This document shows positions 1-64,000 of a DNA stretch of 64,000 nt, piece after piece. The position numbers were made by a program, and so were the translations under genes. The notes under the pieces were generated by a model, which searched no databases, was not told the origin of the DNA, and worked only from the letters and a program-made list of their open reading frames with translations. Positions within the stretch are counted from its first letter, which is position 1; each line of letters starts with the position of its first letter. Source of the DNA: an uncultured Caldisericales bacterium (GTDB lineage: Bacteria > Caldisericota > Caldisericia > JAAYUI01); assembly GCA_964639885.1 (NCBI GenBank), contig CAZXEH010000001.1, positions 151,205 through 215,204 on the forward strand, given 5' to 3'.

Positions 1-123
1 CTGCCGTATTATGAGGAATATTCGAAGGATTGCATTCCAAAACCGATCATGCTTCAGATTTCAGACGACCAGGAAACCAAACCTGAAACCACGGAAAACA
101 ACGATATCAACCCGAACTTGTAA
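1..123 (+). CDS. 3' end of an unidentified upstream ORF (partial; ends TAA at 121-123)
   Basis: Frame 1 reads through from the window start to a TAA stop. No recognisable motif. Confidence 0.25.
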   Translation: MPYYEEYSKDCIPKPIMLQISDDQETKPETTENNDINPNL

Positions 124-141
124 GCTCTTTGCGGAGGATAA

Positions 142-1017
142 ATGAAGAAGGCATTCAACTCACTCGGTGCACTGTTTTCAAAAGACCCTGCAGGATTCTA
201 CACGTTTGTTGTGTCGAACCTTGCCCTGCTGGTTCTGGTTTTTCTGCCTGTTTTGTTCACATCGTTTGGCAACGATCCATATGTTGGTGGTTTGTTCAGG
301 AAAAGTCCAGACATTGATTCCCGATATGTCCTCAGCTTTTTTGGCCTCAGCATCTTCTTCTATTTCATGTACAGCATCTTCATCAAACCGATCCAGTGGG
401 GTTTTTATATCGGTCTGGCCAACTCGGGCAATGCCAAAGAGGCCTGGACAAAAGCCACTGGCAATTATGGAAGAATGCTTGGTCTGACAGTCCTTCGCCT
501 CGTTGCATATTTTGCAAGCTCCACAACCATTGGATTCATTTTTTACATAATCCTCATAATCCCGCTAGCCTTCCTTGCAATTGGCGGTGTGACCGGCATA
601 TCTGCATACTCGATCATTCTTGGGCTGATGATACTGGTTGTTTTTTGTGCAGTGGTTTATTTCATTGATGTAACAGTCATCCTGTGCTTGTTTGACGCTG
701 TCAACACGAAGGAAACGGTTGTTAACATCATCGAAAAAACCATCAAGCACGGGCAGGTGGCAAGATTTCCTATTTTCCTCATCTATACCGCAACAAAGCT
801 GTTGCTGTGGGCGATGGTTGTCGTGGCCAGCATTTTCCTGTACAATTTCTTCTACATTCCTGTGCTTATAGCCACCCTAGCGTTTCTCTTCTTCCCGATC
901 ATTGTGGTCGGACTTTCACAGCCATTTTTCCTCGATTATCGCAAGGTTGTGGAAGGGTTAACAATCGCCACTTCGCAACCAGTCTCGCCAGTGGATGTAA
1001 CACCTCCGACACCATAA
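142..1017 (+). CDS. Polytopic integral membrane protein, uncharacterised family (paralog 1 of 3 in tandem)
   Basis: 291-aa ORF with a GGAGG site 5 nt upstream. It contains multiple long hydrophobic segments. The architecture matches that of the next two ORFs. Confidence 0.6.
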   Translation: MKKAFNSLGALFSKDPAGFYTFVVSNLALLVLVFLPVLFTSFGNDPYVGGLFRKSPDIDSRYVLSFFGLSIFFYFMYSIFIKPIQWGFYIGLANSGNAKEAWTKATGNYGRMLGLTVLRLVAYFASSTTIGFIFYIILIIPLAFLAIGGVTGISAYSIILGLMILVVFCAVVYFIDVTVILCLFDAVNTKETVVNIIEKTIKHGQVARFPIFLIYTATKLLLWAMVVVASIFLYNFFYIPVLIATLAFLFFPIIVVGLSQPFFLDYRKVVEGLTIATSQPVSPVDVTPPTP

Positions 1018-1067
1018 AAAGTCCGGTTTATTTGATTTGAATCATGGTGGGGATATAATCCATCCCT

Positions 1068-1847
1068 ATGGAAGACATCATCAGGGGATGGAAAAAGCTT
1101 GTCCAAGCAGCCAGAAACAGACCGACCGCTTTTGTGTTGTTTGTGCTGGCTTCGCTTGCCGTTGCCTTCATTGCTAATCTTCCGGTTCTGATCCTCAACC
1201 ACTCGTGGCTTGATGGTTCCGTTTTCATTAAGAGCTTCTACAACGCAGCGTCCTCAAATGTCAATTCCGGTGCAGATATGATTCAGGCTCTTCAACTTGA
1301 TCCTCTTGGGAGTGCAGGCTTGTGGGTGTTTTTCGGATCGTTTTGGAAATACCTGATTTTGATTCCGTTTCAAATCGTCTTTTTCCTCCCATTTCTGAGC
1401 GGGAAAGGCAAGTCAGTCTGGACGAGCCTGAAAAAGTTCCCTGCAGTGCTTGGAATTCAGATTTTCTCCGGTCTTGCAGTTGTTGTTCTGGCTGCAATCG
1501 GAATTGCACTCACAATTGCCCTTTTTGCTGGTGCAGCTGCGCCTTTCTTCATGATCATTGTTATGATAGCCGTTCTTTTCCTGATTATAATACTGATCCT
1601 TGCTCCATTTGGCTATGTTGTCGATGACATGCCGGTGGTCAAGTCGGTGACGAATTCTTTGAACCACTCGCTGAAGTTTGGATGGACAATCTTTCTTGTG
1701 CTGATAATTCCATCGATTGCTGGCTCCATGATTGACGGATGGCTTGGAAACATCGGTGTTGTTGGTGATCTGATCGCTTTGGCCTTCTTCCTGCCACAGT
1801 ACAGTGCCCTTCTGGCAGTCTACGAAAGGATGGCTGCAAATGTTTGA
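1068..1847 (+). CDS. Polytopic integral membrane protein, same family (paralog 2)
   Basis: 259-aa ORF with an amphipathic N-terminus followed by TM helices. It lies tandem to its neighbours. Confidence 0.6.
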   Translation: MEDIIRGWKKLVQAARNRPTAFVLFVLASLAVAFIANLPVLILNHSWLDGSVFIKSFYNAASSNVNSGADMIQALQLDPLGSAGLWVFFGSFWKYLILIPFQIVFFLPFLSGKGKSVWTSLKKFPAVLGIQIFSGLAVVVLAAIGIALTIALFAGAAAPFFMIIVMIAVLFLIIILILAPFGYVVDDMPVVKSVTNSLNHSLKFGWTIFLVLIIPSIAGSMIDGWLGNIGVVGDLIALAFFLPQYSALLAVYERMAANV

Positions 1848-2721
1848 GATGATGTTGCAGACATACAGGACAGTTTTCAAACTCATAAAGCAAACCTGGG
1901 TCAAGATGCTTATTCTGTGGGTTATCATTACGGCTGCAGCCCTGGCCATAAACCTTCTGATCCCAAGACTTTCTGCACTCATCATTGGTCACGGGTTTGA
2001 TCCGCTTCAGGCTCCGTCGTTCACCTGGTCACAGAGCCTTGCCAGATTGCTCAACGAAGGCACAACAGTTTTTAAAACAATCGGAATCGCCAGCTTCTTT
2101 TTCCAGGGACTCTACGGAGCATTTGAATTCATAGTCCATAACTCACTCCTGTCGCTTTTTGCCGGTTTCTACACGTTCTACGCCCTTGGAGCGCTCAGGG
2201 AGAATGACTTTGGACTGAGATCGATGGTCAAGGGGTTGAGGCCGTCAGCAAGGTACATGGTTGGAATGTGGTTCATCATCCTCATTCTTATTTTTGCCGG
2301 TGGAATCGGTTCCATTGAGCAGGCTTTCTACAACACCCAGCCAGGTGGTGATGCGATGTCAATGCTGGCTGCCTGGACGATTGTCGGTTCTGTGGCTGTT
2401 TTTGGTCTTTGTGTACTTTTCATCAGACTCTCGCTGCTTCCTTATGTCAGGTGCGTTTCAACAGAGAGATTCTCTGATTCAGTCAGGTTTACATTCCATC
2501 TCACCTCCGGCAGTTTCTGGGTGATCATTGTGGTCATGATACCGATTGTGCTGTGCTCCTATGCATTGTTTTACTATACCCGCTCGATTGAATATCTTGG
2601 AACCGTATGCCAGCAGATCGGCATCATCACGGTTGTGATATTCGAGGCGTCATTGTTCCACACACTCACTGAGAAAAAAGAACAGAAAAACACATCTGTT
2701 GCAACCGAACGACTCGGCTGA
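1840..2721 (+). CDS. Polytopic integral membrane protein, same family (paralog 3)
   Basis: The ATG at 1840 overlaps the stop of the previous gene (ATGTTTGA), suggesting translational coupling. The ORF track starts at 1804. The product is hydrophobic and multi-TM. Confidence 0.55.
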   Translation: MFEMMLQTYRTVFKLIKQTWVKMLILWVIITAAALAINLLIPRLSALIIGHGFDPLQAPSFTWSQSLARLLNEGTTVFKTIGIASFFFQGLYGAFEFIVHNSLLSLFAGFYTFYALGALRENDFGLRSMVKGLRPSARYMVGMWFIILILIFAGGIGSIEQAFYNTQPGGDAMSMLAAWTIVGSVAVFGLCVLFIRLSLLPYVRCVSTERFSDSVRFTFHLTSGSFWVIIVVMIPIVLCSYALFYYTRSIEYLGTVCQQIGIITVVIFEASLFHTLTEKKEQKNTSVATERLG

Positions 2722-2761
2722 TTTGACACGGTGATGGCCAGTTCATAAAATCAGTGAGTAC

Positions 2762-4516
2762 ATGAGTTTATGGACTAGACTTTTTTTGACATTCGTTCTC
2801 TGTCTCCTGATCACCCTGATTTTCCTTGGTGTCTACCTGACCATCAACCTCAGGCATTTCCAGCTTGAGGAGACATCGGCGTGGCTGACGATCCAGGCGA
2901 GGGTTCTGGAGCCAAAGATCAGATCGTATATGACAGTTGAACCGCCGAGGTTTTCCCTTACCAATCAGCTTGACGATGAACTTGGCGGATACAGCAGATT
3001 CATGGGCATAACCCTGCTTGATCCGTCTGGAAAACTGGTTTGGAGCACCATAACAAATGATACAGCCGACTGGTCTGACAAACCAGAAGTTGTTGCAGTC
3101 AGGGACAGACGGGAGAATGGCTCGGACACCAGAGATTTCCTTGAACATAATAATCTTTTCATCGCAATCCCGATTGTTTCTTACAGCTCAAGCGCAAAAA
3201 TCATAGGAATCATTGATGTCAACTACTCACTGGTCAACGTCGAGGAACAGACCAGGCAGTCAGTGAGGTTCATTTTTGCAACATTCCTCATAGCAATGCT
3301 TATCGGCGCCCTTTTCATATACAACGTCGTCCAGTTCCAGATTCAGCCGCTCCGCAACCTGATTCTTGTTGCGTCAGCAATCTCGGCTGGTGAATATGAA
3401 AAGCAGTTTGAAGTTCATGGCTCAGATGAGGTTGGACAGCTTGCCAGAGCTCTACAGGTTATGGTGGCCAAACTGAAGTCCGCCCTTTCGATTGCTGCCA
3501 ATGAGAGATCGACCCTGCAAGGTGTTTTCGAAGGCGTTGTTGACGGTTTGATTCTTGTCGATCCCCAGGGCAGGGTGCAGCTTGCCAATCTGGCTGCCTT
3601 GACGATGTTTGGTCTCAGTGACACAAGCATTGAGGGCAAACTGATTGAAGACACCGATTTTCCTCCTGACCTGACAGAGTTTCTCAAAACCACAAAAACA
3701 AACGCTGAGACCGAAATCAAGTTCAATAAGCCCCAAAGAAGGTTTGTCAGGGTTAGAGCCACTCCTGTCAATCAGGATGAATCGGTTCTGGGGTTGCTGG
3801 CAATCTGTGAAGATGTAACCAGGATGAGACTTCTTGAAGCCAACGAGAAAGAATTCACCCAGTACATCAGCCATGAGCTCAAGACTCCGCTTGCATCGTT
3901 GTCTGCATCGGTTGAAACCCTCCAGACTTCGGCAAAAAACGATCCAAAGGCTCAGGTTCATTTCCTGAACAACATAAACGAGGATATTGTCAGACTGACA
4001 AAACTTGTCAACTCACTGCTCACTTACCAGAGGATTCAGGCAACGCCCGATGAGATGAACAGATTTGGTTCGGTGGAGCTGATACTGGAGATTCACTCCA
4101 AGTTCCTGGCCTATGCGAACAAAAAGGGCATTCTGCTGGATCTTGATGTCCCTGATGATGAATACGACGTTATCGCTTCCAGAGACAGAATCATTCAGGT
4201 TCTCCTCAACCTTGTTGACAACGCCCTGAGATTCACCAAAAAGGGCGGAACGGTCTGTCTCAAGCTCCAGGCTGAGACTAAACGTGTAAAAATATCCGTC
4301 ATCGATACCGGTGTTGGCATCCCGAAAGACTTTGTCGACAGAATGGGCGAAAGGTTCATCAAGATTCCAAGAAAGGATCACCAGTTCGACACAAATGTCG
4401 GTCTCGGAGTCGCCATCTGCAAGGAAATCCTGAAACGTCACGGATCGACGCTGGAGATTGAGTCGGAAGAAGGCCAGGGAACCACTTTCAGCTTCCATCT
4501 CAGACGAGCAAGCTGA
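2762..4516 (+). CDS. Membrane sensor histidine kinase (two TM segments flanking a periplasmic domain, HAMP, PAS, HisKA, HATPase_c). No response regulator lies next to it.
   Basis: N-terminal TM helix and a second TM near residue 170. HAMP-like segment (QPLRNLILVASAISAGEYEK...). H-box ISHELKTPLASL. N/G boxes LLNLVDNALRFT and DTGVGIP...GLGVAICKEI. Confidence 0.85.
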   Translation: MSLWTRLFLTFVLCLLITLIFLGVYLTINLRHFQLEETSAWLTIQARVLEPKIRSYMTVEPPRFSLTNQLDDELGGYSRFMGITLLDPSGKLVWSTITNDTADWSDKPEVVAVRDRRENGSDTRDFLEHNNLFIAIPIVSYSSSAKIIGIIDVNYSLVNVEEQTRQSVRFIFATFLIAMLIGALFIYNVVQFQIQPLRNLILVASAISAGEYEKQFEVHGSDEVGQLARALQVMVAKLKSALSIAANERSTLQGVFEGVVDGLILVDPQGRVQLANLAALTMFGLSDTSIEGKLIEDTDFPPDLTEFLKTTKTNAETEIKFNKPQRRFVRVRATPVNQDESVLGLLAICEDVTRMRLLEANEKEFTQYISHELKTPLASLSASVETLQTSAKNDPKAQVHFLNNINEDIVRLTKLVNSLLTYQRIQATPDEMNRFGSVELILEIHSKFLAYANKKGILLDLDVPDDEYDVIASRDRIIQVLLNLVDNALRFTKKGGTVCLKLQAETKRVKISVIDTGVGIPKDFVDRMGERFIKIPRKDHQFDTNVGLGVAICKEILKRHGSTLEIESEEGQGTTFSFHLRRAS

Positions 4517-4536
4517 TCGCTTAATCTTTTCATAAA

Positions 4537-4564
4537 TTGACTTCAATTGTCATGAATATAGAAT
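4537..4564 (+). promoter_or_regulatory. Candidate sigma70 promoter for rpsB-tsf (TTGACT-16-TAGAAT)
   Basis: TTGACT at 4537-4542 and TAGAAT at 4559-4564. An ~80-nt leader contains an imperfect inverted repeat (CACTGCGG...CCTGCAGTG) and an AAGGAG site before the ATG at 4644. Confidence 0.4.
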
Positions 4565-4643
4565 TTATTGGATTACGCACACTGCGGGAGCTTTCGGTGA
4601 AAGTTAATAAACCTGCAGTGGAGGAAGAACCGGAAGGAGAAAC

Positions 4644-5477
4644 ATGAGCGTAGTAAACATGAAGCACCTGCTCGAGGCAGGCGTACATTTTGGCCACCAG
4701 ACCAAGAGGTGGAACCCGAGGATGAGACAGTTCATTTTCACAGCAAGGAACGGCATCCACATCATCGACCTCCGCATCACAGCTGAAAAGTGCGAAGAGG
4801 CATACGCAAGAGTCAGGGACATCGCTTCAAGAGGCGGAAACATTATCTTCGTCGGAACAAAGAAACAAGCCCAGGACATCGTGAAGGAAGAGGCAAAGCG
4901 TTGTGGTGCCCATTATGTAAACCAGAGATGGTTCGGTGGCACCCTCACAAACTTCACAACAATCCACACAAGAATCGAAAAACTCCGCGACCTTGAGGAA
5001 AGGGAAGTCACAGGCGAACTCAAGAGACTCCCGATCAAGGAATACATGAGGATCAAGAACCTCCGCGACAAGCTCACAAAGTTCCTCGATGGCCTCAAGC
5101 ACATGGACACTCTTCCAGAGGCAATCTTTGTCACAGACACAATCAAGGATCACGCAGCCGTCATTGAAGCAAGGAAGATTGGCATCACAGTCATCGGCAT
5201 CACTGACACAAACTCAGACCCAGAAGAAGTCGATATCCCAATCCCTGGAAACGACGACGCAATCAGATCAATAAAGTTCTTCACCCAGCTGATCGCAAAC
5301 GCAATGATCGAAGGCAGGGAAGGCGTTGACCAGGTTCCAGCTGAAACACACAGCAAGGTAGAGGAAACCGAAGACATCGAGCCAGAAGAGGCAATGAAGG
5401 AAATTGAAAATATTCCGGCCGACACAATTCTTCACGAAGCTGAAGAAAAGTGGGCTGAATACGATGAGGAGGCATAA
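4644..5477 (+). CDS. rpsB: 30S ribosomal protein S2 with an acidic C-terminal extension
   Basis: Hallmark N-terminus MSVVNMKHLLEAGVHFGHQTKRWNPRM. AAGGAG ribosome-binding site. Confidence 0.97.
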   Translation: MSVVNMKHLLEAGVHFGHQTKRWNPRMRQFIFTARNGIHIIDLRITAEKCEEAYARVRDIASRGGNIIFVGTKKQAQDIVKEEAKRCGAHYVNQRWFGGTLTNFTTIHTRIEKLRDLEEREVTGELKRLPIKEYMRIKNLRDKLTKFLDGLKHMDTLPEAIFVTDTIKDHAAVIEARKIGITVIGITDTNSDPEEVDIPIPGNDDAIRSIKFFTQLIANAMIEGREGVDQVPAETHSKVEETEDIEPEEAMKEIENIPADTILHEAEEKWAEYDEEA

Positions 5478-5480
5478 GCC

Positions 5481-6332
5481 ATGTCGACAGAACTTGTTAA
5501 GCAGCTCAGAGAAGTAACCGGTGCAGGCATTCTCGAATGCAAAAAGGCACTTGAAGAAGCTGGAAACGACCTGGAAAAAGCCATTGACATCCTCAAGCAG
5601 AAGGGTGTTGTCAAGGCAGCAAAGAAAGCCGATAGGGACACAACTGAAGGCAGAATCGGCGTCGCAATCAGCTCAGACAGGAAGAAGCTGGTCCTTGTGA
5701 AGCTCGGATGCGAAACAGACTTTGTAGCCAAGAACTCCGAATTTATCGCACTTGCCGACAAGGTTGCTGCTGTTGCAATGGATAAGAACATCACATCGGT
5801 TGAACCGCTCCTTACAGAGAAGACGGCTGATGGAACAGTTGATGACACCGTCAAGGCAGCAATCGCCAAGATCGGTGAAAACATCAAAATCAACGACGTC
5901 CAGTTTGTGAAGGCCGACAAGGGCATCCTCGACGTATACCAGCACCAGGGTTCAAAGCTCGTGGTAGTGGTTGAAATCCTTGGCGATGAGTCGAAGAAGG
6001 ACAACCTTGTCAAGCTCGCCCATGAACTCGCACTCCAGATTGCAATGGACAATCCGGAATTCGTTTGCAGGGAACAGGTTCCGGCAGACGTTGTCCAGCG
6101 CGAGAAGGACAATCTCATGGTTACCCCGGAAATCCAGTCCAAGCCGGAAGGCGTAAGGGGCAAGGTTGTTGAAGGCAAGCTCAGCGCATTCTTTGAAACA
6201 TGCTGCCTTCTTGATCTTCCGTACATCAGGGAACAGAAAAGGAAAGTGCACGAAGTCGTCGCCGATACTGCAAAAGAAGTCGGCTCAAAAGTTGAAGTCG
6301 TGTGCTTCAAGAGAGTCTCCATCGGCAAATAA
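5481..6332 (+). CDS. tsf: Elongation factor Ts
   Basis: The N-terminal UBA-like motif LVKQLREVTGAGILECKKALEEAGNDLEKAIDILKQKG matches EF-Ts. It follows rpsB, as is typical. Confidence 0.95.
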   Translation: MSTELVKQLREVTGAGILECKKALEEAGNDLEKAIDILKQKGVVKAAKKADRDTTEGRIGVAISSDRKKLVLVKLGCETDFVAKNSEFIALADKVAAVAMDKNITSVEPLLTEKTADGTVDDTVKAAIAKIGENIKINDVQFVKADKGILDVYQHQGSKLVVVVEILGDESKKDNLVKLAHELALQIAMDNPEFVCREQVPADVVQREKDNLMVTPEIQSKPEGVRGKVVEGKLSAFFETCCLLDLPYIREQKRKVHEVVADTAKEVGSKVEVVCFKRVSIGK

Positions 6333-6341
6333 CAGGCAGGC

Positions 6342-7079
6342 TTGCACCTGCCAGGCGGAGGAAATGTGCCTCGTTACAACAGGATACTGTTAAAACTTTC
6401 AGGCGAATCGCTGCTTGGTGAAAAGGGCTTCGGAATTGATGTAGATTTCATCACCAAAGTCGCCCAGGTGCTTGTCGAACTCCACAAAATGAACATCCAG
6501 ATAGCCATCGTCGTTGGCGGTGGCAACATCTGGAGGGGAAAAGACGGAGTGGCGCTTGGCATGGACAAGGTCAATGCCGACTACATGGGAATGCTGGCAA
6601 CGTGCATGAACGGACTGGCTCTCCAGACCGTAATAGAGAAGATGGGTGTTCCAACCCGCCTTCAGTCGGCAATTGCCATGCACCAGCTTGCAGAACCGTT
6701 TATCCAAAGAAGAGCAATCCGGCACCTGGAAAAGGGCCGGATTGTCATTTTTGCGGCAGGCACCGGAAATCCTTTCTTCTCAACCGATACCTCGGCAGCT
6801 TTGCGTGCTGCAGAAGTCAAGGCTGAATGCCTGCTAAAAGCCACAAAAATAGACGGTATCTACACCGATGATCCTGCAAAAAATCACGACAGCAAAAAGC
6901 TTGAACGTGTCACCTACACCGACATTCTGGCAAAAAACCTTCAGGTTATGGATGGTGCAGCTGTGGCTATCTGTCGTGAAAACGACATTCCAATAATTGT
7001 TTTCTCCCTTGTTGACCCCATGAATATAATAAAGGTTGTCAATGGAGAAAATATCGGTTCGACTGTGTATGGAGGTTAG
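6342..7079 (+). CDS. pyrH: UMP kinase. The likely true start is the GTG at about 6365, which follows a GGAGG site.
   Basis: ILLKLSGESL and VVGGGNIWRG motifs of the amino-acid kinase family. Confidence 0.9.
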   Translation: MHLPGGGNVPRYNRILLKLSGESLLGEKGFGIDVDFITKVAQVLVELHKMNIQIAIVVGGGNIWRGKDGVALGMDKVNADYMGMLATCMNGLALQTVIEKMGVPTRLQSAIAMHQLAEPFIQRRAIRHLEKGRIVIFAAGTGNPFFSTDTSAALRAAEVKAECLLKATKIDGIYTDDPAKNHDSKKLERVTYTDILAKNLQVMDGAAVAICRENDIPIIVFSLVDPMNIIKVVNGENIGSTVYGG

Positions 7080-7080
7080 A

Positions 7081-7629
7081 ATGGACACAAAGGCAATTGA
7101 ACAGAAGATGGAAAAGACCATCCAGTCCCTTCAGCAGAATTTTGTAGGTCTGCGGGCTGGCAGAGTCACACCGGCAATCGTTGCAAAAGTCACAATCGAC
7201 GCCTACGGATCACAGATGCCACTGCCGCAGGTTGGCAACGTCGGCTGCCCGGATGGTAGAACCATTATCATTGAACCATGGGACAAAGGATTGATCAAGG
7301 AAGTCGTCACCGCCCTCCAGAAAGCAAACCTTGGTGCAAACCCGATTTCAGATGGTAATCTTGTTCGTCTCCCATTCCCGCCGCTTTCTCAGGAACGCAG
7401 GCAGGAACTGGCGAAAATGGTGAAAAAATACGGCGAGGAAGCCAAAGTCGCAATCAGAAACATCCGTCGTGACCTCATCGAGGACGCAAAGAAATCCGAA
7501 AAAAACAAGGAAATCTCCGAGGACGAACGCTTCAAAAGAGAAGACGAAATCTCAAAATGCGCCGACAAGTTCACAAAAGAGATAGACAAACTCATTCTCG
7601 CAAAAGAGAAGGAGATTCTTGAGAGCTGA
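7081..7629 (+). CDS. frr: Ribosome recycling factor
   Basis: The ATG at 7081 follows GGAGGT. The ORF track gives a longer frame from 7036 that overlaps pyrH. RRF-like sequence (VRAGRVTPAIVAKVTIDAYGSQMPL...). Confidence 0.9.
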   Translation: MDTKAIEQKMEKTIQSLQQNFVGLRAGRVTPAIVAKVTIDAYGSQMPLPQVGNVGCPDGRTIIIEPWDKGLIKEVVTALQKANLGANPISDGNLVRLPFPPLSQERRQELAKMVKKYGEEAKVAIRNIRRDLIEDAKKSEKNKEISEDERFKREDEISKCADKFTKEIDKLILAKEKEILES

Positions 7630-8314
7630 CCCGAAGTTGCCAGAACACGTAGCCATCATAATGGATGGTAATGGGAGATGGGCGGTTGGCAGAGGGTTGC
7701 AGAGGGTTGCTGGCCACAAGCGTGGTGTACTCTCGGTCAGATCAACAGTTGAGAAAGCTGCGCAAGTTGGCATCAAGGTATTAACGCTCTATTGCTTTTC
7801 AACGGAGAACTGGAAGCGCGATCCGGCCGAAGTTGAATTTCTGATGAACACGTTCCTTGAAACCCTATTTGAGGAACGTCCAATGATACTAAATAACAAC
7901 ATCCGTTTCAGACTTATCGGCGACAGGTCAAAACTCTCGGAAGCTCTCGTTAAGGCAGCTGAAAATTTGGAGATAGAGTCGTCTGTCAATTCTGGCATGT
8001 GGCTTTTGCTTGCCATAAACTATGGGGGCAGGAACGAGTTACTTTCGGCGTTCAAGCAGATTGTATCTGAAGGGGTAAAGTCCGAGGAGATCACAGGGCA
8101 GATAATCTCAGACCATCTCTACACGAAAGGGATTCCAGACCCGGACATTGTCATAAGAACTTCAGGCGAGATGAGGATTTCTAACTTTCTCATCTGGCAG
8201 TCGGCGTATTCAGAACTCATTTTCTTTAAGAAATACTGGCCTGATTTTTCTGGTGCAGACCTCATGAAAGCCATAAAAATATATCAAAACCGCAACAGGA
8301 GGTTTGGAGGATAA
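7619..8314 (+). CDS. uppS: Undecaprenyl diphosphate synthase (cis-prenyltransferase)
   Basis: HVAIIMDGNGRWA, FSTENWKR and RTSGEMRISNFLIWQSAYSE motifs. Confidence 0.92.
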   Translation: MRADPKLPEHVAIIMDGNGRWAVGRGLQRVAGHKRGVLSVRSTVEKAAQVGIKVLTLYCFSTENWKRDPAEVEFLMNTFLETLFEERPMILNNNIRFRLIGDRSKLSEALVKAAENLEIESSVNSGMWLLLAINYGGRNELLSAFKQIVSEGVKSEEITGQIISDHLYTKGIPDPDIVIRTSGEMRISNFLIWQSAYSELIFFKKYWPDFSGADLMKAIKIYQNRNRRFGG

Positions 8315-9146
8315 AATGTCAAGAGTGGTTGTTGCACTGATTCTAGCGCCGGTTGTGCTTGCTCTGACGTATCTTTCGGGCTGGCCTTTTCTTGTAATGG
8401 TCTGTGTTTTTTCGACGCTGGTGGTTTTCGAGGCTGCAAAGGTCATCAAAAAAACCGGCTCAAAACCAGAGATTCTTTTGCTTGTTCCGGCAAACCTTGC
8501 CATCCAGATTGCCGTCTATTTTCAATACTGGAAACTGATACCTTTCGTGGTTTTTGTATTCATCTCAATCCTGTTCATCATCGAAATCATCAAGGGAAAT
8601 ATAACAGGAGCAAGCGGCAGGATAGGAGCCAATCTCGTGGCCCTGGCAATCGGTAGTCTGCTTGCTTTCCTCACTGTCATTGAATTTGTAGGTGCAACAC
8701 CTGGTGAAAAAGCGCCTGGCTGGAGGCTTTTGTTTACACTCTTCTCCGGTGTATGGAGCTTTGACATCTTCAGCTATTATGGCGGAATCTTGGCCGGTAA
8801 ACACAAACTCGTTCCAAAGGTCTCGCCGGGCAAAACCTGGGAAGGACTCATAATTGGTTTTATCCTCGGATTGGCCGTCACAATCACCGTCGGCCTCTTT
8901 CTGATAATCGTAAACAGGGATGTTTTCCCAAACTTCGACCTTGTGAGGCTGATCGCTGGAGGAATTGTCATCATTGGAGCATCACTGGTCGGCGACCTGA
9001 GCGAGTCGGTTCTCAAAAGGGATGCCAACATGAAAGACTCCGGCAAGATTCTCATCGGTCACGGCGGCGTTCTGGACAGGCTCGATTCAATCCTCTTCGC
9101 TGCCCCTGCATTCTATTTCTTCCTGGAGAAGGTTGTTCTTCCTTGA
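8304..9146 (+). CDS. cdsA: Phosphatidate cytidylyltransferase
   Basis: C-terminal signature SVLKRDANMKDSGKILIGHGGVLDRLDS. Multi-TM protein. Confidence 0.9.
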   Translation: MEDKMSRVVVALILAPVVLALTYLSGWPFLVMVCVFSTLVVFEAAKVIKKTGSKPEILLLVPANLAIQIAVYFQYWKLIPFVVFVFISILFIIEIIKGNITGASGRIGANLVALAIGSLLAFLTVIEFVGATPGEKAPGWRLLFTLFSGVWSFDIFSYYGGILAGKHKLVPKVSPGKTWEGLIIGFILGLAVTITVGLFLIIVNRDVFPNFDLVRLIAGGIVIIGASLVGDLSESVLKRDANMKDSGKILIGHGGVLDRLDSILFAAPAFYFFLEKVVLP

Positions 9147-10294
9147 AACAGATTGCAATCATCGGAGCAACGGGATCAATCGGCAGGCAAACTCTTGAGG
9201 TTGTCGAACAGAATTTCTCGAGCTTCAAAGTGGTTGCGCTTACGGCTGACCGGTCTGATGAGCTGCTTGCTCAGCAGGCAACGAGGTTTGGCGTAAAAAC
9301 CCTTTGCATGTACGATAGGGACGGCGCATCCAGACTAGCCACCAGAATCAAGGACGGAGCGATCCTTTACGGCGATGACGGCCTGAAAAGCATTGCAGAA
9401 CTCGATCTCGATCTTCTCATCGTTGCCGGTAATGGCGCAGCCTGCATCGAACCAACATTTCTGGCTCTCTCAAAGGGAATTCCGGTGGCGCTGGCAACAA
9501 AAGAAGTTCTGGTCTGCGCTGGGCACCTTATAGACCGCCAAACCTATGATAACCTTGTAATCCCAATCGATTCTGAACCGTCAGCCATTTTCCAGTCACT
9601 GATTGGCGAAGACAAATTCAGAATAAAAGAAATTCTTTTGACAGCCTCTGGTGGCCCGTTCTTCTCAAAGGGTCTCAATTGGTCTGAACTCAGCCTCGTG
9701 AAACCGGAAGAAGCGCTGGCCCACCCAAGATGGAAAATGGGTCGGAAGATAACAATCGATTCTTCGACGCTCGTAAACAAAGCCCTTGAGATGATCGAAA
9801 TCTCTTACATGTTCGGAATTGATCCCGGAATCATAAGGATCATGCTGCACAGGGAGTCGGAGATTCACTCAGGTGTGACCTTTGTTGATGGATCAATAAA
9901 GCTTCAAGCCTCACCGCCTGACATGCGATTGCCGATTTCGTACGCTTTAAACTACCCGGCACGCAATCTCACAACATTCCCCGGATTGAAGTTCCCCGTT
10001 CGCTGGGTGATGGAGGAGATGCCTGAAATCATGTCTCGGGCAATTGACCTTGGCAGACGTGCATGGAAAGCTGGCGCCTCGGGACTGATTTCACTGTGCG
10101 CCTCGGACGAGGCTGCCGTTGAGCTCTTTCTTGCAAAGAAACTGCCGTTCCACCTCATCCCAGAAATAATCGCAAAAACCCTTGCAGCAAACCAAACATT
10201 TGACACATCAACACCAAAAGCCTGCGTAGATTCATTCAGACAGGCAAAACAAACCGCAATGGAGATTGGAAAACGCTTATGTCTATCGTATTGA
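9143..10294 (+). CDS. dxr: 1-deoxy-D-xylulose 5-phosphate reductoisomerase
   Basis: AIIGATGSIG Rossmann N-terminus and a conserved DXR core. Confidence 0.93.
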   Translation: MKQIAIIGATGSIGRQTLEVVEQNFSSFKVVALTADRSDELLAQQATRFGVKTLCMYDRDGASRLATRIKDGAILYGDDGLKSIAELDLDLLIVAGNGAACIEPTFLALSKGIPVALATKEVLVCAGHLIDRQTYDNLVIPIDSEPSAIFQSLIGEDKFRIKEILLTASGGPFFSKGLNWSELSLVKPEEALAHPRWKMGRKITIDSSTLVNKALEMIEISYMFGIDPGIIRIMLHRESEIHSGVTFVDGSIKLQASPPDMRLPISYALNYPARNLTTFPGLKFPVRWVMEEMPEIMSRAIDLGRRAWKAGASGLISLCASDEAAVELFLAKKLPFHLIPEIIAKTLAANQTFDTSTPKACVDSFRQAKQTAMEIGKRLCLSY

Positions 10295-11577
10295 GCATTC
10301 TGCTGACACTTTTGATATTGAGCATCCTTGTTCTCGTCCACGAAATTGGACACTTTTTTGCCGCAAGGTCGATCGGTGTTCCGGTTGAGAGCTTCTCGAT
10401 CGGCATGGGGCCGGTTGTCAAGCGCTGGAAATGGGCGAGATACGGCGACACTGAATTCAGGCTCTCGGCCGTTCCGTTTGGCGGATACGTCATGGTTGCC
10501 GGTGAAAGCGAAGTCAGCGACGATCCAAACAATTTCTATTCCAAAACTCCGTGGCAGCGCATCTGGTTTGCCGGCGCAGGCGTTATGATGAATGTTTTGC
10601 TGGCTGTAGTTATCTTTGTCTCTGGCTCATTGCTGGTGGGAGACGTTGGGATTCCTTACAATCAGGTTGGTATGCTCCAGCCTGGAGCGGCAAGAAACGC
10701 CGGAATAAAGCAGGGTGAATGGATTCTTCGTGTGAACGGCGTCGAAACGCCCCAGTGGATCGACATTCCTACTGAGATCAGAAAGCATCCAAACCAGGAA
10801 ATAACCCTTCTTGTCGGCAAGGACACCGGTGAGGAGACAGTCACCGTTGTCGAATCAACAACATCAAAAATCTTCGGTCAAAATGAAGGTGCGTTCTCGC
10901 ACATCGTCTGGCCTGCAGAAAAAGACCTTCAGGGCAACACGTTCTTGGTCATCGACGGCAAGTATTACCACCTGGATACAATCACAAAGATTGGCGAAAA
11001 GACAGTTGGCAACTGGTCTGAAACGGTTGAAGCCCTCAAGGCAATCGTTGCGCCAACCGAGCTGACATTTGGAAAAACGGTTGAAACGAGGGAAGTCAAG
11101 CTCACAACCGGAATCGGGCACGACGAGGAAGGTAAGGAAATAGGCTTAATAGGCGCTATCCCAACCGGATCAACTGTAAGACTGCCTTTCTTTGAAGCCA
11201 TCTGGTTTGGCCTTCAGAAGTTCTGGTACACAATTGTCGGAGTCATTGCAGCAATAGGAAACCTGTTCAAAGGCAACTTTGAAAACATTGGCGGAGTCAT
11301 AGCAATCGGTGACATGGTCGGACAATCTGCAAATCTTGGTCTCAGCTGGGTGTTCAACCTTGCCGGGCAACTCTCGGTCGCTCTTGCCATCTTCAACATT
11401 ATCCCATTCCCAGGGCTTGATGGCAGCAGGATTTTCTTCAGCCTCATCGAGGGCATCACAAAGAAAAAACTCCCACGAGCGGTTGAAAACATCATTCACG
11501 GAGTAGGTTTCATAATACTAATGGTGCTCCTCGTAGCGCTCATCGGACGTGACCTGTTCCTGAGACTGTTTAAATGA
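10279..11577 (+). CDS. rseP: Site-2 (RIP) zinc metalloprotease RseP
   Basis: HEIGHF zincin motif in TM1, a PDZ region, and a C-terminal LDG motif (FPGLDGSRI). Confidence 0.9.
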   Translation: MSIVLSILLTLLILSILVLVHEIGHFFAARSIGVPVESFSIGMGPVVKRWKWARYGDTEFRLSAVPFGGYVMVAGESEVSDDPNNFYSKTPWQRIWFAGAGVMMNVLLAVVIFVSGSLLVGDVGIPYNQVGMLQPGAARNAGIKQGEWILRVNGVETPQWIDIPTEIRKHPNQEITLLVGKDTGEETVTVVESTTSKIFGQNEGAFSHIVWPAEKDLQGNTFLVIDGKYYHLDTITKIGEKTVGNWSETVEALKAIVAPTELTFGKTVETREVKLTTGIGHDEEGKEIGLIGAIPTGSTVRLPFFEAIWFGLQKFWYTIVGVIAAIGNLFKGNFENIGGVIAIGDMVGQSANLGLSWVFNLAGQLSVALAIFNIIPFPGLDGSRIFFSLIEGITKKKLPRAVENIIHGVGFIILMVLLVALIGRDLFLRLFK

Positions 11578-12626
11578 CAAAACCCGTCGCTGTCGGAAAA
11601 CTGGTCATTGGAGGCGGGGCACCTGTTGCCGTGCAGTCAATGACGAAAACCGACACGAGGGATGCAAAGGCAACAACAGAACAAATAAACCGGCTTGCAA
11701 GACTCGGCTGCGAGCTGGTGAGGTGTGCGGTTCCAGACATGGAAGCTGCACAGTCGCTTAAAGAAATAGTTAAATCGAGTCCAATTCCAGTGTGTGCCGA
11801 CATTCATTTCGATGGCAGGCTGGCGTTGGCTTCTCTCGATGCAGGAGTGCAGAAACTCAGGCTGAACCCGGGAAATATCCGCGACAAGGACATGGTCAGG
11901 GTCATCGCCAGGGAGTGCTTGCAAAGAGGGGTCCCAATCCGTATAGGTGTTAATGCAGGCTCCCTTCCCCACGGTGGAGACGTCGCCAAGGCGCTCGTCG
12001 ATGCCGCAATCAAAGAGGCAGGGATTTTGGAGGACGCAGGATGTGGATCTATCTTAATCTCGGTGAAAACCTCTGATATAGAGGCAACCATCAGAGCCAA
12101 CAGGCTCCTGGCACAATCCTGCAATTATCCTTTGCACATTGGTCTGACTGAAGCCGGCACACTGGTTTCGGGACTGATTCGATCAGCAAAAGCCCTGATG
12201 CCGCTCTTGGAAGAAGGCATCGGTGACACGATAAGGGTCTCATTGACTGAAGACCCTGAACAAGAGGTAAACGCAGCGTGGGAACTGCTTGAAGTGACAG
12301 GCAGGCGTCATGCAAGACCAATAATCATCTCTTGCCCCACATGCGGAAGGACTCACGGAAAGCTAAGGGAGAGAGTGCAGGAAGTCCAGCAGTCGCTCAC
12401 AGGCATAACAGGCATCACCGTTGCAGTCATGGGCTGCGAGGTCAACGGACCGGGTGAGGCGAAGGATGCCGACTGTGGGATAGCGTTTGGTGAGTCGAAG
12501 GCGATGGTGGTTGAGGAAGGCAATATCGTTGGGGTTTATCCACACGAAAAAGCCATTGAAACACTCACTCAAATCGCAAGGAGATTGTATGAATCAAAAA
12601 ATATATTGCGTGGGGCTAAGGCTTAA
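11574..12626 (+). CDS. ispG: 4-hydroxy-3-methylbut-2-enyl diphosphate synthase (GcpE)
   Basis: IspG-like sequence with a C-terminal CPTCGR cluster motif. It sits in the conserved dxr-rseP-ispG synteny. Confidence 0.92.
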   Translation: MTKPVAVGKLVIGGGAPVAVQSMTKTDTRDAKATTEQINRLARLGCELVRCAVPDMEAAQSLKEIVKSSPIPVCADIHFDGRLALASLDAGVQKLRLNPGNIRDKDMVRVIARECLQRGVPIRIGVNAGSLPHGGDVAKALVDAAIKEAGILEDAGCGSILISVKTSDIEATIRANRLLAQSCNYPLHIGLTEAGTLVSGLIRSAKALMPLLEEGIGDTIRVSLTEDPEQEVNAAWELLEVTGRRHARPIIISCPTCGRTHGKLRERVQEVQQSLTGITGITVAVMGCEVNGPGEAKDADCGIAFGESKAMVVEEGNIVGVYPHEKAIETLTQIARRLYESKNILRGAKA

Positions 12627-13668
12627 AGAGGACGACCAGCAGGAGGCGATGGAATCGTTTCGCGAGCTTGTTTCGCTTGCCCAGACGCTTGACTACACAA
12701 TTGTCGGCCAGAATTTCCAGGTAATCAGGGAGCCAAACCATTCCCATTTTATCGGCAAGGGCAAGGTGACCGAGATTGGGCTGGAAGTGACACAACTTAA
12801 GCCTGATGTTGTTTTTGTCGACTATCACCTCACACCGCTTCAGAGCCGAAACCTCGAGGAGGACTGGAATGTTCCGGTCATCGACCGGTCGGGGCTGATC
12901 ATTGAAGTGTTCAGAAAACACGCCACGACAAACGAAGGAAAGCTTCAGGTGGAGCTTGCCAAACTGAGGTACCAGCTTCCAAGGCTGACCCAGAAGAATC
13001 TGGCTTACGACCAGCAGGTTGGCGGTGGCGCTGTCACCAGAGGCTCCGGCGAAAGAGCCATCGAACTTGAAAAAAGGCATCTCAAGGAACGCATCAGGAA
13101 GCTCGAAGGCAGAATCAAGGTGCTCGCAAAAAACAGGCAGACACGGTCGAAGCAAAGGCTTAAAACGAATCTTCCGATTGTCGCACTAGTTGGTTACACG
13201 AACGCCGGAAAATCGACGCTCATGAACGCTCTGACCGGTGCAAACGTACTCATTGAAAACAAGCTGTTTTCGACGCTCGACACGACTGTCAGGCAGAGGA
13301 TGATCGGTGAAAGAAAAGTTCTTTTCGTCGATACGGTCGGTTTTATCAGGAACCTCCCGCACGAGCTGATTGCAGCGTTCAAATCAACGCTTGAGGAAGT
13401 CCTCTCCGCCTGGCTCATCGTCCATGTTTTCGACAGCTCTGACCTGGACTACGAAAGGCATATAGAGATCACCGAGAACGTTCTTGCCGATCTTGGGGCG
13501 GATTGCATTCCCAAGATGCTGGTGGCGAATAAATCTGATCTGATTGGTAGCGAACAAAGACAGCAAATTGAATCGATGGTTAAACCGGACATATTCATAA
13601 GCGCTTCAGAAAAATCCGGCACTGACGTACTGCTTGACATGGTTTCAAACCAGCTTGACGAACTTTGA
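12589..13668 (+). CDS. hflX: GTPase HflX
   Basis: G1 motif GYTNAGKSTL and an HflX-type N-terminal domain. The ORF track starts at 12487. The ATG at 12589 overlaps the ispG 3' end by 38 nt. Confidence 0.85.
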   Translation: MNQKIYCVGLRLKEDDQQEAMESFRELVSLAQTLDYTIVGQNFQVIREPNHSHFIGKGKVTEIGLEVTQLKPDVVFVDYHLTPLQSRNLEEDWNVPVIDRSGLIIEVFRKHATTNEGKLQVELAKLRYQLPRLTQKNLAYDQQVGGGAVTRGSGERAIELEKRHLKERIRKLEGRIKVLAKNRQTRSKQRLKTNLPIVALVGYTNAGKSTLMNALTGANVLIENKLFSTLDTTVRQRMIGERKVLFVDTVGFIRNLPHELIAAFKSTLEEVLSAWLIVHVFDSSDLDYERHIEITENVLADLGADCIPKMLVANKSDLIGSEQRQQIESMVKPDIFISASEKSGTDVLLDMVSNQLDEL

Positions 13669-13672
13669 ACTT

Positions 13673-13701
13673 AAGGCCTGTTTACCAAAAAAACAGGCCT
13701 T
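13673..13701. terminator. Hairpin AAGGCCTGTTT-N7-AAACAGGCCTT downstream of hflX; a weak or bidirectional terminator candidate
   Basis: Perfect 11-bp inverted repeat with no strong trailing T-run. Confidence 0.35.
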
Positions 13702-13737
13702 CCATTGTATAATCGTACAAAAGGAGATCGCATAACG

Positions 13738-16700
13738 ATGAAAAAAAGACTCTTGATGTTAATGGTTCTGCTCATGGTTTTCTCGCTTCTTCCCGGAATG
13801 TCTGGAAAGAGCGCAGCCAAAGTCACATTCTTCCAGCCTGATGTATCAGACAAGATTATAAACAGCTTCATTGATATTGACGCAAACAAGCTGGTTGATG
13901 TTGTCATCTGGGCCAACAGGCCAATTGACAGCGAACTGGGCACACTTTCCCAGTCGTTTACCAGCCACCCCAAATTTGGCTGTTACGTCGCCAAAGTCAC
14001 GAAATCAGAATTCGAATCACTCCAGCAGCTTCCGGGAGTGTCAAGGATAACTGAAAACTACAAGATTTCTGCTCCACAGGTCAAAGTCTCTGAACCTGAA
14101 GAAGCAACCAACAACTGGGGTCTTGATGATCTTGGAGTCAGGAAACTCTGGGAAAAGGGCATTACAGGCAAGGGCGTAACCGTTGGCCTTCTCGATACCG
14201 GTATTGATGCAGAACATCCTGCCCTCAAGAGAAAGGTTGAAAAGTTCGTCATGTTCCAGCTTGACGGCACAAAGGTTGACAGCAAGCCGTTTGACAATGT
14301 TGGTCATGGAACACACTGCGCCGGAATCATCTGCGGTTCAGACCCGAAGACAAAAAATGGTCCGGGTGTTGCTCCTGATGCAAAGCTCATCGTCGGTTCA
14401 GTCCTCCCAAACGGCAACGGTATGTTCGCCCAGGTTCTTGGAGGCATGGAATGGATTCTCGATCCTGACGGCGATCCGAAAACAGATGACGCTCCACCAA
14501 TCGTCTCAATGTCACTTGGCGGCATTCCCGACCCGGACATGACAAAAATTGCCGACATGTTCCAGAGACAGGGAGTGTTGCTGGTCTCATCAATTGGAAA
14601 CGACGGAGTTGGAGTCATGGGCTCACCGGGTTCAATCCCATCAGTCTTCTCGGTCGGTTCGTACGACAAGGACAGAAAGATTGCCTACTCTTCAGGTGGC
14701 GGAATCATCGACTGGGAGATGGATCCTTATCATGACATCTCAGTCACAAAACCAGACATTGCAGCACCAGGCGTTGATGTTTACTCATGCTTCCCGGGTG
14801 GTGAATATGTCGAGCTTTCTGGCACGTCGATGGCCTGCCCGCATGTTGCAGGCTCCTCTGCGCTGCTTCTGTCGGCAAACAAAGACCTCACAAACAATGA
14901 CATTGCCAATGTCCTCGCAAAATCAGCAGATGATCTAGGCAAAAAGGGCTGGGATCAGCGTTGGGGCAATGGCGCAATCAATGTAAACAGGGCATTCGAC
15001 AACCTTACAAAGCTTGCAAGACTCAAGGTCAATGTCAGCGAAAAACCGGAAGAACCGGTTGTCATCAAGATCAACGACAGCATTTACAGAACCGACAGGT
15101 CAACCGAGTTCATGCTCGATCCAGGCGATGTCAACGTTACTGTCACCTCATTCGGCTGCGCAACAGTCGACAAGAAGGTTACGCTCAAGGCCGGAACTCC
15201 CCAGACACTCTCGTTTGATGCCTCAAAGCTTCCGACCGTGACTTACAAGGGAACACTCGTTGGTGCCAACGGTGAAAACGCAATCGGTACAATCAAGATT
15301 CCGGGTGCCCCGAAGGTCTACACAACAGATGAGGAAGGCGATTTCGAGATCACACTTCCCAAGATGCAGTTCAATGCTGAATTCTGGGCGATTGGCTTCA
15401 AAACTTTGAAAGCTTCCATCGATCTTACGACAAACTACGAAAAAGTGATCAAGCTCAAACCGGCCAAGATTCTTGTTGCCACATCCCAGCTTGTCACTCC
15501 AAACTCATCGTTCAACCGCAGGTTTGACAAGTATTGCTACAGGGCGATGGATGACCTTGGACTCGATTATTGTTCGGTGAATCCGCGCGATTTCAAAGTC
15601 ACTTATGACATGATCAAGGGTTTCGACAGGGTTTATTGGTTTGCCGGTGAAGCCTCGCTTAAAGTCAACGATGCAAACACTCTTCACAAATATCTTCTCA
15701 ATGGAGGCAAGCTGCTTCTCTCTGGCAGAAACCTGCTTTATTACGAAGTCTACAGACGTGACCACAACTTCACCCAGTACCATTTCCAGGTCAGGGCTTT
15801 CCCTGATGACACCTACACAACAACTTCTGTTGGAATTCCAAAAGATGAGTTGGGCGACGGTCTCGCACTCTCACTTTCAGGCGGTGACGGCGCAACAAAC
15901 CAGATCGGTTATGACACCTTCAATGTTGCAAGCCCAGCTAAAAACGTGATTCCCTTCATGGCAGTCCTGACTCCAAGCGACAGGACTCTTGGCGACTACG
16001 GTTATTCTGGTGTCAGGATAATCTCGCCGACCTACCTTGGAGTTTATCTTTCATTCGGAATTGAAGGCATCGGAAACAATGCCGGCAGGAAAACCCTCCT
16101 CCAGAGAATTGATCAGTGGTTCAATTCGTATGGTGGCGTGAATGCTTCATTTGTTGATGACAAGGGCAAGCCGGTTTTTGCGAAGGTTTCAATCGAAGGA
16201 CTCCCCGACAACACAACCGACGACAATGGAAACCTCACCCTTTATTACCTTCCAAAGGGACAGGTTACGCTGAAGGTGAGTGCTGTTGGTTACGATGATC
16301 AGACCTTCAAGGCCGACATTGCAGAAGGCAAGATAAACAAAGTGCAGTTCCAGCTTGCAAACCCAAAGACCATCACAATCTCCGGCCAGGTCACAGACGC
16401 TGATGCAAAATCGCCGATGTCATGCCAGATAAAGGTTTATGGTAAGGATTCCCAGACCTTCAAGACGGACGATCAAGGAAAGTTCTCGATCACCCTTCCA
16501 AAGTTTGCCTACTCATTCAAGTTCTATAAAAAAGGCTATATCAACATCAATCAGCAGTACACAGATGATAACAGCAAGGTTGCCATCCAGATGGTCAAGT
16601 CGCCCAACTCTGTGGCATTTGTACAGCAGGTTTCACCAAGCTGGGAACCCATGGCTTTTGCGGGAATCACACAAACATATGAGAGGATTGCAAGAGAATC

Positions 16701-17244
16701 AGGGTACAACCTTGAAAGCATCTCCATCAGACCAGACCAGAAAATTGAAGCAGAAGACCTTGAACAGTACCAGAGCCTCATCTGGTACTGTGGTTTCAAC
16801 GATGAAGTTGGCGGTGACTGGTGGTTTGACGCAATCACAAAGTATGTCAAGGGTGGCGGAAAACTTGCCTTGATTGGCTCCTATGTTCCGACAGCGCTCA
16901 ATGACAGGCCTGAACTTGCAAAACTCCTTGGACTCGAACTAGACACCGATGACACCCAGATCTATACGGTCATGGGTGTTGATGGTGACCCGATCAGCGA
17001 TGGATTGCTGTATTCGCTCTGGCATCCATACCTCAGACAGGGCTTCATTGCCCAGTCACCATCGATGAAGCCTGTTGGCAATGGCATCTCTTGCTTCAAT
17101 CTGCCAGGTTCTTCATCGGCTGCCATAAGAGTCAAGACCGACAAGCAGACAACACTCGTCATGGCGTTTGGATTTGAGCAACTCTTCACATCCCGTGCCG
17201 AAGACAACACCCTGTTCAAGAGAATTGTCGACTACCTCAAATAA
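13738..17244 (+). CDS. Large secreted subtilisin-like serine protease (S8 family) with extended C-terminal beta-rich domains
   Basis: AAGGAG site and a signal peptide. Catalytic triad motifs VGLLDTGID, HGTHCAGI and GTSMACPHVAG. 1169 aa from the ATG at 13738. Confidence 0.9.
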   Translation: MKKRLLMLMVLLMVFSLLPGMSGKSAAKVTFFQPDVSDKIINSFIDIDANKLVDVVIWANRPIDSELGTLSQSFTSHPKFGCYVAKVTKSEFESLQQLPGVSRITENYKISAPQVKVSEPEEATNNWGLDDLGVRKLWEKGITGKGVTVGLLDTGIDAEHPALKRKVEKFVMFQLDGTKVDSKPFDNVGHGTHCAGIICGSDPKTKNGPGVAPDAKLIVGSVLPNGNGMFAQVLGGMEWILDPDGDPKTDDAPPIVSMSLGGIPDPDMTKIADMFQRQGVLLVSSIGNDGVGVMGSPGSIPSVFSVGSYDKDRKIAYSSGGGIIDWEMDPYHDISVTKPDIAAPGVDVYSCFPGGEYVELSGTSMACPHVAGSSALLLSANKDLTNNDIANVLAKSADDLGKKGWDQRWGNGAINVNRAFDNLTKLARLKVNVSEKPEEPVVIKINDSIYRTDRSTEFMLDPGDVNVTVTSFGCATVDKKVTLKAGTPQTLSFDASKLPTVTYKGTLVGANGENAIGTIKIPGAPKVYTTDEEGDFEITLPKMQFNAEFWAIGFKTLKASIDLTTNYEKVIKLKPAKILVATSQLVTPNSSFNRRFDKYCYRAMDDLGLDYCSVNPRDFKVTYDMIKGFDRVYWFAGEASLKVNDANTLHKYLLNGGKLLLSGRNLLYYEVYRRDHNFTQYHFQVRAFPDDTYTTTSVGIPKDELGDGLALSLSGGDGATNQIGYDTFNVASPAKNVIPFMAVLTPSDRTLGDYGYSGVRIISPTYLGVYLSFGIEGIGNNAGRKTLLQRIDQWFNSYGGVNASFVDDKGKPVFAKVSIEGLPDNTTDDNGNLTLYYLPKGQVTLKVSAVGYDDQTFKADIAEGKINKVQFQLANPKTITISGQVTDADAKSPMSCQIKVYGKDSQTFKTDDQGKFSITLPKFAYSFKFYKKGYININQQYTDDNSKVAIQMVKSPNSVAFVQQVSPSWEPMAFAGITQTYERIARESGYNLESISIRPDQKIEAEDLEQYQSLIWYCGFNDEVGGDWWFDAITKYVKGGGKLALIGSYVPTALNDRPELAKLLGLELDTDDTQIYTVMGVDGDPISDGLLYSLWHPYLRQGFIAQSPSMKPVGNGISCFNLPGSSSAAIRVKTDKQTTLVMAFGFEQLFTSRAEDNTLFKRIVDYLK

Positions 17245-17265
17245 ACACTGAATTTAACTACAAAA

Positions 17266-17296
17266 GCCCCTTCCAGCGGAAGGGGCTTTTCTTTTT
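17266..17296 (+). terminator. Rho-independent terminator of the protease gene
   Basis: GCCCCTTCC-AGC-GGAAGGGGC stem followed by TTTTCTTTTT. Confidence 0.85.
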
Positions 17297-17311
17297 CGGA
17301 TACTGATCAAT

Positions 17312-17339
17312 AAAAAAGCCCCTGAGGTTACCCAGGGGC
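17312..17339 (-). terminator. Rho-independent terminator of the pckA operon (minus strand)
   Basis: GCCCCTG...CAGGGGC stem followed by a T6 run on the minus strand. Confidence 0.8.
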
Positions 17340-17360
17340 TTTGGGATTCCGGTGAGAAAC

Positions 17361-18845
17361 TCAGATTGTGTCTGTGATTGCCTTGTCGAGAACCGGGTAC
17401 TTGGAAAGCCAGGCTCTTCTCTCTTCCCTGAGTTTGTCGTTCATGACCTTGATCTGGTCTGCGCTGTAGTAGTTGGCTGGATCAAATCGTTTCATGTCAA
17501 CGCCTGGAACTTCTGCTGGCACTTCGTATCCCCAGTATTCGTCCTTGCGCCACTTGACGTTGTCCTTTGCGATGTTTGTGAGGAACGATGCTGAGTCAAC
17601 AACCGTGATTTTTTCCTTGCCACCGATTTTTCCGGTGTTGAGGAGGTAGCACTTCATGTGAGGGTTTGCCTTGAGGATATTCATGATGTAGTTGCCTTCA
17701 TCGTCGCATGGGCCGACAATAAACGGGTTTGTTCCGACTTCGCGCTTGCTCTGGCCAGCCTTTGTCGGGTCACCGGCTGAGGTTTCGATGGATTCACCGA
17801 GCATGAAGAATGCAGCGCCCTGTTCCGGTGTGAGTCTTACCAGTGGAGGGATGATGTCTTCACGACGTGTGATGAAAACCATGAGGTCGCATCTTGGAAT
17901 ATCGATCTGGTTGTCGGTGTACATGACATCGGATCTCTGGACGATTCCACGACCGTTTGAGGTGAGCTGTGCGTTGTCAAAGTCCACCGATCCGTCATCA
18001 TTGACCCAGACGTTTTCAAGAACTGCGTTTGGTGATGTGGCTGCCTTGTAAAGAACTGGCTGTCCCTTTGGCTCGAGACCCTCTGTTTTGATGTAGTAGC
18101 TGTTCTCGGTTCCGATGCACCTTGTGTCAGGATACATGAAGACCACGTCGTCTTGGCGTATTACTACGCCTTCTTCGCCCTGAAGGAAGTGGTGGTGACA
18201 TGTGAGGGTGGTTTTGCCGGTGCCTGAGAGTCCGAAAAGGATCATGCCTTTTTCAACGATCTTGCCGTTGTTGTCTTTGATGCGGAGAATCTTTGAACCG
18301 GCGTGGAGGCCAAGCCCGCCCTTCATCTTCGTGCGATACATGCCCATCCTGAGGAATGATTTTTTCACTTCGCCGAAATAGTCAGTGCCAAGGATGTACG
18401 TCACGCCATCAATTGGATCGATAATAATCTTTCTCTCAGGCCATTCCGGGATGTCAACTGATGTGAGCGGTTTTTCTGTGAGGTTCTTTTCCTGTGGAAG
18501 GAAGAGGTTTGACCACATGAATGGGAGTCTCGGGAAGGCAACCGTTGTGTAGAGATTGCATGGAATCTTGTAACCGTCTGTCATGCAAAGCTGTCTCTGG
18601 GTCAGGATCACTTCCCTGTCCTTGAGATACTCCCTGACCTTGAGCAGTGTCTGAACCTGGTCTGCCGTCGGTTCGATGCCTGTCACTTCCGTGTTTTTGG
18701 CTGAACGGTTTTTCACCTTCGAGGTGTACATCGGTGAGCCAAAAACGGTTGTCTTTTCATCTGCCTTGCCCATCTTCCTGAGTTCGTCAGTTGACAGGTT
18801 CACGAGGAGCTTTCCAGCTTCAATCGGTTTTGTAAAAATGTCCAT
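17361..18845 (-). CDS. pckA: Phosphoenolpyruvate carboxykinase (ATP-dependent type)
   Basis: Kinase-1a motif GLSGTGKTTL. GGAGG site. It lies 12 nt downstream of the B12-subunit gene. Confidence 0.85.
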   Translation of the reverse strand: MDIFTKPIEAGKLLVNLSTDELRKMGKADEKTTVFGSPMYTSKVKNRSAKNTEVTGIEPTADQVQTLLKVREYLKDREVILTQRQLCMTDGYKIPCNLYTTVAFPRLPFMWSNLFLPQEKNLTEKPLTSVDIPEWPERKIIIDPIDGVTYILGTDYFGEVKKSFLRMGMYRTKMKGGLGLHAGSKILRIKDNNGKIVEKGMILFGLSGTGKTTLTCHHHFLQGEEGVVIRQDDVVFMYPDTRCIGTENSYYIKTEGLEPKGQPVLYKAATSPNAVLENVWVNDDGSVDFDNAQLTSNGRGIVQRSDVMYTDNQIDIPRCDLMVFITRREDIIPPLVRLTPEQGAAFFMLGESIETSAGDPTKAGQSKREVGTNPFIVGPCDDEGNYIMNILKANPHMKCYLLNTGKIGGKEKITVVDSASFLTNIAKDNVKWRKDEYWGYEVPAEVPGVDMKRFDPANYYSADQIKVMNDKLREERRAWLSKYPVLDKAITDTI

Positions 18846-18857
18846 TCTTCCTCCTAG

Positions 18858-19244
18858 TTATTGCCCTACAGATTTTTTTATAAATTCGACAACCTGTCCG
18901 GTTGGGGTGCCAGGGCCAAAAACTTCAGAAACGCCGAGTTTTTTAAGCTCCACTGCATCCTCTTCCGGTATGATCCCGCCTACGAAGAGCGTTTTTGATA
19001 CGCCATTTTCTTTGAGTTTTTCGATGATCTTTGGAACGATGGTCATATGTGCACCAGAGAGGATTGAGATGCCAATAACGTCAACATTCTCCTGGATTGC
19101 AGTTCTGACGATCATTTCCGGCGTCTGGTGGAGGCCCGTGTAGACGACTTCCATTCCAGCATCCCTGAGAGCCTGCGCGATAACCTTTGCGCCTCTGTCA
19201 TGTCCATCAAGACCCGGTTTGGCAACCAACACTTTTATTTGCAT
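18858..19244 (-). CDS. Methylmalonyl-CoA mutase-type small subunit (cobalamin-binding domain only)
   Basis: B12-binding signature [12 protein letters not shown] (DxHxxG). The start at MQIKV is preceded by GGAGGAAGG. Confidence 0.85.
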
Positions 19245-20185
19245 TTTCCTTCCTCCAATACTTCCAACCAAAGATTTCTGGCAACTTCCCACGGAGGTTG
19301 TCCAAGCTCAATGGCTTTTTCTGATATTTTTTCTTTCAATGGTTCATAAGAGCTGCCAAAGATGTTGCTGATAAGCCAGAAATCAACCTCTGACTGGTAT
19401 CGCTCGCGAATTTTGGCCGCACGCTCGTTTGTTTTGATCATGAACTCCATGTGATTCTTTATCTGCTCGAAGAGTTCAGCGATTCCCTTGTCTTCTTTGG
19501 CGACTGTTCTGACAATTGGCGGTATCCAGGGCTTTCTCCAAAGTGAAACTGCAAACTGAAGCTCTGCCTCCAGTTGTTCCGTCCCGATTTTTTCTGACTT
19601 GTTGATGCAGAATATGTCTGCACCTTCCAGGAGTCCGGCTTTCATCATCTGGATCGAATCGCCTGAATCGGGTGTCATTACGACCACAACCGTGTCTGAT
19701 TTGGTTACCACATCAACCTCGGTTTGGCCTACACCAACGGTCTCGATGATGATGACCGGGTAGCCGCAGATGTCGAGGAAATCAGCCACAATCGATGATT
19801 TGGGAGCCATTCCGCCCAGATGTCCGCGAGTTGCCATTGATCTGATGAAAACGCCGTTGTCGGTAAAATGTTGTGCCATTCTGGTCCTGTCACCAAGCAA
19901 GGCACCGTGGGTGTATGGTGAGCTCGGATCACAGGCGATGATGGCCACTCGTTTGTCCTGTCTTCTGACAACAGAGATCAGCCTTGAAATAAGCGTGCTT
20001 TTCCCTGCGCCAGGTGAACCTGTGATTCCGATTCTGTGTGCTTTTCCTATTTTGTGGTAATTTCCACCGAAAACGATGTCAGGGTCTCCGCCATTCTCAA
20101 GATATGATATTACTTCAGCCTGAGCGCCATGATGACCCTCAAGCGCATATCTTACTGTTTCAGAACTCAACGCCCTGCCTGGCAT
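19235..20185 (-). CDS. meaB: Methylmalonyl-CoA mutase-associated G-protein chaperone (MeaB/ArgK)
   Basis: P-loop [13 protein letters not shown] and ArgK-family architecture. Confidence 0.9.
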
Positions 20186-20687
20186 CCAACCCCTCGGTAT
20201 TGAAATAGTGTTTTATTTCTTTCATTTCAGTTACAAGATCGGCTGCATCGATGAGCTCCGGTGCAGCGTACCTGCCAGTGAAAACCAGCTCTGTTTTTGC
20301 ATTTCTGACAGCAACAGTCTGAAGAACATCGGTCAGTTCAAGGAGTCCGAACTTGAGAGCAACGTTTATCTCGTCGGCAATGACCATGTCCCAATCACCG
20401 GAAATGACGGCTTCATGAAGTTCATCCAGCCCTTTTCTGGCGATGTCGAAGTCTGCCTGTGTGGGTTTTGTTGGATTGATGAAGCCGGGTCTGCCAAACT
20501 GCATGATTGTTATACCAAGTTTCTTTGCACTGATTATCTCCCCGTACTCCAACGATCCCTTCATGAACTGGATGATCAGAACCTTCATCCCCTGTCCGGC
20601 ACAACGCATGGCCAATCCGAAGGAAGCAGTGGATTTTCCCTTGCCATTTCCAGTATAAATCTGAAATTTGCCGTTGTTCACGTTCAA
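20160..20687 (-). CDS. cobO: ATP:cob(I)alamin adenosyltransferase (CobA/CobO/BtuR family); probable TTG start
   Basis: YTGNGKGKSTASFG P-loop typical of CobA. Confidence 0.85.
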   Translation of the reverse strand: MNVNNGKFQIYTGNGKGKSTASFGLAMRCAGQGMKVLIIQFMKGSLEYGEIISAKKLGITIMQFGRPGFINPTKPTQADFDIARKGLDELHEAVISGDWDMVIADEINVALKFGLLELTDVLQTVAVRNAKTELVFTGRYAAPELIDAADLVTEMKEIKHYFNTEGLDARQGVEF

Positions 20688-20718
20688 ATAATAAATGTGG
20701 CAATGGCAATGTCAACTG

Positions 20719-20746
20719 TTGATTAGATTTAGACCGGTAATATAAT
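20719..20746 (+). promoter_or_regulatory. Sigma70-like promoter TTGATT-16-TATAAT placed 6 nt before the ATG at 20753 (leaderless transcript)
   Basis: Hexamers at 20719-20724 and 20741-20746. No SD sequence. Confidence 0.5.
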
Positions 20747-20752
20747 GTTGGC

Positions 20753-21160
20753 ATGCCGGGCAAAGGATACAAGGTCAGAAGAGCAATTCTAAGGATTATG
20801 CTTTTTCTTTGCTTTTTAGTGGTTTTTTACTTTCTTGTCAGGCCATTGGCCGTTATTGATCACAAAATTGCCGGACTTCTGGAGGAAAATGTCAGGTTAA
20901 AGGCTGAAAAGAAACGTATCGAGGCAGACCTGTCGAAACTGGATACTGAAATTGAAAAAGGAAAAACACTTGCAGGTTTTGAGCTAAAGGCAAGAGAACG
21001 CCTGCAGATGGTTTATGAAGGTGAACAGATCTATATTTGCAAAGACCCAAATGGCATGGACCTCAAACCCGATAACGAAATCAACCTGATCCAGACTGAC
21101 ATAAAGGAAAAATCAGTTTTTGCGAAGGTCTGGGATATGATCCTCAGCATCTTCAGATGA
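20753..21160 (+). CDS. FtsB/DivIC-like septum-formation initiator family protein
   Basis: N-terminal TM anchor followed by a coiled-coil (ENVRLKAEKKRIEADLSKLDTEIEKG). Confidence 0.55.
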   Translation: MPGKGYKVRRAILRIMLFLCFLVVFYFLVRPLAVIDHKIAGLLEENVRLKAEKKRIEADLSKLDTEIEKGKTLAGFELKARERLQMVYEGEQIYICKDPNGMDLKPDNEINLIQTDIKEKSVFAKVWDMILSIFR

Positions 21161-21280
21161 TAGCAGACTGTTAATTATAGAGTAGATAAATAAATTCATG
21201 TTTTTACTACGGCCTCGTTCATTAAATCGTTTATGTTGAAACTTTGGGGAATTGGTGTAAACTTCTGAAAACTTCAAGAC

Positions 21281-21353
21281 GGCGAGGTAGCTCAGTGGTC
21301 AGAGCACGCGGCTCATACCCGCGGTGTCGTGGGTTCAAATCCCTCCCTCGCCA
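21281..21353 (+). tRNA. tRNA with anticodon CAT (elongator Met or lysidine-Ile type). CCA is not encoded.
   Basis: Cloverleaf: acceptor GGCGAGG/CCTCGCC, D-arm GCTC-AGTGGTC-AGAGC, anticodon arm CGCGG-CTCATAC-CCGCG, T-loop TTCAAAT. The G1-C72 pair argues against an initiator tRNA. Confidence 0.85.
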
Positions 21354-21567
21354 TTTTTATTTGGTCTCATCAACAATTATTCAAATCAACATTTAACCAT
21401 ATAGTCAGCTAATTTACACGAATATTTTCCGAAAATTTCACGTGATGTTTAAAAATGTAAAGTCGTTATAAGAAATGAAAACTAACAGAAAATATGAATA
21501 TTATTATATTAATTTGAATATTAAAAAATGCTATTGAAAAAGAAAATTATTATGCAAAAATATTAGT

Positions 21568-21948
21568 ATGAGCAGACAGGTATCGACACTAGGCGACTTT
21601 TTAAACCAGAGAAGGCTTTCCAAGAAAGTGACATTTTCACAGCTTGCAAAAGCCTGCAAGATGGCGACCCCGACCATCTGGAAGGTGATCAAGGACAGGG
21701 CAAAACCAAAAGATTTGACCCTCCAGGCCCTTTCCGAAGCCCTCGATGTCTCCGTCTCAGAGCTGTTCGAAATGAGGGACAAGACCCCTTATAAGACAAG
21801 CAAAAGGCGTCCAGGCAGACCACCCAAAATGAGGGAGGCTGTAACTGAAACGCAGATTGATAAGGGGAAGCTTATCGAAACCATCAAGAATTCGAAGCTT
21901 TCAGACCAGACGATCGAAGCGTTGTATTATCTTGTTTCAACTCTCTGA
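21568..21948 (+). CDS. XRE/Cro-C1-type helix-turn-helix DNA-binding protein
   Basis: The HTH region LGDFLNQRRLSKKVTFSQLAKACKMATPTIWKVIKD is preceded by a ~200-bp AT-rich region. Confidence 0.55.
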   Translation: MSRQVSTLGDFLNQRRLSKKVTFSQLAKACKMATPTIWKVIKDRAKPKDLTLQALSEALDVSVSELFEMRDKTPYKTSKRRPGRPPKMREAVTETQIDKGKLIETIKNSKLSDQTIEALYYLVSTL

Positions 21949-22037
21949 TTCAGAGCGTTGTTCAGGATAAGTTGTTTAAATCTTAAGGTACCCTTTTGGA
22001 GAGGTGATCTTTCAATGATCATTTCTCCTTTTTAAAT

Positions 22038-25000
22038 TTATTGGAGATTATTCTGAATCTCCTGGTCAAGTTTTTCCAGATTATTTCTTAACTCAACCAA
22101 ATCAATAAATGATGCTGTTTTGTCTTGTCTCCTTAGTGTTCCCTCCAGCTTGACGATCGATTTGTGAAGGTCTTCAACATATGCCATTCCTTTGATTGTG
22201 TGTGTTATCTTCAAGGCTTGTGTGAATTCTCCAGTATTGATGAGCTCTTCCAGGTCTCCAAGCGACTTGATGCTTGTTTGAACAAAGTTGCCAAGGAATT
22301 CTCTGAGCTTTTCAGGATCGATGAGCAGACGTTCAGCAAGCTTTTCAATGACACCCTTCTGGCTGTCAAGATGTGATTTGTAGATCGCTTTTGAAAGTGC
22401 TGTCAGAAGATCGCCCATTTTGAACGGTTTTGCCACGAAGTCGTCCATGCCGGCGTTTAGACACCGTTCCCTGTCTTCCTTTGTAGCATAGGCTGTCAGA
22501 GCGATGATTGGAAGCCTCGTCCGAGTCGAGGTTTCTTCGAAATATCTCATCTGCATGGTGGCATCAAGTCCAGAGAGGTCTGGCATCTGCACGTCCATCA
22601 GACAGGCATCAAGCTCACCCTGTTTCATGATGTCGACAGCTTCGATTCCGCTTGTTGAAACCAGAACCTGGCAGCCCATTCTCACCAAAATATCTCGCAA
22701 AAGCACTATATTGAGCTGATTGTCCTCAACAATCAGTACTTTTTTGCCAGCCAGGTTCAGGAATGCCAACTCTGGTTCCTCAGGGAAGAGTTTTGAAATC
22801 GCAGTGATTATTGTGTTTCGCTCAAGAGGCCTCTTGACTCCTGCAATCTTTTGCCCTTCAGTTTCTGTCCCGACTACTATGACCGGTATCTGGTCAGACA
22901 ATTCTTTGTGCTTGCATTCCTCAAACAATTCCGCTTCGGTGACGATCAATTTCAGGAACTTGATGTTTTCAGGTAAACTGTCAGCTATGTGAATGTTCAA
23001 GGTGGTATGAAACAGAACTGATTTGACAATTTCGACTTCTTCAGGATTCTTCAGACAGACGACAACATCTTTGGATTTTGCGATTCTGATTGACTGACTC
23101 ATGACTCGTTCGAGATCAAAGACTATCCTGAACAGCGTTCCAGGATTTTTTTTGTCGATTATCCTTATTGAACCATTCATTTTTTCGATCAGACCCCTGA
23201 CGATCGCCAGACCGAGACCGGTTCCGCCAAACTTCCTTGTGGCCGAACTGTCAACTTGCATGAATGGCTCGAAGACAGTGTCCCTCATTTCTGGTGGAAT
23301 TCCAATGCCGGTGTCATCGACATCTATTGTCACTGAATCGTGCGATCCCTCTCCCCTTTGGATTTTGAGGGTTACGGTTATTACACCATTTTTTGTGAAT
23401 TTTACGGCGTTGCCAAGCAGATTGATCATGATCTGCTTGAATCTGTCAGGATCAATCATGTAAACGGAAGGTTCGTTTGAGAAGTTGAAAACAATTGTGT
23501 TTTGAAGCTCCTGGCTGTGTGGTTCGGTCAGCAGGATGCTGTCCCTGATCAGGTTTGCGATGTCTTGTGCTGACTGATCAATGACAATTTTACCGGCTTC
23601 AATTTTTGAAATATCTAGCAGGCTTGCCGTCATAGAGTTCAAAGCCTGGGCTGCTGTTTCAATTGCACTTATGTACTGCCTTTGTTTTTCGTCCTTTACA
23701 TCTCCAGAAAGCAGCTGGACGAATCCGAGCAACGCGTTGAGAGGGGTTCTGATCTCGTGGGACATGTTTGCCAGGAATTCAGACTTGGCCGATGATGCAG
23801 ATTGAGCCTGACTGATTGCCTGCTTCAGTTCAAACTCGACCATCTTTGTGATGGTGATGTCTTCAAAGATCAGCTGAATTCTGTGAATTGCACCGTTCTC
23901 ATCGTGGAACGGTGTGGCATAGACGACAACATAAATCTGGGACTCGTTTATATTTACCTGCCGTTCAGAAATAAGAGTCTCGTTCTCAGATATACACTTT
24001 GAAATGTCCTCGGTTATCTCCGATTTTGAGAACAATTGATTGGCGAGCATGTTCAGACCGATGATATCGTCGCTTTCCTCAAAGCCAAACATCTGTAGAA
24101 AAGCTTTGTTTGCACTGACAACCTTGCCGTCACGTTCAATGAACAGTGTGCCCAGGGGTGAGTTTTCCACCAACAATCTGTATCTTTCCTCCGACTCCAT
24201 GATTGCCTTGTTGGCAAGCTTGAGTGGCGTAATGTCCTGGAGTGAGGCAAAAGCGCAGTCTTTCCCGGAGAATTTTATTGTCTTGAACGAATAGAGTATG
24301 TCAATGGCAGGGTCTTTTTTGGGGGTGTATGTAGCGATCCTGTCCCTGATCACTCCATATTCCTTCAAATCAGAGATGAGAATTGAATAGCTTGTGTCAT
24401 CAAAAAGACCGATCGACTGAACCGAGGCGTTAGGCAAATTCTCAGCACCAAGGCCCAGCATCTTGTCCAGCTGGTCGTTGGAAAGGATGATTTTTCCTGT
24501 TGAAAGCTCGAAGATCGCTGAAGGGTATGTGGAGTTTACTACGACGTTTTTGAAACGTTCATCTGATTCCGAAAGTTCCCTTCTGATGTTTGAGAGCTCG
24601 GTGACATCGGTGAACTGGACGATATGCGCGTCGTCACCGCCAAGTTTGATGCGGCTTGAGCTTACAACTATGTTTCTTGGCAATCCCTTCAGATCTTTTA
24701 TCACAATTTCGGTATTGGAAGTGTTGCCGTTTCTTGAGATGATATCGAAGAGTTCTGTGAGTTCATGGTTGTTTCTGAATAGTGTCAGAGATTTGTATGG
24801 CTCGCCAACCAGATTTTCACCGGTCAAACCTGAGAGTTTCACAAACTCATTGTTGCAGTCGGCGATACGCTCGAATTCTTTATCAACAATAACGATTCCT
24901 TGAGGAGACATGTTGAATATCGTGTGGAACTTGTTCTTTGTTCCTTCGAGCAGCCTTTCGGATGTCCTGAATGTTGTTATGTCCTGGAAAACAAAGATCA

Positions 25001-26984
25001 GTTGTCTGTTTTCTGTAATTGATATTCTTGATGTAAAAGTTTTTTTTATTCCGCTGAGTTCAGCGTCAAATTCGAATGACTGGCATTTACCGCTGGTTTT
25101 GACATGGTCGACAGCCTCCCGGGTCTGTTTCTTTATTGTCTCCGGAAGGAAAATGGTGAGGCTTTTGCCGCAAAGCTCCTTTTGGTCAACTTTTGAGGTA
25201 AGGGCTAACCCGTTCTCAGCGTCTATGATGATTCCGTCAAGATCGGTGATGATAATATACTCCGGCAGGGAACGGATGATGGCACGGCTCAGCTCCTCAC
25301 TGATTCTGAGCTTCTGCTGGGCATGTTTCATTTCAGAAACATCCTGTGCTGTTGTTATTGCTAGTCTTTCGTTACGGGCGAAAACGGCTTCACCAGAGAG
25401 GAGAACATCCTTGTTTTCGCCTGTCTTGGTTACGATAGTTGTTTCGAAACCGATAATCCTCCCGTTTCTGATGATCTTGTCAATAAATTCCTTTCTGTTC
25501 TCAGGGTTTTCATAAAGCTCGATTTCTGTTGAGCTTTTCCCGATGACCTCATCTGCCCTCCAGCCGGTCAGAAGCGTGAACCCATTGCTTGTTTCGAGGA
25601 ATTCTCCGGTTTTCAGGGAAATGACAGCCATCGAAATTGGTGATTCTTTTATGAAAAGCTTGTAGTTTTCGATGTCATTTTCGACCTTGTCACGAGTTTC
25701 GTTGCCAATTGCTGTGCCAACAGCCATTTCACCAAAGATCGAAAGTTGTCTGAGCTGGGTTTGGGTCAGGTTTATCTCTTTTTTTGCACTCTCGCAGCTT
25801 ATAAAGCCCCAGAATGTGCCCTTTGTGAAAACCGGTGAAAGGTATGCAAAACGCAGACCTGTTTCAAAAAGACCCTCAAAAAAGCCGTTTATGGTTGAAC
25901 CGTTTTTGATTCCAGGAATGACAAGCCTGAACGGGCTATTGTTGTAGTCAAACATCTGGTTGTCGGGGTCTGTAAGCCATTGCCTGAAAACAACAAGCTC
26001 TTCAACAAGTCCGTCGGAATCACACCTGACCTCGACAAGGCTTAACCTGTCGGCTTTTATGAAATTTCCGATGTCCGAGAGTGCCATGTCGATGCCTTCA
26101 AGCACCATTGGCTCTATGCTTATCCTGTGGATTCCGGAGAGGACTTTGTGGGCAAACGTCGCCTGTCTGGCCTCTTCCCTTGCTTTCTCGGCTGAGATGG
26201 CGCTTTCAGGCTGAAAAATGTGATGGTAGAGAACAGTTTGACCGGCTGTGAACTTGTCTGAGGAAAACACTATGTTTGTTGGCTGTGCACCTTCCGGTTG
26301 GAAAGCAAAAGATTCAGTTATTGGTCCTGATGATTTTTCGAGCATCTCCAGATGAGCGGCAACTGTGGATTTTACATTTGCCAGAAAATCGAGGTCAGCA
26401 AGTTTCTTGCCTGATTGCAGCCCTGAATTCGTGCCGATTATTTCGTCGAACTCCTCGTTTGACTCAATTATTGTGCCATCCTTGTCGGTGATGATGACTC
26501 CGGCGATGGCGCTTTTCTTTGGTTTAATCAGAAGAGTTGTGGGTTTTCTTACACGCCTGAGAATCATCTCAAGCATCGAGGAAATCATGCTCGAGCAGCA
26601 TTCCAGCTGATAAAGCGCCTTGTCGGTGAAATCATGCCTTTTTCTGTCAGGAAAAACAAAGGCGCCGGCAAGATTCATGCCCATCACAACCGGTACGATC
26701 ACCAGGCTTTTATAGCCAATTCTCGCAATCTCCCCCCAAGGGGCAGGGAGAGTGTCATTGATTACAAGAACATTCTTTGGAAGTGTTTTCAAAACTATTG
26801 ATTCTATTGCTTTGAGCTGACGTTCAGGGATGTTGCCCAAAACTTCCGGCAATTCAGTTGAGCGCGACATGAAGCCTGCTAGGGGAAACGTAAAAAAATC
26901 GTTAAGCAGCTTTATGGTTTCTTTGATATAGTCAGTAGTTTTAAAATCCTTGTCAAGTTGAGCCAGAGCTTTGACTATATCCAA
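22038..26984 (-). CDS. Cytoplasmic hybrid sensor histidine kinase (GAF + multiple PAS + HisKA + HATPase_c + receiver + Hpt), 1648 aa
   Basis: H-box MSHEIRTPLNALLGF. G-box GGTGLGLAIVRGL. Receiver KVLIVEDNQLN...LMDVQMPDLSGLDAT. Hpt motif HTIKGMAYVEDL. No TM segments. Confidence 0.88.
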   Translation of the reverse strand: MDIVKALAQLDKDFKTTDYIKETIKLLNDFFTFPLAGFMSRSTELPEVLGNIPERQLKAIESIVLKTLPKNVLVINDTLPAPWGEIARIGYKSLVIVPVVMGMNLAGAFVFPDRKRHDFTDKALYQLECCSSMISSMLEMILRRVRKPTTLLIKPKKSAIAGVIITDKDGTIIESNEEFDEIIGTNSGLQSGKKLADLDFLANVKSTVAAHLEMLEKSSGPITESFAFQPEGAQPTNIVFSSDKFTAGQTVLYHHIFQPESAISAEKAREEARQATFAHKVLSGIHRISIEPMVLEGIDMALSDIGNFIKADRLSLVEVRCDSDGLVEELVVFRQWLTDPDNQMFDYNNSPFRLVIPGIKNGSTINGFFEGLFETGLRFAYLSPVFTKGTFWGFISCESAKKEINLTQTQLRQLSIFGEMAVGTAIGNETRDKVENDIENYKLFIKESPISMAVISLKTGEFLETSNGFTLLTGWRADEVIGKSSTEIELYENPENRKEFIDKIIRNGRIIGFETTIVTKTGENKDVLLSGEAVFARNERLAITTAQDVSEMKHAQQKLRISEELSRAIIRSLPEYIIITDLDGIIIDAENGLALTSKVDQKELCGKSLTIFLPETIKKQTREAVDHVKTSGKCQSFEFDAELSGIKKTFTSRISITENRQLIFVFQDITTFRTSERLLEGTKNKFHTIFNMSPQGIVIVDKEFERIADCNNEFVKLSGLTGENLVGEPYKSLTLFRNNHELTELFDIISRNGNTSNTEIVIKDLKGLPRNIVVSSSRIKLGGDDAHIVQFTDVTELSNIRRELSESDERFKNVVVNSTYPSAIFELSTGKIILSNDQLDKMLGLGAENLPNASVQSIGLFDDTSYSILISDLKEYGVIRDRIATYTPKKDPAIDILYSFKTIKFSGKDCAFASLQDITPLKLANKAIMESEERYRLLVENSPLGTLFIERDGKVVSANKAFLQMFGFEESDDIIGLNMLANQLFSKSEITEDISKCISENETLISERQVNINESQIYVVVYATPFHDENGAIHRIQLIFEDITITKMVEFELKQAISQAQSASSAKSEFLANMSHEIRTPLNALLGFVQLLSGDVKDEKQRQYISAIETAAQALNSMTASLLDISKIEAGKIVIDQSAQDIANLIRDSILLTEPHSQELQNTIVFNFSNEPSVYMIDPDRFKQIMINLLGNAVKFTKNGVITVTLKIQRGEGSHDSVTIDVDDTGIGIPPEMRDTVFEPFMQVDSSATRKFGGTGLGLAIVRGLIEKMNGSIRIIDKKNPGTLFRIVFDLERVMSQSIRIAKSKDVVVCLKNPEEVEIVKSVLFHTTLNIHIADSLPENIKFLKLIVTEAELFEECKHKELSDQIPVIVVGTETEGQKIAGVKRPLERNTIITAISKLFPEEPELAFLNLAGKKVLIVEDNQLNIVLLRDILVRMGCQVLVSTSGIEAVDIMKQGELDACLMDVQMPDLSGLDATMQMRYFEETSTRTRLPIIALTAYATKEDRERCLNAGMDDFVAKPFKMGDLLTALSKAIYKSHLDSQKGVIEKLAERLLIDPEKLREFLGNFVQTSIKSLGDLEELINTGEFTQALKITHTIKGMAYVEDLHKSIVKLEGTLRRQDKTASFIDLVELRNNLEKLDQEIQNNLQ

Positions 26985-26992
26985 GTTCCCTC

Positions 26993-29488
26993 CTAATATT
27001 TCGTGCCTGTTACAAAAATAATCTTTGCCTGTTTTGTCGTTGCATCCCAGTTGACAGACGCACCAAGGAGTGTTGAGGCATCACGGAGAGGAATCAGCGT
27101 CCTACCTGAAACGATAACCGGTGAGCTGCTCATGTCAATATCCTTGCTGTCAACTACTGCCTTGCTGGAGCCAACGACCAGCTTGACGGAGTGATTTAGA
27201 ACCTCGCACGTTACAGTCTTTGTTGCTTGTTCCCATGAGACAGTTCCCAAAAGTGGTTCGATGAGATATTTTGCCGGAATGAAGGTTCTACCGGAAATTA
27301 CAGTCGGTTCGACAGTCATTAGCTGTTCTTTTCTGTCAAAGGTGAATTTCTTTGAGCCAAGAGTGAAAATTGTCGAGTGAGTGTTTTGAATGGGTTCAAC
27401 TTTTTTTCCGCCCAAAACCCAGTCCAGATATTGCATTCCTCTGTTCCAGAACTCGTCCTGCCATTTTGGCGTGCAGTACATGAGTGTGTTTCTTGAGTTG
27501 GCTCTTGTCGGGATATGAGAGAGGAAGCTGCCGGTTTTTGCAGTGTCCCTGGATAAAAGTTCGAGCAAGCCCCAGTCGTACAGACCCAGCCTCAGACACT
27601 CCCACCTGATTGATGGCGTGAGGGTGTAGGACTCGTCGGGATAAATCATTGTCAAATCGCCTGGAGTGTAGGAACCGTCGCCAAGCCTCTGGTCAAAATC
27701 ATCATAAGGATTTCCATAAACCGACTGATAGTCGGAGATTGCCAGAATTGCAGGTTTTCTCTGCTGGTTGAAGATGCCGGCAATGGTTTTGGCGAAACCA
27801 TGACCACCCCAGTGAGGGCGTGGTTCCCAGGAGAGCATGGGCGCATCTGTGGCAGTATACTTCCAGTCAAAATCGCCAAAGTCAAAAATCTGCCTGGTAA
27901 CAGGGCTGTGATCTCCAATTTCCTTGAATGTTGCTGCCGTGTCCGGCTTTCCAACCGCCTTGTTCAGGAGGTCGAGCAGATTCAGCTGGAGTACATCAAA
28001 TTCGCCAATATCCCTACCTATGAAATATACTGGTGTGAAGCCGTTTTCTGCGAGTATTCCGCTTGTGTCGTTAATTGACTTGAGAAATTCTGCATCACCT
28101 TTTTTTGCATCAAGCATGCAATACATCCATGCCTTGCTGATGTCGACGTAAATTTCTTTTATTCCTGCTTTAGCTGCTATACCAACAAGCTTTGTAAAGT
28201 TCGGTGCATCCACGATGTAGCTGGGTCTGTCAATGCAAAACAGTGGCAGACAGATGCTTTTTATACCATGATCGACAATGTCTGCAAAATCCTTCTCGTA
28301 CCTGCCCCAGGCTTGCTCCATGTCCTTTTTGCCTGATTTGGCTTCAAGAAAATGGTTTCTGGAGTGGAAGATCATTAGATTTTCAGGTTTTGGCAGCGAC
28401 ACATCTTTCACGTCAATGCTCAGTTTTATCTCGTAATCGCTGCTGTTGTCGGTTCGGATTCGAAGAGTGGTTGTGTATTTTCCCGGTTTGGCATCGTCAG
28501 GAACGATTGTGTCGATCCAGAAAAACTCTGTTTTACCCATTGTTATGACTGTTGTATTGCCTGGCTTGAGGCATTCTGGCACTTCGGTTTTGAGGTCAAC
28601 GGATGCATCCCTGAACCAGCGCTTCTTCATGAAGCTGACGGTTGAAACGTTGGTTTTCAAAACATTGGAGCCGTTTTTCAAGGGGTTGTCGATGTTGAGC
28701 GTTACTTTGCCAAGGTCAAGGCCACCTGTGATTGCAAGCACAAACGGCATTCGCATCCCTTTTGTGCACACGAGATCAACATTTTTTACCAATTTGTCAA
28801 GTGGTGGAACCATCGTCCTGTCAAATTTTTCAGTGACCGGAACAATCCACGGGAGAACCTTTTCTGGATTGTCAACAGGCAGTCCCGGTCGTAATGGCCT
28901 GTTTCTGTTCTGTGGTTCGTAGGTTCCATCACCGAGGTAGATCGCATCCAGCCTCATCTTAAACGGTTTCAACGCCTCGATGAGCACAATCAGCTTGTAC
29001 GTTGTCGGTTGGGCATAACGGAGGTTTGACGGCACACTGAAGCATTCCCATCTGTATGATACATCACCATAGCCAAGCCCACGCTTGATGTAGGTGTCGG
29101 TGGGTTTTGCGTCAGGATTGCTGAAGCTGTCAAGGTTTTCGCCCATGAAAGCAAGTAATGGCCTTCTTCCGTCAACGGCTGACCACGAAATCCACAGCTG
29201 GGTGAACTTCACGCCGTAATCGTCCCTGAAAGTGAATTCCACAGGCAGATAGCGGTTGTCATAAAGCTTGTAGCTGTCCCTGTCCGGGTCAAATTCGATG
29301 TTCAGGTACGATGAGTCAGAGGCTTCCTTGTCATAGCCGGAAGTGTAGGCTCCGTAAAGCTTTTGAAGACCTATCCAGCTGAACTCGTTGTCTTCAAGCC
29401 AGATGCCATGCCTGTCCAGAAAGTTCTGAAAACCTGAGATAGGAGCGATAAACATCAGTAACGTCAGTAAAAAAGCCAATTTTTTCAT
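26993..29488 (-). CDS. Secreted 831-aa protein with C-terminal copper-amine-oxidase-N-terminal-like (stalk) repeats; N-terminal catalytic-like domain of unknown family
   Basis: Signal peptide MKKLAFLLTLLMFIAPISG. Two C-terminal repeats of the VSGRTxIP...VxWxxxTKxxxI type. Confidence 0.55.
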   Translation of the reverse strand: MKKLAFLLTLLMFIAPISGFQNFLDRHGIWLEDNEFSWIGLQKLYGAYTSGYDKEASDSSYLNIEFDPDRDSYKLYDNRYLPVEFTFRDDYGVKFTQLWISWSAVDGRRPLLAFMGENLDSFSNPDAKPTDTYIKRGLGYGDVSYRWECFSVPSNLRYAQPTTYKLIVLIEALKPFKMRLDAIYLGDGTYEPQNRNRPLRPGLPVDNPEKVLPWIVPVTEKFDRTMVPPLDKLVKNVDLVCTKGMRMPFVLAITGGLDLGKVTLNIDNPLKNGSNVLKTNVSTVSFMKKRWFRDASVDLKTEVPECLKPGNTTVITMGKTEFFWIDTIVPDDAKPGKYTTTLRIRTDNSSDYEIKLSIDVKDVSLPKPENLMIFHSRNHFLEAKSGKKDMEQAWGRYEKDFADIVDHGIKSICLPLFCIDRPSYIVDAPNFTKLVGIAAKAGIKEIYVDISKAWMYCMLDAKKGDAEFLKSINDTSGILAENGFTPVYFIGRDIGEFDVLQLNLLDLLNKAVGKPDTAATFKEIGDHSPVTRQIFDFGDFDWKYTATDAPMLSWEPRPHWGGHGFAKTIAGIFNQQRKPAILAISDYQSVYGNPYDDFDQRLGDGSYTPGDLTMIYPDESYTLTPSIRWECLRLGLYDWGLLELLSRDTAKTGSFLSHIPTRANSRNTLMYCTPKWQDEFWNRGMQYLDWVLGGKKVEPIQNTHSTIFTLGSKKFTFDRKEQLMTVEPTVISGRTFIPAKYLIEPLLGTVSWEQATKTVTCEVLNHSVKLVVGSSKAVVDSKDIDMSSSPVIVSGRTLIPLRDASTLLGASVNWDATTKQAKIIFVTGTKY

Positions 29489-30273
29489 TGTTTCAACCTG
29501 CCAAAAAGAATCATTCTGGGCACCTCAAGGCCATAAGCCTTGCCGTCCCAGTCTCCATAAACCTGGTTAAATTCGATCCCAACCGATTTTCCCATCACCA
29601 ACATCTCAGTTAGGGTAAACAGCCTTATTTCACGGTTATAGGTGGTTCTGGTGCCATCAGGGTGAACGAATGTCCGGTGGCATCTGTTGACTGATGTAGC
29701 GGGGTCAAAATGGTTACGCTCAAGGATGAGGAAGCCCTCCTTGTCCTTGTACCGGTCAACGATGAAGTGCCTGATTATGTATTCCCGGTTTTCTATGTCG
29801 ATGACAACCTGGCCGTTCGGTTTCAAGGATCTTGCAATCTGGCTCAATATTTTCGTGTTTGTTGCATCGTCGAAGTAGCCAAAACTCGTCCAAAGGCTGG
29901 TCACGAGATCAAACTTTGCTGTTTCGCTGAATTTTCTGGAATCCTGGCATACAAAGCTTGCGTTTTCAAGGTTCGCTTGCTCTGCAGTTTCTCTGGCTTT
30001 CAAGATGTAAGTTTCGTTGAAGTCGTAGCCGGTTGCCTCAAAACCTCTTCTGGCGAACTCAAGCATGTGTCTTCCCAGCCCGCAGCCAAGATCGGCAACG
30101 ACAGAACCTTTTTCAAGCCCGGTTTTCCCAATGATTAAAGACACCTGTTCAGACGTGCGTTTTTCGTCCAGATTCTCAAGGAAAAATCTGGCATAAAGAT
30201 CATCAAAGTATTTTGCAGTCCAATCCATGCTGATATAGTTGTACCAATATCTGTTGTTTATTTCAACTTCCAT
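29485..30273 (-). CDS. Class I SAM-dependent methyltransferase
   Basis: Motif I VVADLGCGLGRHMLEFARRG. The ORF track extends to a GTG at 30312. The first ATG is at 30273. Confidence 0.8.
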   Translation of the reverse strand: MEVEINNRYWYNYISMDWTAKYFDDLYARFFLENLDEKRTSEQVSLIIGKTGLEKGSVVADLGCGLGRHMLEFARRGFEATGYDFNETYILKARETAEQANLENASFVCQDSRKFSETAKFDLVTSLWTSFGYFDDATNTKILSQIARSLKPNGQVVIDIENREYIIRHFIVDRYKDKEGFLILERNHFDPATSVNRCHRTFVHPDGTRTTYNREIRLFTLTEMLVMGKSVGIEFNQVYGDWDGKAYGLEVPRMILFGRLKQ

Positions 30274-30276
30274 GCT

Positions 30277-30305
30277 TTGCAAAAACAAAGGTTTGATGCT
30301 ATCAT
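30277..30305 (+). promoter_or_regulatory. Sigma70-like promoter TTGCAA-17-TATCAT placed 7 nt before the dnaB ATG at 30313 (leaderless candidate)
   Basis: Hexamers at 30277-30282 and 30300-30305. No SD. Confidence 0.45.
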
Positions 30306-30312
30306 CTGTCAC

Positions 30313-31656
30313 ATGCCGGAAACAAGAATTCCTCCGTTTTCAATTGAAGCCGAACAGGCAACCCTTGGCGGGTTGCTGGTCGACCCCGATGGTTTTGTGA
30401 AGATCAAGTCGTCAATTGCGGGCGACGATTTTTATGAACCAAGGCACCGCATAATTTTTTCAGCCATGATGGTTTTGTACGAATCAGGTAAGCCTGTCGA
30501 CCTTCTCACTGTCACCGAGGCGCTAAAGAATTCGGGTCAGCTTGAAAAAGCAGGAGGAACCAGCTATCTCATGGATCTCACGGCAGCAACCCCAACATCA
30601 GCAAACATTGCCTATTACAGCGAAATTGTCGTTGAAAAATCAGTTCTGCGAAGGGTCATAGACACCGGTGGAACCATCGCCAAACTCGCCTATGAGGAAG
30701 GCGCAAACGCCGATGAGGTGCTTGACGAGGCCGAAAAAGCAATCTTTTCAATCTCAAGCTCAAACGCCAGAACCGGTTTTGTTCAGGTTCGTGAGTTGCT
30801 TTCTCCGGTTTTCAACCGAATCGAGGAGATAAACAAAAATAAATCAGGAATAACCGGCGTTCCAACCGGCTACTACGACCTGGACAAGATGACAGCCGGA
30901 TTTCAAAAGTCAGACCTCATCATTTTGGCAGCCAGGCCATCTGTTGGAAAATCCTCATTTGGTCTCAACATTGCCTGCAACATCGCTTTGCGGGAGAAGA
31001 AACCGGTTGCCATATTCAGCCTTGAAATGTCGAAAGAGTCGCTTGTTGAGCGCATGATGGCCTCTGAAGCCAGAGTCAACGCGCAGGATATGAGGCGAGG
31101 AACCCTGAGCGACGACTCATGGCCAAAGATCAGCCATTGTATCGGTGAACTCTATAATGCACCAATATTTGTCGACGACACCCCGGAGCTTTCAGCACTT
31201 GAATTGAGGGCAAAAGCAAGAAAACTTGCCATGGAAAAAGGCCTGTCGCTTGTCATTATCGACTATCTGCAGCTCATGCACACAAAAATGAAGGTTGAAA
31301 ACAGGGTTCAGGAAGTTTCGCAGATAACAAGATCGCTCAAGGCTCTGGCAAGGGAATTGAGCGTGCCCATCATCGTCCAGTCCCAGCTTTCACGAACCAT
31401 TGAACAGCGCACGGATCACAAGCCTGTTCTTTCGGACTTGAGGGAATCAGGGTCAATCGAACAGGATGCCGACGTTGTAATGTTCCTCTCACCGCCTGGC
31501 TCCGAAAAGGACAGGCAGCTTGGCATCATCGACCTGATCCTGGCAAAACAGAGGAATGGCCCTGTTGGCACCATCAGACTCAAATTCATGCGCCAGTTCA
31601 CCCGTTTTGAAAACATGACAGCTGGTGACGATGACGCGGTTGCGGTGGACTTCTGA
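30313..31656 (+). CDS. dnaB: Replicative DNA helicase DnaB
   Basis: N-terminal PPFSIEAEQATLGGLL. Walker A ARPSVGKSSF. RecA-like C-terminal domain. The ORF track starts at a TTG at 30277. Confidence 0.92.
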   Translation: MPETRIPPFSIEAEQATLGGLLVDPDGFVKIKSSIAGDDFYEPRHRIIFSAMMVLYESGKPVDLLTVTEALKNSGQLEKAGGTSYLMDLTAATPTSANIAYYSEIVVEKSVLRRVIDTGGTIAKLAYEEGANADEVLDEAEKAIFSISSSNARTGFVQVRELLSPVFNRIEEINKNKSGITGVPTGYYDLDKMTAGFQKSDLIILAARPSVGKSSFGLNIACNIALREKKPVAIFSLEMSKESLVERMMASEARVNAQDMRRGTLSDDSWPKISHCIGELYNAPIFVDDTPELSALELRAKARKLAMEKGLSLVIIDYLQLMHTKMKVENRVQEVSQITRSLKALARELSVPIIVQSQLSRTIEQRTDHKPVLSDLRESGSIEQDADVVMFLSPPGSEKDRQLGIIDLILAKQRNGPVGTIRLKFMRQFTRFENMTAGDDDAVAVDF

Positions 31657-31683
31657 ACCAAAACGGCACCCTGACCGTCTCTG

Positions 31684-32193
31684 ATGGTGGTGAAGGTGTT
31701 GGATGAAAATGAGCTTGTCAGGCTCGCAGCCTCAGGTGATGAAGAGGCTTTCATGATGCTTGCCTCATTATGCAAGGACACAATAGGCCGTGTCGCCTAT
31801 TTCATAGCAAGAAATCGTGATGAGGCTGACGATATTGCATCGGAAGCATTCCTTCGAGCCTGGGTGCACATAAAGTCAAAAAAACCTGACATACCCTTCA
31901 GAATCTGGGTGGCGCGAATTGCAAAAAATCTTGCAATTGACAAATACAGGAGGAACAGACAGAATCTTCCCCAGGAGGAATGGTTTGAGCCGGATTTGCC
32001 AGCAGAGGTTATTGATGTGAGAAAGGCTCTGATTGATCTGCCTGTTGACCAAAGAATGGCAGTTACACTGATGTATTTTGATGACATGAGCGTTTCCGAT
32101 ATAGCCAAGGTGATGGGAATACCTGAAGGAACTGTAAAATCCAGGGTGTTTCTTGCCAAGGAAAAGATGAGAAAGAGGCTTGGAGATGATTGA
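31684..32193 (+). CDS. ECF-type sigma-70 family RNA polymerase sigma factor
   Basis: Region 2 (FLRAWVHIKSKK...WVARIAKNLAIDKYRR) and region 4 HTH (MSVSDIAKVMGIPEGTVKSRVFLAKEKMRKRL). Confidence 0.85.
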   Translation: MVVKVLDENELVRLAASGDEEAFMMLASLCKDTIGRVAYFIARNRDEADDIASEAFLRAWVHIKSKKPDIPFRIWVARIAKNLAIDKYRRNRQNLPQEEWFEPDLPAEVIDVRKALIDLPVDQRMAVTLMYFDDMSVSDIAKVMGIPEGTVKSRVFLAKEKMRKRLGDD

Positions 32194-32428
32194 GAACAGA
32201 CTGAGAATGGCCAGACCTGAAGGGGTGCTCAGGGATGATTTCCTCGATCGCCTGAGAGTGGCTGTGAAAAATGCTGGACAGGCCGCAATTGCCAATCCCT
32301 TTGCCAGCGCTGCGGGATGGACGCTCGCAGGAATGGCTGCGTGCTTCACGCTCCTTGCGGCTGTTGGCAGACTTGATCTCTTGCCAGACATCGTCTCAAA
32401 GCTCGTTCGCTTCGTTGGGGGATCATGA
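32180..32428 (+). CDS. Small putative anti-sigma factor (single TM)
   Basis: Overlaps the sigma gene by 14 nt. One hydrophobic helix. Its position is typical of an anti-sigma. Confidence 0.4.
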   Translation: MEMIENRLRMARPEGVLRDDFLDRLRVAVKNAGQAAIANPFASAAGWTLAGMAACFTLLAAVGRLDLLPDIVSKLVRFVGGS

Positions 32429-33012
32429 AGGCGGTTCTTGACCAGCTGAGGCTGCTTTTTGTCAAGCCTTCACAGGCGGTGGACAGTAATCCTTCAATCA
32501 TCGGATCGGTCAGCTGGACAGCCATCTTATTGTTTGCCACGTTTCTCCTCCTCTTCAAAAATGCTCTCAATCCAAGCATCGTAAGCGTTTCTCCGGTTCA
32601 GCTGTTTACAAGCGACAAAATCCTTGAATCGTTTCTGGAAAATGTCAGCGCTCAATTTCTGCTCCTTTGCATCCCGTTTGCGGTTGTTCTCGGTGCAGAT
32701 GGTTTCAGGAAACTGCTCTCAAACCTGGCAATCCTGCAGATTCCGGCGCTCATCATGGCGGTTTTTGGTTTCCTGTACGAAACAGCATTCTGGCCACTCT
32801 ACAAAACGCTTCCAATCTCAGGACTTCAGGCAAAGGCTGCCTTTGATGCCATATTCCTTCTTTATCCTGCGCTTTTGATGCTGTTCTATCGTTATGTAAT
32901 CATCTGGATCGTGGCTGTCAAAGCCGGCGCAAACGGGAAGAAGGTGTTCCTGATGATTCTCATCCACGCTGCCCTTTGTGCCTGTTTGTTTTTCCTTGGA
33001 GGATTGATATGA
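32425..33012 (+). CDS. Multi-TM membrane protein of unknown function
   Basis: 195-aa hydrophobic ORF, translationally coupled on both sides. Confidence 0.5.
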   Translation: MKAVLDQLRLLFVKPSQAVDSNPSIIGSVSWTAILLFATFLLLFKNALNPSIVSVSPVQLFTSDKILESFLENVSAQFLLLCIPFAVVLGADGFRKLLSNLAILQIPALIMAVFGFLYETAFWPLYKTLPISGLQAKAAFDAIFLLYPALLMLFYRYVIIWIVAVKAGANGKKVFLMILIHAALCACLFFLGGLI

Positions 33013-34433
33013 AGCGTGCATGGATATGGATTCTGGTTGGTCTTGTAGTTTTTGCCGGCATCTATGCCCTTGTCTTTCCGCAAAGCCAGATGCCGGTTCG
33101 GATTTCCCTTCAAAAGCTGGATGTAAAGTACACGCCTGCCGATGATTACTATGTTGACAATGAAAAGCTGATAACTTCAAAAGGTGAAACAATTCCACTT
33201 CCAGAACCTTATGGTTTGCTACCTACTGGATTGTCCTGGGATGTACCAAAAATTGATGGTTACGAGGAAAAAGACGGCAAGGTTTATGTTTCCTTTGGTG
33301 GCAATCCGTATCTTTGGGACGGAAGCTGGCAAACAACCGATTACAAACCCAAACCACACGATGACTATGTTCAAAAGGACTATTCAACCTACAATTTCAA
33401 AGGCATCGAAAACGGGAATCTGATGCTCGAGTCGGTTGAAGGAGAAAAACTCCGGTTTGATCTTGAAAAAAATCTCTCCACGGGTGATTTCAAACCAGTG
33501 GTCAACTCTGTCGGTGCCAATGGCGTAAAGGTCAATGACAGTTTCTATTTTCCAACCGAACCCAACGACGGTCGCATTGAAAAGGTAAAAGATGGCGAAC
33601 TGGTGGCAAAACTCGACCGATCAAGGCTTGATGTGCAAGCTGTCCCTATGTTCGTTACTTCTGACGGCAAATCCATCTTTACCGCCATCTGGTACATAGG
33701 AAGCCAGGAAAAACCAATGTCATCCATCCAGGTTTACGACCCTGATCTCAAATACATAACCGAATTTGGTGATTACAGGTTTGGTAAAAAAATAAGGGGT
33801 TTCGGGTACTCCAACTCAATGGTTCTGGCGCTTTGGGATGATGGTTTGCTCGAGGGCTTTTCAACCAGCGGTTTCCTGATGTTTTCTCAAAAAATTGCCG
33901 ACGAATGCACTGGAATGATGATCGCAGGCGAAAGGATATTTGTTAAAGGAAACACCTGGATTGGTTTGCTTGGAATAACCGTTGTCAAGCCGGAAACACC
34001 GGTTTGGCCGAGGATTTTGGACGTTGGGCTGATCAACCGTGAAACCACACAGACCGTTACCATCATAACAAAAGCCGAACCAGAGCTTCAAATCAAGGGT
34101 TCAAACGTATCAATCATCGGCAATTCCAAACTTGGTGATGCCTGGAGAATTCAACTGCTGCTAAACCCCGTAGGATTGAAGGCTTTCGAAGAACACTCGT
34201 GCGAGTTGATTGTTGACATGGGCAAGATTCATGAGATAGTGCCGATCACTTTCACGCCATATCAGAAGGCCAGAAGATTCTACTGGATCGGCGAGTCTGC
34301 CGTTGATTCGGAGACCGGCGAAAGGCTTGATGCAAAAGCACTCGATAAGATTCCAGGCAAGAAGATCGAGAACCGGTTTTCAAAAGAGATAATCATTCTT
34401 TCACCGGAACCTGGGGCAGTGGTTGTCAAATGA
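33009..34433 (+). CDS. N-terminally anchored extracytoplasmic protein of unknown function
   Basis: The ATG at 33009 follows GGAGG and forms an ATGA overlap with the upstream gene. The ORF track starts at 32976. It has a TM anchor and a large soluble domain with no recognised motifs. Confidence 0.5.
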   Translation: MKRAWIWILVGLVVFAGIYALVFPQSQMPVRISLQKLDVKYTPADDYYVDNEKLITSKGETIPLPEPYGLLPTGLSWDVPKIDGYEEKDGKVYVSFGGNPYLWDGSWQTTDYKPKPHDDYVQKDYSTYNFKGIENGNLMLESVEGEKLRFDLEKNLSTGDFKPVVNSVGANGVKVNDSFYFPTEPNDGRIEKVKDGELVAKLDRSRLDVQAVPMFVTSDGKSIFTAIWYIGSQEKPMSSIQVYDPDLKYITEFGDYRFGKKIRGFGYSNSMVLALWDDGLLEGFSTSGFLMFSQKIADECTGMMIAGERIFVKGNTWIGLLGITVVKPETPVWPRILDVGLINRETTQTVTIITKAEPELQIKGSNVSIIGNSKLGDAWRIQLLLNPVGLKAFEEHSCELIVDMGKIHEIVPITFTPYQKARRFYWIGESAVDSETGERLDAKALDKIPGKKIENRFSKEIIILSPEPGAVVVK

Positions 34434-35309
34434 CAGCACTGGGCCACGTTTCTGGCTGGACGTATGAGGTGCGGTGACGTCCATGACCAGATGGGTCTCC
34501 TCGTTGTTTATACCCATCATCGTGGCTTTTCTGCATAGCGGCAGGCTTTTTTTGCTTTTTGGATAGTCGTTGATTACGGTGAATTCCCATTTGGATTTTG
34601 GTGGAGCCGTAAGGCAGCAGGCTTTTGCCCTGTTTTCGAATATGAATACCGGCTGTTCCGGGGTGTTTGGCAACTCAGATGACGAAACAGGTAGCGACTT
34701 TGGCTGGTACAGCCCTCCCTTGCCGTCGACTATGGCTGGATAATACGCTTCAAGCGCATAGAGGTATCTGAACGGATTCTTGGAGGCATAGGATTCATAG
34801 ATGGTCGAGACTGTTTTGCCGCTGCTGTGGAAGAATGTCTGCATCAGGAAACTGTAGACTTTGTGTGTCGTGAAGAGTGCGTTGACAGCAATCCCGTTTT
34901 TGTAACTTGTCATGAATGGGCCGAGGTTGCACTGGCTCCGTTTGAGATCGAATGAGGTTGGAAAGTAGCGATGTCTGTTGATTTTCGAGCCGGAAGGCAG
35001 AAAGACGGCAAGCGTGAACTCAAGGCCGTCTTTCTGTGAAAGTCTTGTTCTTATGTTCCAGCTTTCCCCGCGGTAAAAATGCACCGTTCCCCAACGATTG
35101 CAATGATCACCCAGCAGGTTTCCCTTCACCGTCTGGGCAAGATTCTGGTTTTTCAGTTTCTCGAGCGTTTCCATGGACGTGCAGAGCGTGCCGTCTATGG
35201 GATCAGTTGCCAGAGCATCGACCATAAACCTTGCGACAGCCGGCGAAAGCCTCCCATATACAATCTCTTCAATAGTATCTATCTGTGGCAGATTTCTCAC
35301 GTCCGACAT
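34401..35309 (-). CDS. Hypothetical protein
   Basis: The ORF runs to a GTG at 35330. The first ATG is at 35309. No recognised motif. Confidence 0.4.
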   Translation of the reverse strand: MSDVRNLPQIDTIEEIVYGRLSPAVARFMVDALATDPIDGTLCTSMETLEKLKNQNLAQTVKGNLLGDHCNRWGTVHFYRGESWNIRTRLSQKDGLEFTLAVFLPSGSKINRHRYFPTSFDLKRSQCNLGPFMTSYKNGIAVNALFTTHKVYSFLMQTFFHSSGKTVSTIYESYASKNPFRYLYALEAYYPAIVDGKGGLYQPKSLPVSSSELPNTPEQPVFIFENRAKACCLTAPPKSKWEFTVINDYPKSKKSLPLCRKATMMGINNEETHLVMDVTAPHTSSQKRGPVLSFDNHCPRFR

Positions 35310-35323
35310 TGTATATAAGGGGT

Positions 35324-35341
35324 GTGACACCTATTTGTCAC
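35324..35341. promoter_or_regulatory. Perfect palindrome GTGACA-N6-TGTCAC in an AT-rich intergenic region, at the 5' end of the gene at 34401-35309
   Basis: 6-6-6 inverted repeat at 35324-35329 and 35336-35341. It resembles a CRP/FNR-class operator. Confidence 0.35.
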
Positions 35342-35564
35342 TACATATTTTGTTTATTTTACATAGTTTTATTTAGCCCAAGAAATTTAGTATCAGACAT
35401 CAAAAAGAAGCTATTTTTTTGCGATTAGGAAAAATATGTTGATTTTTTCAACGAAGTTTTAGGTTAAGAAATATTATATACTATAGGGTATAGTTATGTC
35501 AGTTAGCTAATACTAATTTAGAATACAAAATAGTTATAGACCAATAGATGACATTAATTCAATC

Positions 35565-36017
35565 TTAAAGTTCTCTATTTGCGATCTCGTCTATTATCGC
35601 CGATAGATTTTCGCTGACTTCCTTTGTCATTTCCAGCCCAAAGGTCAGAACTTCCTTTACTTCAACGGCATAAATCCTGAAATTCCTCGGTACTTTGACG
35701 CCCATTTCTTCACCCATCTTGATGGCTGTGGCGAAGTTGATGTCGTGGACGTTGCTGGCGTGGCTGGTTTCCTTGAAGTTTTCAGGCGTCAGTATCGCCA
35801 GTGAACCGATCGGGAACTGACCGGAGAATATAGAATCAACCAGCACTGCTTCATCATAACCATCGGATACGTCAACAATTGTCATGCCACCTGAGCTGAG
35901 TCTGACAAAATGGATGTCCGGGTTTGTGTTTCTTTTCTCAAGTTCATCGAGAATCAGGAGTCCAACGCGATCATCGGAGAGTATTGGGTTTCCAAGGCCA
36001 ATAATAACTTTTTTCAC
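35565..36017 (-). CDS. Hydrogenase maturation endopeptidase (HycI/HybD/FrhD family)
   Basis: MKKVIIGLGNPILSDDRVGL N-terminus. It is the last gene of the hydrogenase cluster. Confidence 0.8.
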   Translation of the reverse strand: MKKVIIGLGNPILSDDRVGLLILDELEKRNTNPDIHFVRLSSGGMTIVDVSDGYDEAVLVDSIFSGQFPIGSLAILTPENFKETSHASNVHDINFATAIKMGEEMGVKVPRNFRIYAVEVKEVLTFGLEMTKEVSENLSAIIDEIANREL

Positions 36018-36080
36018 ATTTCACCTTCGTAATAAAAAGAGCCGCTGATTTTGTCAGCGGCTCTTGTGATAGCTGGGTGC

Positions 36081-37586
36081 CTACCTGTTTGAAAGGGTCT
36101 GGACGACGTTGCCGTCTCTGGTCTTAAGCTCGATCTCCATCGGCATTGAGCCCGGGAGCGAGTGTGTGGCACAGGAGAAGCACGGGTCATAAGCCCTGAA
36201 GACCATTTCGATGAGGTTGAAGATACCATCGGAAACCTGGCCGTCCTTGATGAAAGCCTTTGCGGTTTTGGCGGTTTCGAAGCAGATGGCTCCGTGGTTG
36301 AAGGCTGTTGCAACGATCATGTTGGCCTTTGTTACAAAGCCGTTGTCGTCGCATTCGTAGTGGTGAACGATTGTTCCGCGTGGCGCCTCGATTGAACCCA
36401 TACCGAACTTCTTGTTTGTTTTTGGCATTGTTCTGACGTTTGGATCGAGGATCTGCGGATCGTTCATCAGTTCCTGAAGCCTTTCAGAGGCATAGAGGAG
36501 TTCAATGAGTCTTGCCCAGTGGTTGCCAAGCGAGAACTGAACCGGTCTTGGGCCGACTGTCTTCATGAAGCGATCCCATTCGGCGTTGGCAAGCGGTGTT
36601 GCCATTCCGTCCGAGACGTTGATTCTTGAGAGCGGAGCGACTCTTACGAGGCCTGACTTTGGGCCATCGGTGATGCCGTTCCAGCCCACTTTTTTGAGGT
36701 ACGGGAACTTGAGATAGCTCCACGGAAGAACCTGCTCACCGATGTAGTCGAGGTAGTCCTTTGCGTGGAAATTTGCAACTTCCTTGCCAGCCTGATCCAT
36801 GATTCTCATGTTGCCGGAGTAGAAGTTTGCATGATTTTTTTCATCAACCATGCCCATGTGGTAGCTGTCGCACTGGTACAGGTCTTTGTTTGTGATGATG
36901 TCGACGTATGCTTTGTTTCCAAGCACTACCTGGTTGAAGATGTCAATTGTCTTCTTTGAGAAGGCAATGAAATCCTTTGAGAGCTCGAGGATTTCTTTCT
37001 GCTGTGCCTTTGTGATCGGCTTGCTGATTCCGCCTGGGAGGCCAAACACCGGGTGGGTTGCCCTTCCACCGATGATTTCCTGAATCTTCTGGGCAAGAAC
37101 CCTCATGTGGAGGACTTCCTTGACCAGATCAGCACCGACGGCACCGATGAGGCCGATTACGTTTCTTTCGGCAACAGGTGCGCCTGGGCCAAGAACAAAG
37201 TCTGGAGCTGCAAGGGCGTAGAAATGGAGGATGTGTGAGTGGATCATGTGGGCGGCGTAGGCTGCTTCCCTGAGCATGTGGGCTGTCTTTGGTGGTTCGG
37301 CATCAAACATCATGTCCAGAACCTTGGATGAGGCGAGGTGGTGTGCCCACGGGCAGATGCCACACAGGGCGGTTACGATTCTTGGCATTTCTTCGACTGG
37401 TCTGCCTTTGCAGAATTCCTCGAAACCCCTGAGTTCGACTACCTGGAAATATGCTTCATCAACATTTCCCTTGTCATCGAGGAAGATTTCGATTTTTGCG
37501 TGGCCGTCAAGCCTCGAAACCGGCGAGACGGTCAGGTGGTTTGATTCCGCCTTGTGTGTCTTGTCAAAAATGATTGGTTCTGCCAT
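36081..37586 (-). CDS. mvhA: [NiFe] hydrogenase large subunit, MvhA-type (methyl-viologen-reducing / F420-non-reducing)
   Basis: N-terminal RxCGxC-like motif ALCGICPWAHH. C-terminal DPCFSCATH Ni-Fe ligand motif. Confidence 0.9.
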   Translation of the reverse strand: MAEPIIFDKTHKAESNHLTVSPVSRLDGHAKIEIFLDDKGNVDEAYFQVVELRGFEEFCKGRPVEEMPRIVTALCGICPWAHHLASSKVLDMMFDAEPPKTAHMLREAAYAAHMIHSHILHFYALAAPDFVLGPGAPVAERNVIGLIGAVGADLVKEVLHMRVLAQKIQEIIGGRATHPVFGLPGGISKPITKAQQKEILELSKDFIAFSKKTIDIFNQVVLGNKAYVDIITNKDLYQCDSYHMGMVDEKNHANFYSGNMRIMDQAGKEVANFHAKDYLDYIGEQVLPWSYLKFPYLKKVGWNGITDGPKSGLVRVAPLSRINVSDGMATPLANAEWDRFMKTVGPRPVQFSLGNHWARLIELLYASERLQELMNDPQILDPNVRTMPKTNKKFGMGSIEAPRGTIVHHYECDDNGFVTKANMIVATAFNHGAICFETAKTAKAFIKDGQVSDGIFNLIEMVFRAYDPCFSCATHSLPGSMPMEIELKTRDGNVVQTLSNR

Positions 37587-37588
37587 CT

Positions 37589-38605
37589 TTATTCCTCCAC
37601 ATCTTCCACAACTTCGTTGACCAGAGCCGAACCGAAGCTGTAGCGGTAGAATGTTCCGAGCGGGTCTGGAACCATTGCTGCGATTTTGTCGACTTCGTTC
37701 TCTTCCAGGTTGAGTTCGTCATCCCTGTAGTCGAGAACCGAGGCCAGACCGGAGAGGGTTGAGAGACCCTGATCCATGACGTGACCGGTTGGGCCATAAC
37801 ATCCCCTGCATGGCATGTTGCCGATGTTTGTGCACTGTGCACCACAACCGGCTCTTGTTGCTATGCCCGAGCAGATGATGCCCTGATCAAGGAAGCACTT
37901 TTCCTCATCAAGTGGAACCATGTGTGGTCTGTTGATCTTCTTGATGTTGTAACGGTCTGATTTCTTCCTCTTGCACTCATCGCACAGCGACTTCTCCGAG
38001 GCGATGATTGTGCCTTTTGGCGGAAGCGGTTTGCCGGCTGTTACAAAGCCGTGGACTGCCATGATAAGTGCTGTGATGGTCGGAACTGACGGCGGGCAGC
38101 CTGGAAGATAGTAGTCAACGTCGACGATCTCGTCCATCCTGACGATCTTCTGGTTTGCCTTTGGAAGGGTGAGGATGTTGCCCTTTGGGGTTTTCCACTC
38201 GTAGTTCGGGCGTTCGCCCTTTTCGTTTGTGGTTGAGGCTGTTTCTCCGTAAACGGTGTCCCAGATGGTCTTCATTCCACCCTTTACCGAGTTGGCAAGT
38301 GACGGGATGCCTCCAAATGCGGCACAGGCACCAAAAGCAACCATGAGGGCTGATTTCTTTCTGAGGAGTTTGACCATGTGGACGTTTTCCTCGTCCCTCA
38401 TGCAGCCGTGTACGAGGGTTGCAGTGATGTAACCGTCTGGCATGGCTTCAACGTCTTTGTATTTTGCGTCCATGTATGTCGGGCCGAATGCAAGATCGGC
38501 GATGCCGAAGAGGTCGAGCAGGAGTGAGTCGATGTCGAGCAACGCCATGTCGCAGCCGTCGCAGGTTGCAGATCTGTTGACAGCAATTCTAATTTTATCA
38601 GACAT
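37589..38605 (-). CDS. mvhG: [NiFe] hydrogenase small subunit, MvhG-type; cytoplasmic, with no Tat signal
   Basis: N-terminus SATCDGCDM. Multiple Cys clusters for three FeS centres. No twin-arginine leader. Confidence 0.88.
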   Translation of the reverse strand: MSDKIRIAVNRSATCDGCDMALLDIDSLLLDLFGIADLAFGPTYMDAKYKDVEAMPDGYITATLVHGCMRDEENVHMVKLLRKKSALMVAFGACAAFGGIPSLANSVKGGMKTIWDTVYGETASTTNEKGERPNYEWKTPKGNILTLPKANQKIVRMDEIVDVDYYLPGCPPSVPTITALIMAVHGFVTAGKPLPPKGTIIASEKSLCDECKRKKSDRYNIKKINRPHMVPLDEEKCFLDQGIICSGIATRAGCGAQCTNIGNMPCRGCYGPTGHVMDQGLSTLSGLASVLDYRDDELNLEENEVDKIAAMVPDPLGTFYRYSFGSALVNEVVEDVEE

Positions 38606-39053
38606 GAGCTTCCTCCTTCTTGTTCTTTGCCTCGATGAGTTTTTTCCTGATCGGGGAGATGCCCAGTTTGTCGATTTCCTTTGAGAATTCTCTCATCGTG
38701 TCGGCGAACTTCTGGCCTTCTGAGGCTGATATCCACTCAAGCCTGAAACGCTTTGAGGAAATTCCGAGCTGTTTGATCATCCTTTCAAGGAGGGCGATTC
38801 TGCGCCTTTCCCTGTAGTTGCCGGAGATGTAGTGGCAGTCGCCTGGGTGGCAGCCTGCAACGATGACTCCGTCTGCGCCCTTTGAGAAGGCTCTCAGGAC
38901 GATTTCAGGATCGATTCTGGCTGAACACATTGTTCTGATCATCCTGAAGTTTGCAGGCATCTGGAATCTTGACACACCGGCAAGGTCTGCACCGGCGTAA
39001 GTGCACCAGTTGCATGAAAGAACTACAATGAGCGGTTTTCTCTCTTCACTCAC
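38598..39053 (-). CDS. mvhD: MvhD, the [2Fe-2S] hydrogenase delta subunit that links hydrogenase to HdrA
   Basis: LIVVLSCNWCTYAGADLAG...CSARID...GADGVIVAGCHPGDCHY, the typical MvhD pattern. Confidence 0.85.
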   Translation of the reverse strand: MSEERKPLIVVLSCNWCTYAGADLAGVSRFQMPANFRMIRTMCSARIDPEIVLRAFSKGADGVIVAGCHPGDCHYISGNYRERRRIALLERMIKQLGISSKRFRLEWISASEGQKFADTMREFSKEIDKLGISPIRKKLIEAKNKKEEAHV

Positions 39054-42000
39054 AGAGCCACCTCCTCCAACACGGCATCAACCATGTTGACAAGCTGTTT
39101 TGTTGTGAATCCGTACTGTTCCATGGCACCGGATGGACAAGCACCGGCACAGGCACCGCAACCCTTGCAGAGAGCCTCGTCAACCTTGACTCTTCCGCGT
39201 TCGGTTTCCTTGTCGATGATTTCGAGCGAGAGCGCCTGGTATGGGCACATCGGGATGCAAATTCTGCAACCGTCGCAGACATCTGGATTGACCGTTGCGA
39301 TTGCCGCTTCAGCCATGAGGGTGTCCTTGCTGATGATTGTGAGGGCTCTTGCCGATGCAGCCGATGCCTGGGCGATTGTCTCGTCGAGCATCCTCGGGTG
39401 GTATGCCATGCCTGCAAGGAAGATGCCTTCTGTTGCAAAGTCGACCGGTCTGAGTTTGACGTGCGCTTCAAGGAAGAAGCCTTCGTCGTTGGTCGGAACC
39501 TTGAGGAATGTTGACAGAATCTTGTTGTCCGGGTTGGCTTCAACGCCTGCCGAAAGAACAACCATGTCTGCCGGAATCTCAAGCCAGCCATGAAGAACCG
39601 GGTCATGGGTTCTGACTACCAGCTTGCCGTCTTTTTCGATGACTTCCGGCTGGTTCTCGGGATCCCATCTTGAGAAGATGACGCCTTTTTCACGAGCCTT
39701 GTTGTAATAGTGTTCCCTGAAGCCGTAGGTTCTGACGTCTCTGTAAAGGACAAACACTTCAGCCTTCGGGAAGTCTTCCTTGAGAAGGTTTGCGTTTGCC
39801 ATTGCCGTTGAGCAGCAAATCCTTGAACAGTAGGGGTGTTCGTCGTTTCTTGAACCAACGCACTGGATCATTACCACAGTCTTGATGTCTTTTGGAAGTT
39901 CTTTTTTGATGAGCTTTTCCTCAAGCTCGATCTGGGTGATGACCTTTGGATTCTTGCCGTAGAGATATTCTTTTGGCTTGTGCTGGTTGGCGCCGGTTGC
40001 AACGATGATTGAGCCGACCGAGAGTTCCTTTTTCTCGTTGGTTTTTGTGTTCTTGATGACCGGCACAAAGTTTCCAACCGAACCTGAAAGGTCTGAAAGG
40101 ACGGTGTTCTTGAGAACGGTGATGTTTTTGTTTCTCTCAACCTCGAAAATCAAGCTCTTGAGGTATGCCTGCATGTCGCCAACTTCGTTTGTGTAGTAGG
40201 AGTGGTTGAGGTTTCCACCGAGTTTTTCATCTCTCTCGATGACTGTGACCGGGAAGCCGTTCTTTGCGATGTCGAGTGCGGCATTGAGTCCGGCAGCTCC
40301 GCCACCGATGACAAGCGCAGACTGGGTAACCGGAAGCGATGCCCTCTTGAGCGGTTGGAGCATTCTGGTCTTTGCGATTGCAACCCTGACAAGGTCTTTT
40401 GCTTTCTGTGTGGCTTCAGCCGGGGACTGCTGGTGAATCCATGAGCAGTGTTCGCGGATGTTTGCCATTTCGACAAGGTACGGGTTGAGGCCGGTTTCTC
40501 TCAGGGTTTCCTGGAAGAGCGGCTCGTGCGTCCTTGGGGTGCAGGAGGCAATGACCACGCGGTTGAGGTTGTTTTCCTTGATCATCTTGGAGATGAGGCT
40601 CTGTGTGTCCTGTGAGCAGGTGTAGAGGTTGTGCTCTGCGATGATGACGTTCGGAAGTGTTCTTGCATAGTTCATTACGTCGACAACGTCGACCGTGTTT
40701 GCAATGTTGATGCCGCAGTGGCAGACAAAGACGCCAATCCTCGGCTCTTCACCGGCAACGTCTTTTTCTGGCGGATATTCCTTTGCCACAAGGGCTGTCC
40801 TTCTGCCTTCCGCACAGTCGGCGCCGGCTTTTGCTGCTGCACCGATTGCCTGGGCGACTGTTTCAGGAATGTCCTTCGGGCCTTCAAACACGCCGGCAAC
40901 GTAGATTCCCTGACGGCTTGTCTGGAGCGGGTTGGTGTAGTCGGTCTTTGCAAAACCGTCTTCAGTGAGGTCGAGTCCGAGATCGTCGGCAAGTTTTTTC
41001 ACCGATTCGGAAATCTGGAGTCCGACGCTCAGGATGACGAGGTCAAACATCTCGGTCTTTTCAGAGCCGTCTTCGTCCTCGTACCTGATGATGACATTGT
41101 GGCTGTTCGGGTCTTCCATGACTTCTGCGATGCGGTTTCTGATGTAGCGGATTCCCCACTCGCCTTTTGCCCTGTTGTAGTACTGTTCAAAGCCCTTGCC
41201 AACCGCCCTCATGTCCATGATGAAGATGGTTGATTCAATGTCTGGAACGTGTTCCCTGGTCATGATGGCTTCTTTGGTCGCGTACATGCAGCATACGCCT
41301 GAGCAGTAGGGTTTGTTGATCTTTGGATCCCTTGAGCCAACGCACTGAATCCAGGCAATCTTCTTTGGCACCTTGCCATCTGACGGCCTGAGCACGTGTC
41401 CCTGATATGGGCCTGAGGCGTTGAGGATTCTCTCGTACTGGATCGAGCTCAATACATTGGGGAATCTGCCGTAGCCGTATTCCTGCTTGAGTGTCGGGTC
41501 GAATTCCTCGAATCCCGGGCAAAGAATGACCGAGCCGATGTCCAGAGTTTTCTCGGTTTCGGCGTCGTCATACTTTACCGCCTTGGCGAGGCAGACGTTT
41601 TCGCACATCTGGCATCCGATGCAGGCTTCGCGGTCGATTGTGGCAACCAGCGGAATGGCCTGTGGGAATTCGATGTAGATCGCTTTCCTGTTGACAAGCG
41701 ATTCGTTGAATGCGGATTCTCTTTCGATCGGGCAGTAGACCATACAGGTTCCACAGCCGGTGCAAAGCGATCTGTCAACAAATCTTGGGTGCACCTTGAC
41801 TGTTGCCTTGAAATCACCTGGTCTGCCGGTGATCTTTGAGACCTCGGCGTTCGGGATGATGTCGATGTTCTGGTTTCTGCCGCAAGCAACGAGCTTGGGT
41901 GACAGGATGCACATGGAGCAGTCGTTGGTTGGGAATGTCTTGTCGAGCTGCGCCATTACACCGCCGATTGCGGGAGATTTTTCAACCATGTAAACATGGA

Positions 42001-42100
42001 AGCCGGCTTCCACCAGGTCGAGCGATGTCTGGATTCCTCCGATGCCACCGCCGACAACCAGGACTGAACCAGCGCCTTTTACGTTCTTTTTAGTGTCCAT
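39050..42100 (-). CDS. hdrA: Extended HdrA-like flavoprotein (1016 aa): tandem duplicated FAD/thioredoxin-reductase-like HdrA modules plus multiple 4Fe-4S ferredoxin domains
   Basis: Two dinucleotide-binding motifs (VLVVGGGIGG and LVIGGGAAGLNAALDIA). HdrA-type Cys clusters including a C-terminal 2x[4Fe-4S] CDGCRICIPMCP / CKGCGACAGACP. Confidence 0.85.
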   Translation of the reverse strand: MDTKKNVKGAGSVLVVGGGIGGIQTSLDLVEAGFHVYMVEKSPAIGGVMAQLDKTFPTNDCSMCILSPKLVACGRNQNIDIIPNAEVSKITGRPGDFKATVKVHPRFVDRSLCTGCGTCMVYCPIERESAFNESLVNRKAIYIEFPQAIPLVATIDREACIGCQMCENVCLAKAVKYDDAETEKTLDIGSVILCPGFEEFDPTLKQEYGYGRFPNVLSSIQYERILNASGPYQGHVLRPSDGKVPKKIAWIQCVGSRDPKINKPYCSGVCCMYATKEAIMTREHVPDIESTIFIMDMRAVGKGFEQYYNRAKGEWGIRYIRNRIAEVMEDPNSHNVIIRYEDEDGSEKTEMFDLVILSVGLQISESVKKLADDLGLDLTEDGFAKTDYTNPLQTSRQGIYVAGVFEGPKDIPETVAQAIGAAAKAGADCAEGRRTALVAKEYPPEKDVAGEEPRIGVFVCHCGINIANTVDVVDVMNYARTLPNVIIAEHNLYTCSQDTQSLISKMIKENNLNRVVIASCTPRTHEPLFQETLRETGLNPYLVEMANIREHCSWIHQQSPAEATQKAKDLVRVAIAKTRMLQPLKRASLPVTQSALVIGGGAAGLNAALDIAKNGFPVTVIERDEKLGGNLNHSYYTNEVGDMQAYLKSLIFEVERNKNITVLKNTVLSDLSGSVGNFVPVIKNTKTNEKKELSVGSIIVATGANQHKPKEYLYGKNPKVITQIELEEKLIKKELPKDIKTVVMIQCVGSRNDEHPYCSRICCSTAMANANLLKEDFPKAEVFVLYRDVRTYGFREHYYNKAREKGVIFSRWDPENQPEVIEKDGKLVVRTHDPVLHGWLEIPADMVVLSAGVEANPDNKILSTFLKVPTNDEGFFLEAHVKLRPVDFATEGIFLAGMAYHPRMLDETIAQASAASARALTIISKDTLMAEAAIATVNPDVCDGCRICIPMCPYQALSLEIIDKETERGRVKVDEALCKGCGACAGACPSGAMEQYGFTTKQLVNMVDAVLEEVAL

Positions 42101-42116
42101 CTAGTCCCAGCTCCTT

Positions 42117-42893
42117 TCAGGCCTGAATGTACTGGAAGTATCTGCCGGACATGCCAGCCTCATGGACCATTCCCTTATGCTCGAGAAGCTGAACAAGACT
42201 GAACACCTTTGGTTCAGGCATGCCAGCCTGGGTAGCAATCTGCGGTATGGTCATCGGAACTTTTTCAATTGTTGAGAGGACGTGGTAGAGGTTGTATTTG
42301 TCCTCGATTGAATTGAGGATCATCTCATCAAACTGCTCTGCTGAAATGGTCTCGTTGTAAGTGTTGCCAGAGATCGTGAGCTTTGGTTCCTTGCCGACCA
42401 ACCAGCCGATTTCGGGATCGTTGGTGACTTTTCTGGCACAGCAGATGCGGTGTCTTGTCTCTTCAGGGGTGAGGGCTTCAGACGCTGCGGTTCCCAATGG
42501 ACCCAGTGAGAAGACCTTGTTCCTGAACTTGTCCAACGGATCGGCGATCAGCTGGAGGAAGCCGAGAGAGAGTTCAACCCTGCCTGGATCAAAACCTGCA
42601 AAACTGAGGAGGTTCTGGGCAAAGTGAACGCGTCTCTGGGCGATGAGGTTGCCTGTCCTGTAGTTGCACTCAAGCGGAGAGCATCCGGCTACGAAAACGC
42701 CGTCGGCTCCCATCTCAAGGGCTTCAAGGATGTTGTCGGCAAGGATTCTGCCTGAGCAGATGACCCTGACGATCTTGGAGATTCCCTTGTAGGGTGTTCT
42801 GACCGGGCCCACGAGGTCGCCTGAGGCCGAGGAGCACCAGTTGCAGACAAACGCCACTACTTTTGGTACATATCTTTTTTTAGTATCTGCCAT
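42117..42893 (-). CDS. MvhD/FlxD-like domain fused to a C-terminal winged-helix-like domain
   Basis: N-terminus VVAFVCNWCSSASGD...CSGRI...GADGVFVAGCSPLECNY (MvhD fold). The C-terminal ~100 aa carries the HTH-like LYHVLSTIEKVPMTIPQIATQAGMPEPKVFSLVQLLEHKGMV. Confidence 0.65.
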   Translation of the reverse strand: MADTKKRYVPKVVAFVCNWCSSASGDLVGPVRTPYKGISKIVRVICSGRILADNILEALEMGADGVFVAGCSPLECNYRTGNLIAQRRVHFAQNLLSFAGFDPGRVELSLGFLQLIADPLDKFRNKVFSLGPLGTAASEALTPEETRHRICCARKVTNDPEIGWLVGKEPKLTISGNTYNETISAEQFDEMILNSIEDKYNLYHVLSTIEKVPMTIPQIATQAGMPEPKVFSLVQLLEHKGMVHEAGMSGRYFQYIQA

Positions 42894-42902
42894 CTGTCCT
42901 CC

Positions 42903-43562
42903 TTAAAAGCTCTCAATGACTTCCCTGACGTGGTCGGTCAGCTTGTCGGTGGTGTGGAAGTTCATGAAGATCGCACCATACGGGCAGGAGGTTGCACAAA
43001 GTGAGCATCCCCTGCACAGATCACGGTTTGTTCTCGACTTGAGACCGCGTTCTGTCTGAACCATTGTGATGGCCGTAAATGGGCAGACTTCGACACAGAG
43101 GCCACAACCAACGCAAAGGTTGTCGTCTCTCATCTCGACTTCTTCGAAAATGAGGGCGTCCTTCGGGCAGGCATCAACACAAGCCGGTACATCGAGGTCA
43201 AGGCAGCGGTCGCACTTGAGAACGTGTGTGTAGTCTTCGTTTGGAAGGACTCCGCCGTACGGGCAGTTCATTACACACATCCAGCAGGCGATGCACTTGT
43301 CGTAGTCAATGTTGACCATGCCGGTTTCAGTGTCATAGTGCATTGCTCCTGTCATGCAGGCGGTGACGCACGGGGCATCATCGCAGTGACGGCAGCGGAG
43401 CGGATATGGCCTCGTTCCGGCAAGTTCGACGTGAACCCTCTGTTTTGTGAGTTCCTTCTCTATGCCGTCACCGTTGGTGTCGGCCGAGTGCTTCTTGAGG
43501 CATGCCCTTTCGCAGAGCCTGCATCCAACGCACTTTTCAAAATCCACTAGGATAGTTTTCAT
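42903..43562 (-). CDS. Polyferredoxin (multiple 4Fe-4S dicluster domains), FlxB/C- or MvhB-like
   Basis: At least four CxxCxxCxxxCP-type motifs (CVGCRLCERAC, CIACWMCVMNCP, CVGCGLCVEVCP, CRGCSLCATSCP). Confidence 0.8.
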   Translation of the reverse strand: MKTILVDFEKCVGCRLCERACLKKHSADTNGDGIEKELTKQRVHVELAGTRPYPLRCRHCDDAPCVTACMTGAMHYDTETGMVNIDYDKCIACWMCVMNCPYGGVLPNEDYTHVLKCDRCLDLDVPACVDACPKDALIFEEVEMRDDNLCVGCGLCVEVCPFTAITMVQTERGLKSRTNRDLCRGCSLCATSCPYGAIFMNFHTTDKLTDHVREVIESF

Positions 43563-43575
43563 TTCTCCAAGCCTC

Positions 43576-44811
43576 CTAGAAGATCAGAAGTGCGAGTTTG
43601 TCTTCAAGCACTTCTTCCTTGTGTCCTTTTATTGTGATCTGCTTTTTGACCAAACCGTTGATGGTTCCGATTGTGGCGATCTTTCCAACGAAGAGGGCGC
43701 CGGCAATCCTGTCATTCTGGATGACAACCTTGCGGTAAAGACCATCCTTGATGTTCTGTGAAATCATTACTTCGTGGGTTCCGCCTGTTGGTCTCACATC
43801 TCCGATGCTGATGCAGGAGAGGCCGTAGAACTGGAACGAGTTCATCCAGAACCAACCGCGGTATTCTTTTGGAATGCCGACCATGTTGAGTCCGGCAACC
43901 TGTCCCTGTTCGGAAGCCCTTGGCCAGACCAGGTTTGTTGTCGATCTACCAAACGATTCCTCGTAGGTCTCGGTGCAGTCGCCTGCTGCCCAGACATTTG
44001 GAATGTTTGTTCTCATGTGCTTGTCAACGACAATGCCTGATCCGCACTTGATTTCTGTGCCTCTAACGTATTTGAGGTCTGGGGCTACGCCTTTTGCCAG
44101 AACGACGATGTCTGTTTCGTGTTCGTCGCCTGATTCGAGAACCACGCCTTCAACCTTGCCGTTGCCGGTGATTGCGGTAACAGAAGTGTTTAGGATGATC
44201 CTGATTCCCTTGCGGTCGAGTCTCCTCTTGACGATTGATGCTGCTGTTTCGTCAAGGAGCTGGCTCATTATCTGTCCTGATGCGATTACACATGTTACAT
44301 CGACGCCAGCATCAACGAGACCCTGACAGGCCTTGAGACCGACTAGTCCGCCACCGACCACGACAGCCCTTTTGACCTGACCTTTTTTGATCATTTCCAT
44401 GATCTCAAGTGTCGGCCCAAGGTGTGTGAAGGTGAAGACGCCAGGAAGGTTTGCGCCTGGTGTGTCTGGGATTTGTGTCTTTCCGCCTGTTGCGATGAGG
44501 AGCTTCTCATAAGCGATTTCAGTTCCGTCGTTTAGGGCGAGTTTATTTTCAATCGGCATGTACTTGATGACAGGCTGACCGAGCATGAGCTTTATGTTTC
44601 TCTTGTCGTACCAGTCTTTTTCGTGGTAGTACATCTTGTCCTGAGTGGTCTCTCCGCCGATGAGATAGGAGATAAGCGGTCTGGAGTAGCTGAGATAAGG
44701 CTCTTCGGAGATGATCAGGATTTGGTTTTCCTTGTCGTGGAGGCGGATGGTGTCGGCGGCCCTGAGTCCGGCGATTCCATTACCTACGATGACATATTTG
44801 TATTTTTCCAT
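43576..44811 (-). CDS. FAD-dependent pyridine nucleotide-disulfide oxidoreductase family protein (NAD(P)H-binding flavoprotein; probable NAD(P)H input module)
   Basis: FAD motif YVIVGNGIAGLRAA. NAD motif AVVVGGGLVGLKACQGL. C-terminal WAAGDC. Confidence 0.8.
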   Translation of the reverse strand: MEKYKYVIVGNGIAGLRAADTIRLHDKENQILIISEEPYLSYSRPLISYLIGGETTQDKMYYHEKDWYDKRNIKLMLGQPVIKYMPIENKLALNDGTEIAYEKLLIATGGKTQIPDTPGANLPGVFTFTHLGPTLEIMEMIKKGQVKRAVVVGGGLVGLKACQGLVDAGVDVTCVIASGQIMSQLLDETAASIVKRRLDRKGIRIILNTSVTAITGNGKVEGVVLESGDEHETDIVVLAKGVAPDLKYVRGTEIKCGSGIVVDKHMRTNIPNVWAAGDCTETYEESFGRSTTNLVWPRASEQGQVAGLNMVGIPKEYRGWFWMNSFQFYGLSCISIGDVRPTGGTHEVMISQNIKDGLYRKVVIQNDRIAGALFVGKIATIGTINGLVKKQITIKGHKEEVLEDKLALLIF

Positions 44812-44819
44812 CGCCCCTC

Positions 44820-45728
44820 CTACTGTGCCGCGGCTGCCGGAGCCGGAGCGAACTTTTCAAGCAATGATTTCGGCTTGATCTTGTGCTGTGAGAAGCCGAG
44901 ATCGGCATCGGGAATGCCAAGTGCGAGTCCAAGAATCTGCGGGAGGAAGAGAACCGGAATGTCAATTGCTTTTCCGGTGTCACGCTCGAGCTTTTTCTGG
45001 TGGGCTTCGTACTGGATGTTGCAGAACGGGCAGTGGAGAACGAGTCCGTCAACGTCGCCTGCATACTGTTTGATTCTGTCGAGTTTGCCGGCTGCGATTG
45101 AAACGGCCGTGTTTTCCTTGATGCCAAGGATACCGCCGCCGCAGCACTCGTTCGGGTTGGCGATTGTCTTGACGGTTGCGCCTGTTGCCTTGATGAGTTC
45201 ATTGAGAGTGGCAGGAGCTTCCGGATTGTCAAACTTGCCAAACACTTCTGACGGCTTGAGATAGTGGCAGCCGGAGTGGGTGACGAAGGTTGCGCCCTTG
45301 AGCGGTTTTACAACCTTTTTCTTGATGCCTGCCGGGCCAATTTTTTCAGCCAGGAGCTTTGTGAAATGGATGACTTTTGCTTCGCCCTTGTAGCCTTTTT
45401 TACCAATCTTGGCAAGTTCGGCGTTGATTTTTTCACGTTCGGCCTTGTCGTGTCTGAGGTGTTCAGAAACTTCCGAGAGGGTTGAGTTGCAGGCGGAGCA
45501 GAGAGTGACTATGTCGAGACCCATCTCTTCAGCCTGTGCCAGCGCTCCGGCGGACATGACCATTGAGGCGTGCCTGTTGACGTTGACCATTGGCATTCCG
45601 CAGCATGAGGCGCCTGGCATGTCGACAAGTTCTATTCCGAGCTTCTCAGCGACTTTCCTTGCAGAAAGCTCATAGTGGAGAGCGCGTGCTGGTATGGTGC
45701 AACCTAGAAAGAGAGCGTACTTCATCAC
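44820..45728 (-). CDS. hdrB: Heterodisulfide reductase subunit B (two CCG domains)
   Basis: Cys-rich CCG motifs (ASCCGMP...TLCSACN and ECCGGGILG...LHCPFCN). Confidence 0.88.
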   Translation of the reverse strand: MMKYALFLGCTIPARALHYELSARKVAEKLGIELVDMPGASCCGMPMVNVNRHASMVMSAGALAQAEEMGLDIVTLCSACNSTLSEVSEHLRHDKAEREKINAELAKIGKKGYKGEAKVIHFTKLLAEKIGPAGIKKKVVKPLKGATFVTHSGCHYLKPSEVFGKFDNPEAPATLNELIKATGATVKTIANPNECCGGGILGIKENTAVSIAAGKLDRIKQYAGDVDGLVLHCPFCNIQYEAHQKKLERDTGKAIDIPVLFLPQILGLALGIPDADLGFSQHKIKPKSLLEKFAPAPAAAAQ

Positions 45729-46237
45729 TTGGCCTCCTTCTTAAGATCGTTTGATACAAGAACCGCCTCGATGAATTCCTTCTTGTTTTCGAGGGCTGGA
45801 AGTCCCATTTTTGCTCTCTTTTTGTTGTCGAAATCGGAGACCTCGTACATCCTGCCAAAGTTTGCCAGCACGTCTATCTGTGGAGTGTATGAAGGATGCA
45901 TGTGACCCTCGCGTGTTGCCAGATTTTTGAGCGCAAACATAAGGTCTGTAATCCCGACATCCTGTGGACAGCGTTCCTGGCAGGTGTAGCAATAGGTACA
46001 CAACCAGATGGGTTCATTGCCCAGCACTTCGTCTCTCATGCCCAAAAGCACCATTCTGATGATTTTTCTTGGATTGTAACTCTCATCGGTTGCTCTTACC
46101 GGACAGGAGGCTGTGCAGGTACCGCACTGGAAACAGCTTTTGATGCGTTCACCACCGGCAAGGCCAGCAACCTCGTACTTGAAGTTGGGGTTCAGGCTTT
46201 TTACCGGGATGGTGGCGGCGTCTTTCTGCTCACTCAC
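45725..46237 (-). CDS. hdrC: Heterodisulfide reductase subunit C (2x[4Fe-4S])
   Basis: CFQCGTCTASCP and CTYCYTCQERCP motifs. Overlaps the hdrB start. Confidence 0.88.
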   Translation of the reverse strand: MSEQKDAATIPVKSLNPNFKYEVAGLAGGERIKSCFQCGTCTASCPVRATDESYNPRKIIRMVLLGMRDEVLGNEPIWLCTYCYTCQERCPQDVGITDLMFALKNLATREGHMHPSYTPQIDVLANFGRMYEVSDFDNKKRAKMGLPALENKKEFIEAVLVSNDLKKEAK

Positions 46238-46411
46238 AAAATCACCCCTTTCAACAAATAATAATTGTCAATCTTTTTTAGAAAAAATGCTTTACACACA
46301 AACAAGATTGTATTTTCTAAAAAACTAGCAGTCAAGTGGAAATCGAAGGGTTTCAACGGTTAAAATAGGGTAAATGATCCAACCAAATTTTTGTCAATGC
46401 TGTATTCCTGT

Positions 46412-46429
46412 TTGTCAAGGCTTGACCAA
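46412..46429. promoter_or_regulatory. Palindrome TTGTCAAG-G-CTTGACCA in the divergent hdrC/46457 promoter region
   Basis: GTCAAG-G-CTTGAC is perfect at 46414-46426. Further TTGTCAA copies lie at about 46263 and 46391. It overlaps the -35 of the plus-strand promoter. Confidence 0.35.
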
Positions 46430-46450
46430 TAGAGATGGTTTCTATAGAAT
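46422..46450 (+). promoter_or_regulatory. Sigma70-like promoter TTGACC-17-TAGAAT placed 6 nt before the ATG at 46457 (leaderless candidate)
   Basis: Hexamers at 46422-46427 and 46445-46450. No SD. Confidence 0.5.
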
Positions 46451-46456
46451 CTGCAC

Positions 46457-46873
46457 ATGAACGAGATAGATAAAACCACTGCCCAGCAACCAGCACCAAG
46501 ACCGGAAATCAACGAAGATTCCAGACTTTTTTCAGTCCTTTCACATGCCACGATGGGGCTTGTCGGACTGCTAGTAATGTTCGGAGTGTTTGAACCAGTC
46601 AGGGGAAACCGATTTGCCGGCAAGCACGCAGTGTCATCGGTGATAAATGGAGCTATCATGGCCGTTGTTTTGCTGCTGTGGTACCTGATATATCAGGGTG
46701 TTGGCCAGTTCACTGGACCACAGAATGTTTTCTTCGTCTACCAGTATGGCCTGATGGGCATGCTGGTTATGTTCTATGGAACCGCCTTCTGGAGCGCAAT
46801 CAAGGCAAACAAGGGTGGCTATGCCAACATCATCTGGGTATCCCCAATAGTTAACAGGATTTTCAGAGGCTAA
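46457..46873 (+). CDS. Small integral membrane protein (DUF4870-like guess)
   Basis: 138 aa with three hydrophobic helices after a polar N-terminal tail. Confidence 0.45.
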   Translation: MNEIDKTTAQQPAPRPEINEDSRLFSVLSHATMGLVGLLVMFGVFEPVRGNRFAGKHAVSSVINGAIMAVVLLLWYLIYQGVGQFTGPQNVFFVYQYGLMGMLVMFYGTAFWSAIKANKGGYANIIWVSPIVNRIFRG

Positions 46874-46898
46874 CGCAAGCATTTCATTTGGGGGGTAT

Positions 46899-48134
46899 AT
46901 GAAAAAGTTCGTATCGATGGCAATTGTCGCGTTGTTGGTGGTTCTGGCAGATTGCCAGTCGATGGAAACAAAGGTATTTGTTGAGAAATTTTCATTAAAC
47001 TCTCAGCAATCCGATGGTTTTTCATTTACAAAACCTCAGATGTCAGCATACGATGGGTATTTTGTTGTGCATTCGCTTGGCAAGACAAAACCTCATGAAT
47101 CATCTTTCAAATGTCTTGATCTCAACAAAGGTGTTTTCACGTGGTTCCTCAATGTTGGTGTCGATGTGGTGCCAAATGAAGATTTTGATATAGGTTTCAA
47201 GGCTTTTAATGACAGACTTTACGTAAATCAGGGAGATACCTTTTGCAGGTTTGATCTCAAAACGGGCGGCCCCGTTTGGCAAACGAAAGAGAAAATAGAT
47301 TATGTGTTAAAGGCTGAACAGGACAAGATATTTTGCTTATCGCCCAAGATGACGGACAACGGGTTGGAATATCGAAAACTGCTGTGCTTCTGCTCAAATA
47401 AGGGAGAAATGTTGTGGTCTTCAAAAATACCCCAAGATTCCAATGATGTTAGAGTTGGTGAATCCGAGGTGGTGTATTTTACAAAAACACAAAAGCCGAT
47501 ATCCGTTCACGTTTTGTCAAAAGAAACAGGATCGCAGCTACAGAAGCTTCTTTCCATCACAAAAGTGATCCATAACCTCGATAACCCATCCAATTTTGGT
47601 TACATACGGGGCAATCAGATTCTAATGCATACGTCAAACAGTGAGGAAGTGTTACTGAATTTGGATAATATGCCTGTGTTGGATAAAGTAGAGTTTATTA
47701 TTGAAAACAACAGACTTTACATCGGGTCAACTGAAAAAAAACAATTTGACTGTTACACCACTGATGGCAAAAAAGTATGGTCAAGAGACCTAGGGGTAAT
47801 GGATATGATCGCCAGGACTAAATGTTTGGATTGTTTCATAACCTCGAGCTCAAAAAATGAATATCAAGTCGAGGGCATCGATCCGGTTACTGGCAAAAAG
47901 ATATGGAATGACAAGATATCTCTGGATAACCGCCCTTCAGTGGTTACGTCTGGTGATTATGCAATTTATCAAGCAGACTATTACAAAGTGTTGATTCGTC
48001 AGATTGAAACAGGCGAAGTTGTCCAAAGCCTCAAATTTTCTGAAAGAGTTAACAGTGTGTGGGGTATCCCTGGGTTTGGTATAATGGTTGCATGTGCTGA
48101 CAGCAAACTTCATTTCTTGGTAAAAACCGAATAA
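46899..48134 (+). CDS. Lipoprotein with PQQ-like beta-propeller repeats
   Basis: Signal and lipobox-like VLADC. Recurring G-x-x-W/VW repeat units (GGPVWQ, GEMLWSS, GKKVWSRDLG, GKKIWNDKI). Confidence 0.5.
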   Translation: MKKFVSMAIVALLVVLADCQSMETKVFVEKFSLNSQQSDGFSFTKPQMSAYDGYFVVHSLGKTKPHESSFKCLDLNKGVFTWFLNVGVDVVPNEDFDIGFKAFNDRLYVNQGDTFCRFDLKTGGPVWQTKEKIDYVLKAEQDKIFCLSPKMTDNGLEYRKLLCFCSNKGEMLWSSKIPQDSNDVRVGESEVVYFTKTQKPISVHVLSKETGSQLQKLLSITKVIHNLDNPSNFGYIRGNQILMHTSNSEEVLLNLDNMPVLDKVEFIIENNRLYIGSTEKKQFDCYTTDGKKVWSRDLGVMDMIARTKCLDCFITSSSKNEYQVEGIDPVTGKKIWNDKISLDNRPSVVTSGDYAIYQADYYKVLIRQIETGEVVQSLKFSERVNSVWGIPGFGIMVACADSKLHFLVKTE

Positions 48135-48140
48135 ATGAGT

Positions 48141-49565
48141 TTAAGAAGTTTGCAAACACTCCCTGACAAAATCTGCAATTGTGCCATCTCTTTGAGCCTG
48201 TTCGAGTTTGATTGCAAGCCACCTGCCAAGGGTCAGTCTTCGTCCTAAAACCCACTTGACGGCTGACTCTTTTGAGTCACAAGGGTCTTCTTCAAGAATT
48301 CGGCGTGCCCAGGTTACCGGTGAAGTAGGACGAATCGGTGACATGGTTTTGGAGAGAAAGAACCAGGCCCATTCATAAGCTTCAGGACAATCCCCCCAGC
48401 CATTTTTGGCCAGCAGTTCACTGACTGACCCAATTTGTGAAAGCACCTGCTCGATTTCCTCAAGCCGGCTTTCAAGTATCTTAAGATGTTGGGTCCATTC
48501 ACTGTCGAGTTTTCCAAGCATCTCGGCCTTCTTGAGATTCTTAAGATGCCTGCCCCACGACCGCCTTTTCTCCTCCAAATCCTGAGCGTAAGAGAGTTTT
48601 GCAAGGTCTTTCAGCTTGTCGAGGTCGAAGGTCAGCTTGTCAAAGGTGTACCCTGGTTCAATATCTTCAGGTTGTTTAACCCATGAAGTTCTGCATTTTT
48701 CAAGTATAGATTCAAGCGACGGCTCGTGATCTGGAAGAGCGTCAACAAGCCAGATGAATTCGTTGAAAGGAATAAACCTGTCGTGAATGATTTCGTCTGG
48801 AAGCATGTTTCTCTCGGTCGTCAGGATGGCCCTTTCATAACCATCCTCACCGATTGAAAAACCATTGGTAAATTTTTCTGAAACAGGGATTGATGTACAA
48901 AGGATGTGCTTCCCGCCGACGCCAAGTGAGAAAAGTATCGCTGTTGAGAGCAAATGTGCTCCCAAAGTCAGGTCTGTGGCAAACTTCCTTGTTTCACAGA
49001 AGGCATTGATTGTTGCTCCGAGAATCAGGGTTGTCCACTCCAAAATGAGCTGATGTGGAGTTTTTGACGATCCCAGCGCTTCGTCCAGTTTTTGGTAAAG
49101 GTTAAACCTTATCGCGTCGAACGTTAAGGGGTCAATTTTCTTTTTGATGCCAAAGAAGCTCTCCATCTCCATGTTGCAGGCATTTTGCTTGCCTGAGTCG
49201 GCTGGGTTTGAAGTGTCGCACCTGTCGTAGGTCTGGAGCAGTTTTTTAATCGGGTGGTCTTCCAAACCTTCACAGCCATCAGGTCCGAGACATCTTTGGC
49301 AACCGTGATGAGAGCATGCAAGTCTGGCAATTGTGACTTCAGGATGTTCTGGCCATGGATCGTTTAGAAAATACCAGAGTTTCTTGGGAATCTTTTCCTT
49401 GTCCTGCCACAAAATTTGCCCGTGAAAATCGGTGAAGGTTGTTTGCGGCTCCTTGGATTTGATGAATTCAAACGAGAGCTTGCCAATGTCGTGGATGAGT
49501 CCTGAAATGAAGGCCAGCTGGGCAGTTGTCAGAACGCCTGACCGCATTTTCTTGCTTTGCGGCAT
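48141..49565 (-). CDS. HD-domain (metal-dependent phosphohydrolase/nuclease superfamily) protein with a Cys/His-rich insert and a long helical C-terminal domain
   Basis: LIHDIGKLSF (H...HD motif) and a downstream ACSHHGCQRC...DHP. It starts just after the CPBP stop. The ORF track extends to 49643. Candidate ATGs are at 49565 and 49547. Confidence 0.55.
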   Translation of the reverse strand: MPQSKKMRSGVLTTAQLAFISGLIHDIGKLSFEFIKSKEPQTTFTDFHGQILWQDKEKIPKKLWYFLNDPWPEHPEVTIARLACSHHGCQRCLGPDGCEGLEDHPIKKLLQTYDRCDTSNPADSGKQNACNMEMESFFGIKKKIDPLTFDAIRFNLYQKLDEALGSSKTPHQLILEWTTLILGATINAFCETRKFATDLTLGAHLLSTAILFSLGVGGKHILCTSIPVSEKFTNGFSIGEDGYERAILTTERNMLPDEIIHDRFIPFNEFIWLVDALPDHEPSLESILEKCRTSWVKQPEDIEPGYTFDKLTFDLDKLKDLAKLSYAQDLEEKRRSWGRHLKNLKKAEMLGKLDSEWTQHLKILESRLEEIEQVLSQIGSVSELLAKNGWGDCPEAYEWAWFFLSKTMSPIRPTSPVTWARRILEEDPCDSKESAVKWVLGRRLTLGRWLAIKLEQAQRDGTIADFVRECLQTS

Positions 49566-50512
49566 CTTATAAACAGCAGGATTGCCATGACGATGACAAA
49601 CAGAACCGTTGCAACCATGTAATCCCAGCCACTCGAATCCCACCAGGTTTTGCCGTTCTCAATCAAGACTTTGGGGATAAGGAATTTTTGCGTGATGAAG
49701 AAATTCCATGAGGCGTGGAGAAGTGTTGATGCCAGGATTGACCGGCTGAGTTTGTAAAACATTCCCACACCAAGACCGAAAAGCATTGTAAAGAGCAGGT
49801 ACATTCCAATATAACCGAGCGGGTCGGAGCCACGGTATGTGAACAGGTAAATAACGTGGTAGAGGGCGAAAAGAACCGACTGGATGAGCAGGGCGAAGAT
49901 GAAGCCTGTCGACTGCTCAAGCTTTGTCTGGATGTACCCTCTGAAAAATATTTCCTCTGCGAAGTTTCCGAACAGGTACATCAGGAGGAAGTAGAGTGAT
50001 TCAACGTTTGCCTTCGGCAGTTCAAAGAAGATGCTGGTTGATTTGAGCCCCAGAATCATTGGCGAGATGATGTGCACAAGAGCGAAGCCTGCCCAGATGA
50101 CGGCAAAACCACCGATGAACCAGAGCAACTGTATCAAAATATTGTTGAATTTGAGGCCGAAATAGGTTGGGGATGAACGGTCGATTAGCAGGATGGCCGA
50201 GATTGAAAGTGCTATCATTCCGGCCTTTTCTGCCAGAACAAATTCCTGCCAGAAGCCCAGTATTCGCACGATCATGACGCAAACAAACAAGACCAGCACA
50301 AGCAACAGGTCTTTTTTGAACTGGCCGTTGTGGAATGGAACAGGTGTGACTTTTCTGCTTGAAAGCCAGGCAAAAAGACTAGAGAAGATTGTGATTGCGA
50401 TTATGAAGGCGACATTGATCCAGTCGACCCTTGAAAAAGTCAGTACCAGAGCGCAAACAGAGACAACGAGGAAAATAAGGAGAGTGGCTTGAAGTCGTCT
50501 GTCCCGAAACAT
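49529..50512 (-). CDS. CPBP family intramembrane metalloprotease (CAAX protease / Abi domain)
   Basis: Motif 1 EEIFFRGYIQ. Motif 2 FALYHVIY. C-terminal HASWN. Multi-TM. Confidence 0.8.
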   Translation of the reverse strand: MFRDRRLQATLLIFLVVSVCALVLTFSRVDWINVAFIIAITIFSSLFAWLSSRKVTPVPFHNGQFKKDLLLVLVLFVCVMIVRILGFWQEFVLAEKAGMIALSISAILLIDRSSPTYFGLKFNNILIQLLWFIGGFAVIWAGFALVHIISPMILGLKSTSIFFELPKANVESLYFLLMYLFGNFAEEIFFRGYIQTKLEQSTGFIFALLIQSVLFALYHVIYLFTYRGSDPLGYIGMYLLFTMLFGLGVGMFYKLSRSILASTLLHASWNFFITQKFLIPKVLIENGKTWWDSSGWDYMVATVLFVIVMAILLFIRCRKARKCGQAF

Positions 50513-51654
50513 CAGCGTTTTCTCCTGGTTGAACTTGTATTCTTTAGTGGGCGCTCAGGTTGTTTCTGGGTTTGGACTGGTTCCTGGGGGAGAACTTTTG
50601 CATTGGCGATAAGCATTCTGTTGTGGGCGTAAAGGAATCCGGCTGTAACAAGCAAAAGCATGCAAGCCAGGACGATCCACCAGTTGCGTTCCTGGACAGC
50701 TCTCCGATCGGTCAGAACATCAACCTTGTCCAGCATTATCTTGGATTTGACATCATCGCCAAGGGCGATGAAAAGTCTTGCATTTTCAATATCTTTTTCG
50801 GCATCAAGCCTGATTTTGTAGTCTGTTGAATTCCTGAAATAGAACTTGCCAGCCCAGATTCGTTCGTATCTGGCCTCGGTATCTCTGAGGATGTCGGCGA
50901 GTTTGGTGTTTGGGAGCGAGAGTTTTGCAGATCTGACAAAAGTTGCAAGATCAACTCCGGTTGACCGGACAGACGACCTGAAGCCTTCGTTAAGCACTTT
51001 GGCCATAAACTGTCTGAGATTGTCCATGTTCTCGTTTTCCATCTGGGCAAGCTTGGCTACCGAGAGCATCTGGATAGCTGGCGACAAGGGGTTGTCGCTT
51101 CTGTTCTCAAGAGGGTTTTCGTAGAGGAATTCGTTCGGATAGATGTATCTGTAAAGGCCGGCAAATTTTGGGATGTTGGCTTTGAAGTATTTCAGATTCA
51201 GGAATGTTGAAATGATGTCTGCTGACTCCATGTCTGTGTTTGGGAAGTTGAGATAAATCAATTGAGTAAAAATCGTGTTGAATTTTCCAAGGTTTGAATA
51301 GTCATCCGGCGTTTGGATAAGGTAGATCGAGTTGCCCCTGACACCTGACCTGTACATGTTGTAGCCGGGGATGTCAGTGCCGGAGAGGACAACATTTATA
51401 CTTGGAGGAATCTTGTTTTTACCCAGGTAATTTTCGTAGAAGACAATTTGTGAGATGAGTTCGTTGAGGAGAATGTTTTTTTGAAGGTCGCGGGATTGAG
51501 CTTCGAAAAGGCCGTCAGGAATGTTGAGGCTTTCAGTGTAGCCTGCTTCTGCCGTTTTGAGAAACGGTGTGGCCAGGATGACGATGGTGAGAAGGAGGGC
51601 GAGGAGTTTCCTCACCAACCCTCCCCGACAAGCTGTACAATTCTGATGATCCAT
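50512..51654 (-). CDS. Exported protein with a signal peptide and a C-terminal TM helix plus a basic tail
   Basis: LLALLLTIVILATPFLKTAEA signal. C-terminal WWIVLACMLLLVTAGFLYA followed by a hydrophilic tail ending RRKR. Confidence 0.45.
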   Translation of the reverse strand: MDHQNCTACRGGLVRKLLALLLTIVILATPFLKTAEAGYTESLNIPDGLFEAQSRDLQKNILLNELISQIVFYENYLGKNKIPPSINVVLSGTDIPGYNMYRSGVRGNSIYLIQTPDDYSNLGKFNTIFTQLIYLNFPNTDMESADIISTFLNLKYFKANIPKFAGLYRYIYPNEFLYENPLENRSDNPLSPAIQMLSVAKLAQMENENMDNLRQFMAKVLNEGFRSSVRSTGVDLATFVRSAKLSLPNTKLADILRDTEARYERIWAGKFYFRNSTDYKIRLDAEKDIENARLFIALGDDVKSKIMLDKVDVLTDRRAVQERNWWIVLACMLLLVTAGFLYAHNRMLIANAKVLPQEPVQTQKQPERPLKNTSSTRRKR

Positions 51655-52721
51655 TCTGTGGTTTTTTCGAGGTCGACCACAAGAATCTTTTCTTCGAGTG
51701 TGTGAGGATTTTCCATGCCGCAGCTGACAACGCAGGTGTCGAGACCTTTTGCATTGAAAACGTTAGCAACAGAGCCTCCGCCTGAGGTTTCAAGCCTTGG
51801 TGAAATCGAGACATCCTGGGCTGATTTTGTCAGCAGTTTGAGAAGCGGGTGCTCGTTTGTGAAGTTGTAGCCTTTGAAGACGCGCTCTTTTTCGATGGTA
51901 AACTTCGCGCCTGTTTTTGAACAGGCTTTTTCGATCTCTGCAATCATCGAGGAGGTCAAGGCGTTGAGTTTTTCTTCGGATATCGACCTTGCTTCAAAAT
52001 TGAAGAAGCATTCGGCTGCGACAATGTTTGTTGCCTTGCCACCAGTTATGGTTCCGATGTTTGATGTGGTGTCGGAATCGATCCTGCCAAGCTTCATGTT
52101 GGCAATGGCAATTGATGCCGTCTGTATGGCCGAGATTCCCTTCTCGGGGAAAATGCCTGCATGAGCCGGTTTGCCTTCGATTGTGACCTTGCAGATGTCC
52201 TGGTACGGGGCAGCCGTGATGATCCTTCCGGGTGCGCCGTCGACATCGAGGATGATGGCTTTTTTGCTTTGATATTTTGAAAGGTCGATCTGGAAAGCGC
52301 CCCTGAGACCGATTTCCTCACAGATGTCAAGTGCAAGCTCAATAGTTGGGTGTGGCTTGTCCTGATAGAAATGGAGCATCTCCAGAATGGCTGCGAGGCC
52401 TGCCTTGTCATCTGCGCCAAGGATTGTGGTTCCATCTGAAGTGATAAGGCCATCTTTGACCTGGGGTTTGATTCCCACGCCTGGAACGACTGTGTCCTGG
52501 TGCGATGAAAAGCAAATAGCTCCCGGAAGTGTTCCCGGGAGCCTTGCAACGATGTTTCCTGTGTCTGAGCCAACCTTGTTGCCGGCATCGTCTACCTCGA
52601 CTTCAAGCCCTAGTGTTTTGAGCTTTGGAACGAGGTATTCAGTTACCGGCTTCTCGTGCTGTGATTCGGAAGGAATCCTGACCAGCTCGAGGAAAGTGTC
52701 AAGCAGTCTCTGTTTATTCAT
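51612..52721 (-). CDS. M20-family metallopeptidase (peptidase T / tripeptidase-like)
   Basis: HQDTV and GADDKAG metal-binding motifs. EIGLRGA. Confidence 0.65.
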   Translation of the reverse strand: MNKQRLLDTFLELVRIPSESQHEKPVTEYLVPKLKTLGLEVEVDDAGNKVGSDTGNIVARLPGTLPGAICFSSHQDTVVPGVGIKPQVKDGLITSDGTTILGADDKAGLAAILEMLHFYQDKPHPTIELALDICEEIGLRGAFQIDLSKYQSKKAIILDVDGAPGRIITAAPYQDICKVTIEGKPAHAGIFPEKGISAIQTASIAIANMKLGRIDSDTTSNIGTITGGKATNIVAAECFFNFEARSISEEKLNALTSSMIAEIEKACSKTGAKFTIEKERVFKGYNFTNEHPLLKLLTKSAQDVSISPRLETSGGGSVANVFNAKGLDTCVVSCGMENPHTLEEKILVVDLEKTTEWIIRIVQLVGEGW

Positions 52722-53253
52722 TAAAGCTTGTGCCTGCGTCGAGGGCTTTGCAGTTTACTTCGAAGTACTTTGCCTTTGCCTCGCCGAGTTTGTGCTTGAT
52801 GGCTGCCTTTGCGGATTCTGGCTTGACGGCGTTCGAATTCTTGATGAAAACGCCAAGCATGACTATGTTTGCAGCTCTTGACATTCCGACTTTCTCTGCG
52901 ATCTCGTTTGCCGGGACGTAGTGGACGGTGATGTCTGTCCTGTTAGATTTTGTATTGATCAGCGATGCGTTTACATAAAGGTGTCCGCCTGGAGCAACCT
53001 TCGGCTCAAAGCTTGTGAATGACGGAGCGTTCATAACCACAACGTTTTTTGGGTTTGGAACGACCGGTGAGGCGATTTCTTCATCTGAGGCGATGACTGT
53101 GCAGTTTGCTGTTCCACCCCTCATAGCCGGGCCATAGGATGGGAGATATACTGCATTTCTGCCTTCAAGAACGGCTGAGTCGGCAAAGAGCATTCCGAGC
53201 ATCATGACGCCCTGACCACCAAAACCAGCGACAAGCAAATCGTGTTGTGCCAT
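52714..53253 (-). CDS. korC: 2-oxoacid:ferredoxin oxidoreductase, gamma subunit
   Basis: Typical gamma N-terminus LLVAGFGGQGVMMLGMLFA. Confidence 0.8.
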   Translation of the reverse strand: MAQHDLLVAGFGGQGVMMLGMLFADSAVLEGRNAVYLPSYGPAMRGGTANCTVIASDEEIASPVVPNPKNVVVMNAPSFTSFEPKVAPGGHLYVNASLINTKSNRTDITVHYVPANEIAEKVGMSRAANIVMLGVFIKNSNAVKPESAKAAIKHKLGEAKAKYFEVNCKALDAGTSFNE

Positions 53254-53999
53254 CAGAGTCCCTCCGCAACCTTGAATTCACCGAGTGGATAATACTTCAT
53301 TGTCTCTTCCTTGACCCTCTTGAGCGCATCCACCGGAGTGTAGCCCCAGTTCGTCGGGCAGGTGGAGAGGATTTCGACCACTGAGTAGCCAAGTCCCTTG
53401 AGCTGTGCGTTGAAGGCTTTCTTGATGGCTGCCTTGGTCTTGTTGATGCCTGGCACTGAGACAACTTCGGTTCTTGCGATGTATGCTGGACCATTGAGCT
53501 GGGCGAGCATTTCCGAGACCCTGAGGGGGAAACCGTTCCATTCGGCTTTTCTGCCGTACGGCGAGGTTTCTGTCTTCCAACCCATAAGGGTTGTTGGAGC
53601 CATCTGGCCTCCGGTCATGCCATAGATGCCATTGTTGACGAAGATTGTTGTGATGTTCTCGCCTCTGCCTGCCGCATGAACCATTTCTGCAGCGCCAATT
53701 GAGGCGTAGTCGCCGTCGCCCTGGTAGGTGAGGACGAACTTGTCTGGAAGGGCTCTCTTCACACCTGTTGCAACAGCCGGTGCCCTGCCGTGTGGCGATG
53801 AAATCGTGTCAAATTCCCAGTAGTTGACTGAAAGCGTTGAGCAGCCAACTGGAATGACGATGATCGATTTCTGCTGGAGATCCATTTCCTCAATCACTTC
53901 AGCCACAAGTCTGTGGATGACGCCGTGGGTGCAACCCGGGCAGTAGGAAACTGGATTCTTGGTCAGTGGAAGCGGGTGGTGAGTCAGTTGTTCCATCAC
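53253..53999 (-). CDS. korB: 2-oxoacid:ferredoxin oxidoreductase, beta (TPP-binding) subunit
   Basis: CPGCTHG N-terminus and GDGDYASIGAAE TPP motif. Confidence 0.85.
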   Translation of the reverse strand: MMEQLTHHPLPLTKNPVSYCPGCTHGVIHRLVAEVIEEMDLQQKSIIVIPVGCSTLSVNYWEFDTISSPHGRAPAVATGVKRALPDKFVLTYQGDGDYASIGAAEMVHAAGRGENITTIFVNNGIYGMTGGQMAPTTLMGWKTETSPYGRKAEWNGFPLRVSEMLAQLNGPAYIARTEVVSVPGINKTKAAIKKAFNAQLKGLGYSVVEILSTCPTNWGYTPVDALKRVKEETMKYYPLGEFKVAEGL

Positions 54000-55069
54000 T
54001 TTGCCTCCTTAAGGATTTTCTTGAATTCTTCTGCAATTTCACCTGGTGATGGCACCATTCCGCCCTGTCTTCCGTAGAAGTGGATCGGCTTTTTGAACTG
54101 TGTGGCGAGTTTGACATCTTCGATCATCTGACCAAAGCTGAGCTCGACGTCCATGAAGAACTTTGTCGATGGCTTTCCGGCCAGATCGAGAAGCTGCTGG
54201 TTCGGGAACGGGTACAGGGAGATCGGTCTGAAGAGGCCGACTTTGATTCCTTCGCCCCTGAGCTGCTTTATGACTGTCTTGATGATTCTTGCGACTGTTC
54301 CGTATGCAACGAAGATGTACTCGGCGTCGTCTGTGTTGACGGCTTCGAACCTGACTTCGTCACGCTCGATGACCGGATACTTTGACCACAGTGCCCTGTT
54401 CATCTTCTCAAGACCTTCCGGAAGGAGGTCGAACGAGTTGACGACGTTCTTGCCGCGTTTTCCCTGCATTCCGTCAGTTGCCCAGCTCTTGTGCGGGAGC
54501 GAAGCAGGATCCTTCATTTCAGGGAATTCGATGGCTTCCATCATCTGGCCAAGGAGACCGTCTGAGAGCATCATGACTGGATTTCTGTACTTGTCGGCCA
54601 GATCGAACGCCAGTGGCATGAGGTTGACGCTTTCCTGGATGGTTGACGGTGCAAGGACGATGAGGTGATAGTCACCGTGTCCGCCGCCTTTTACAGCCTG
54701 GAAGTAGTCGCACTGTGCCGGAGCGATGTCGCCAAGTCCAGGGCCACCGCGAACGACGTTGACCACGACCACGGGGATTTCTGCGCCGGCGATGTAGGAA
54801 AGACCTTCCTGCATCAGCGAGATGCCTGGCGAGCTTGAGGTTGTGATTACCCTTTTTCCAGTTGCTGCGCAGCCGTAGAGCATGTTGATGGCTGCCACTT
54901 CGGACTCAGCCTGAAGGAAGACTCCGTTTACTTCCGGCATCCTTCTGCTCATGTACTGTGGTGATTCGTTCTGCGGTGTGATCGGATAGCCGAAAAAGTG
55001 TCTGCATCCAGCCCTGATTGCGGCTTCACCGATTGCCTCCGCGCCTTTCATTAAAATCTTTTCGCCCAT
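53996..55069 (-). CDS. korA: 2-oxoacid:ferredoxin oxidoreductase, alpha subunit
   Basis: POR/KOR alpha domain I/II sequence (MKGAEAIGEAAIRAGC...YPITP). GGAGG site. Confidence 0.85.
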   Translation of the reverse strand: MGEKILMKGAEAIGEAAIRAGCRHFFGYPITPQNESPQYMSRRMPEVNGVFLQAESEVAAINMLYGCAATGKRVITTSSSPGISLMQEGLSYIAGAEIPVVVVNVVRGGPGLGDIAPAQCDYFQAVKGGGHGDYHLIVLAPSTIQESVNLMPLAFDLADKYRNPVMMLSDGLLGQMMEAIEFPEMKDPASLPHKSWATDGMQGKRGKNVVNSFDLLPEGLEKMNRALWSKYPVIERDEVRFEAVNTDDAEYIFVAYGTVARIIKTVIKQLRGEGIKVGLFRPISLYPFPNQQLLDLAGKPSTKFFMDVELSFGQMIEDVKLATQFKKPIHFYGRQGGMVPSPGEIAEEFKKILKEAK

Positions 55070-55078
55070 TTATTTATC

Positions 55079-56107
55079 CTACTTTCCTACGAATTGTAGA
55101 GTTAATGCATCGGCTGTATAAACGTGACCGGCAGCGTTCTGGTTGTCAAAGAGTGAGACGCCGAACATGTAATTGGCATCTTCCGCCTGGTCGTGTGAGA
55201 ACTGAACCTGGAGTGGGTTTGAGGTTCTGAGTGATCTCTTCATCTCAAGTGTCCATTCCTTTTTTTCTTCGTTGTATGTTGCCTTTGCTTCAACGGCGCC
55301 CTGACCGGCGAGCTTGATGTAGTACGGTGCCTTTGCATCCGGGCCAAGTGTTTTTGGATCGGCCGGTGCCGGTGTCATGAATTCCATTTCGCCGATTGTG
55401 TGATTGTCATAGAGGAGTCCCTGCTGAAGCACATAGAGGGGTGAACGTGTGTCTCTCTTGTTCTGGATGAGTGCGCCTGGCATGTAGTGGTAACCGGCTT
55501 TGACTTCCATTGTTGCTGTATCGAGTTTTGGGTTCGGGTAGCTAACGACGTAGTTGTTTGCAATTGCAAGCTGTGCTGATTCAGCGGCCATCCATGTCCA
55601 GGTGTCGAGTGCTTCGCCCGGCTTGTTTGTGTACATTGCCTTGCTGTCGTGGCAGATCACGGCACAACCCTGCTTGTCAAATTCTGCAATCTTGCCCGAA
55701 ACAAAGCCGATGGAGAACATGTCCTGCTTTGTAAGTGTGATTGCTGATCCCCATTTTTCGCCCTTCATTTCCCATGGTTTGCCTGACATATCCATTGACT
55801 CGTCGGCCCATGTGAACTGGAGGTAAACGTTTTCGGCATCGTAACAAGCCTTTGCCATTGCTGTGTTTGTTTCACCGACTTTGATCTCGACCGGTGCTGC
55901 GTTTGCCCATGCCTCTTCGGCTGGATCGATCGCACCGTCGATGAGCGGTGCAATTTCTGAGTATTCTGCTGAAAGAATGGTTGCTGTAGGAGCTTCGTAC
56001 ATGGAAGGGGTAACTGACTTTTCAACAACGGCAGAGCCGCCACCGCAGCCTGCAAGCACCAATAATGACATGACAACAGCGATGAAAACTGATTTCTTCA
56101 TTCCCAT
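55079..56107 (-). CDS. Lipoprotein of unknown function (possible EB_dh/DMSO-reductase heme-b-subunit-like fold; tentative)
   Basis: Lipobox LVLAGCGG. Soluble ~320-aa domain. The family assignment is weak. Confidence 0.4.
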   Translation of the reverse strand: MGMKKSVFIAVVMSLLVLAGCGGGSAVVEKSVTPSMYEAPTATILSAEYSEIAPLIDGAIDPAEEAWANAAPVEIKVGETNTAMAKACYDAENVYLQFTWADESMDMSGKPWEMKGEKWGSAITLTKQDMFSIGFVSGKIAEFDKQGCAVICHDSKAMYTNKPGEALDTWTWMAAESAQLAIANNYVVSYPNPKLDTATMEVKAGYHYMPGALIQNKRDTRSPLYVLQQGLLYDNHTIGEMEFMTPAPADPKTLGPDAKAPYYIKLAGQGAVEAKATYNEEKKEWTLEMKRSLRTSNPLQVQFSHDQAEDANYMFGVSLFDNQNAAGHVYTADALTLQFVGK

Positions 56108-56205
56108 ACTCCTTCTTTATAGTAATGATTACTAACTATATCAAGATGTGTTGTTTCACTATTTTTTCGGCACACGGTCAAATCCTAACATCACGAAAAT
56201 AAAGA

Positions 56206-56251
56206 GTCAAGAAATCGTAAATCTTGACTGGATTAAGACTCCATGTAATCT
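56206..56251 (+). promoter_or_regulatory. Inverted repeat GTCAAGA-N9-TCTTGAC overlapping a TTGACT-16-TAATCT promoter for the gene at 56269
   Basis: IR at 56206-56212 and 56222-56228. -35 at 56224-56229. -10 at 56246-56251. GGAGG before the ATG. Confidence 0.35.
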
Positions 56252-56268
56252 TGATGCGGAGGTTTGCT

Positions 56269-57576
56269 ATGAAACCGATGTTTTGTGTGCTTGCAGTCGT
56301 GATGCTTTTCAGTTTTGCAGGATGTGGCCAGAAGGAATCGAAGCCTGTTGTTGCGCTCTGGCAGGGCGCTGGATTGGATTCCTGGCATACAGGATCAAGC
56401 AAAGAGCCGTTACTTGCACCGTTTGGAAAGGAATGGAATGCTGAACTGGCTGGCCTTGGTTTTGGAGCAACAGTCGTTGTCGACGTTCCTGACATCGATC
56501 TCAAGAGCAAAAAGCTAGTCAACAGACTTGTAATCACCTCAACAAATGATGGCGCTGTTTATGCTTTTGACTGGGATACTGGAGAAAACATCTGGAAGCA
56601 GAAATTCGGTGGAGCAATGGGTGATCCGCTGTTTGTTGACAGCAAGATTGTCGTTACCTGTTCGGATGGCTCGATAAACACTATTTCGGCGTGGGATGGC
56701 TCACCTGTCTGGTCTGCAAGGTTCAGGGCTACAACGGCAATTGTTGACCCAATCTGGAATGGAAGACCGGAAAATGCAGCTCTTGTCACAGATGGGAAGA
56801 TTGTTTACTCGGTTCACTCATCAAAAACCGCCAATGCATATAACGTCGTTGATGGCACCGAGCTGTGGAGATTTGATTTCGAGGATGCAGTCATGGCTTC
56901 TCCGGTCCTTGTTGATGGAAAGCTCATTGTTGCAGACTATTCCATGAAACTGACAGCCCTCAAAACCGAAAACGGCAAGCGTGCCTGGGAATCGGCTCTG
57001 GATGACAGGGTGACCACAAGCCTTGTCTCAGATGGGAAAAATGTTTATGTGCCAGGTTCATTTGGCAAAGTTGGTGCATACTCGGCAGCAGACGGCAAAA
57101 AGGTCTGGACGCTTGATATTGGTGGAACAATTGCTGTTGCACCGTGCATTGCCGGCCAGTTCCTGGCAATCGCCGACACGACCAAGAACGACATTTTGTT
57201 TGTTACTACAGACACCGGAATGGTTAAGAACAAGATTGAGCTGAAGAATTTAGTGCCAAAATCAGCGCTTGTTTCATGCCAGAACTATGTATGCTTCGGA
57301 ACTGTCGATGGAAAAGTAATCGCTGTAGACCTTGAAAAGTATTCGTTTACGACTGGTTTTGAGTTTGATTCGGCAAAAATTGCAAACGCAAACAGAATTT
57401 ATGGAAGCCCGGCCGTTCTTGAGGGAAGACTCCTAATTTCTGACGGAATCTCAACATATTATCTGCTTGCACCAAAAGCAATCCTCGACAGCTACCAGCA
57501 GCAACAGCAGCAATCAACACCGGTTCAGAAACCACCGACAGATAACAAGGGAACAGAAAAACCGAAAAATCCGTGA
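56269..57576 (+). CDS. PQQ-repeat beta-propeller lipoprotein (BamB-like fold)
   Basis: The ATG at 56269 follows GGAGG. The ORF track starts at 56224. Lipobox FAGCGQ. Repeated DG..VW / DGK.VW motifs (NGAVYAFDW, DGSPVWSA, DGTELWRF, NGKRAWES, DGKKVWTL). Confidence 0.7.
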   Translation: MKPMFCVLAVVMLFSFAGCGQKESKPVVALWQGAGLDSWHTGSSKEPLLAPFGKEWNAELAGLGFGATVVVDVPDIDLKSKKLVNRLVITSTNDGAVYAFDWDTGENIWKQKFGGAMGDPLFVDSKIVVTCSDGSINTISAWDGSPVWSARFRATTAIVDPIWNGRPENAALVTDGKIVYSVHSSKTANAYNVVDGTELWRFDFEDAVMASPVLVDGKLIVADYSMKLTALKTENGKRAWESALDDRVTTSLVSDGKNVYVPGSFGKVGAYSAADGKKVWTLDIGGTIAVAPCIAGQFLAIADTTKNDILFVTTDTGMVKNKIELKNLVPKSALVSCQNYVCFGTVDGKVIAVDLEKYSFTTGFEFDSAKIANANRIYGSPAVLEGRLLISDGISTYYLLAPKAILDSYQQQQQQSTPVQKPPTDNKGTEKPKNP

Positions 57577-57621
57577 AGTTCAAGATAATTCAACAAAGGC
57601 CGGGGCTTGTTCCCGGCTTTT

Positions 57622-58287
57622 TTATTTCTGGTACCTGGCTTTTTTGGAGACCTCATCGAGTTTCTGTCTTGGGCCGATTGCGATGACGAGATCAGACTCA
57701 GTGAGTGGCATATTCGGATCAGGAGGCATTATAACCTGAAGGTCCTTTCTGAGTGCCACAACCATGATCCCTTTTTCTTCCCTGAGACAGAGTTCGGAAA
57801 TCTTCTTGCCAACCCATTCGTTGGGCGTTGGGAACTCGGTGATGGCGTACTGGTCTGAAATTTCGATGAAATCAAGGAAGTTTGTGCCTGTGATCCTGTT
57901 GACAAGTCTTATGGCCATGTCCTCTTCAGGTGAAAAGATGTCGTCGGCACCAATTTTTTGAAGTATCTTTGCATGGGCGTGAGATTCAGCCCTTGAGATG
58001 ACGTATGGCACTCCAAGCTCCTTGAGCATGGCGGTCAGAAGGATGTTGTTTTCGATGTTCTTGCCGAACGCAACCACTGCAACTTCACAATCGAGCACCC
58101 CTGTAGTCTTGAGCCCCTCCTCGTCGAAATGCCTCATGACGATGACCTTGTCAATTGAATTTCTTACACGCTCGATCTTATCGCGCTCCATGTCAATGGC
58201 AAGGACGCTGTACCCTTTTTCTGCAAGCTCGACGGCAAGGGTCATTCCAAGCCTGCCAAGCCCGAACACTGCAATCTGAAGTGGCAT
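57622..58287 (-). CDS. trkA: TrkA-family K+ transport regulatory protein (RCK N and C domains)
   Basis: Rossmann IAVFGLGRLG. TrkA-C like C-terminus. Confidence 0.8.
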   Translation of the reverse strand: MPLQIAVFGLGRLGMTLAVELAEKGYSVLAIDMERDKIERVRNSIDKVIVMRHFDEEGLKTTGVLDCEVAVVAFGKNIENNILLTAMLKELGVPYVISRAESHAHAKILQKIGADDIFSPEEDMAIRLVNRITGTNFLDFIEISDQYAITEFPTPNEWVGKKISELCLREEKGIMVVALRKDLQVIMPPDPNMPLTESDLVIAIGPRQKLDEVSKKARYQK

Positions 58288-58371
58288 CGGTTCAACACCT
58301 CCACAACAACTATAACTGGTTTCCTTGACTGCCAGTTATTGATTGGTAAAATTCCGCTTCGGAGGTTTGAA

Positions 58372-58533
58372 ATGACGATCAGGATCATAGTCAGAAAACC
58401 GGCAGTTTGCTCTATCGATGACGAAAAATGCAGAGAGTGCCAGACACCATGCAAGTCAGCGGCAAAGACTGCAAACACAACCGGCAACCAGGTCTGCGAA
58501 CTCAAAGGCGAGAACTCACCCTGGATACTGTAA
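58372..58533 (+). CDS. scfA: SCIFF-like cysteine-rich ranthipeptide precursor (53 aa)
   Basis: GGAGG 6 nt before the ATG. Sequence MTIRIIVRKPAVCSIDDEKCRECQTPCKSAAKTANTTGNQVCELKGENSPWIL. It matches the SCIFF core pattern C.ECQT.C.SA.KT...NQ.CE. A radical-SAM/SPASM gene follows immediately. Confidence 0.75.
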   Translation: MTIRIIVRKPAVCSIDDEKCRECQTPCKSAAKTANTTGNQVCELKGENSPWIL

Positions 58534-59852
58534 GCAAAATCCACGTTTTCAAAGTAAACGGAGAGACCCTGTCATTCGATGTTGCGACAGGGTCTCTTCT
58601 TTTTCTGGATGAAGAATCAGCCGATTCGCTCGATAAATTTCGTTCGGATCGTGGACTAACACTTCCCACCGAGATTGCCGACCTTGTAAAGGACGGGGTG
58701 CTTTTCGGGAACGCTAAAATTCCCCCACCACAAAAGCTTTCACCAAAATCGCTGTGCCTAATTGTTTCCCATGCCTGCAACCTGAACTGCTCCTATTGCT
58801 CGCTCGGTTCCGTGACCGGCCAAGGCAAAGTGATGTCCATTAAGACAGCCAGAAAAACGTTGGATTGGCTGATACCGAACGCACCTGGCAAGAAAATAGA
58901 CATCGATTTTTTTGGCGGTGAACCTTTGCTAGCTTGGGAAACAGTGAAGGACGCAGTGCTTTATGGCAACGAACTTGCCAAAACCCACGACAAGAACTTG
59001 AGATGGTCGATGTCAACCAACGCCGTGGGGTTGACTGACGATATACTTGATTTTTGTGACAAATACTACATTTCTTTGGTTCTTAGTCTTGATGGAACAC
59101 GGGAAATCAATGACGCCTACAGGAAAACTCCTGCCAATGAAGGCTCTTTTGATGCCGTTCTCAGCAATATTTTAAAAGTGGTCAAGCGAAGAGAGCGTGG
59201 ATATTACGTCCGTGGAACCTATACCGGCAAAACCATTCATTTTGCCGATCAGGTCATAGCCCTTCACAAGCTTGGCATCGGTTCGCTGGCTTTTGAGCCT
59301 GTCGTGACAACCGATCCTGAACTGGCCATCACTGAAAAACATTTGCCAGTCCTTAGGCAGGAATATGAAAAGCTTGCGAAATATTATGTTGAACAAAAGA
59401 TTTCAGGCAATCCGTTCAGATTCTACCATTTCGAAATGAACCTCGAGCAAGGGCCGTGTGTGAGAAAAAGTGCTGGAGGATGCGGAGCCGGTTGTGAGTA
59501 TCTTGCTGTCGATCCTGACGGGCAGTTTTTTGTGTGCCACCAACTTGATGGGAACAGCGATTTCTGGATGGGTAACCTCAAAACACCACCAGTTCAAAGT
59601 GATTTCGACAGGTGGACAAACAACAACCACCTTTTGACCAAACTAGAATGTCTTGACTGCTGGGCGATGTTCCTCTGTTCCGGCGGGTGTCTTGCAGCAA
59701 ACCAAACAATAAAGGGCGACTTCAAGTCGCTGCATACGATTGGATGCGAGATCCAAAAGATGAGGCTTGAGGCCGCCCTCTGGGTTTATGCCTATTTGAG
59801 GATTTCAGAAGCCAATCCTTCAAGCTCGCTCAATGATTTTTCGAGTTCGTAG
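58428..59852 (+). CDS. scfB: Radical SAM/SPASM peptide maturase (SCIFF-maturase/CteB-like thioether synthase). The true start is uncertain.
   Basis: CNLNCSYC (Cx3Cx2C) and SPASM Cys clusters (GGCGAGCEY...VCHQ; CLDCWAMFLCSGGC). Conserved sequence begins near SKIHVFKVNGE (~58533). The only in-frame ATGs (58428, 58449) lie inside the precursor gene. Confidence 0.8.
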   Translation: MQRVPDTMQVSGKDCKHNRQPGLRTQRRELTLDTVSKIHVFKVNGETLSFDVATGSLLFLDEESADSLDKFRSDRGLTLPTEIADLVKDGVLFGNAKIPPPQKLSPKSLCLIVSHACNLNCSYCSLGSVTGQGKVMSIKTARKTLDWLIPNAPGKKIDIDFFGGEPLLAWETVKDAVLYGNELAKTHDKNLRWSMSTNAVGLTDDILDFCDKYYISLVLSLDGTREINDAYRKTPANEGSFDAVLSNILKVVKRRERGYYVRGTYTGKTIHFADQVIALHKLGIGSLAFEPVVTTDPELAITEKHLPVLRQEYEKLAKYYVEQKISGNPFRFYHFEMNLEQGPCVRKSAGGCGAGCEYLAVDPDGQFFVCHQLDGNSDFWMGNLKTPPVQSDFDRWTNNNHLLTKLECLDCWAMFLCSGGCLAANQTIKGDFKSLHTIGCEIQKMRLEAALWVYAYLRISEANPSSSLNDFSSS

Positions 59853-60178
59853 GTTGTTGCTCCTGTAACTTTTGCTGTTGGACTCCAAAGCTGGTTGCGC
59901 CTTGCAACCCAGTTTTTCTCGAAGTAATTGATAAGCGATTTCGCTCTGCCAATCTTTTCAAGGTCAGCGTTGGGATACTTGTCTGCCATAGCGCCGTTCA
60001 TCTGCTTGATGATGTCCAGATCGCCTTCGATTGCCAGATAGCGCCTGTCAAGCTCGGTGAGTTTTCCGGCTCTGTCGCGTGCTGCTGCCTCGATGGTTTT
60101 CCTGTTTGCAAAAACAACGGCTACACCGACACCGATTCCGATGACAACCGCAACGAGAAGCAAAATGATGATTGTCAC
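59792..60178 (-). CDS. Small N-terminally anchored membrane protein encoded downstream of pspA
   Basis: TM helix MTIIILLLVAVVIGIGVGVAVVF. Its 3' end overlaps the converging rSAM gene by 60 nt. Confidence 0.45.
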   Translation of the reverse strand: MTIIILLLVAVVIGIGVGVAVVFANRKTIEAAARDRAGKLTELDRRYLAIEGDLDIIKQMNGAMADKYPNADLEKIGRAKSLINYFEKNWVARRNQLWSPTAKVTGATTYELEKSLSELEGLASEILK

Positions 60179-60180
60179 GA

Positions 60181-60840
60181 TCAGGCGCCTTTCAGCCTCA
60201 GAAGCCTCTGTTCGATCTCATCCTTTTTTGAGTTCTTTGCTATCTCGTCATCGAGTGAATCAGCGATTGAACCGATTTCTGCAAGAGCCTGAACCTTCTG
60301 CTCCCTCTTGATGACTCTCTGCTCGAGTTCGTCAAAGGTGGTTCCGATGTCCGGGGTTGCAATGCCTGACATTGTTTTTACAACCTTTTCCTGAGCCTTG
60401 GATGCCTTGTCCCTTGCCACAAGCTCGTCGAGTTTCATTGATGCTTCCTCGATCTTTGCCTTGAGGGCATCGAGAACCTGTCTGATCTTGACGTTTGTCT
60501 GTTCCTGTGTTGTGAGCGATTTTTCGGCTGTGGTTTCCTGACCTTCAAGGGTTACGACCCTGGCAAGGCACTTTCTGGCAAGCTCCTCGTTGCCCGAATC
60601 CATTGCGTTCTTTGCGGCTGTGTTGTACTTTGTGAGGTCTGACCTGACTTCGCTGAGTCTGATCTCTGTTGTCTTGGCCGATGCCATCGATTCTGCAAGG
60701 GCATCCGCTGCCTCGGCATACTGCATTCTCATTTCATCGATCTTGAACGGAAGCATCTTTGCCGGGTCTTCCATACCCTTGAGCCAGTCGTTCACGTTGC
60801 TGTTGAGAATGTCACCTATCTTTTTCCAAAATCCTGCCAT
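60181..60840 (-). CDS. pspA: PspA/IM30 (phage-shock protein A / Vipp1) family protein
   Basis: Coiled-coil with the characteristic PspA N-terminus MAGFWKKIGDILNSNVNDWLKGMEDP. Confidence 0.8.
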   Translation of the reverse strand: MAGFWKKIGDILNSNVNDWLKGMEDPAKMLPFKIDEMRMQYAEAADALAESMASAKTTEIRLSEVRSDLTKYNTAAKNAMDSGNEELARKCLARVVTLEGQETTAEKSLTTQEQTNVKIRQVLDALKAKIEEASMKLDELVARDKASKAQEKVVKTMSGIATPDIGTTFDELEQRVIKREQKVQALAEIGSIADSLDDEIAKNSKKDEIEQRLLRLKGA

Positions 60841-60943
60841 TGTCCTAAAACCTCCTTTATGGTTGTCATTATTATTTTACCGGAACTGCGTCATTAGGCA
60901 ATATGCCTTGAAAACAGAAGTGTTTAAGCGCATAATCTGTTTC

Positions 60944-62695
60944 ATGACAGTATTCCAGTATTACGGACGTTTGCTTAGACCCTACGCCGTCCAATATATT
61001 TTTTCGCTTGTCGGACTGATTTCCTCAGTTCTTGACATGCTCATACCAAAAATTGTCATCAGCGGAAGCATCGATGCAGTGTCAAAAAAAGTGCCAAATG
61101 CTGAAGGCGTGATATTGAATCTGCTCCTCATCGGTCTGGGAATAACAGTAGTCAGGGTTGCGATATTCTTCTTCTCAAGACTTAGCATTGTAAGCGTCTC
61201 ACGCCGTGTAGGCATGGATTTGAGAAATCAGATTTATGACAAACTGTTGGTTCTTCCTGACAAATTTTTCAACAACATGGCTTCAGGCGAGGTGATGTAC
61301 AGGTGCTCTTCAGATGCAAACCAGATACAGAACTCGCTTGGTGCAAGTTCGGTTCATCTTCCTAACGCTATATTCAGGACAATTGCCGGCCTGATCCTCA
61401 TCTTCACCACTTCCTGGCAGCTGGCCATCATCATACTGGCGTTTGTGCCGTTGCTTCTGGTCATTGAGTTTGTTTTCGGAAAAAGGGTTCACAAACTCTT
61501 CTTCCTCATCCAGCAGTACTTTGACAAGATCAGCGACCGCATCAATGAAAATCTTTCAGGCTCCAGGGTCGTCAAATCATATGCCCAGGAAAAGCTTGAA
61601 GAGAAGCGTTTCAACGGAATGCTCAACAATTATGTAGACAAGGTGAGACCGCTCAACAAGACATTTGCCATCTGGTGGCCTCTGATGTACATTGTCATCA
61701 ATCTCCCTGTCATCGCAATCATCTGGGTCGGCGGTATCCTTGTAGTCAACGGATCGATCACCATCGGTGACCTCTCGGCTTTCGTTGTCTACATCTTCAT
61801 GCTTGTCTGGCCGATGATTGCGCTGGGCTGGATCATAAACATGTATCAGAGAGCGAACGTTTCAATAAAAAGGATTCTCGAGATCATTAATGCTCCGGTT
61901 GATATCCAGTCACCACCAAACGCCTACAACCCTGATTCAGTCAAAGGCGACATAGAATTTTCGGATGCAACCCTTACCTATGGTCATGAAGATAACAGGC
62001 TCAGCCATATAAACCTCAACATTCCGGCAGGCCAGATTGTTGGCATCGTTGGCCCGGTCGGTTCCGGAAAGAGTTCACTTGCCAAGTTGCTTCTCCGAAT
62101 CTGGGATTGTGACGACGGCTCAGTTCGGATTGATGGGAAAAACGTCAAGGAATGGGATCTCAAGAGACTCAGACATTCTTTTGCCTATGTTCCCCAGGAT
62201 GCATTCCTCTTCTCATCGTCCATTGCCGATAACATTGCATTTGCCAGACCTGAAGCCACACGGGAACAAATCGAGGAAGCGGCAGAACTGGTTCAGATCA
62301 AAAAAGAGATTGAGGAGTTCAACGCAAAGTTTGACACAATCATTGGCGAAAGAGGCGTGACACTTTCAGGTGGACAGAAGCAGAGAGTGGCCATCGCCAG
62401 AGCAATGCTTCAGGAAACGCCAATTATGATTTTGGATGATCCTCTCTCGGCAGTTGACACAAACACTGAAGAAGCAATTTTGACAGCCGTCGAGCCAAAA
62501 CTAAAAAACAGAACCGTAATAATCATGGCTCACAGGGTCAGCGCCCTTCGCCATTGCCAGAGGATAATCGTTTTGGATCACGGAAAGATAATTGAAGACG
62601 GAACACAGGAGGAGCTGATAGCACAAAAGGGCTATTTCGCAAAACTTGTCGAACAGCAGAAGCTGGTGTCCCAGATGGAGGAAGCCAATGCCTGA
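60944..62695 (+). CDS. ABC exporter, fused permease-ATPase (half-transporter 1)
   Basis: Six-TM domain. Walker A GPVGSGKSS. Signature LSGGQKQR. Walker B ILDDPLSAVD. The ORF track starts at 60590. The first plausible ATG is at 60944. Confidence 0.85.
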   Translation: MTVFQYYGRLLRPYAVQYIFSLVGLISSVLDMLIPKIVISGSIDAVSKKVPNAEGVILNLLLIGLGITVVRVAIFFFSRLSIVSVSRRVGMDLRNQIYDKLLVLPDKFFNNMASGEVMYRCSSDANQIQNSLGASSVHLPNAIFRTIAGLILIFTTSWQLAIIILAFVPLLLVIEFVFGKRVHKLFFLIQQYFDKISDRINENLSGSRVVKSYAQEKLEEKRFNGMLNNYVDKVRPLNKTFAIWWPLMYIVINLPVIAIIWVGGILVVNGSITIGDLSAFVVYIFMLVWPMIALGWIINMYQRANVSIKRILEIINAPVDIQSPPNAYNPDSVKGDIEFSDATLTYGHEDNRLSHINLNIPAGQIVGIVGPVGSGKSSLAKLLLRIWDCDDGSVRIDGKNVKEWDLKRLRHSFAYVPQDAFLFSSSIADNIAFARPEATREQIEEAAELVQIKKEIEEFNAKFDTIIGERGVTLSGGQKQRVAIARAMLQETPIMILDDPLSAVDTNTEEAILTAVEPKLKNRTVIIMAHRVSALRHCQRIIVLDHGKIIEDGTQEELIAQKGYFAKLVEQQKLVSQMEEANA

Positions 62696-64000
62696 GTACG
62701 TGCATGAAGAAGAGATAATCGGCAAACCCTTCGACTGGAACCTGACAATGAGGATGATGAGATTCCTCCTCCCATACAAGCCAATGGTGATCCTTTCGTT
62801 CACCATGCTGCTGCTTTGGACGGTATCATCAATGTTCCTTCCGGTGTTGATGAAGATAGCCATCGATGATATGGTGAAAAACGGCAACCTCATCGGTCTC
62901 ATGTGGGTTTGCCTCATCTATATAGGTCTGCTCCTGTTCAAGGTTGTCGCCCAGTATTTCCAGGTTCTGACCATGAGCAACACCGGCCAGCTGATGATGC
63001 GTGATATGAGAAACGCAATATTCACAAAACTTCAGGATCTCCAGCTCACTTACTACGACAAAAATCCTGTAGGTCGCATATTTACCCGTATAACGTCCGA
63101 CGTAGACTCGGTTTTTGAGTTCATCACCGACAGCGTTATCACGGTTATTGCAGATGCTATTATCATTGCCGGCACAATCGTGTTCATATTCTTTCTCGAC
63201 TGGCGTTTGTCGCTTGTGACTGTTGCCCTTTTCCCTGTAATGATTGCCCAGGGCTGGATTTTCCAGTATCTTGCAACCAAATTCTACAGAAATGCAAGAA
63301 TCAAGCAGGCAAAGGTGAACGCATTCCTCAACGAAAACATCATGGGTATGAGAACAATCCAGTGGAGCAACCGCCAGGAAGTAAACAAGGGCATGTTCCG
63401 TGGAATAAACATGGAGATGTTCAAGGCCCAGATCAAGTCGATGGTCAATTTCACGGTGTTCATGAACGGAATTGATTTCACACAGACTGTAGCCCTCATC
63501 CTCCTTGTTTATGTCGGAGCAAAACTCATCCTGACAGGAACTGTTCTTGTCGGTACTGTCATGGCTTTTGGTACATATCTCCAGAATTTCTATGGCTCGT
63601 TGCACGACATTTCAGAACACTACAACACTTTTCAGACTGCAATGGTTGGAGCAGAAAGAATAACTGAACTCCTCGACCATCCGGTGACAATCACGGACAA
63701 ACCTGGTGCAAGAGAAATAACAGAAAAGCTCAAAGGCAGAGTCGAATTCAAGGATGTTACATTCAGCTACGACGGTAAAAATGACGTTTTGAAAAACATC
63801 AGTTTCACCGTTGAGCCAGGACAGACCGTTGCAATTGTTGGCCCGACGGGTGCCGGTAAAACCTCGATCATCAGCCTTATCTCAAGGCTTTACGACATCC
63901 AAAAAGGCGACATAACAATCGACGGCATCTCCATCTTTGACATGAAGCTCGAATCGCTGCGCAAGCAGATCGCTGTCGTTTTGCAGGATCCTTTCATTTT
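62688..64000 (+). CDS. ABC exporter, fused permease-ATPase (half-transporter 2; 3' truncated by the window end)
   Basis: The ATG overlaps the upstream stop (ATGCCTGA). TM domain. Walker A GPTGAGKTS near the window end. Confidence 0.8.
   Translation, partial: MPEYVHEEEIIGKPFDWNLTMRMMRFLLPYKPMVILSFTMLLLWTVSSMFLPVLMKIAIDDMVKNGNLIGLMWVCLIYIGLLLFKVVAQYFQVLTMSNTGQLMMRDMRNAIFTKLQDLQLTYYDKNPVGRIFTRITSDVDSVFEFITDSVITVIADAIIIAGTIVFIFFLDWRLSLVTVALFPVMIAQGWIFQYLATKFYRNARIKQAKVNAFLNENIMGMRTIQWSNRQEVNKGMFRGINMEMFKAQIKSMVNFTVFMNGIDFTQTVALILLVYVGAKLILTGTVLVGTVMAFGTYLQNFYGSLHDISEHYNTFQTAMVGAERITELLDHPVTITDKPGAREITEKLKGRVEFKDVTFSYDGKNDVLKNISFTVEPGQTVAIVGPTGAGKTSIISLISRLYDIQKGDITIDGISIFDMKLESLRKQIAVVLQDPFI

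Follow-up and report, generated by a model that had tools for sequence, protein, structure and literature searches.

The locus described here raises the question of how a peptide-maturase pair of the SCIFF type can be kept in a non-clostridial host when the peptide lacks cysteines of the family core and the enzyme gene lacks an ordinary start codon. SCIFF peptides are among the most widespread RiPP families and are near-universal in Clostridia. We consider it likely that the locus is a two-gene RiPP operon in which the gene for a divergent SCIFF-type ranthipeptide is followed by a gene for a CteB/ScfB-like maturase that starts at CTG, is coupled to translation of the peptide, and is attenuated by a hairpin.

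The pair lies in the window, that is, the whole 64,000-nt stretch of DNA that was analyzed, which comes from a Caldisericales bacterium. A gene for a 53-aa SCIFF-like peptide is followed by a gene for a CteB-like radical-SAM/SPASM maturase, which is read in the -1 frame relative to the peptide ORF and stops at 59852 (Table 1). The pair is flanked by trkA-like and pspA-like genes, as the original prediction had it, and synteny is conserved. The predicted non-clostridial host was likewise borne out by a closely related Caldisericales MAG (96% identical) and by the NCBI names of related peptides. A scan of genome contigs gave at least one close relative, and most loci used for the comparison come from metagenome contigs, whose taxonomy was read from the names that NCBI gives to identical or near-identical proteins. 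Nine lineages make up what is called here the "five-Cys" clade, and loci L012-L025 are its six-Cys Caldisericia relatives. A literature search found no paper naming both SCIFF and Caldiseric*, while NCBI and JGI already label related Caldisericia peptides 'SCIFF'. SCIFF outside Clostridia is therefore new to the searched literature but already present in the databases.

Table 1. Coordinates of the features of the peptide-maturase locus in the window.
Feature	Position	Strand	Basis
Sigma-70-like promoter, TTGACT, 16-nt spacer, TG-extended TAAAAT	58325..58352	+	Consensus match only
Shine-Dalgarno sequence GGAGG of the peptide gene, 6 nt before ATG	58361..58365	+	Sequence; predicted anti-SD pairing of -10.7 kcal/mol
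SCIFF-like precursor peptide, 53 aa, MTIRIIVRKPAVCSIDDEKCRECQTPCKSAAKTANTTGNQVCELKGENSPWIL	58372..58533	+	PF13165 match; alignment to 150 family representatives
Proposed CTG start of the maturase, within peptide codons 50-51 (CCC-TGG), 13-nt overlap	58521..58523	+	Positional homology to relatives' starts
CteB/ScfB-like radical-SAM/SPASM thioether-forming maturase, 443 aa from CTG	58521..59852	+	TIGR03974; CteB 5WGG; AF2 model
14-bp hairpin, arms 58560-73 and 58586-99, 12-nt loop, UUUUU 58600-04; candidate terminator/attenuator	58560..58604	+	Folding; conservation
Terminator-like hairpin GGTTGCGCCTTGCAACC then T-tract CAGTTTTTCT, 41 nt after the maturase stop	59893..59919	+	Consensus scan

The 53-aa ORF with a strong Shine-Dalgarno (SD) sequence directly upstream of the radical-SAM/SPASM enzyme was found as predicted. 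The proposed locus start at 58339 is an in-frame TTG further upstream; the peptide ATG is at 58372, with the stop codon at 58531-33. The peptide matched the Pfam SCIFF model PF13165 at 40.4 bits (E = 2.8e-10), above the GA threshold of 27, and NCBIfam TIGR03973 at 39.2 bits (E = 4.7e-10), below the equivalog cut-off of 50. Its core, CRECQTPCKSAAKTANTTGNQVCE, was identical to the one quoted in the original prediction and keeps the SCIFF scaffold. In addition, the gene sits immediately upstream of a ScfB-type maturase, with a 13-nt overlap and with TIGR03974 as the best family of the partner.

The cysteine pattern is where the peptide departs from the family. All six core cysteines are present in 147/150 SCIFF family representatives, and losses among these representatives are confined to C4 or C5. 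By alignment with them, the window peptide has only four canonical cysteines: C1 = C20 (codon 58429), C2 = C23 (58438), C3 = C27 (58450), and C6 = C42 (58495). C4 is replaced by Ala31 (codon 58462) and C5 by Asn35 (codon 58474). The original count of five of the usual six cysteines has to be revised, since the fifth is a new leader cysteine, Cys13 (codon 58408), which is clade-specific and has no counterpart in canonical SCIFF. Of the two proposed replacements by Ala, that of C4 is correct, but the second Ala stands for the Ser before C5. Similarly, the GG before the core is indeed absent, but the Cys thought to be gone with it (C1) is still there. The acceptor threonines T33 and T36 remain invariant in the five-Cys clade, and the peptide ends in a conserved W-I-L tail. 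Members of 375-813 aa in the SCIFF 90% clusters, considered as candidate natural peptide-enzyme fusions, proved to be unrelated proteins (AprX-like and others) and were set aside as database noise.

Statements on the cross-links of CteA and Tte1186a rest on the review PMC8326336 and on PMC10177961. For SCIFF, a single thioether has been shown, from the fourth Cys, and its acceptor is disputed (PMC8326336). In Tte1186a and CteA, the one demonstrated cross-link has C4 (Cys32) as its donor (PMC8326336). Because this donor is replaced by Ala, the Cys32-to-Thr thioether of CteA/Tte1186a cannot form here. That the cross-links must follow another pattern than in CteA, as originally claimed, thus gains stronger support than it first had. 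The maturase may instead link one of the remaining cysteines to T33/T36 or to another acceptor.

For the maturase, the best of the 72 families matched was TIGR03974 (390.8 bits), although the cut-off of 425 was not reached; the HMM comparison proposed for both proteins thus gave two matches, each below its equivalog cut-off. Other families scored lower: NF040492, 341 bits; PapB, 231; QhpD, 186; and anSME (TIGR03942), 91.7 against a cut-off of 349. The enzyme does not belong to NF040492, the 'not_ScfB' orphan family, for which the cut-off is 855 bits, and a cognate peptide is present. Compared with structures, it matched CteB (5WGG) with E = 1.3e-94 and 321 bits, versus E = 7e-12 and 48 bits for the PDB anSME. 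The AF2 model was confident (pLDDT 92, pTM 0.91), and Foldseek aligned it with 5WGG along its full length at a TM-score of 0.87, versus 0.65 with anSME. The prediction of a CteB-like rather than anSME-like enzyme was therefore supported, and neither of the computational outcomes named as refuting the original prediction, a peptide unlike the SCIFF models or an anSME-like maturase, was observed.

In the modeled N terminus, strands at residues 7-12, 15-20, and 25-29 precede helices, and an RRE domain is predicted for residues 7-57 (58539-58691), together with the overall CteB fold. The CxxxCxxC radical-SAM motif (C86, C90, C93) lies at 58776-58799, and the SPASM cysteines span 59457 to 59747. 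C313, C321, C339, C377, C380, C386, C390, and C409 are conserved in 19/19 aligned homologues; altogether, twelve conserved cysteines, Fe-S ligands included, are kept in all 19. The cysteine motifs align with those of CteB, which corresponds to a radical-SAM cluster and two auxiliary 4Fe-4S clusters. Family scores and the structural model together identify the enzyme as a divergent CteB/ScfB-like radical-SAM/SPASM maturase.

Both genes bear the marks of constraint. Peptide residues 20-36 are invariant in the nine lineages, with two to four synonymous codon forms at almost every position, and core changes among at least nine diverged lineages are synonymous only. The maturases of the nine five-Cys lineages share 52-67% mutual identity and are all intact at 434-460 aa. 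These codon and protein comparisons indicate that peptide and enzyme are under purifying selection. Conservation in at least nine diverged lineages, together with the Pfam match, likewise indicates that the locus is real and that the peptide is no chance ORF. A decaying system, a remnant without function that has shed two cysteines and its start codon, could be read from the sub-equivalog NCBIfam scores of both proteins and the missing canonical start. However, this is highly improbable, as the core amino acids have stayed invariant despite saturated synonymous change, the maturase ORFs are intact at the identities given above, the 12 conserved cysteines with the Fe-S ligands among them are retained, synteny is conserved, and the enzyme model is confident. 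We rejected the pseudogene reading on the conservation of the peptide core, the maturase ORFs, and the cysteines.

The start of the maturase gene is the second unusual feature. As predicted, no in-frame ATG, GTG, or TTG follows the peptide stop before the conserved N terminus of the maturase is reached. The next canonical start is GTG 58698, 59 codons in, and its use would remove the whole RRE domain. In the six-Cys Caldisericia loci, the maturases start with M-D-L-V and overlap the peptide tail by 13 nt; the codon at the homologous position is ATG in 10 (L013, L016-20, L022-25), TTG in two (L014/15), and CTG in one (L012). In the five-Cys clade, CTG occupies this position in 9/9 lineages. Peptide codon 50, which supplies the C of this CTG, is exclusively CCC or CGC in the nine lineages, while other four-fold sites vary. 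In this genome, CCC accounts for 10% of Pro codons and CGC for ~10% of Arg codons. Since codon 50 is held at these rare forms while other synonymous sites vary, selection appears to act on the C of CTG. The Asp at maturase position 2 gives no independent support for the frame, because it is forced by the W-I codons of the peptide. On this comparative evidence, CTG 58521, which lies 13 nt ahead of the peptide stop, is the most likely initiation codon of the maturase. A start of this kind would cause annotation pipelines to mis-call the gene, and gene callers do disagree on its length (339-469 aa).

The initiation signals of the two genes differ. The SD of the peptide gene is comparably strong (-8 to -13 kcal/mol) in every five-Cys lineage and in nearly all six-Cys relatives tested. 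Before CTG 58521, predicted anti-SD pairing is -3.9 kcal/mol, within background. SD-like stretches before CTG are stronger in some five-Cys lineages (L004, -10.0; L026, -8.0; L006, -7.8), and the six-Cys ATG starts of the maturase have no SD (-0.2 to -4.5 kcal/mol, some positive), so the idea that the CTG has a strong SD of its own was discarded as a general feature. Because even the six-Cys ATG starts have none while the peptides do (-10 to -13 kcal/mol), we replaced the SD argument with translational coupling. CUG initiation in Escherichia coli reaches about 1-2% of that of AUG (bioRxiv 10.1101/063800). Thus, the strong peptide SD would give abundant peptide and the weak CTG start scarce maturase, with initiation at CTG most likely carried out by ribosomes that have just finished the peptide and reinitiate.

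Other ways of starting the enzyme were weighed against CTG 58521. The original prediction allowed either an overlap of ~100 nt or a non-canonical start, and the latter is supported. The longer overlap would place the start at ATG 58428, GTG 58437, or ATG 58449 (85-106 nt overlap, 24-31-aa extension). In the window, the maturase frame indeed meets no stop as far upstream as 58428, these are the sole canonical in-frame starts before the conserved N terminus, and some gene callers picked them (P0039, P0040, P0046). However, these codons are by-products of the xxA-TGC or xxG-TGC context of peptide Cys codons, have no SD (+0.3, +0.1, and -5.6 kcal/mol), and are not conserved. An in-frame TGA cuts them off in 5/11 relatives; in L003, L004/L008, L010, and L027, TGA appears in the maturase frame whenever Cys42 is TGT, leaving no canonical upstream start. 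With the N-terminal extension not conserved as protein and the six-Cys relatives using the codon homologous to CTG instead, we rejected the ~100-nt overlap and hold an upstream start to be improbable.

A somewhat better chance, though still a small one, is given to initiation by reinitiation at the near-cognate Ile codon ATC 58539 of the K-I-H motif, in which case the C at 58521 would serve otherwise. This codon lies 5 nt past the peptide stop, within reach of a terminating ribosome, is AUC or AUU in all five-Cys lineages, and in E. coli AUC/AUU equal CUG as near-cognates (bioRxiv 10.1101/063800). However, all three Ile codons are near-cognate, so their presence merely reflects amino acid conservation, and neither the rare CCC/CGC at codon 50 in nine lineages nor the ATG/TTG at the homologous position of relatives would be explained. 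Fusion of precursor and maturase through programmed -1 frameshifting of the ribosome close to the peptide stop would suit the -1 frame of the maturase, which is open through at least the last 10 peptide codons in every lineage. In contrast, the stretch that is open in both frames has no X-XXY-YYZ slippery heptamer, conserved or otherwise, and the normal ATG at the homologous codon of six-Cys relatives makes a fusion needless; we give this reading almost no weight. CTG 58521 thus remains the preferred start.

Expression of the operon may also be limited at the level of transcription. The promoter candidate is the best in 57500-60900, matching 10/12 positions plus the TG extension, and lies ~8 nt upstream of the SD. 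The candidate hairpin begins 27 nt past the peptide stop, inside maturase codons 14-28, and folds with a free energy of -25.7 kcal/mol (z = -4.0; 0/200 shuffles folded as well). In 8/9 five-Cys lineages, no other 44-nt stretch of the whole operon folds more stably, and the hairpin always follows the peptide stop by 7-31 nt; the exception, L010, has no such positional signal. In the alignment, 79% of cells pair, versus 44-56% in slid controls, with three compensatory pairs, although the covariation is modest, as the observed values were reached by 9/500 and 23/500 shuffles. The tails are U-rich in most lineages (6-7 U of 10 nt), and the arms code for conserved residues (T-L, G-S). With 12 nt, the loop exceeds the usual size for intrinsic terminators and the limits of the consensus scan, which did not call the hairpin. 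The Rfam search at this site returned only far-sub-threshold hairpin look-alikes and no known RNA family. As a general feature of SCIFF operons the hairpin was dismissed, since other folds are stronger in L002, L029, L030, and most six-Cys loci; by this comparison, it is specific to the five-Cys clade (plus L019). For most transcripts, the hairpin and U-tract probably act as a terminator or attenuator ahead of the main part of the maturase gene. The candidate after the maturase stop is weak, with terminator-like scan matches in the region no more numerous than in shuffles.

Here, Caldisericales keep peptide and enzyme under selection after losing the demonstrated donor Cys, which amounts to a natural experiment. 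The loss suggests either essential chemistry on other cysteines or an enzyme open to retargeting. With four core cysteines, the window peptide is a simple substrate for chemistry mapping, and the confinement of losses to C4/C5 across the family offers a testable ranking of cysteine importance. In addition, CTG interchanging with ATG/TTG at the same overlapped position makes the locus a clear example, by comparison among relatives, of a non-canonical start codon in bacteria that would set operon stoichiometry. Tentatively, and with more doubt than confidence, we propose that the never-lost C1, C2, C3, and C6 carry the essential SCIFF function, as other thioethers or as a Cx2Cx3C...C metal/Fe-S site, and that the C4-Thr link known from in vitro work is dispensable. 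The Caldisericales maturase would then have been retargeted, possibly to the leader Cys or to a symmetric C27-T33 plus C42-T36 pattern, and selection would hold the weak CTG and a translation-sensitive terminator for a very high substrate-to-enzyme ratio.

Among other Cys-depleted SCIFFs, C5 is replaced by V in Caldisericaceae (L029/P0159) and by N in Ca. Improbicoccus (P0181), and both C4 and C5 by S in the tandem double SCIFF of Parvimonas (P0160/P0308). As in the window peptide, only C4 and/or C5 are lost and C1-C3 and C6 are kept, and in the two loci examined (L029, L030) the maturase gene is adjacent. However, these are separate occurrences with other residues in place of the cysteines, the GGCGEC scaffold is retained in the firmicute cases, and the maturases of L029 and L030 have ordinary starts (in L029, a TTG that directly follows the stop; in L030, after a 1-nt spacer). 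The related ranthipeptide-type systems PapA/PapB (freyrasin) and QhpD also rely on radical-SAM enzymes with a SPASM domain, which make thioethers to non-alpha carbons, and were the next-best HMM matches noted above. Both enzymes are far less similar to the window maturase than ScfB/CteB, and their substrates differ: PapB acts on Cys-X3-Asp repeats, QhpD on a protein subunit.

The six-Cys Caldisericia SCIFFs, with the pattern NCRECQTPCKSACKTSCT[IV]GNQxC[DE]...[RK]WIW or EWMF, share with the window the CRECQTPCKS signature, an aromatic/hydrophobic C-terminal tail, the 13-nt overlap, and a maturase start without an SD. Unlike the window system, they have all six cysteines, mostly an ATG start (except L014/15 and L012), no conserved post-peptide hairpin except in L019, and no trkA/pspA neighbors; their maturases are 32-42% identical to that of the window.

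CteA/CteB of Clostridium thermocellum (thermocellin) and Tte1186a/Tte1186 resemble the window system in leader length and in the scaffold C-x-E-C-Q-T-x-C-x-S-A-x-K-T-x-x-T-x-G-N-Q-x-C-E. As with CteA/CteB, the window holds a two-gene operon with no adjoining protease or exporter gene, and its maturase has the RRE, radical-SAM, and SPASM domains of CteB (35% identity, TM-score as above). The CteA acceptors Thr34 and Thr37 are conserved in the window peptide, whereas Cys32 (C4) and Cys36 (C5) are Ala and Asn. The window peptide further differs from CteA in having no GG before C1, an extra leader Cys, and a ~10-aa C-terminal extension ending in W-I-L. The maturase gene starts at CTG within a 13-nt overlap, whereas L002, the single clostridial locus examined, has an ATG set off from the peptide gene by a spacer. 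Finally, the window system differs from CteA/CteB in its host phylum, Caldisericota, and in HMM scores below the equivalog cut-offs for both proteins.

The locus carries a genuine variant, maintained by selection, of an already known type of RiPP system, and its host phylum is not clostridial. The peptide scored 40.4 bits (E = 2.8e-10) against the Pfam SCIFF model, above the gathering threshold (GA) of 27, and 39.2 bits against NCBIfam TIGR03973, under the cutoff of 50. For the maturase, the top family was TIGR03974 (SCIFF maturase; 390.8 bits, under the cutoff of 425), with far lower scores for PapB (231 bits), QhpD (186 bits), and anSME (92 bits). Among solved structures, CteB (5WGG) was an outlier top match (E = 1.3e-94, 321 bits; anSME, 48 bits). 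A confident AlphaFold model (pLDDT 92, pTM 0.91), built from a 60-sequence alignment, superposed on CteB over its full length with a TM-score of 0.87, compared with 0.65 for anSME. In addition, the CxxxCxxC motif and eight more cysteines, SPASM-domain ligands among them, were kept in 19 of 19 aligned homologues. Thus, the pair is CteA/CteB-like, as the original prediction had proposed; of the refuting outcomes named with that prediction, those open to sequence analysis did not occur.

A 96%-identical locus was found in an uncultured Caldisericales MAG. Related peptides are named Caldiserica, Caldisericales, or Caldisericia "SCIFF" at NCBI; the label is therefore already in databases, and the kind itself is known. 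The public gene calls of this maturase clade (P0039-P0059) carry only the NCBI names "radical SAM" or "SPASM domain-containing protein" beside a peptide named SCIFF. Reviews portray SCIFF as a clostridial family (PMC8326336), and in a full-text literature search, SCIFF and Caldiseric* did not occur together in any paper.

Features of the peptide-maturase locus in the window
Feature	Position	Strand	Remark
Candidate sigma-70-like promoter (TTGACT, 16 nt, TG-TAAAAT)	58325-52	+	10/12 consensus positions; best such site of the region
Shine-Dalgarno (SD) sequence of the peptide, GGAGG	58361-65	+	predicted anti-SD pairing, -10.7 kcal/mol
Precursor peptide ORF, 53 aa, MTIRIIVRKPAVCSIDDEKCRECQTPCKSAAKTANTTGNQVCELKGENSPWIL	ATG 58372, stop 58531-33	+	read from sequence
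Hairpin, 14 bp, 12-nt loop, then UUUUU	arms 58560-73, 58586-99	+	27 nt past peptide stop
Maturase ORF, long, -1 frame relative to peptide	ends 59852	+	ORF reading

The pair is bordered by trkA-like and pspA-like genes, both on the opposite strand. The peptide start first proposed, 58339, is an in-frame TTG upstream of the actual ATG. The maturase 3' end overlaps convergently, by 61 nt (59792-59852), a 128-aa membrane ORF (- strand, 59792-60178) located upstream of pspA; the overlap is the same in the related loci L026 and L027 and 11 nt in L004. A GC-rich 11-bp hairpin with T-tracts on both strands (57595-57621) looks like a bidirectional terminator; it lies in the gap between two converging genes, one for a PQQ propeller (+, ending at 57576) and the other trkA (-, ending at 57622).

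The peptide was aligned to 150 family representatives, chosen among the 312 matches (E <= 0.001) that a profile gave against 1.84 billion proteins. C20, C23, C27, and C42 correspond to canonical C1, C2, C3, and C6, C4 and C5 are replaced by Ala31 and Asn35, and leader C13 is without a canonical counterpart. The earlier description, in which two cysteines had become Ala and the GG/Cys before the core was gone, was wrong in detail, as only C4 had become Ala and C20 is the canonical C1. All six cysteines were retained in 147 of the 150 representatives, and where cysteines were lost, only C4 and/or C5 were missing: C5 became V in a Caldisericaceae type (P0159; locus L029) and N in Ca. Improbicoccus, and both became S in both repeats of a Parvimonas tandem double SCIFF adjoined by a maturase. 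The latter (L030, 2501-2779; P0160/P0308; 92 aa, …CQSASKTSSGVANQPC…) lost this pair of cysteines independently; it was seen on >300 contigs, and its maturase gene begins 1 nt downstream. The intermediate L029 peptide (1336-1560, Caldisericaceae MAG) has lost C5 alone and has a KRWIW tail. Its maturase starts with TTG immediately after the peptide TAG in the same frame, and the -1 frame still contains GTG-GAT-TTG-GTA, a relic that reaches a stop; the junction has been remodelled.

The five-Cys variant (C1, C2, C3, C6, and the leader Cys) occurs in nine diverged lineages (window/L001, L026, L027, L028, L004/L008, L009, L006, L003, and L010). Their maturases share only 52 to 67% pairwise identity, yet the ORFs are intact (434-460 aa). 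Peptide residues 20-36 are invariant across the nine, with two to four synonymous forms at nearly every codon (GCA, GCC, and GCT for Ala31), and the leader Cys is kept in all of them. Judged from these sequences, the variant is under selection. Maturase searches set the clade off by a score gap (484 to 364 bits), and the order trkA, peptide-maturase, orf128-pspA-ABC is common to five-Cys lineages and absent from six-Cys Caldisericia loci.

That six-Cys sister group, NCRECQTPCKSACKTSCT[IV]GNQxC[DE]...[RK]WIW, or EWMF, came to light when metagenomes were scanned with the alignment of the peptides, which returned 18 loci. Its maturases start at ATG-GAT on peptide codons xxA-TGG-ATx, with a 13-nt overlap and an M-D-L-V N terminus; the start codon is ATG in ten loci, TTG in L014/15, and CTG in L012. 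At precisely the homologous position (window 58521-23), all five-Cys loci carry CTG-GAT. Only one nucleotide of this CTG is free, the last of peptide codon 50, and each of the nine lineages has C there (CCC or CGC); CCC accounts for 10% of Pro codons and CGC for about 10% of Arg codons in this genome, and the remaining codons for Pro, Arg, Thr, Ala, and Ser in five-Cys peptides vary freely. CTG 58521 is thus quite probably the maturase start, with near-cognate ATC 58539 as the main alternative. The in-frame ATG 58428, GTG 58437, and ATG 58449 upstream were rejected: they are without an SD, and 5 of 11 relatives have a TGA in this frame, arising whenever the Cys42 codon is TGT, that cuts them off from the enzyme. 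These codons are by-products of peptide Cys codons. Downstream, the earliest canonical start is GTG 58698, and its use would cost 59 residues, the entire predicted leader-binding RRE domain (model strands at residues 7-12, 15-20, and 25-29; helices at 31-42 and 50-57). Of the two options originally offered, the non-canonical start stood and the upstream canonical starts fell. The lengths that gene callers assign to this family range from 339 to 469 aa, none using CTG; calls P0039-P0059 either run into the peptide ORF or cut off the RRE domain. Apparent peptide-enzyme fusions in the 90%-identity clusters of P0017, P0007, and P0032 were a clustering artefact, the 375-813-aa members being unrelated (e.g., AprX-like serine proteases).

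Termination-reinitiation coupling is established for overlapping bacterial genes. From the six-Cys ATG starts, which are also without an SD, and the strong peptide SDs, we infer that the maturase would be translated by such coupling after the peptide. In E. coli, CUG initiation is roughly 1-2% of AUG (bioRxiv 10.1101/063800). Since CUG is weak, selection holding C at this codon would favor very low enzyme synthesis.

The hairpin past the peptide stop has a free energy of -25.7 kcal/mol (z = -4.0; 0/200 shuffles fold as well). Of the nine five-Cys lineages, eight have their most stable 44-nt fold anywhere in the ~1.5-kb operon 7-31 nt past the peptide stop, >4 SD below the operon mean; L003 is among the eight, with a different hairpin sequence, and the tails are U-rich in most lineages. 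Across 11 aligned sequences, 79% of cells pair (44-56% in slid controls), and three pairs have double changes; shuffle controls are exceeded only moderately (9/500 and 23/500). Rfam returned no matching family at the hairpin, which was not general among the other SCIFF loci compared. It has perhaps an even chance of serving to enrich transcripts with the peptide alone, acting as a leaky terminator or attenuator or by stabilising their 3' ends. Six-Cys L019 has a perfect 25-bp hairpin with no U-tract (about 3119-3172; -38.8 kcal/mol alone, -49.8 for the 110-nt region) 11 nt past the peptide stop, within the first ~20 maturase codons.

Three aspects are apparently new: the loss of the experimentally defined donor Cys together with the family-wide rule that no cysteine but C4 or C5 is dispensable, the conservation of a CTG start inside the gene overlap, and the post-peptide hairpin specific to this clade. 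For Tte1186a and CteA, a single thioether has been demonstrated, with Cys32, "the fourth cysteine," as donor and, as acceptor, Thr37 in experiments in vitro or Thr34 in E. coli, and the CteB structure shows Cys21 (C1) in contact with auxiliary cluster I (PMC8326336). The window-type peptide shares both acceptor threonines (T33 and T36) and C1, all invariant, but lacks the donor. With C4 lost to Ala31, the CteA cross-link cannot form, and the altered pattern originally proposed holds. All Caldisericota SCIFF peptides, five-Cys and six-Cys, end in a conserved aromatic/hydrophobic tripeptide (W-I-W, W-I-L, or W-M-F). Leu53, the last residue, has five different codons among five-Cys lineages and is W or F in six-Cys relatives; selection therefore acts on the hydrophobic W-I-L/W tail as peptide, and the tail is more than a shadow of the overlapping start. 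In the family alignment, canonical SCIFFs, the clostridial ones likewise, are without this tail.
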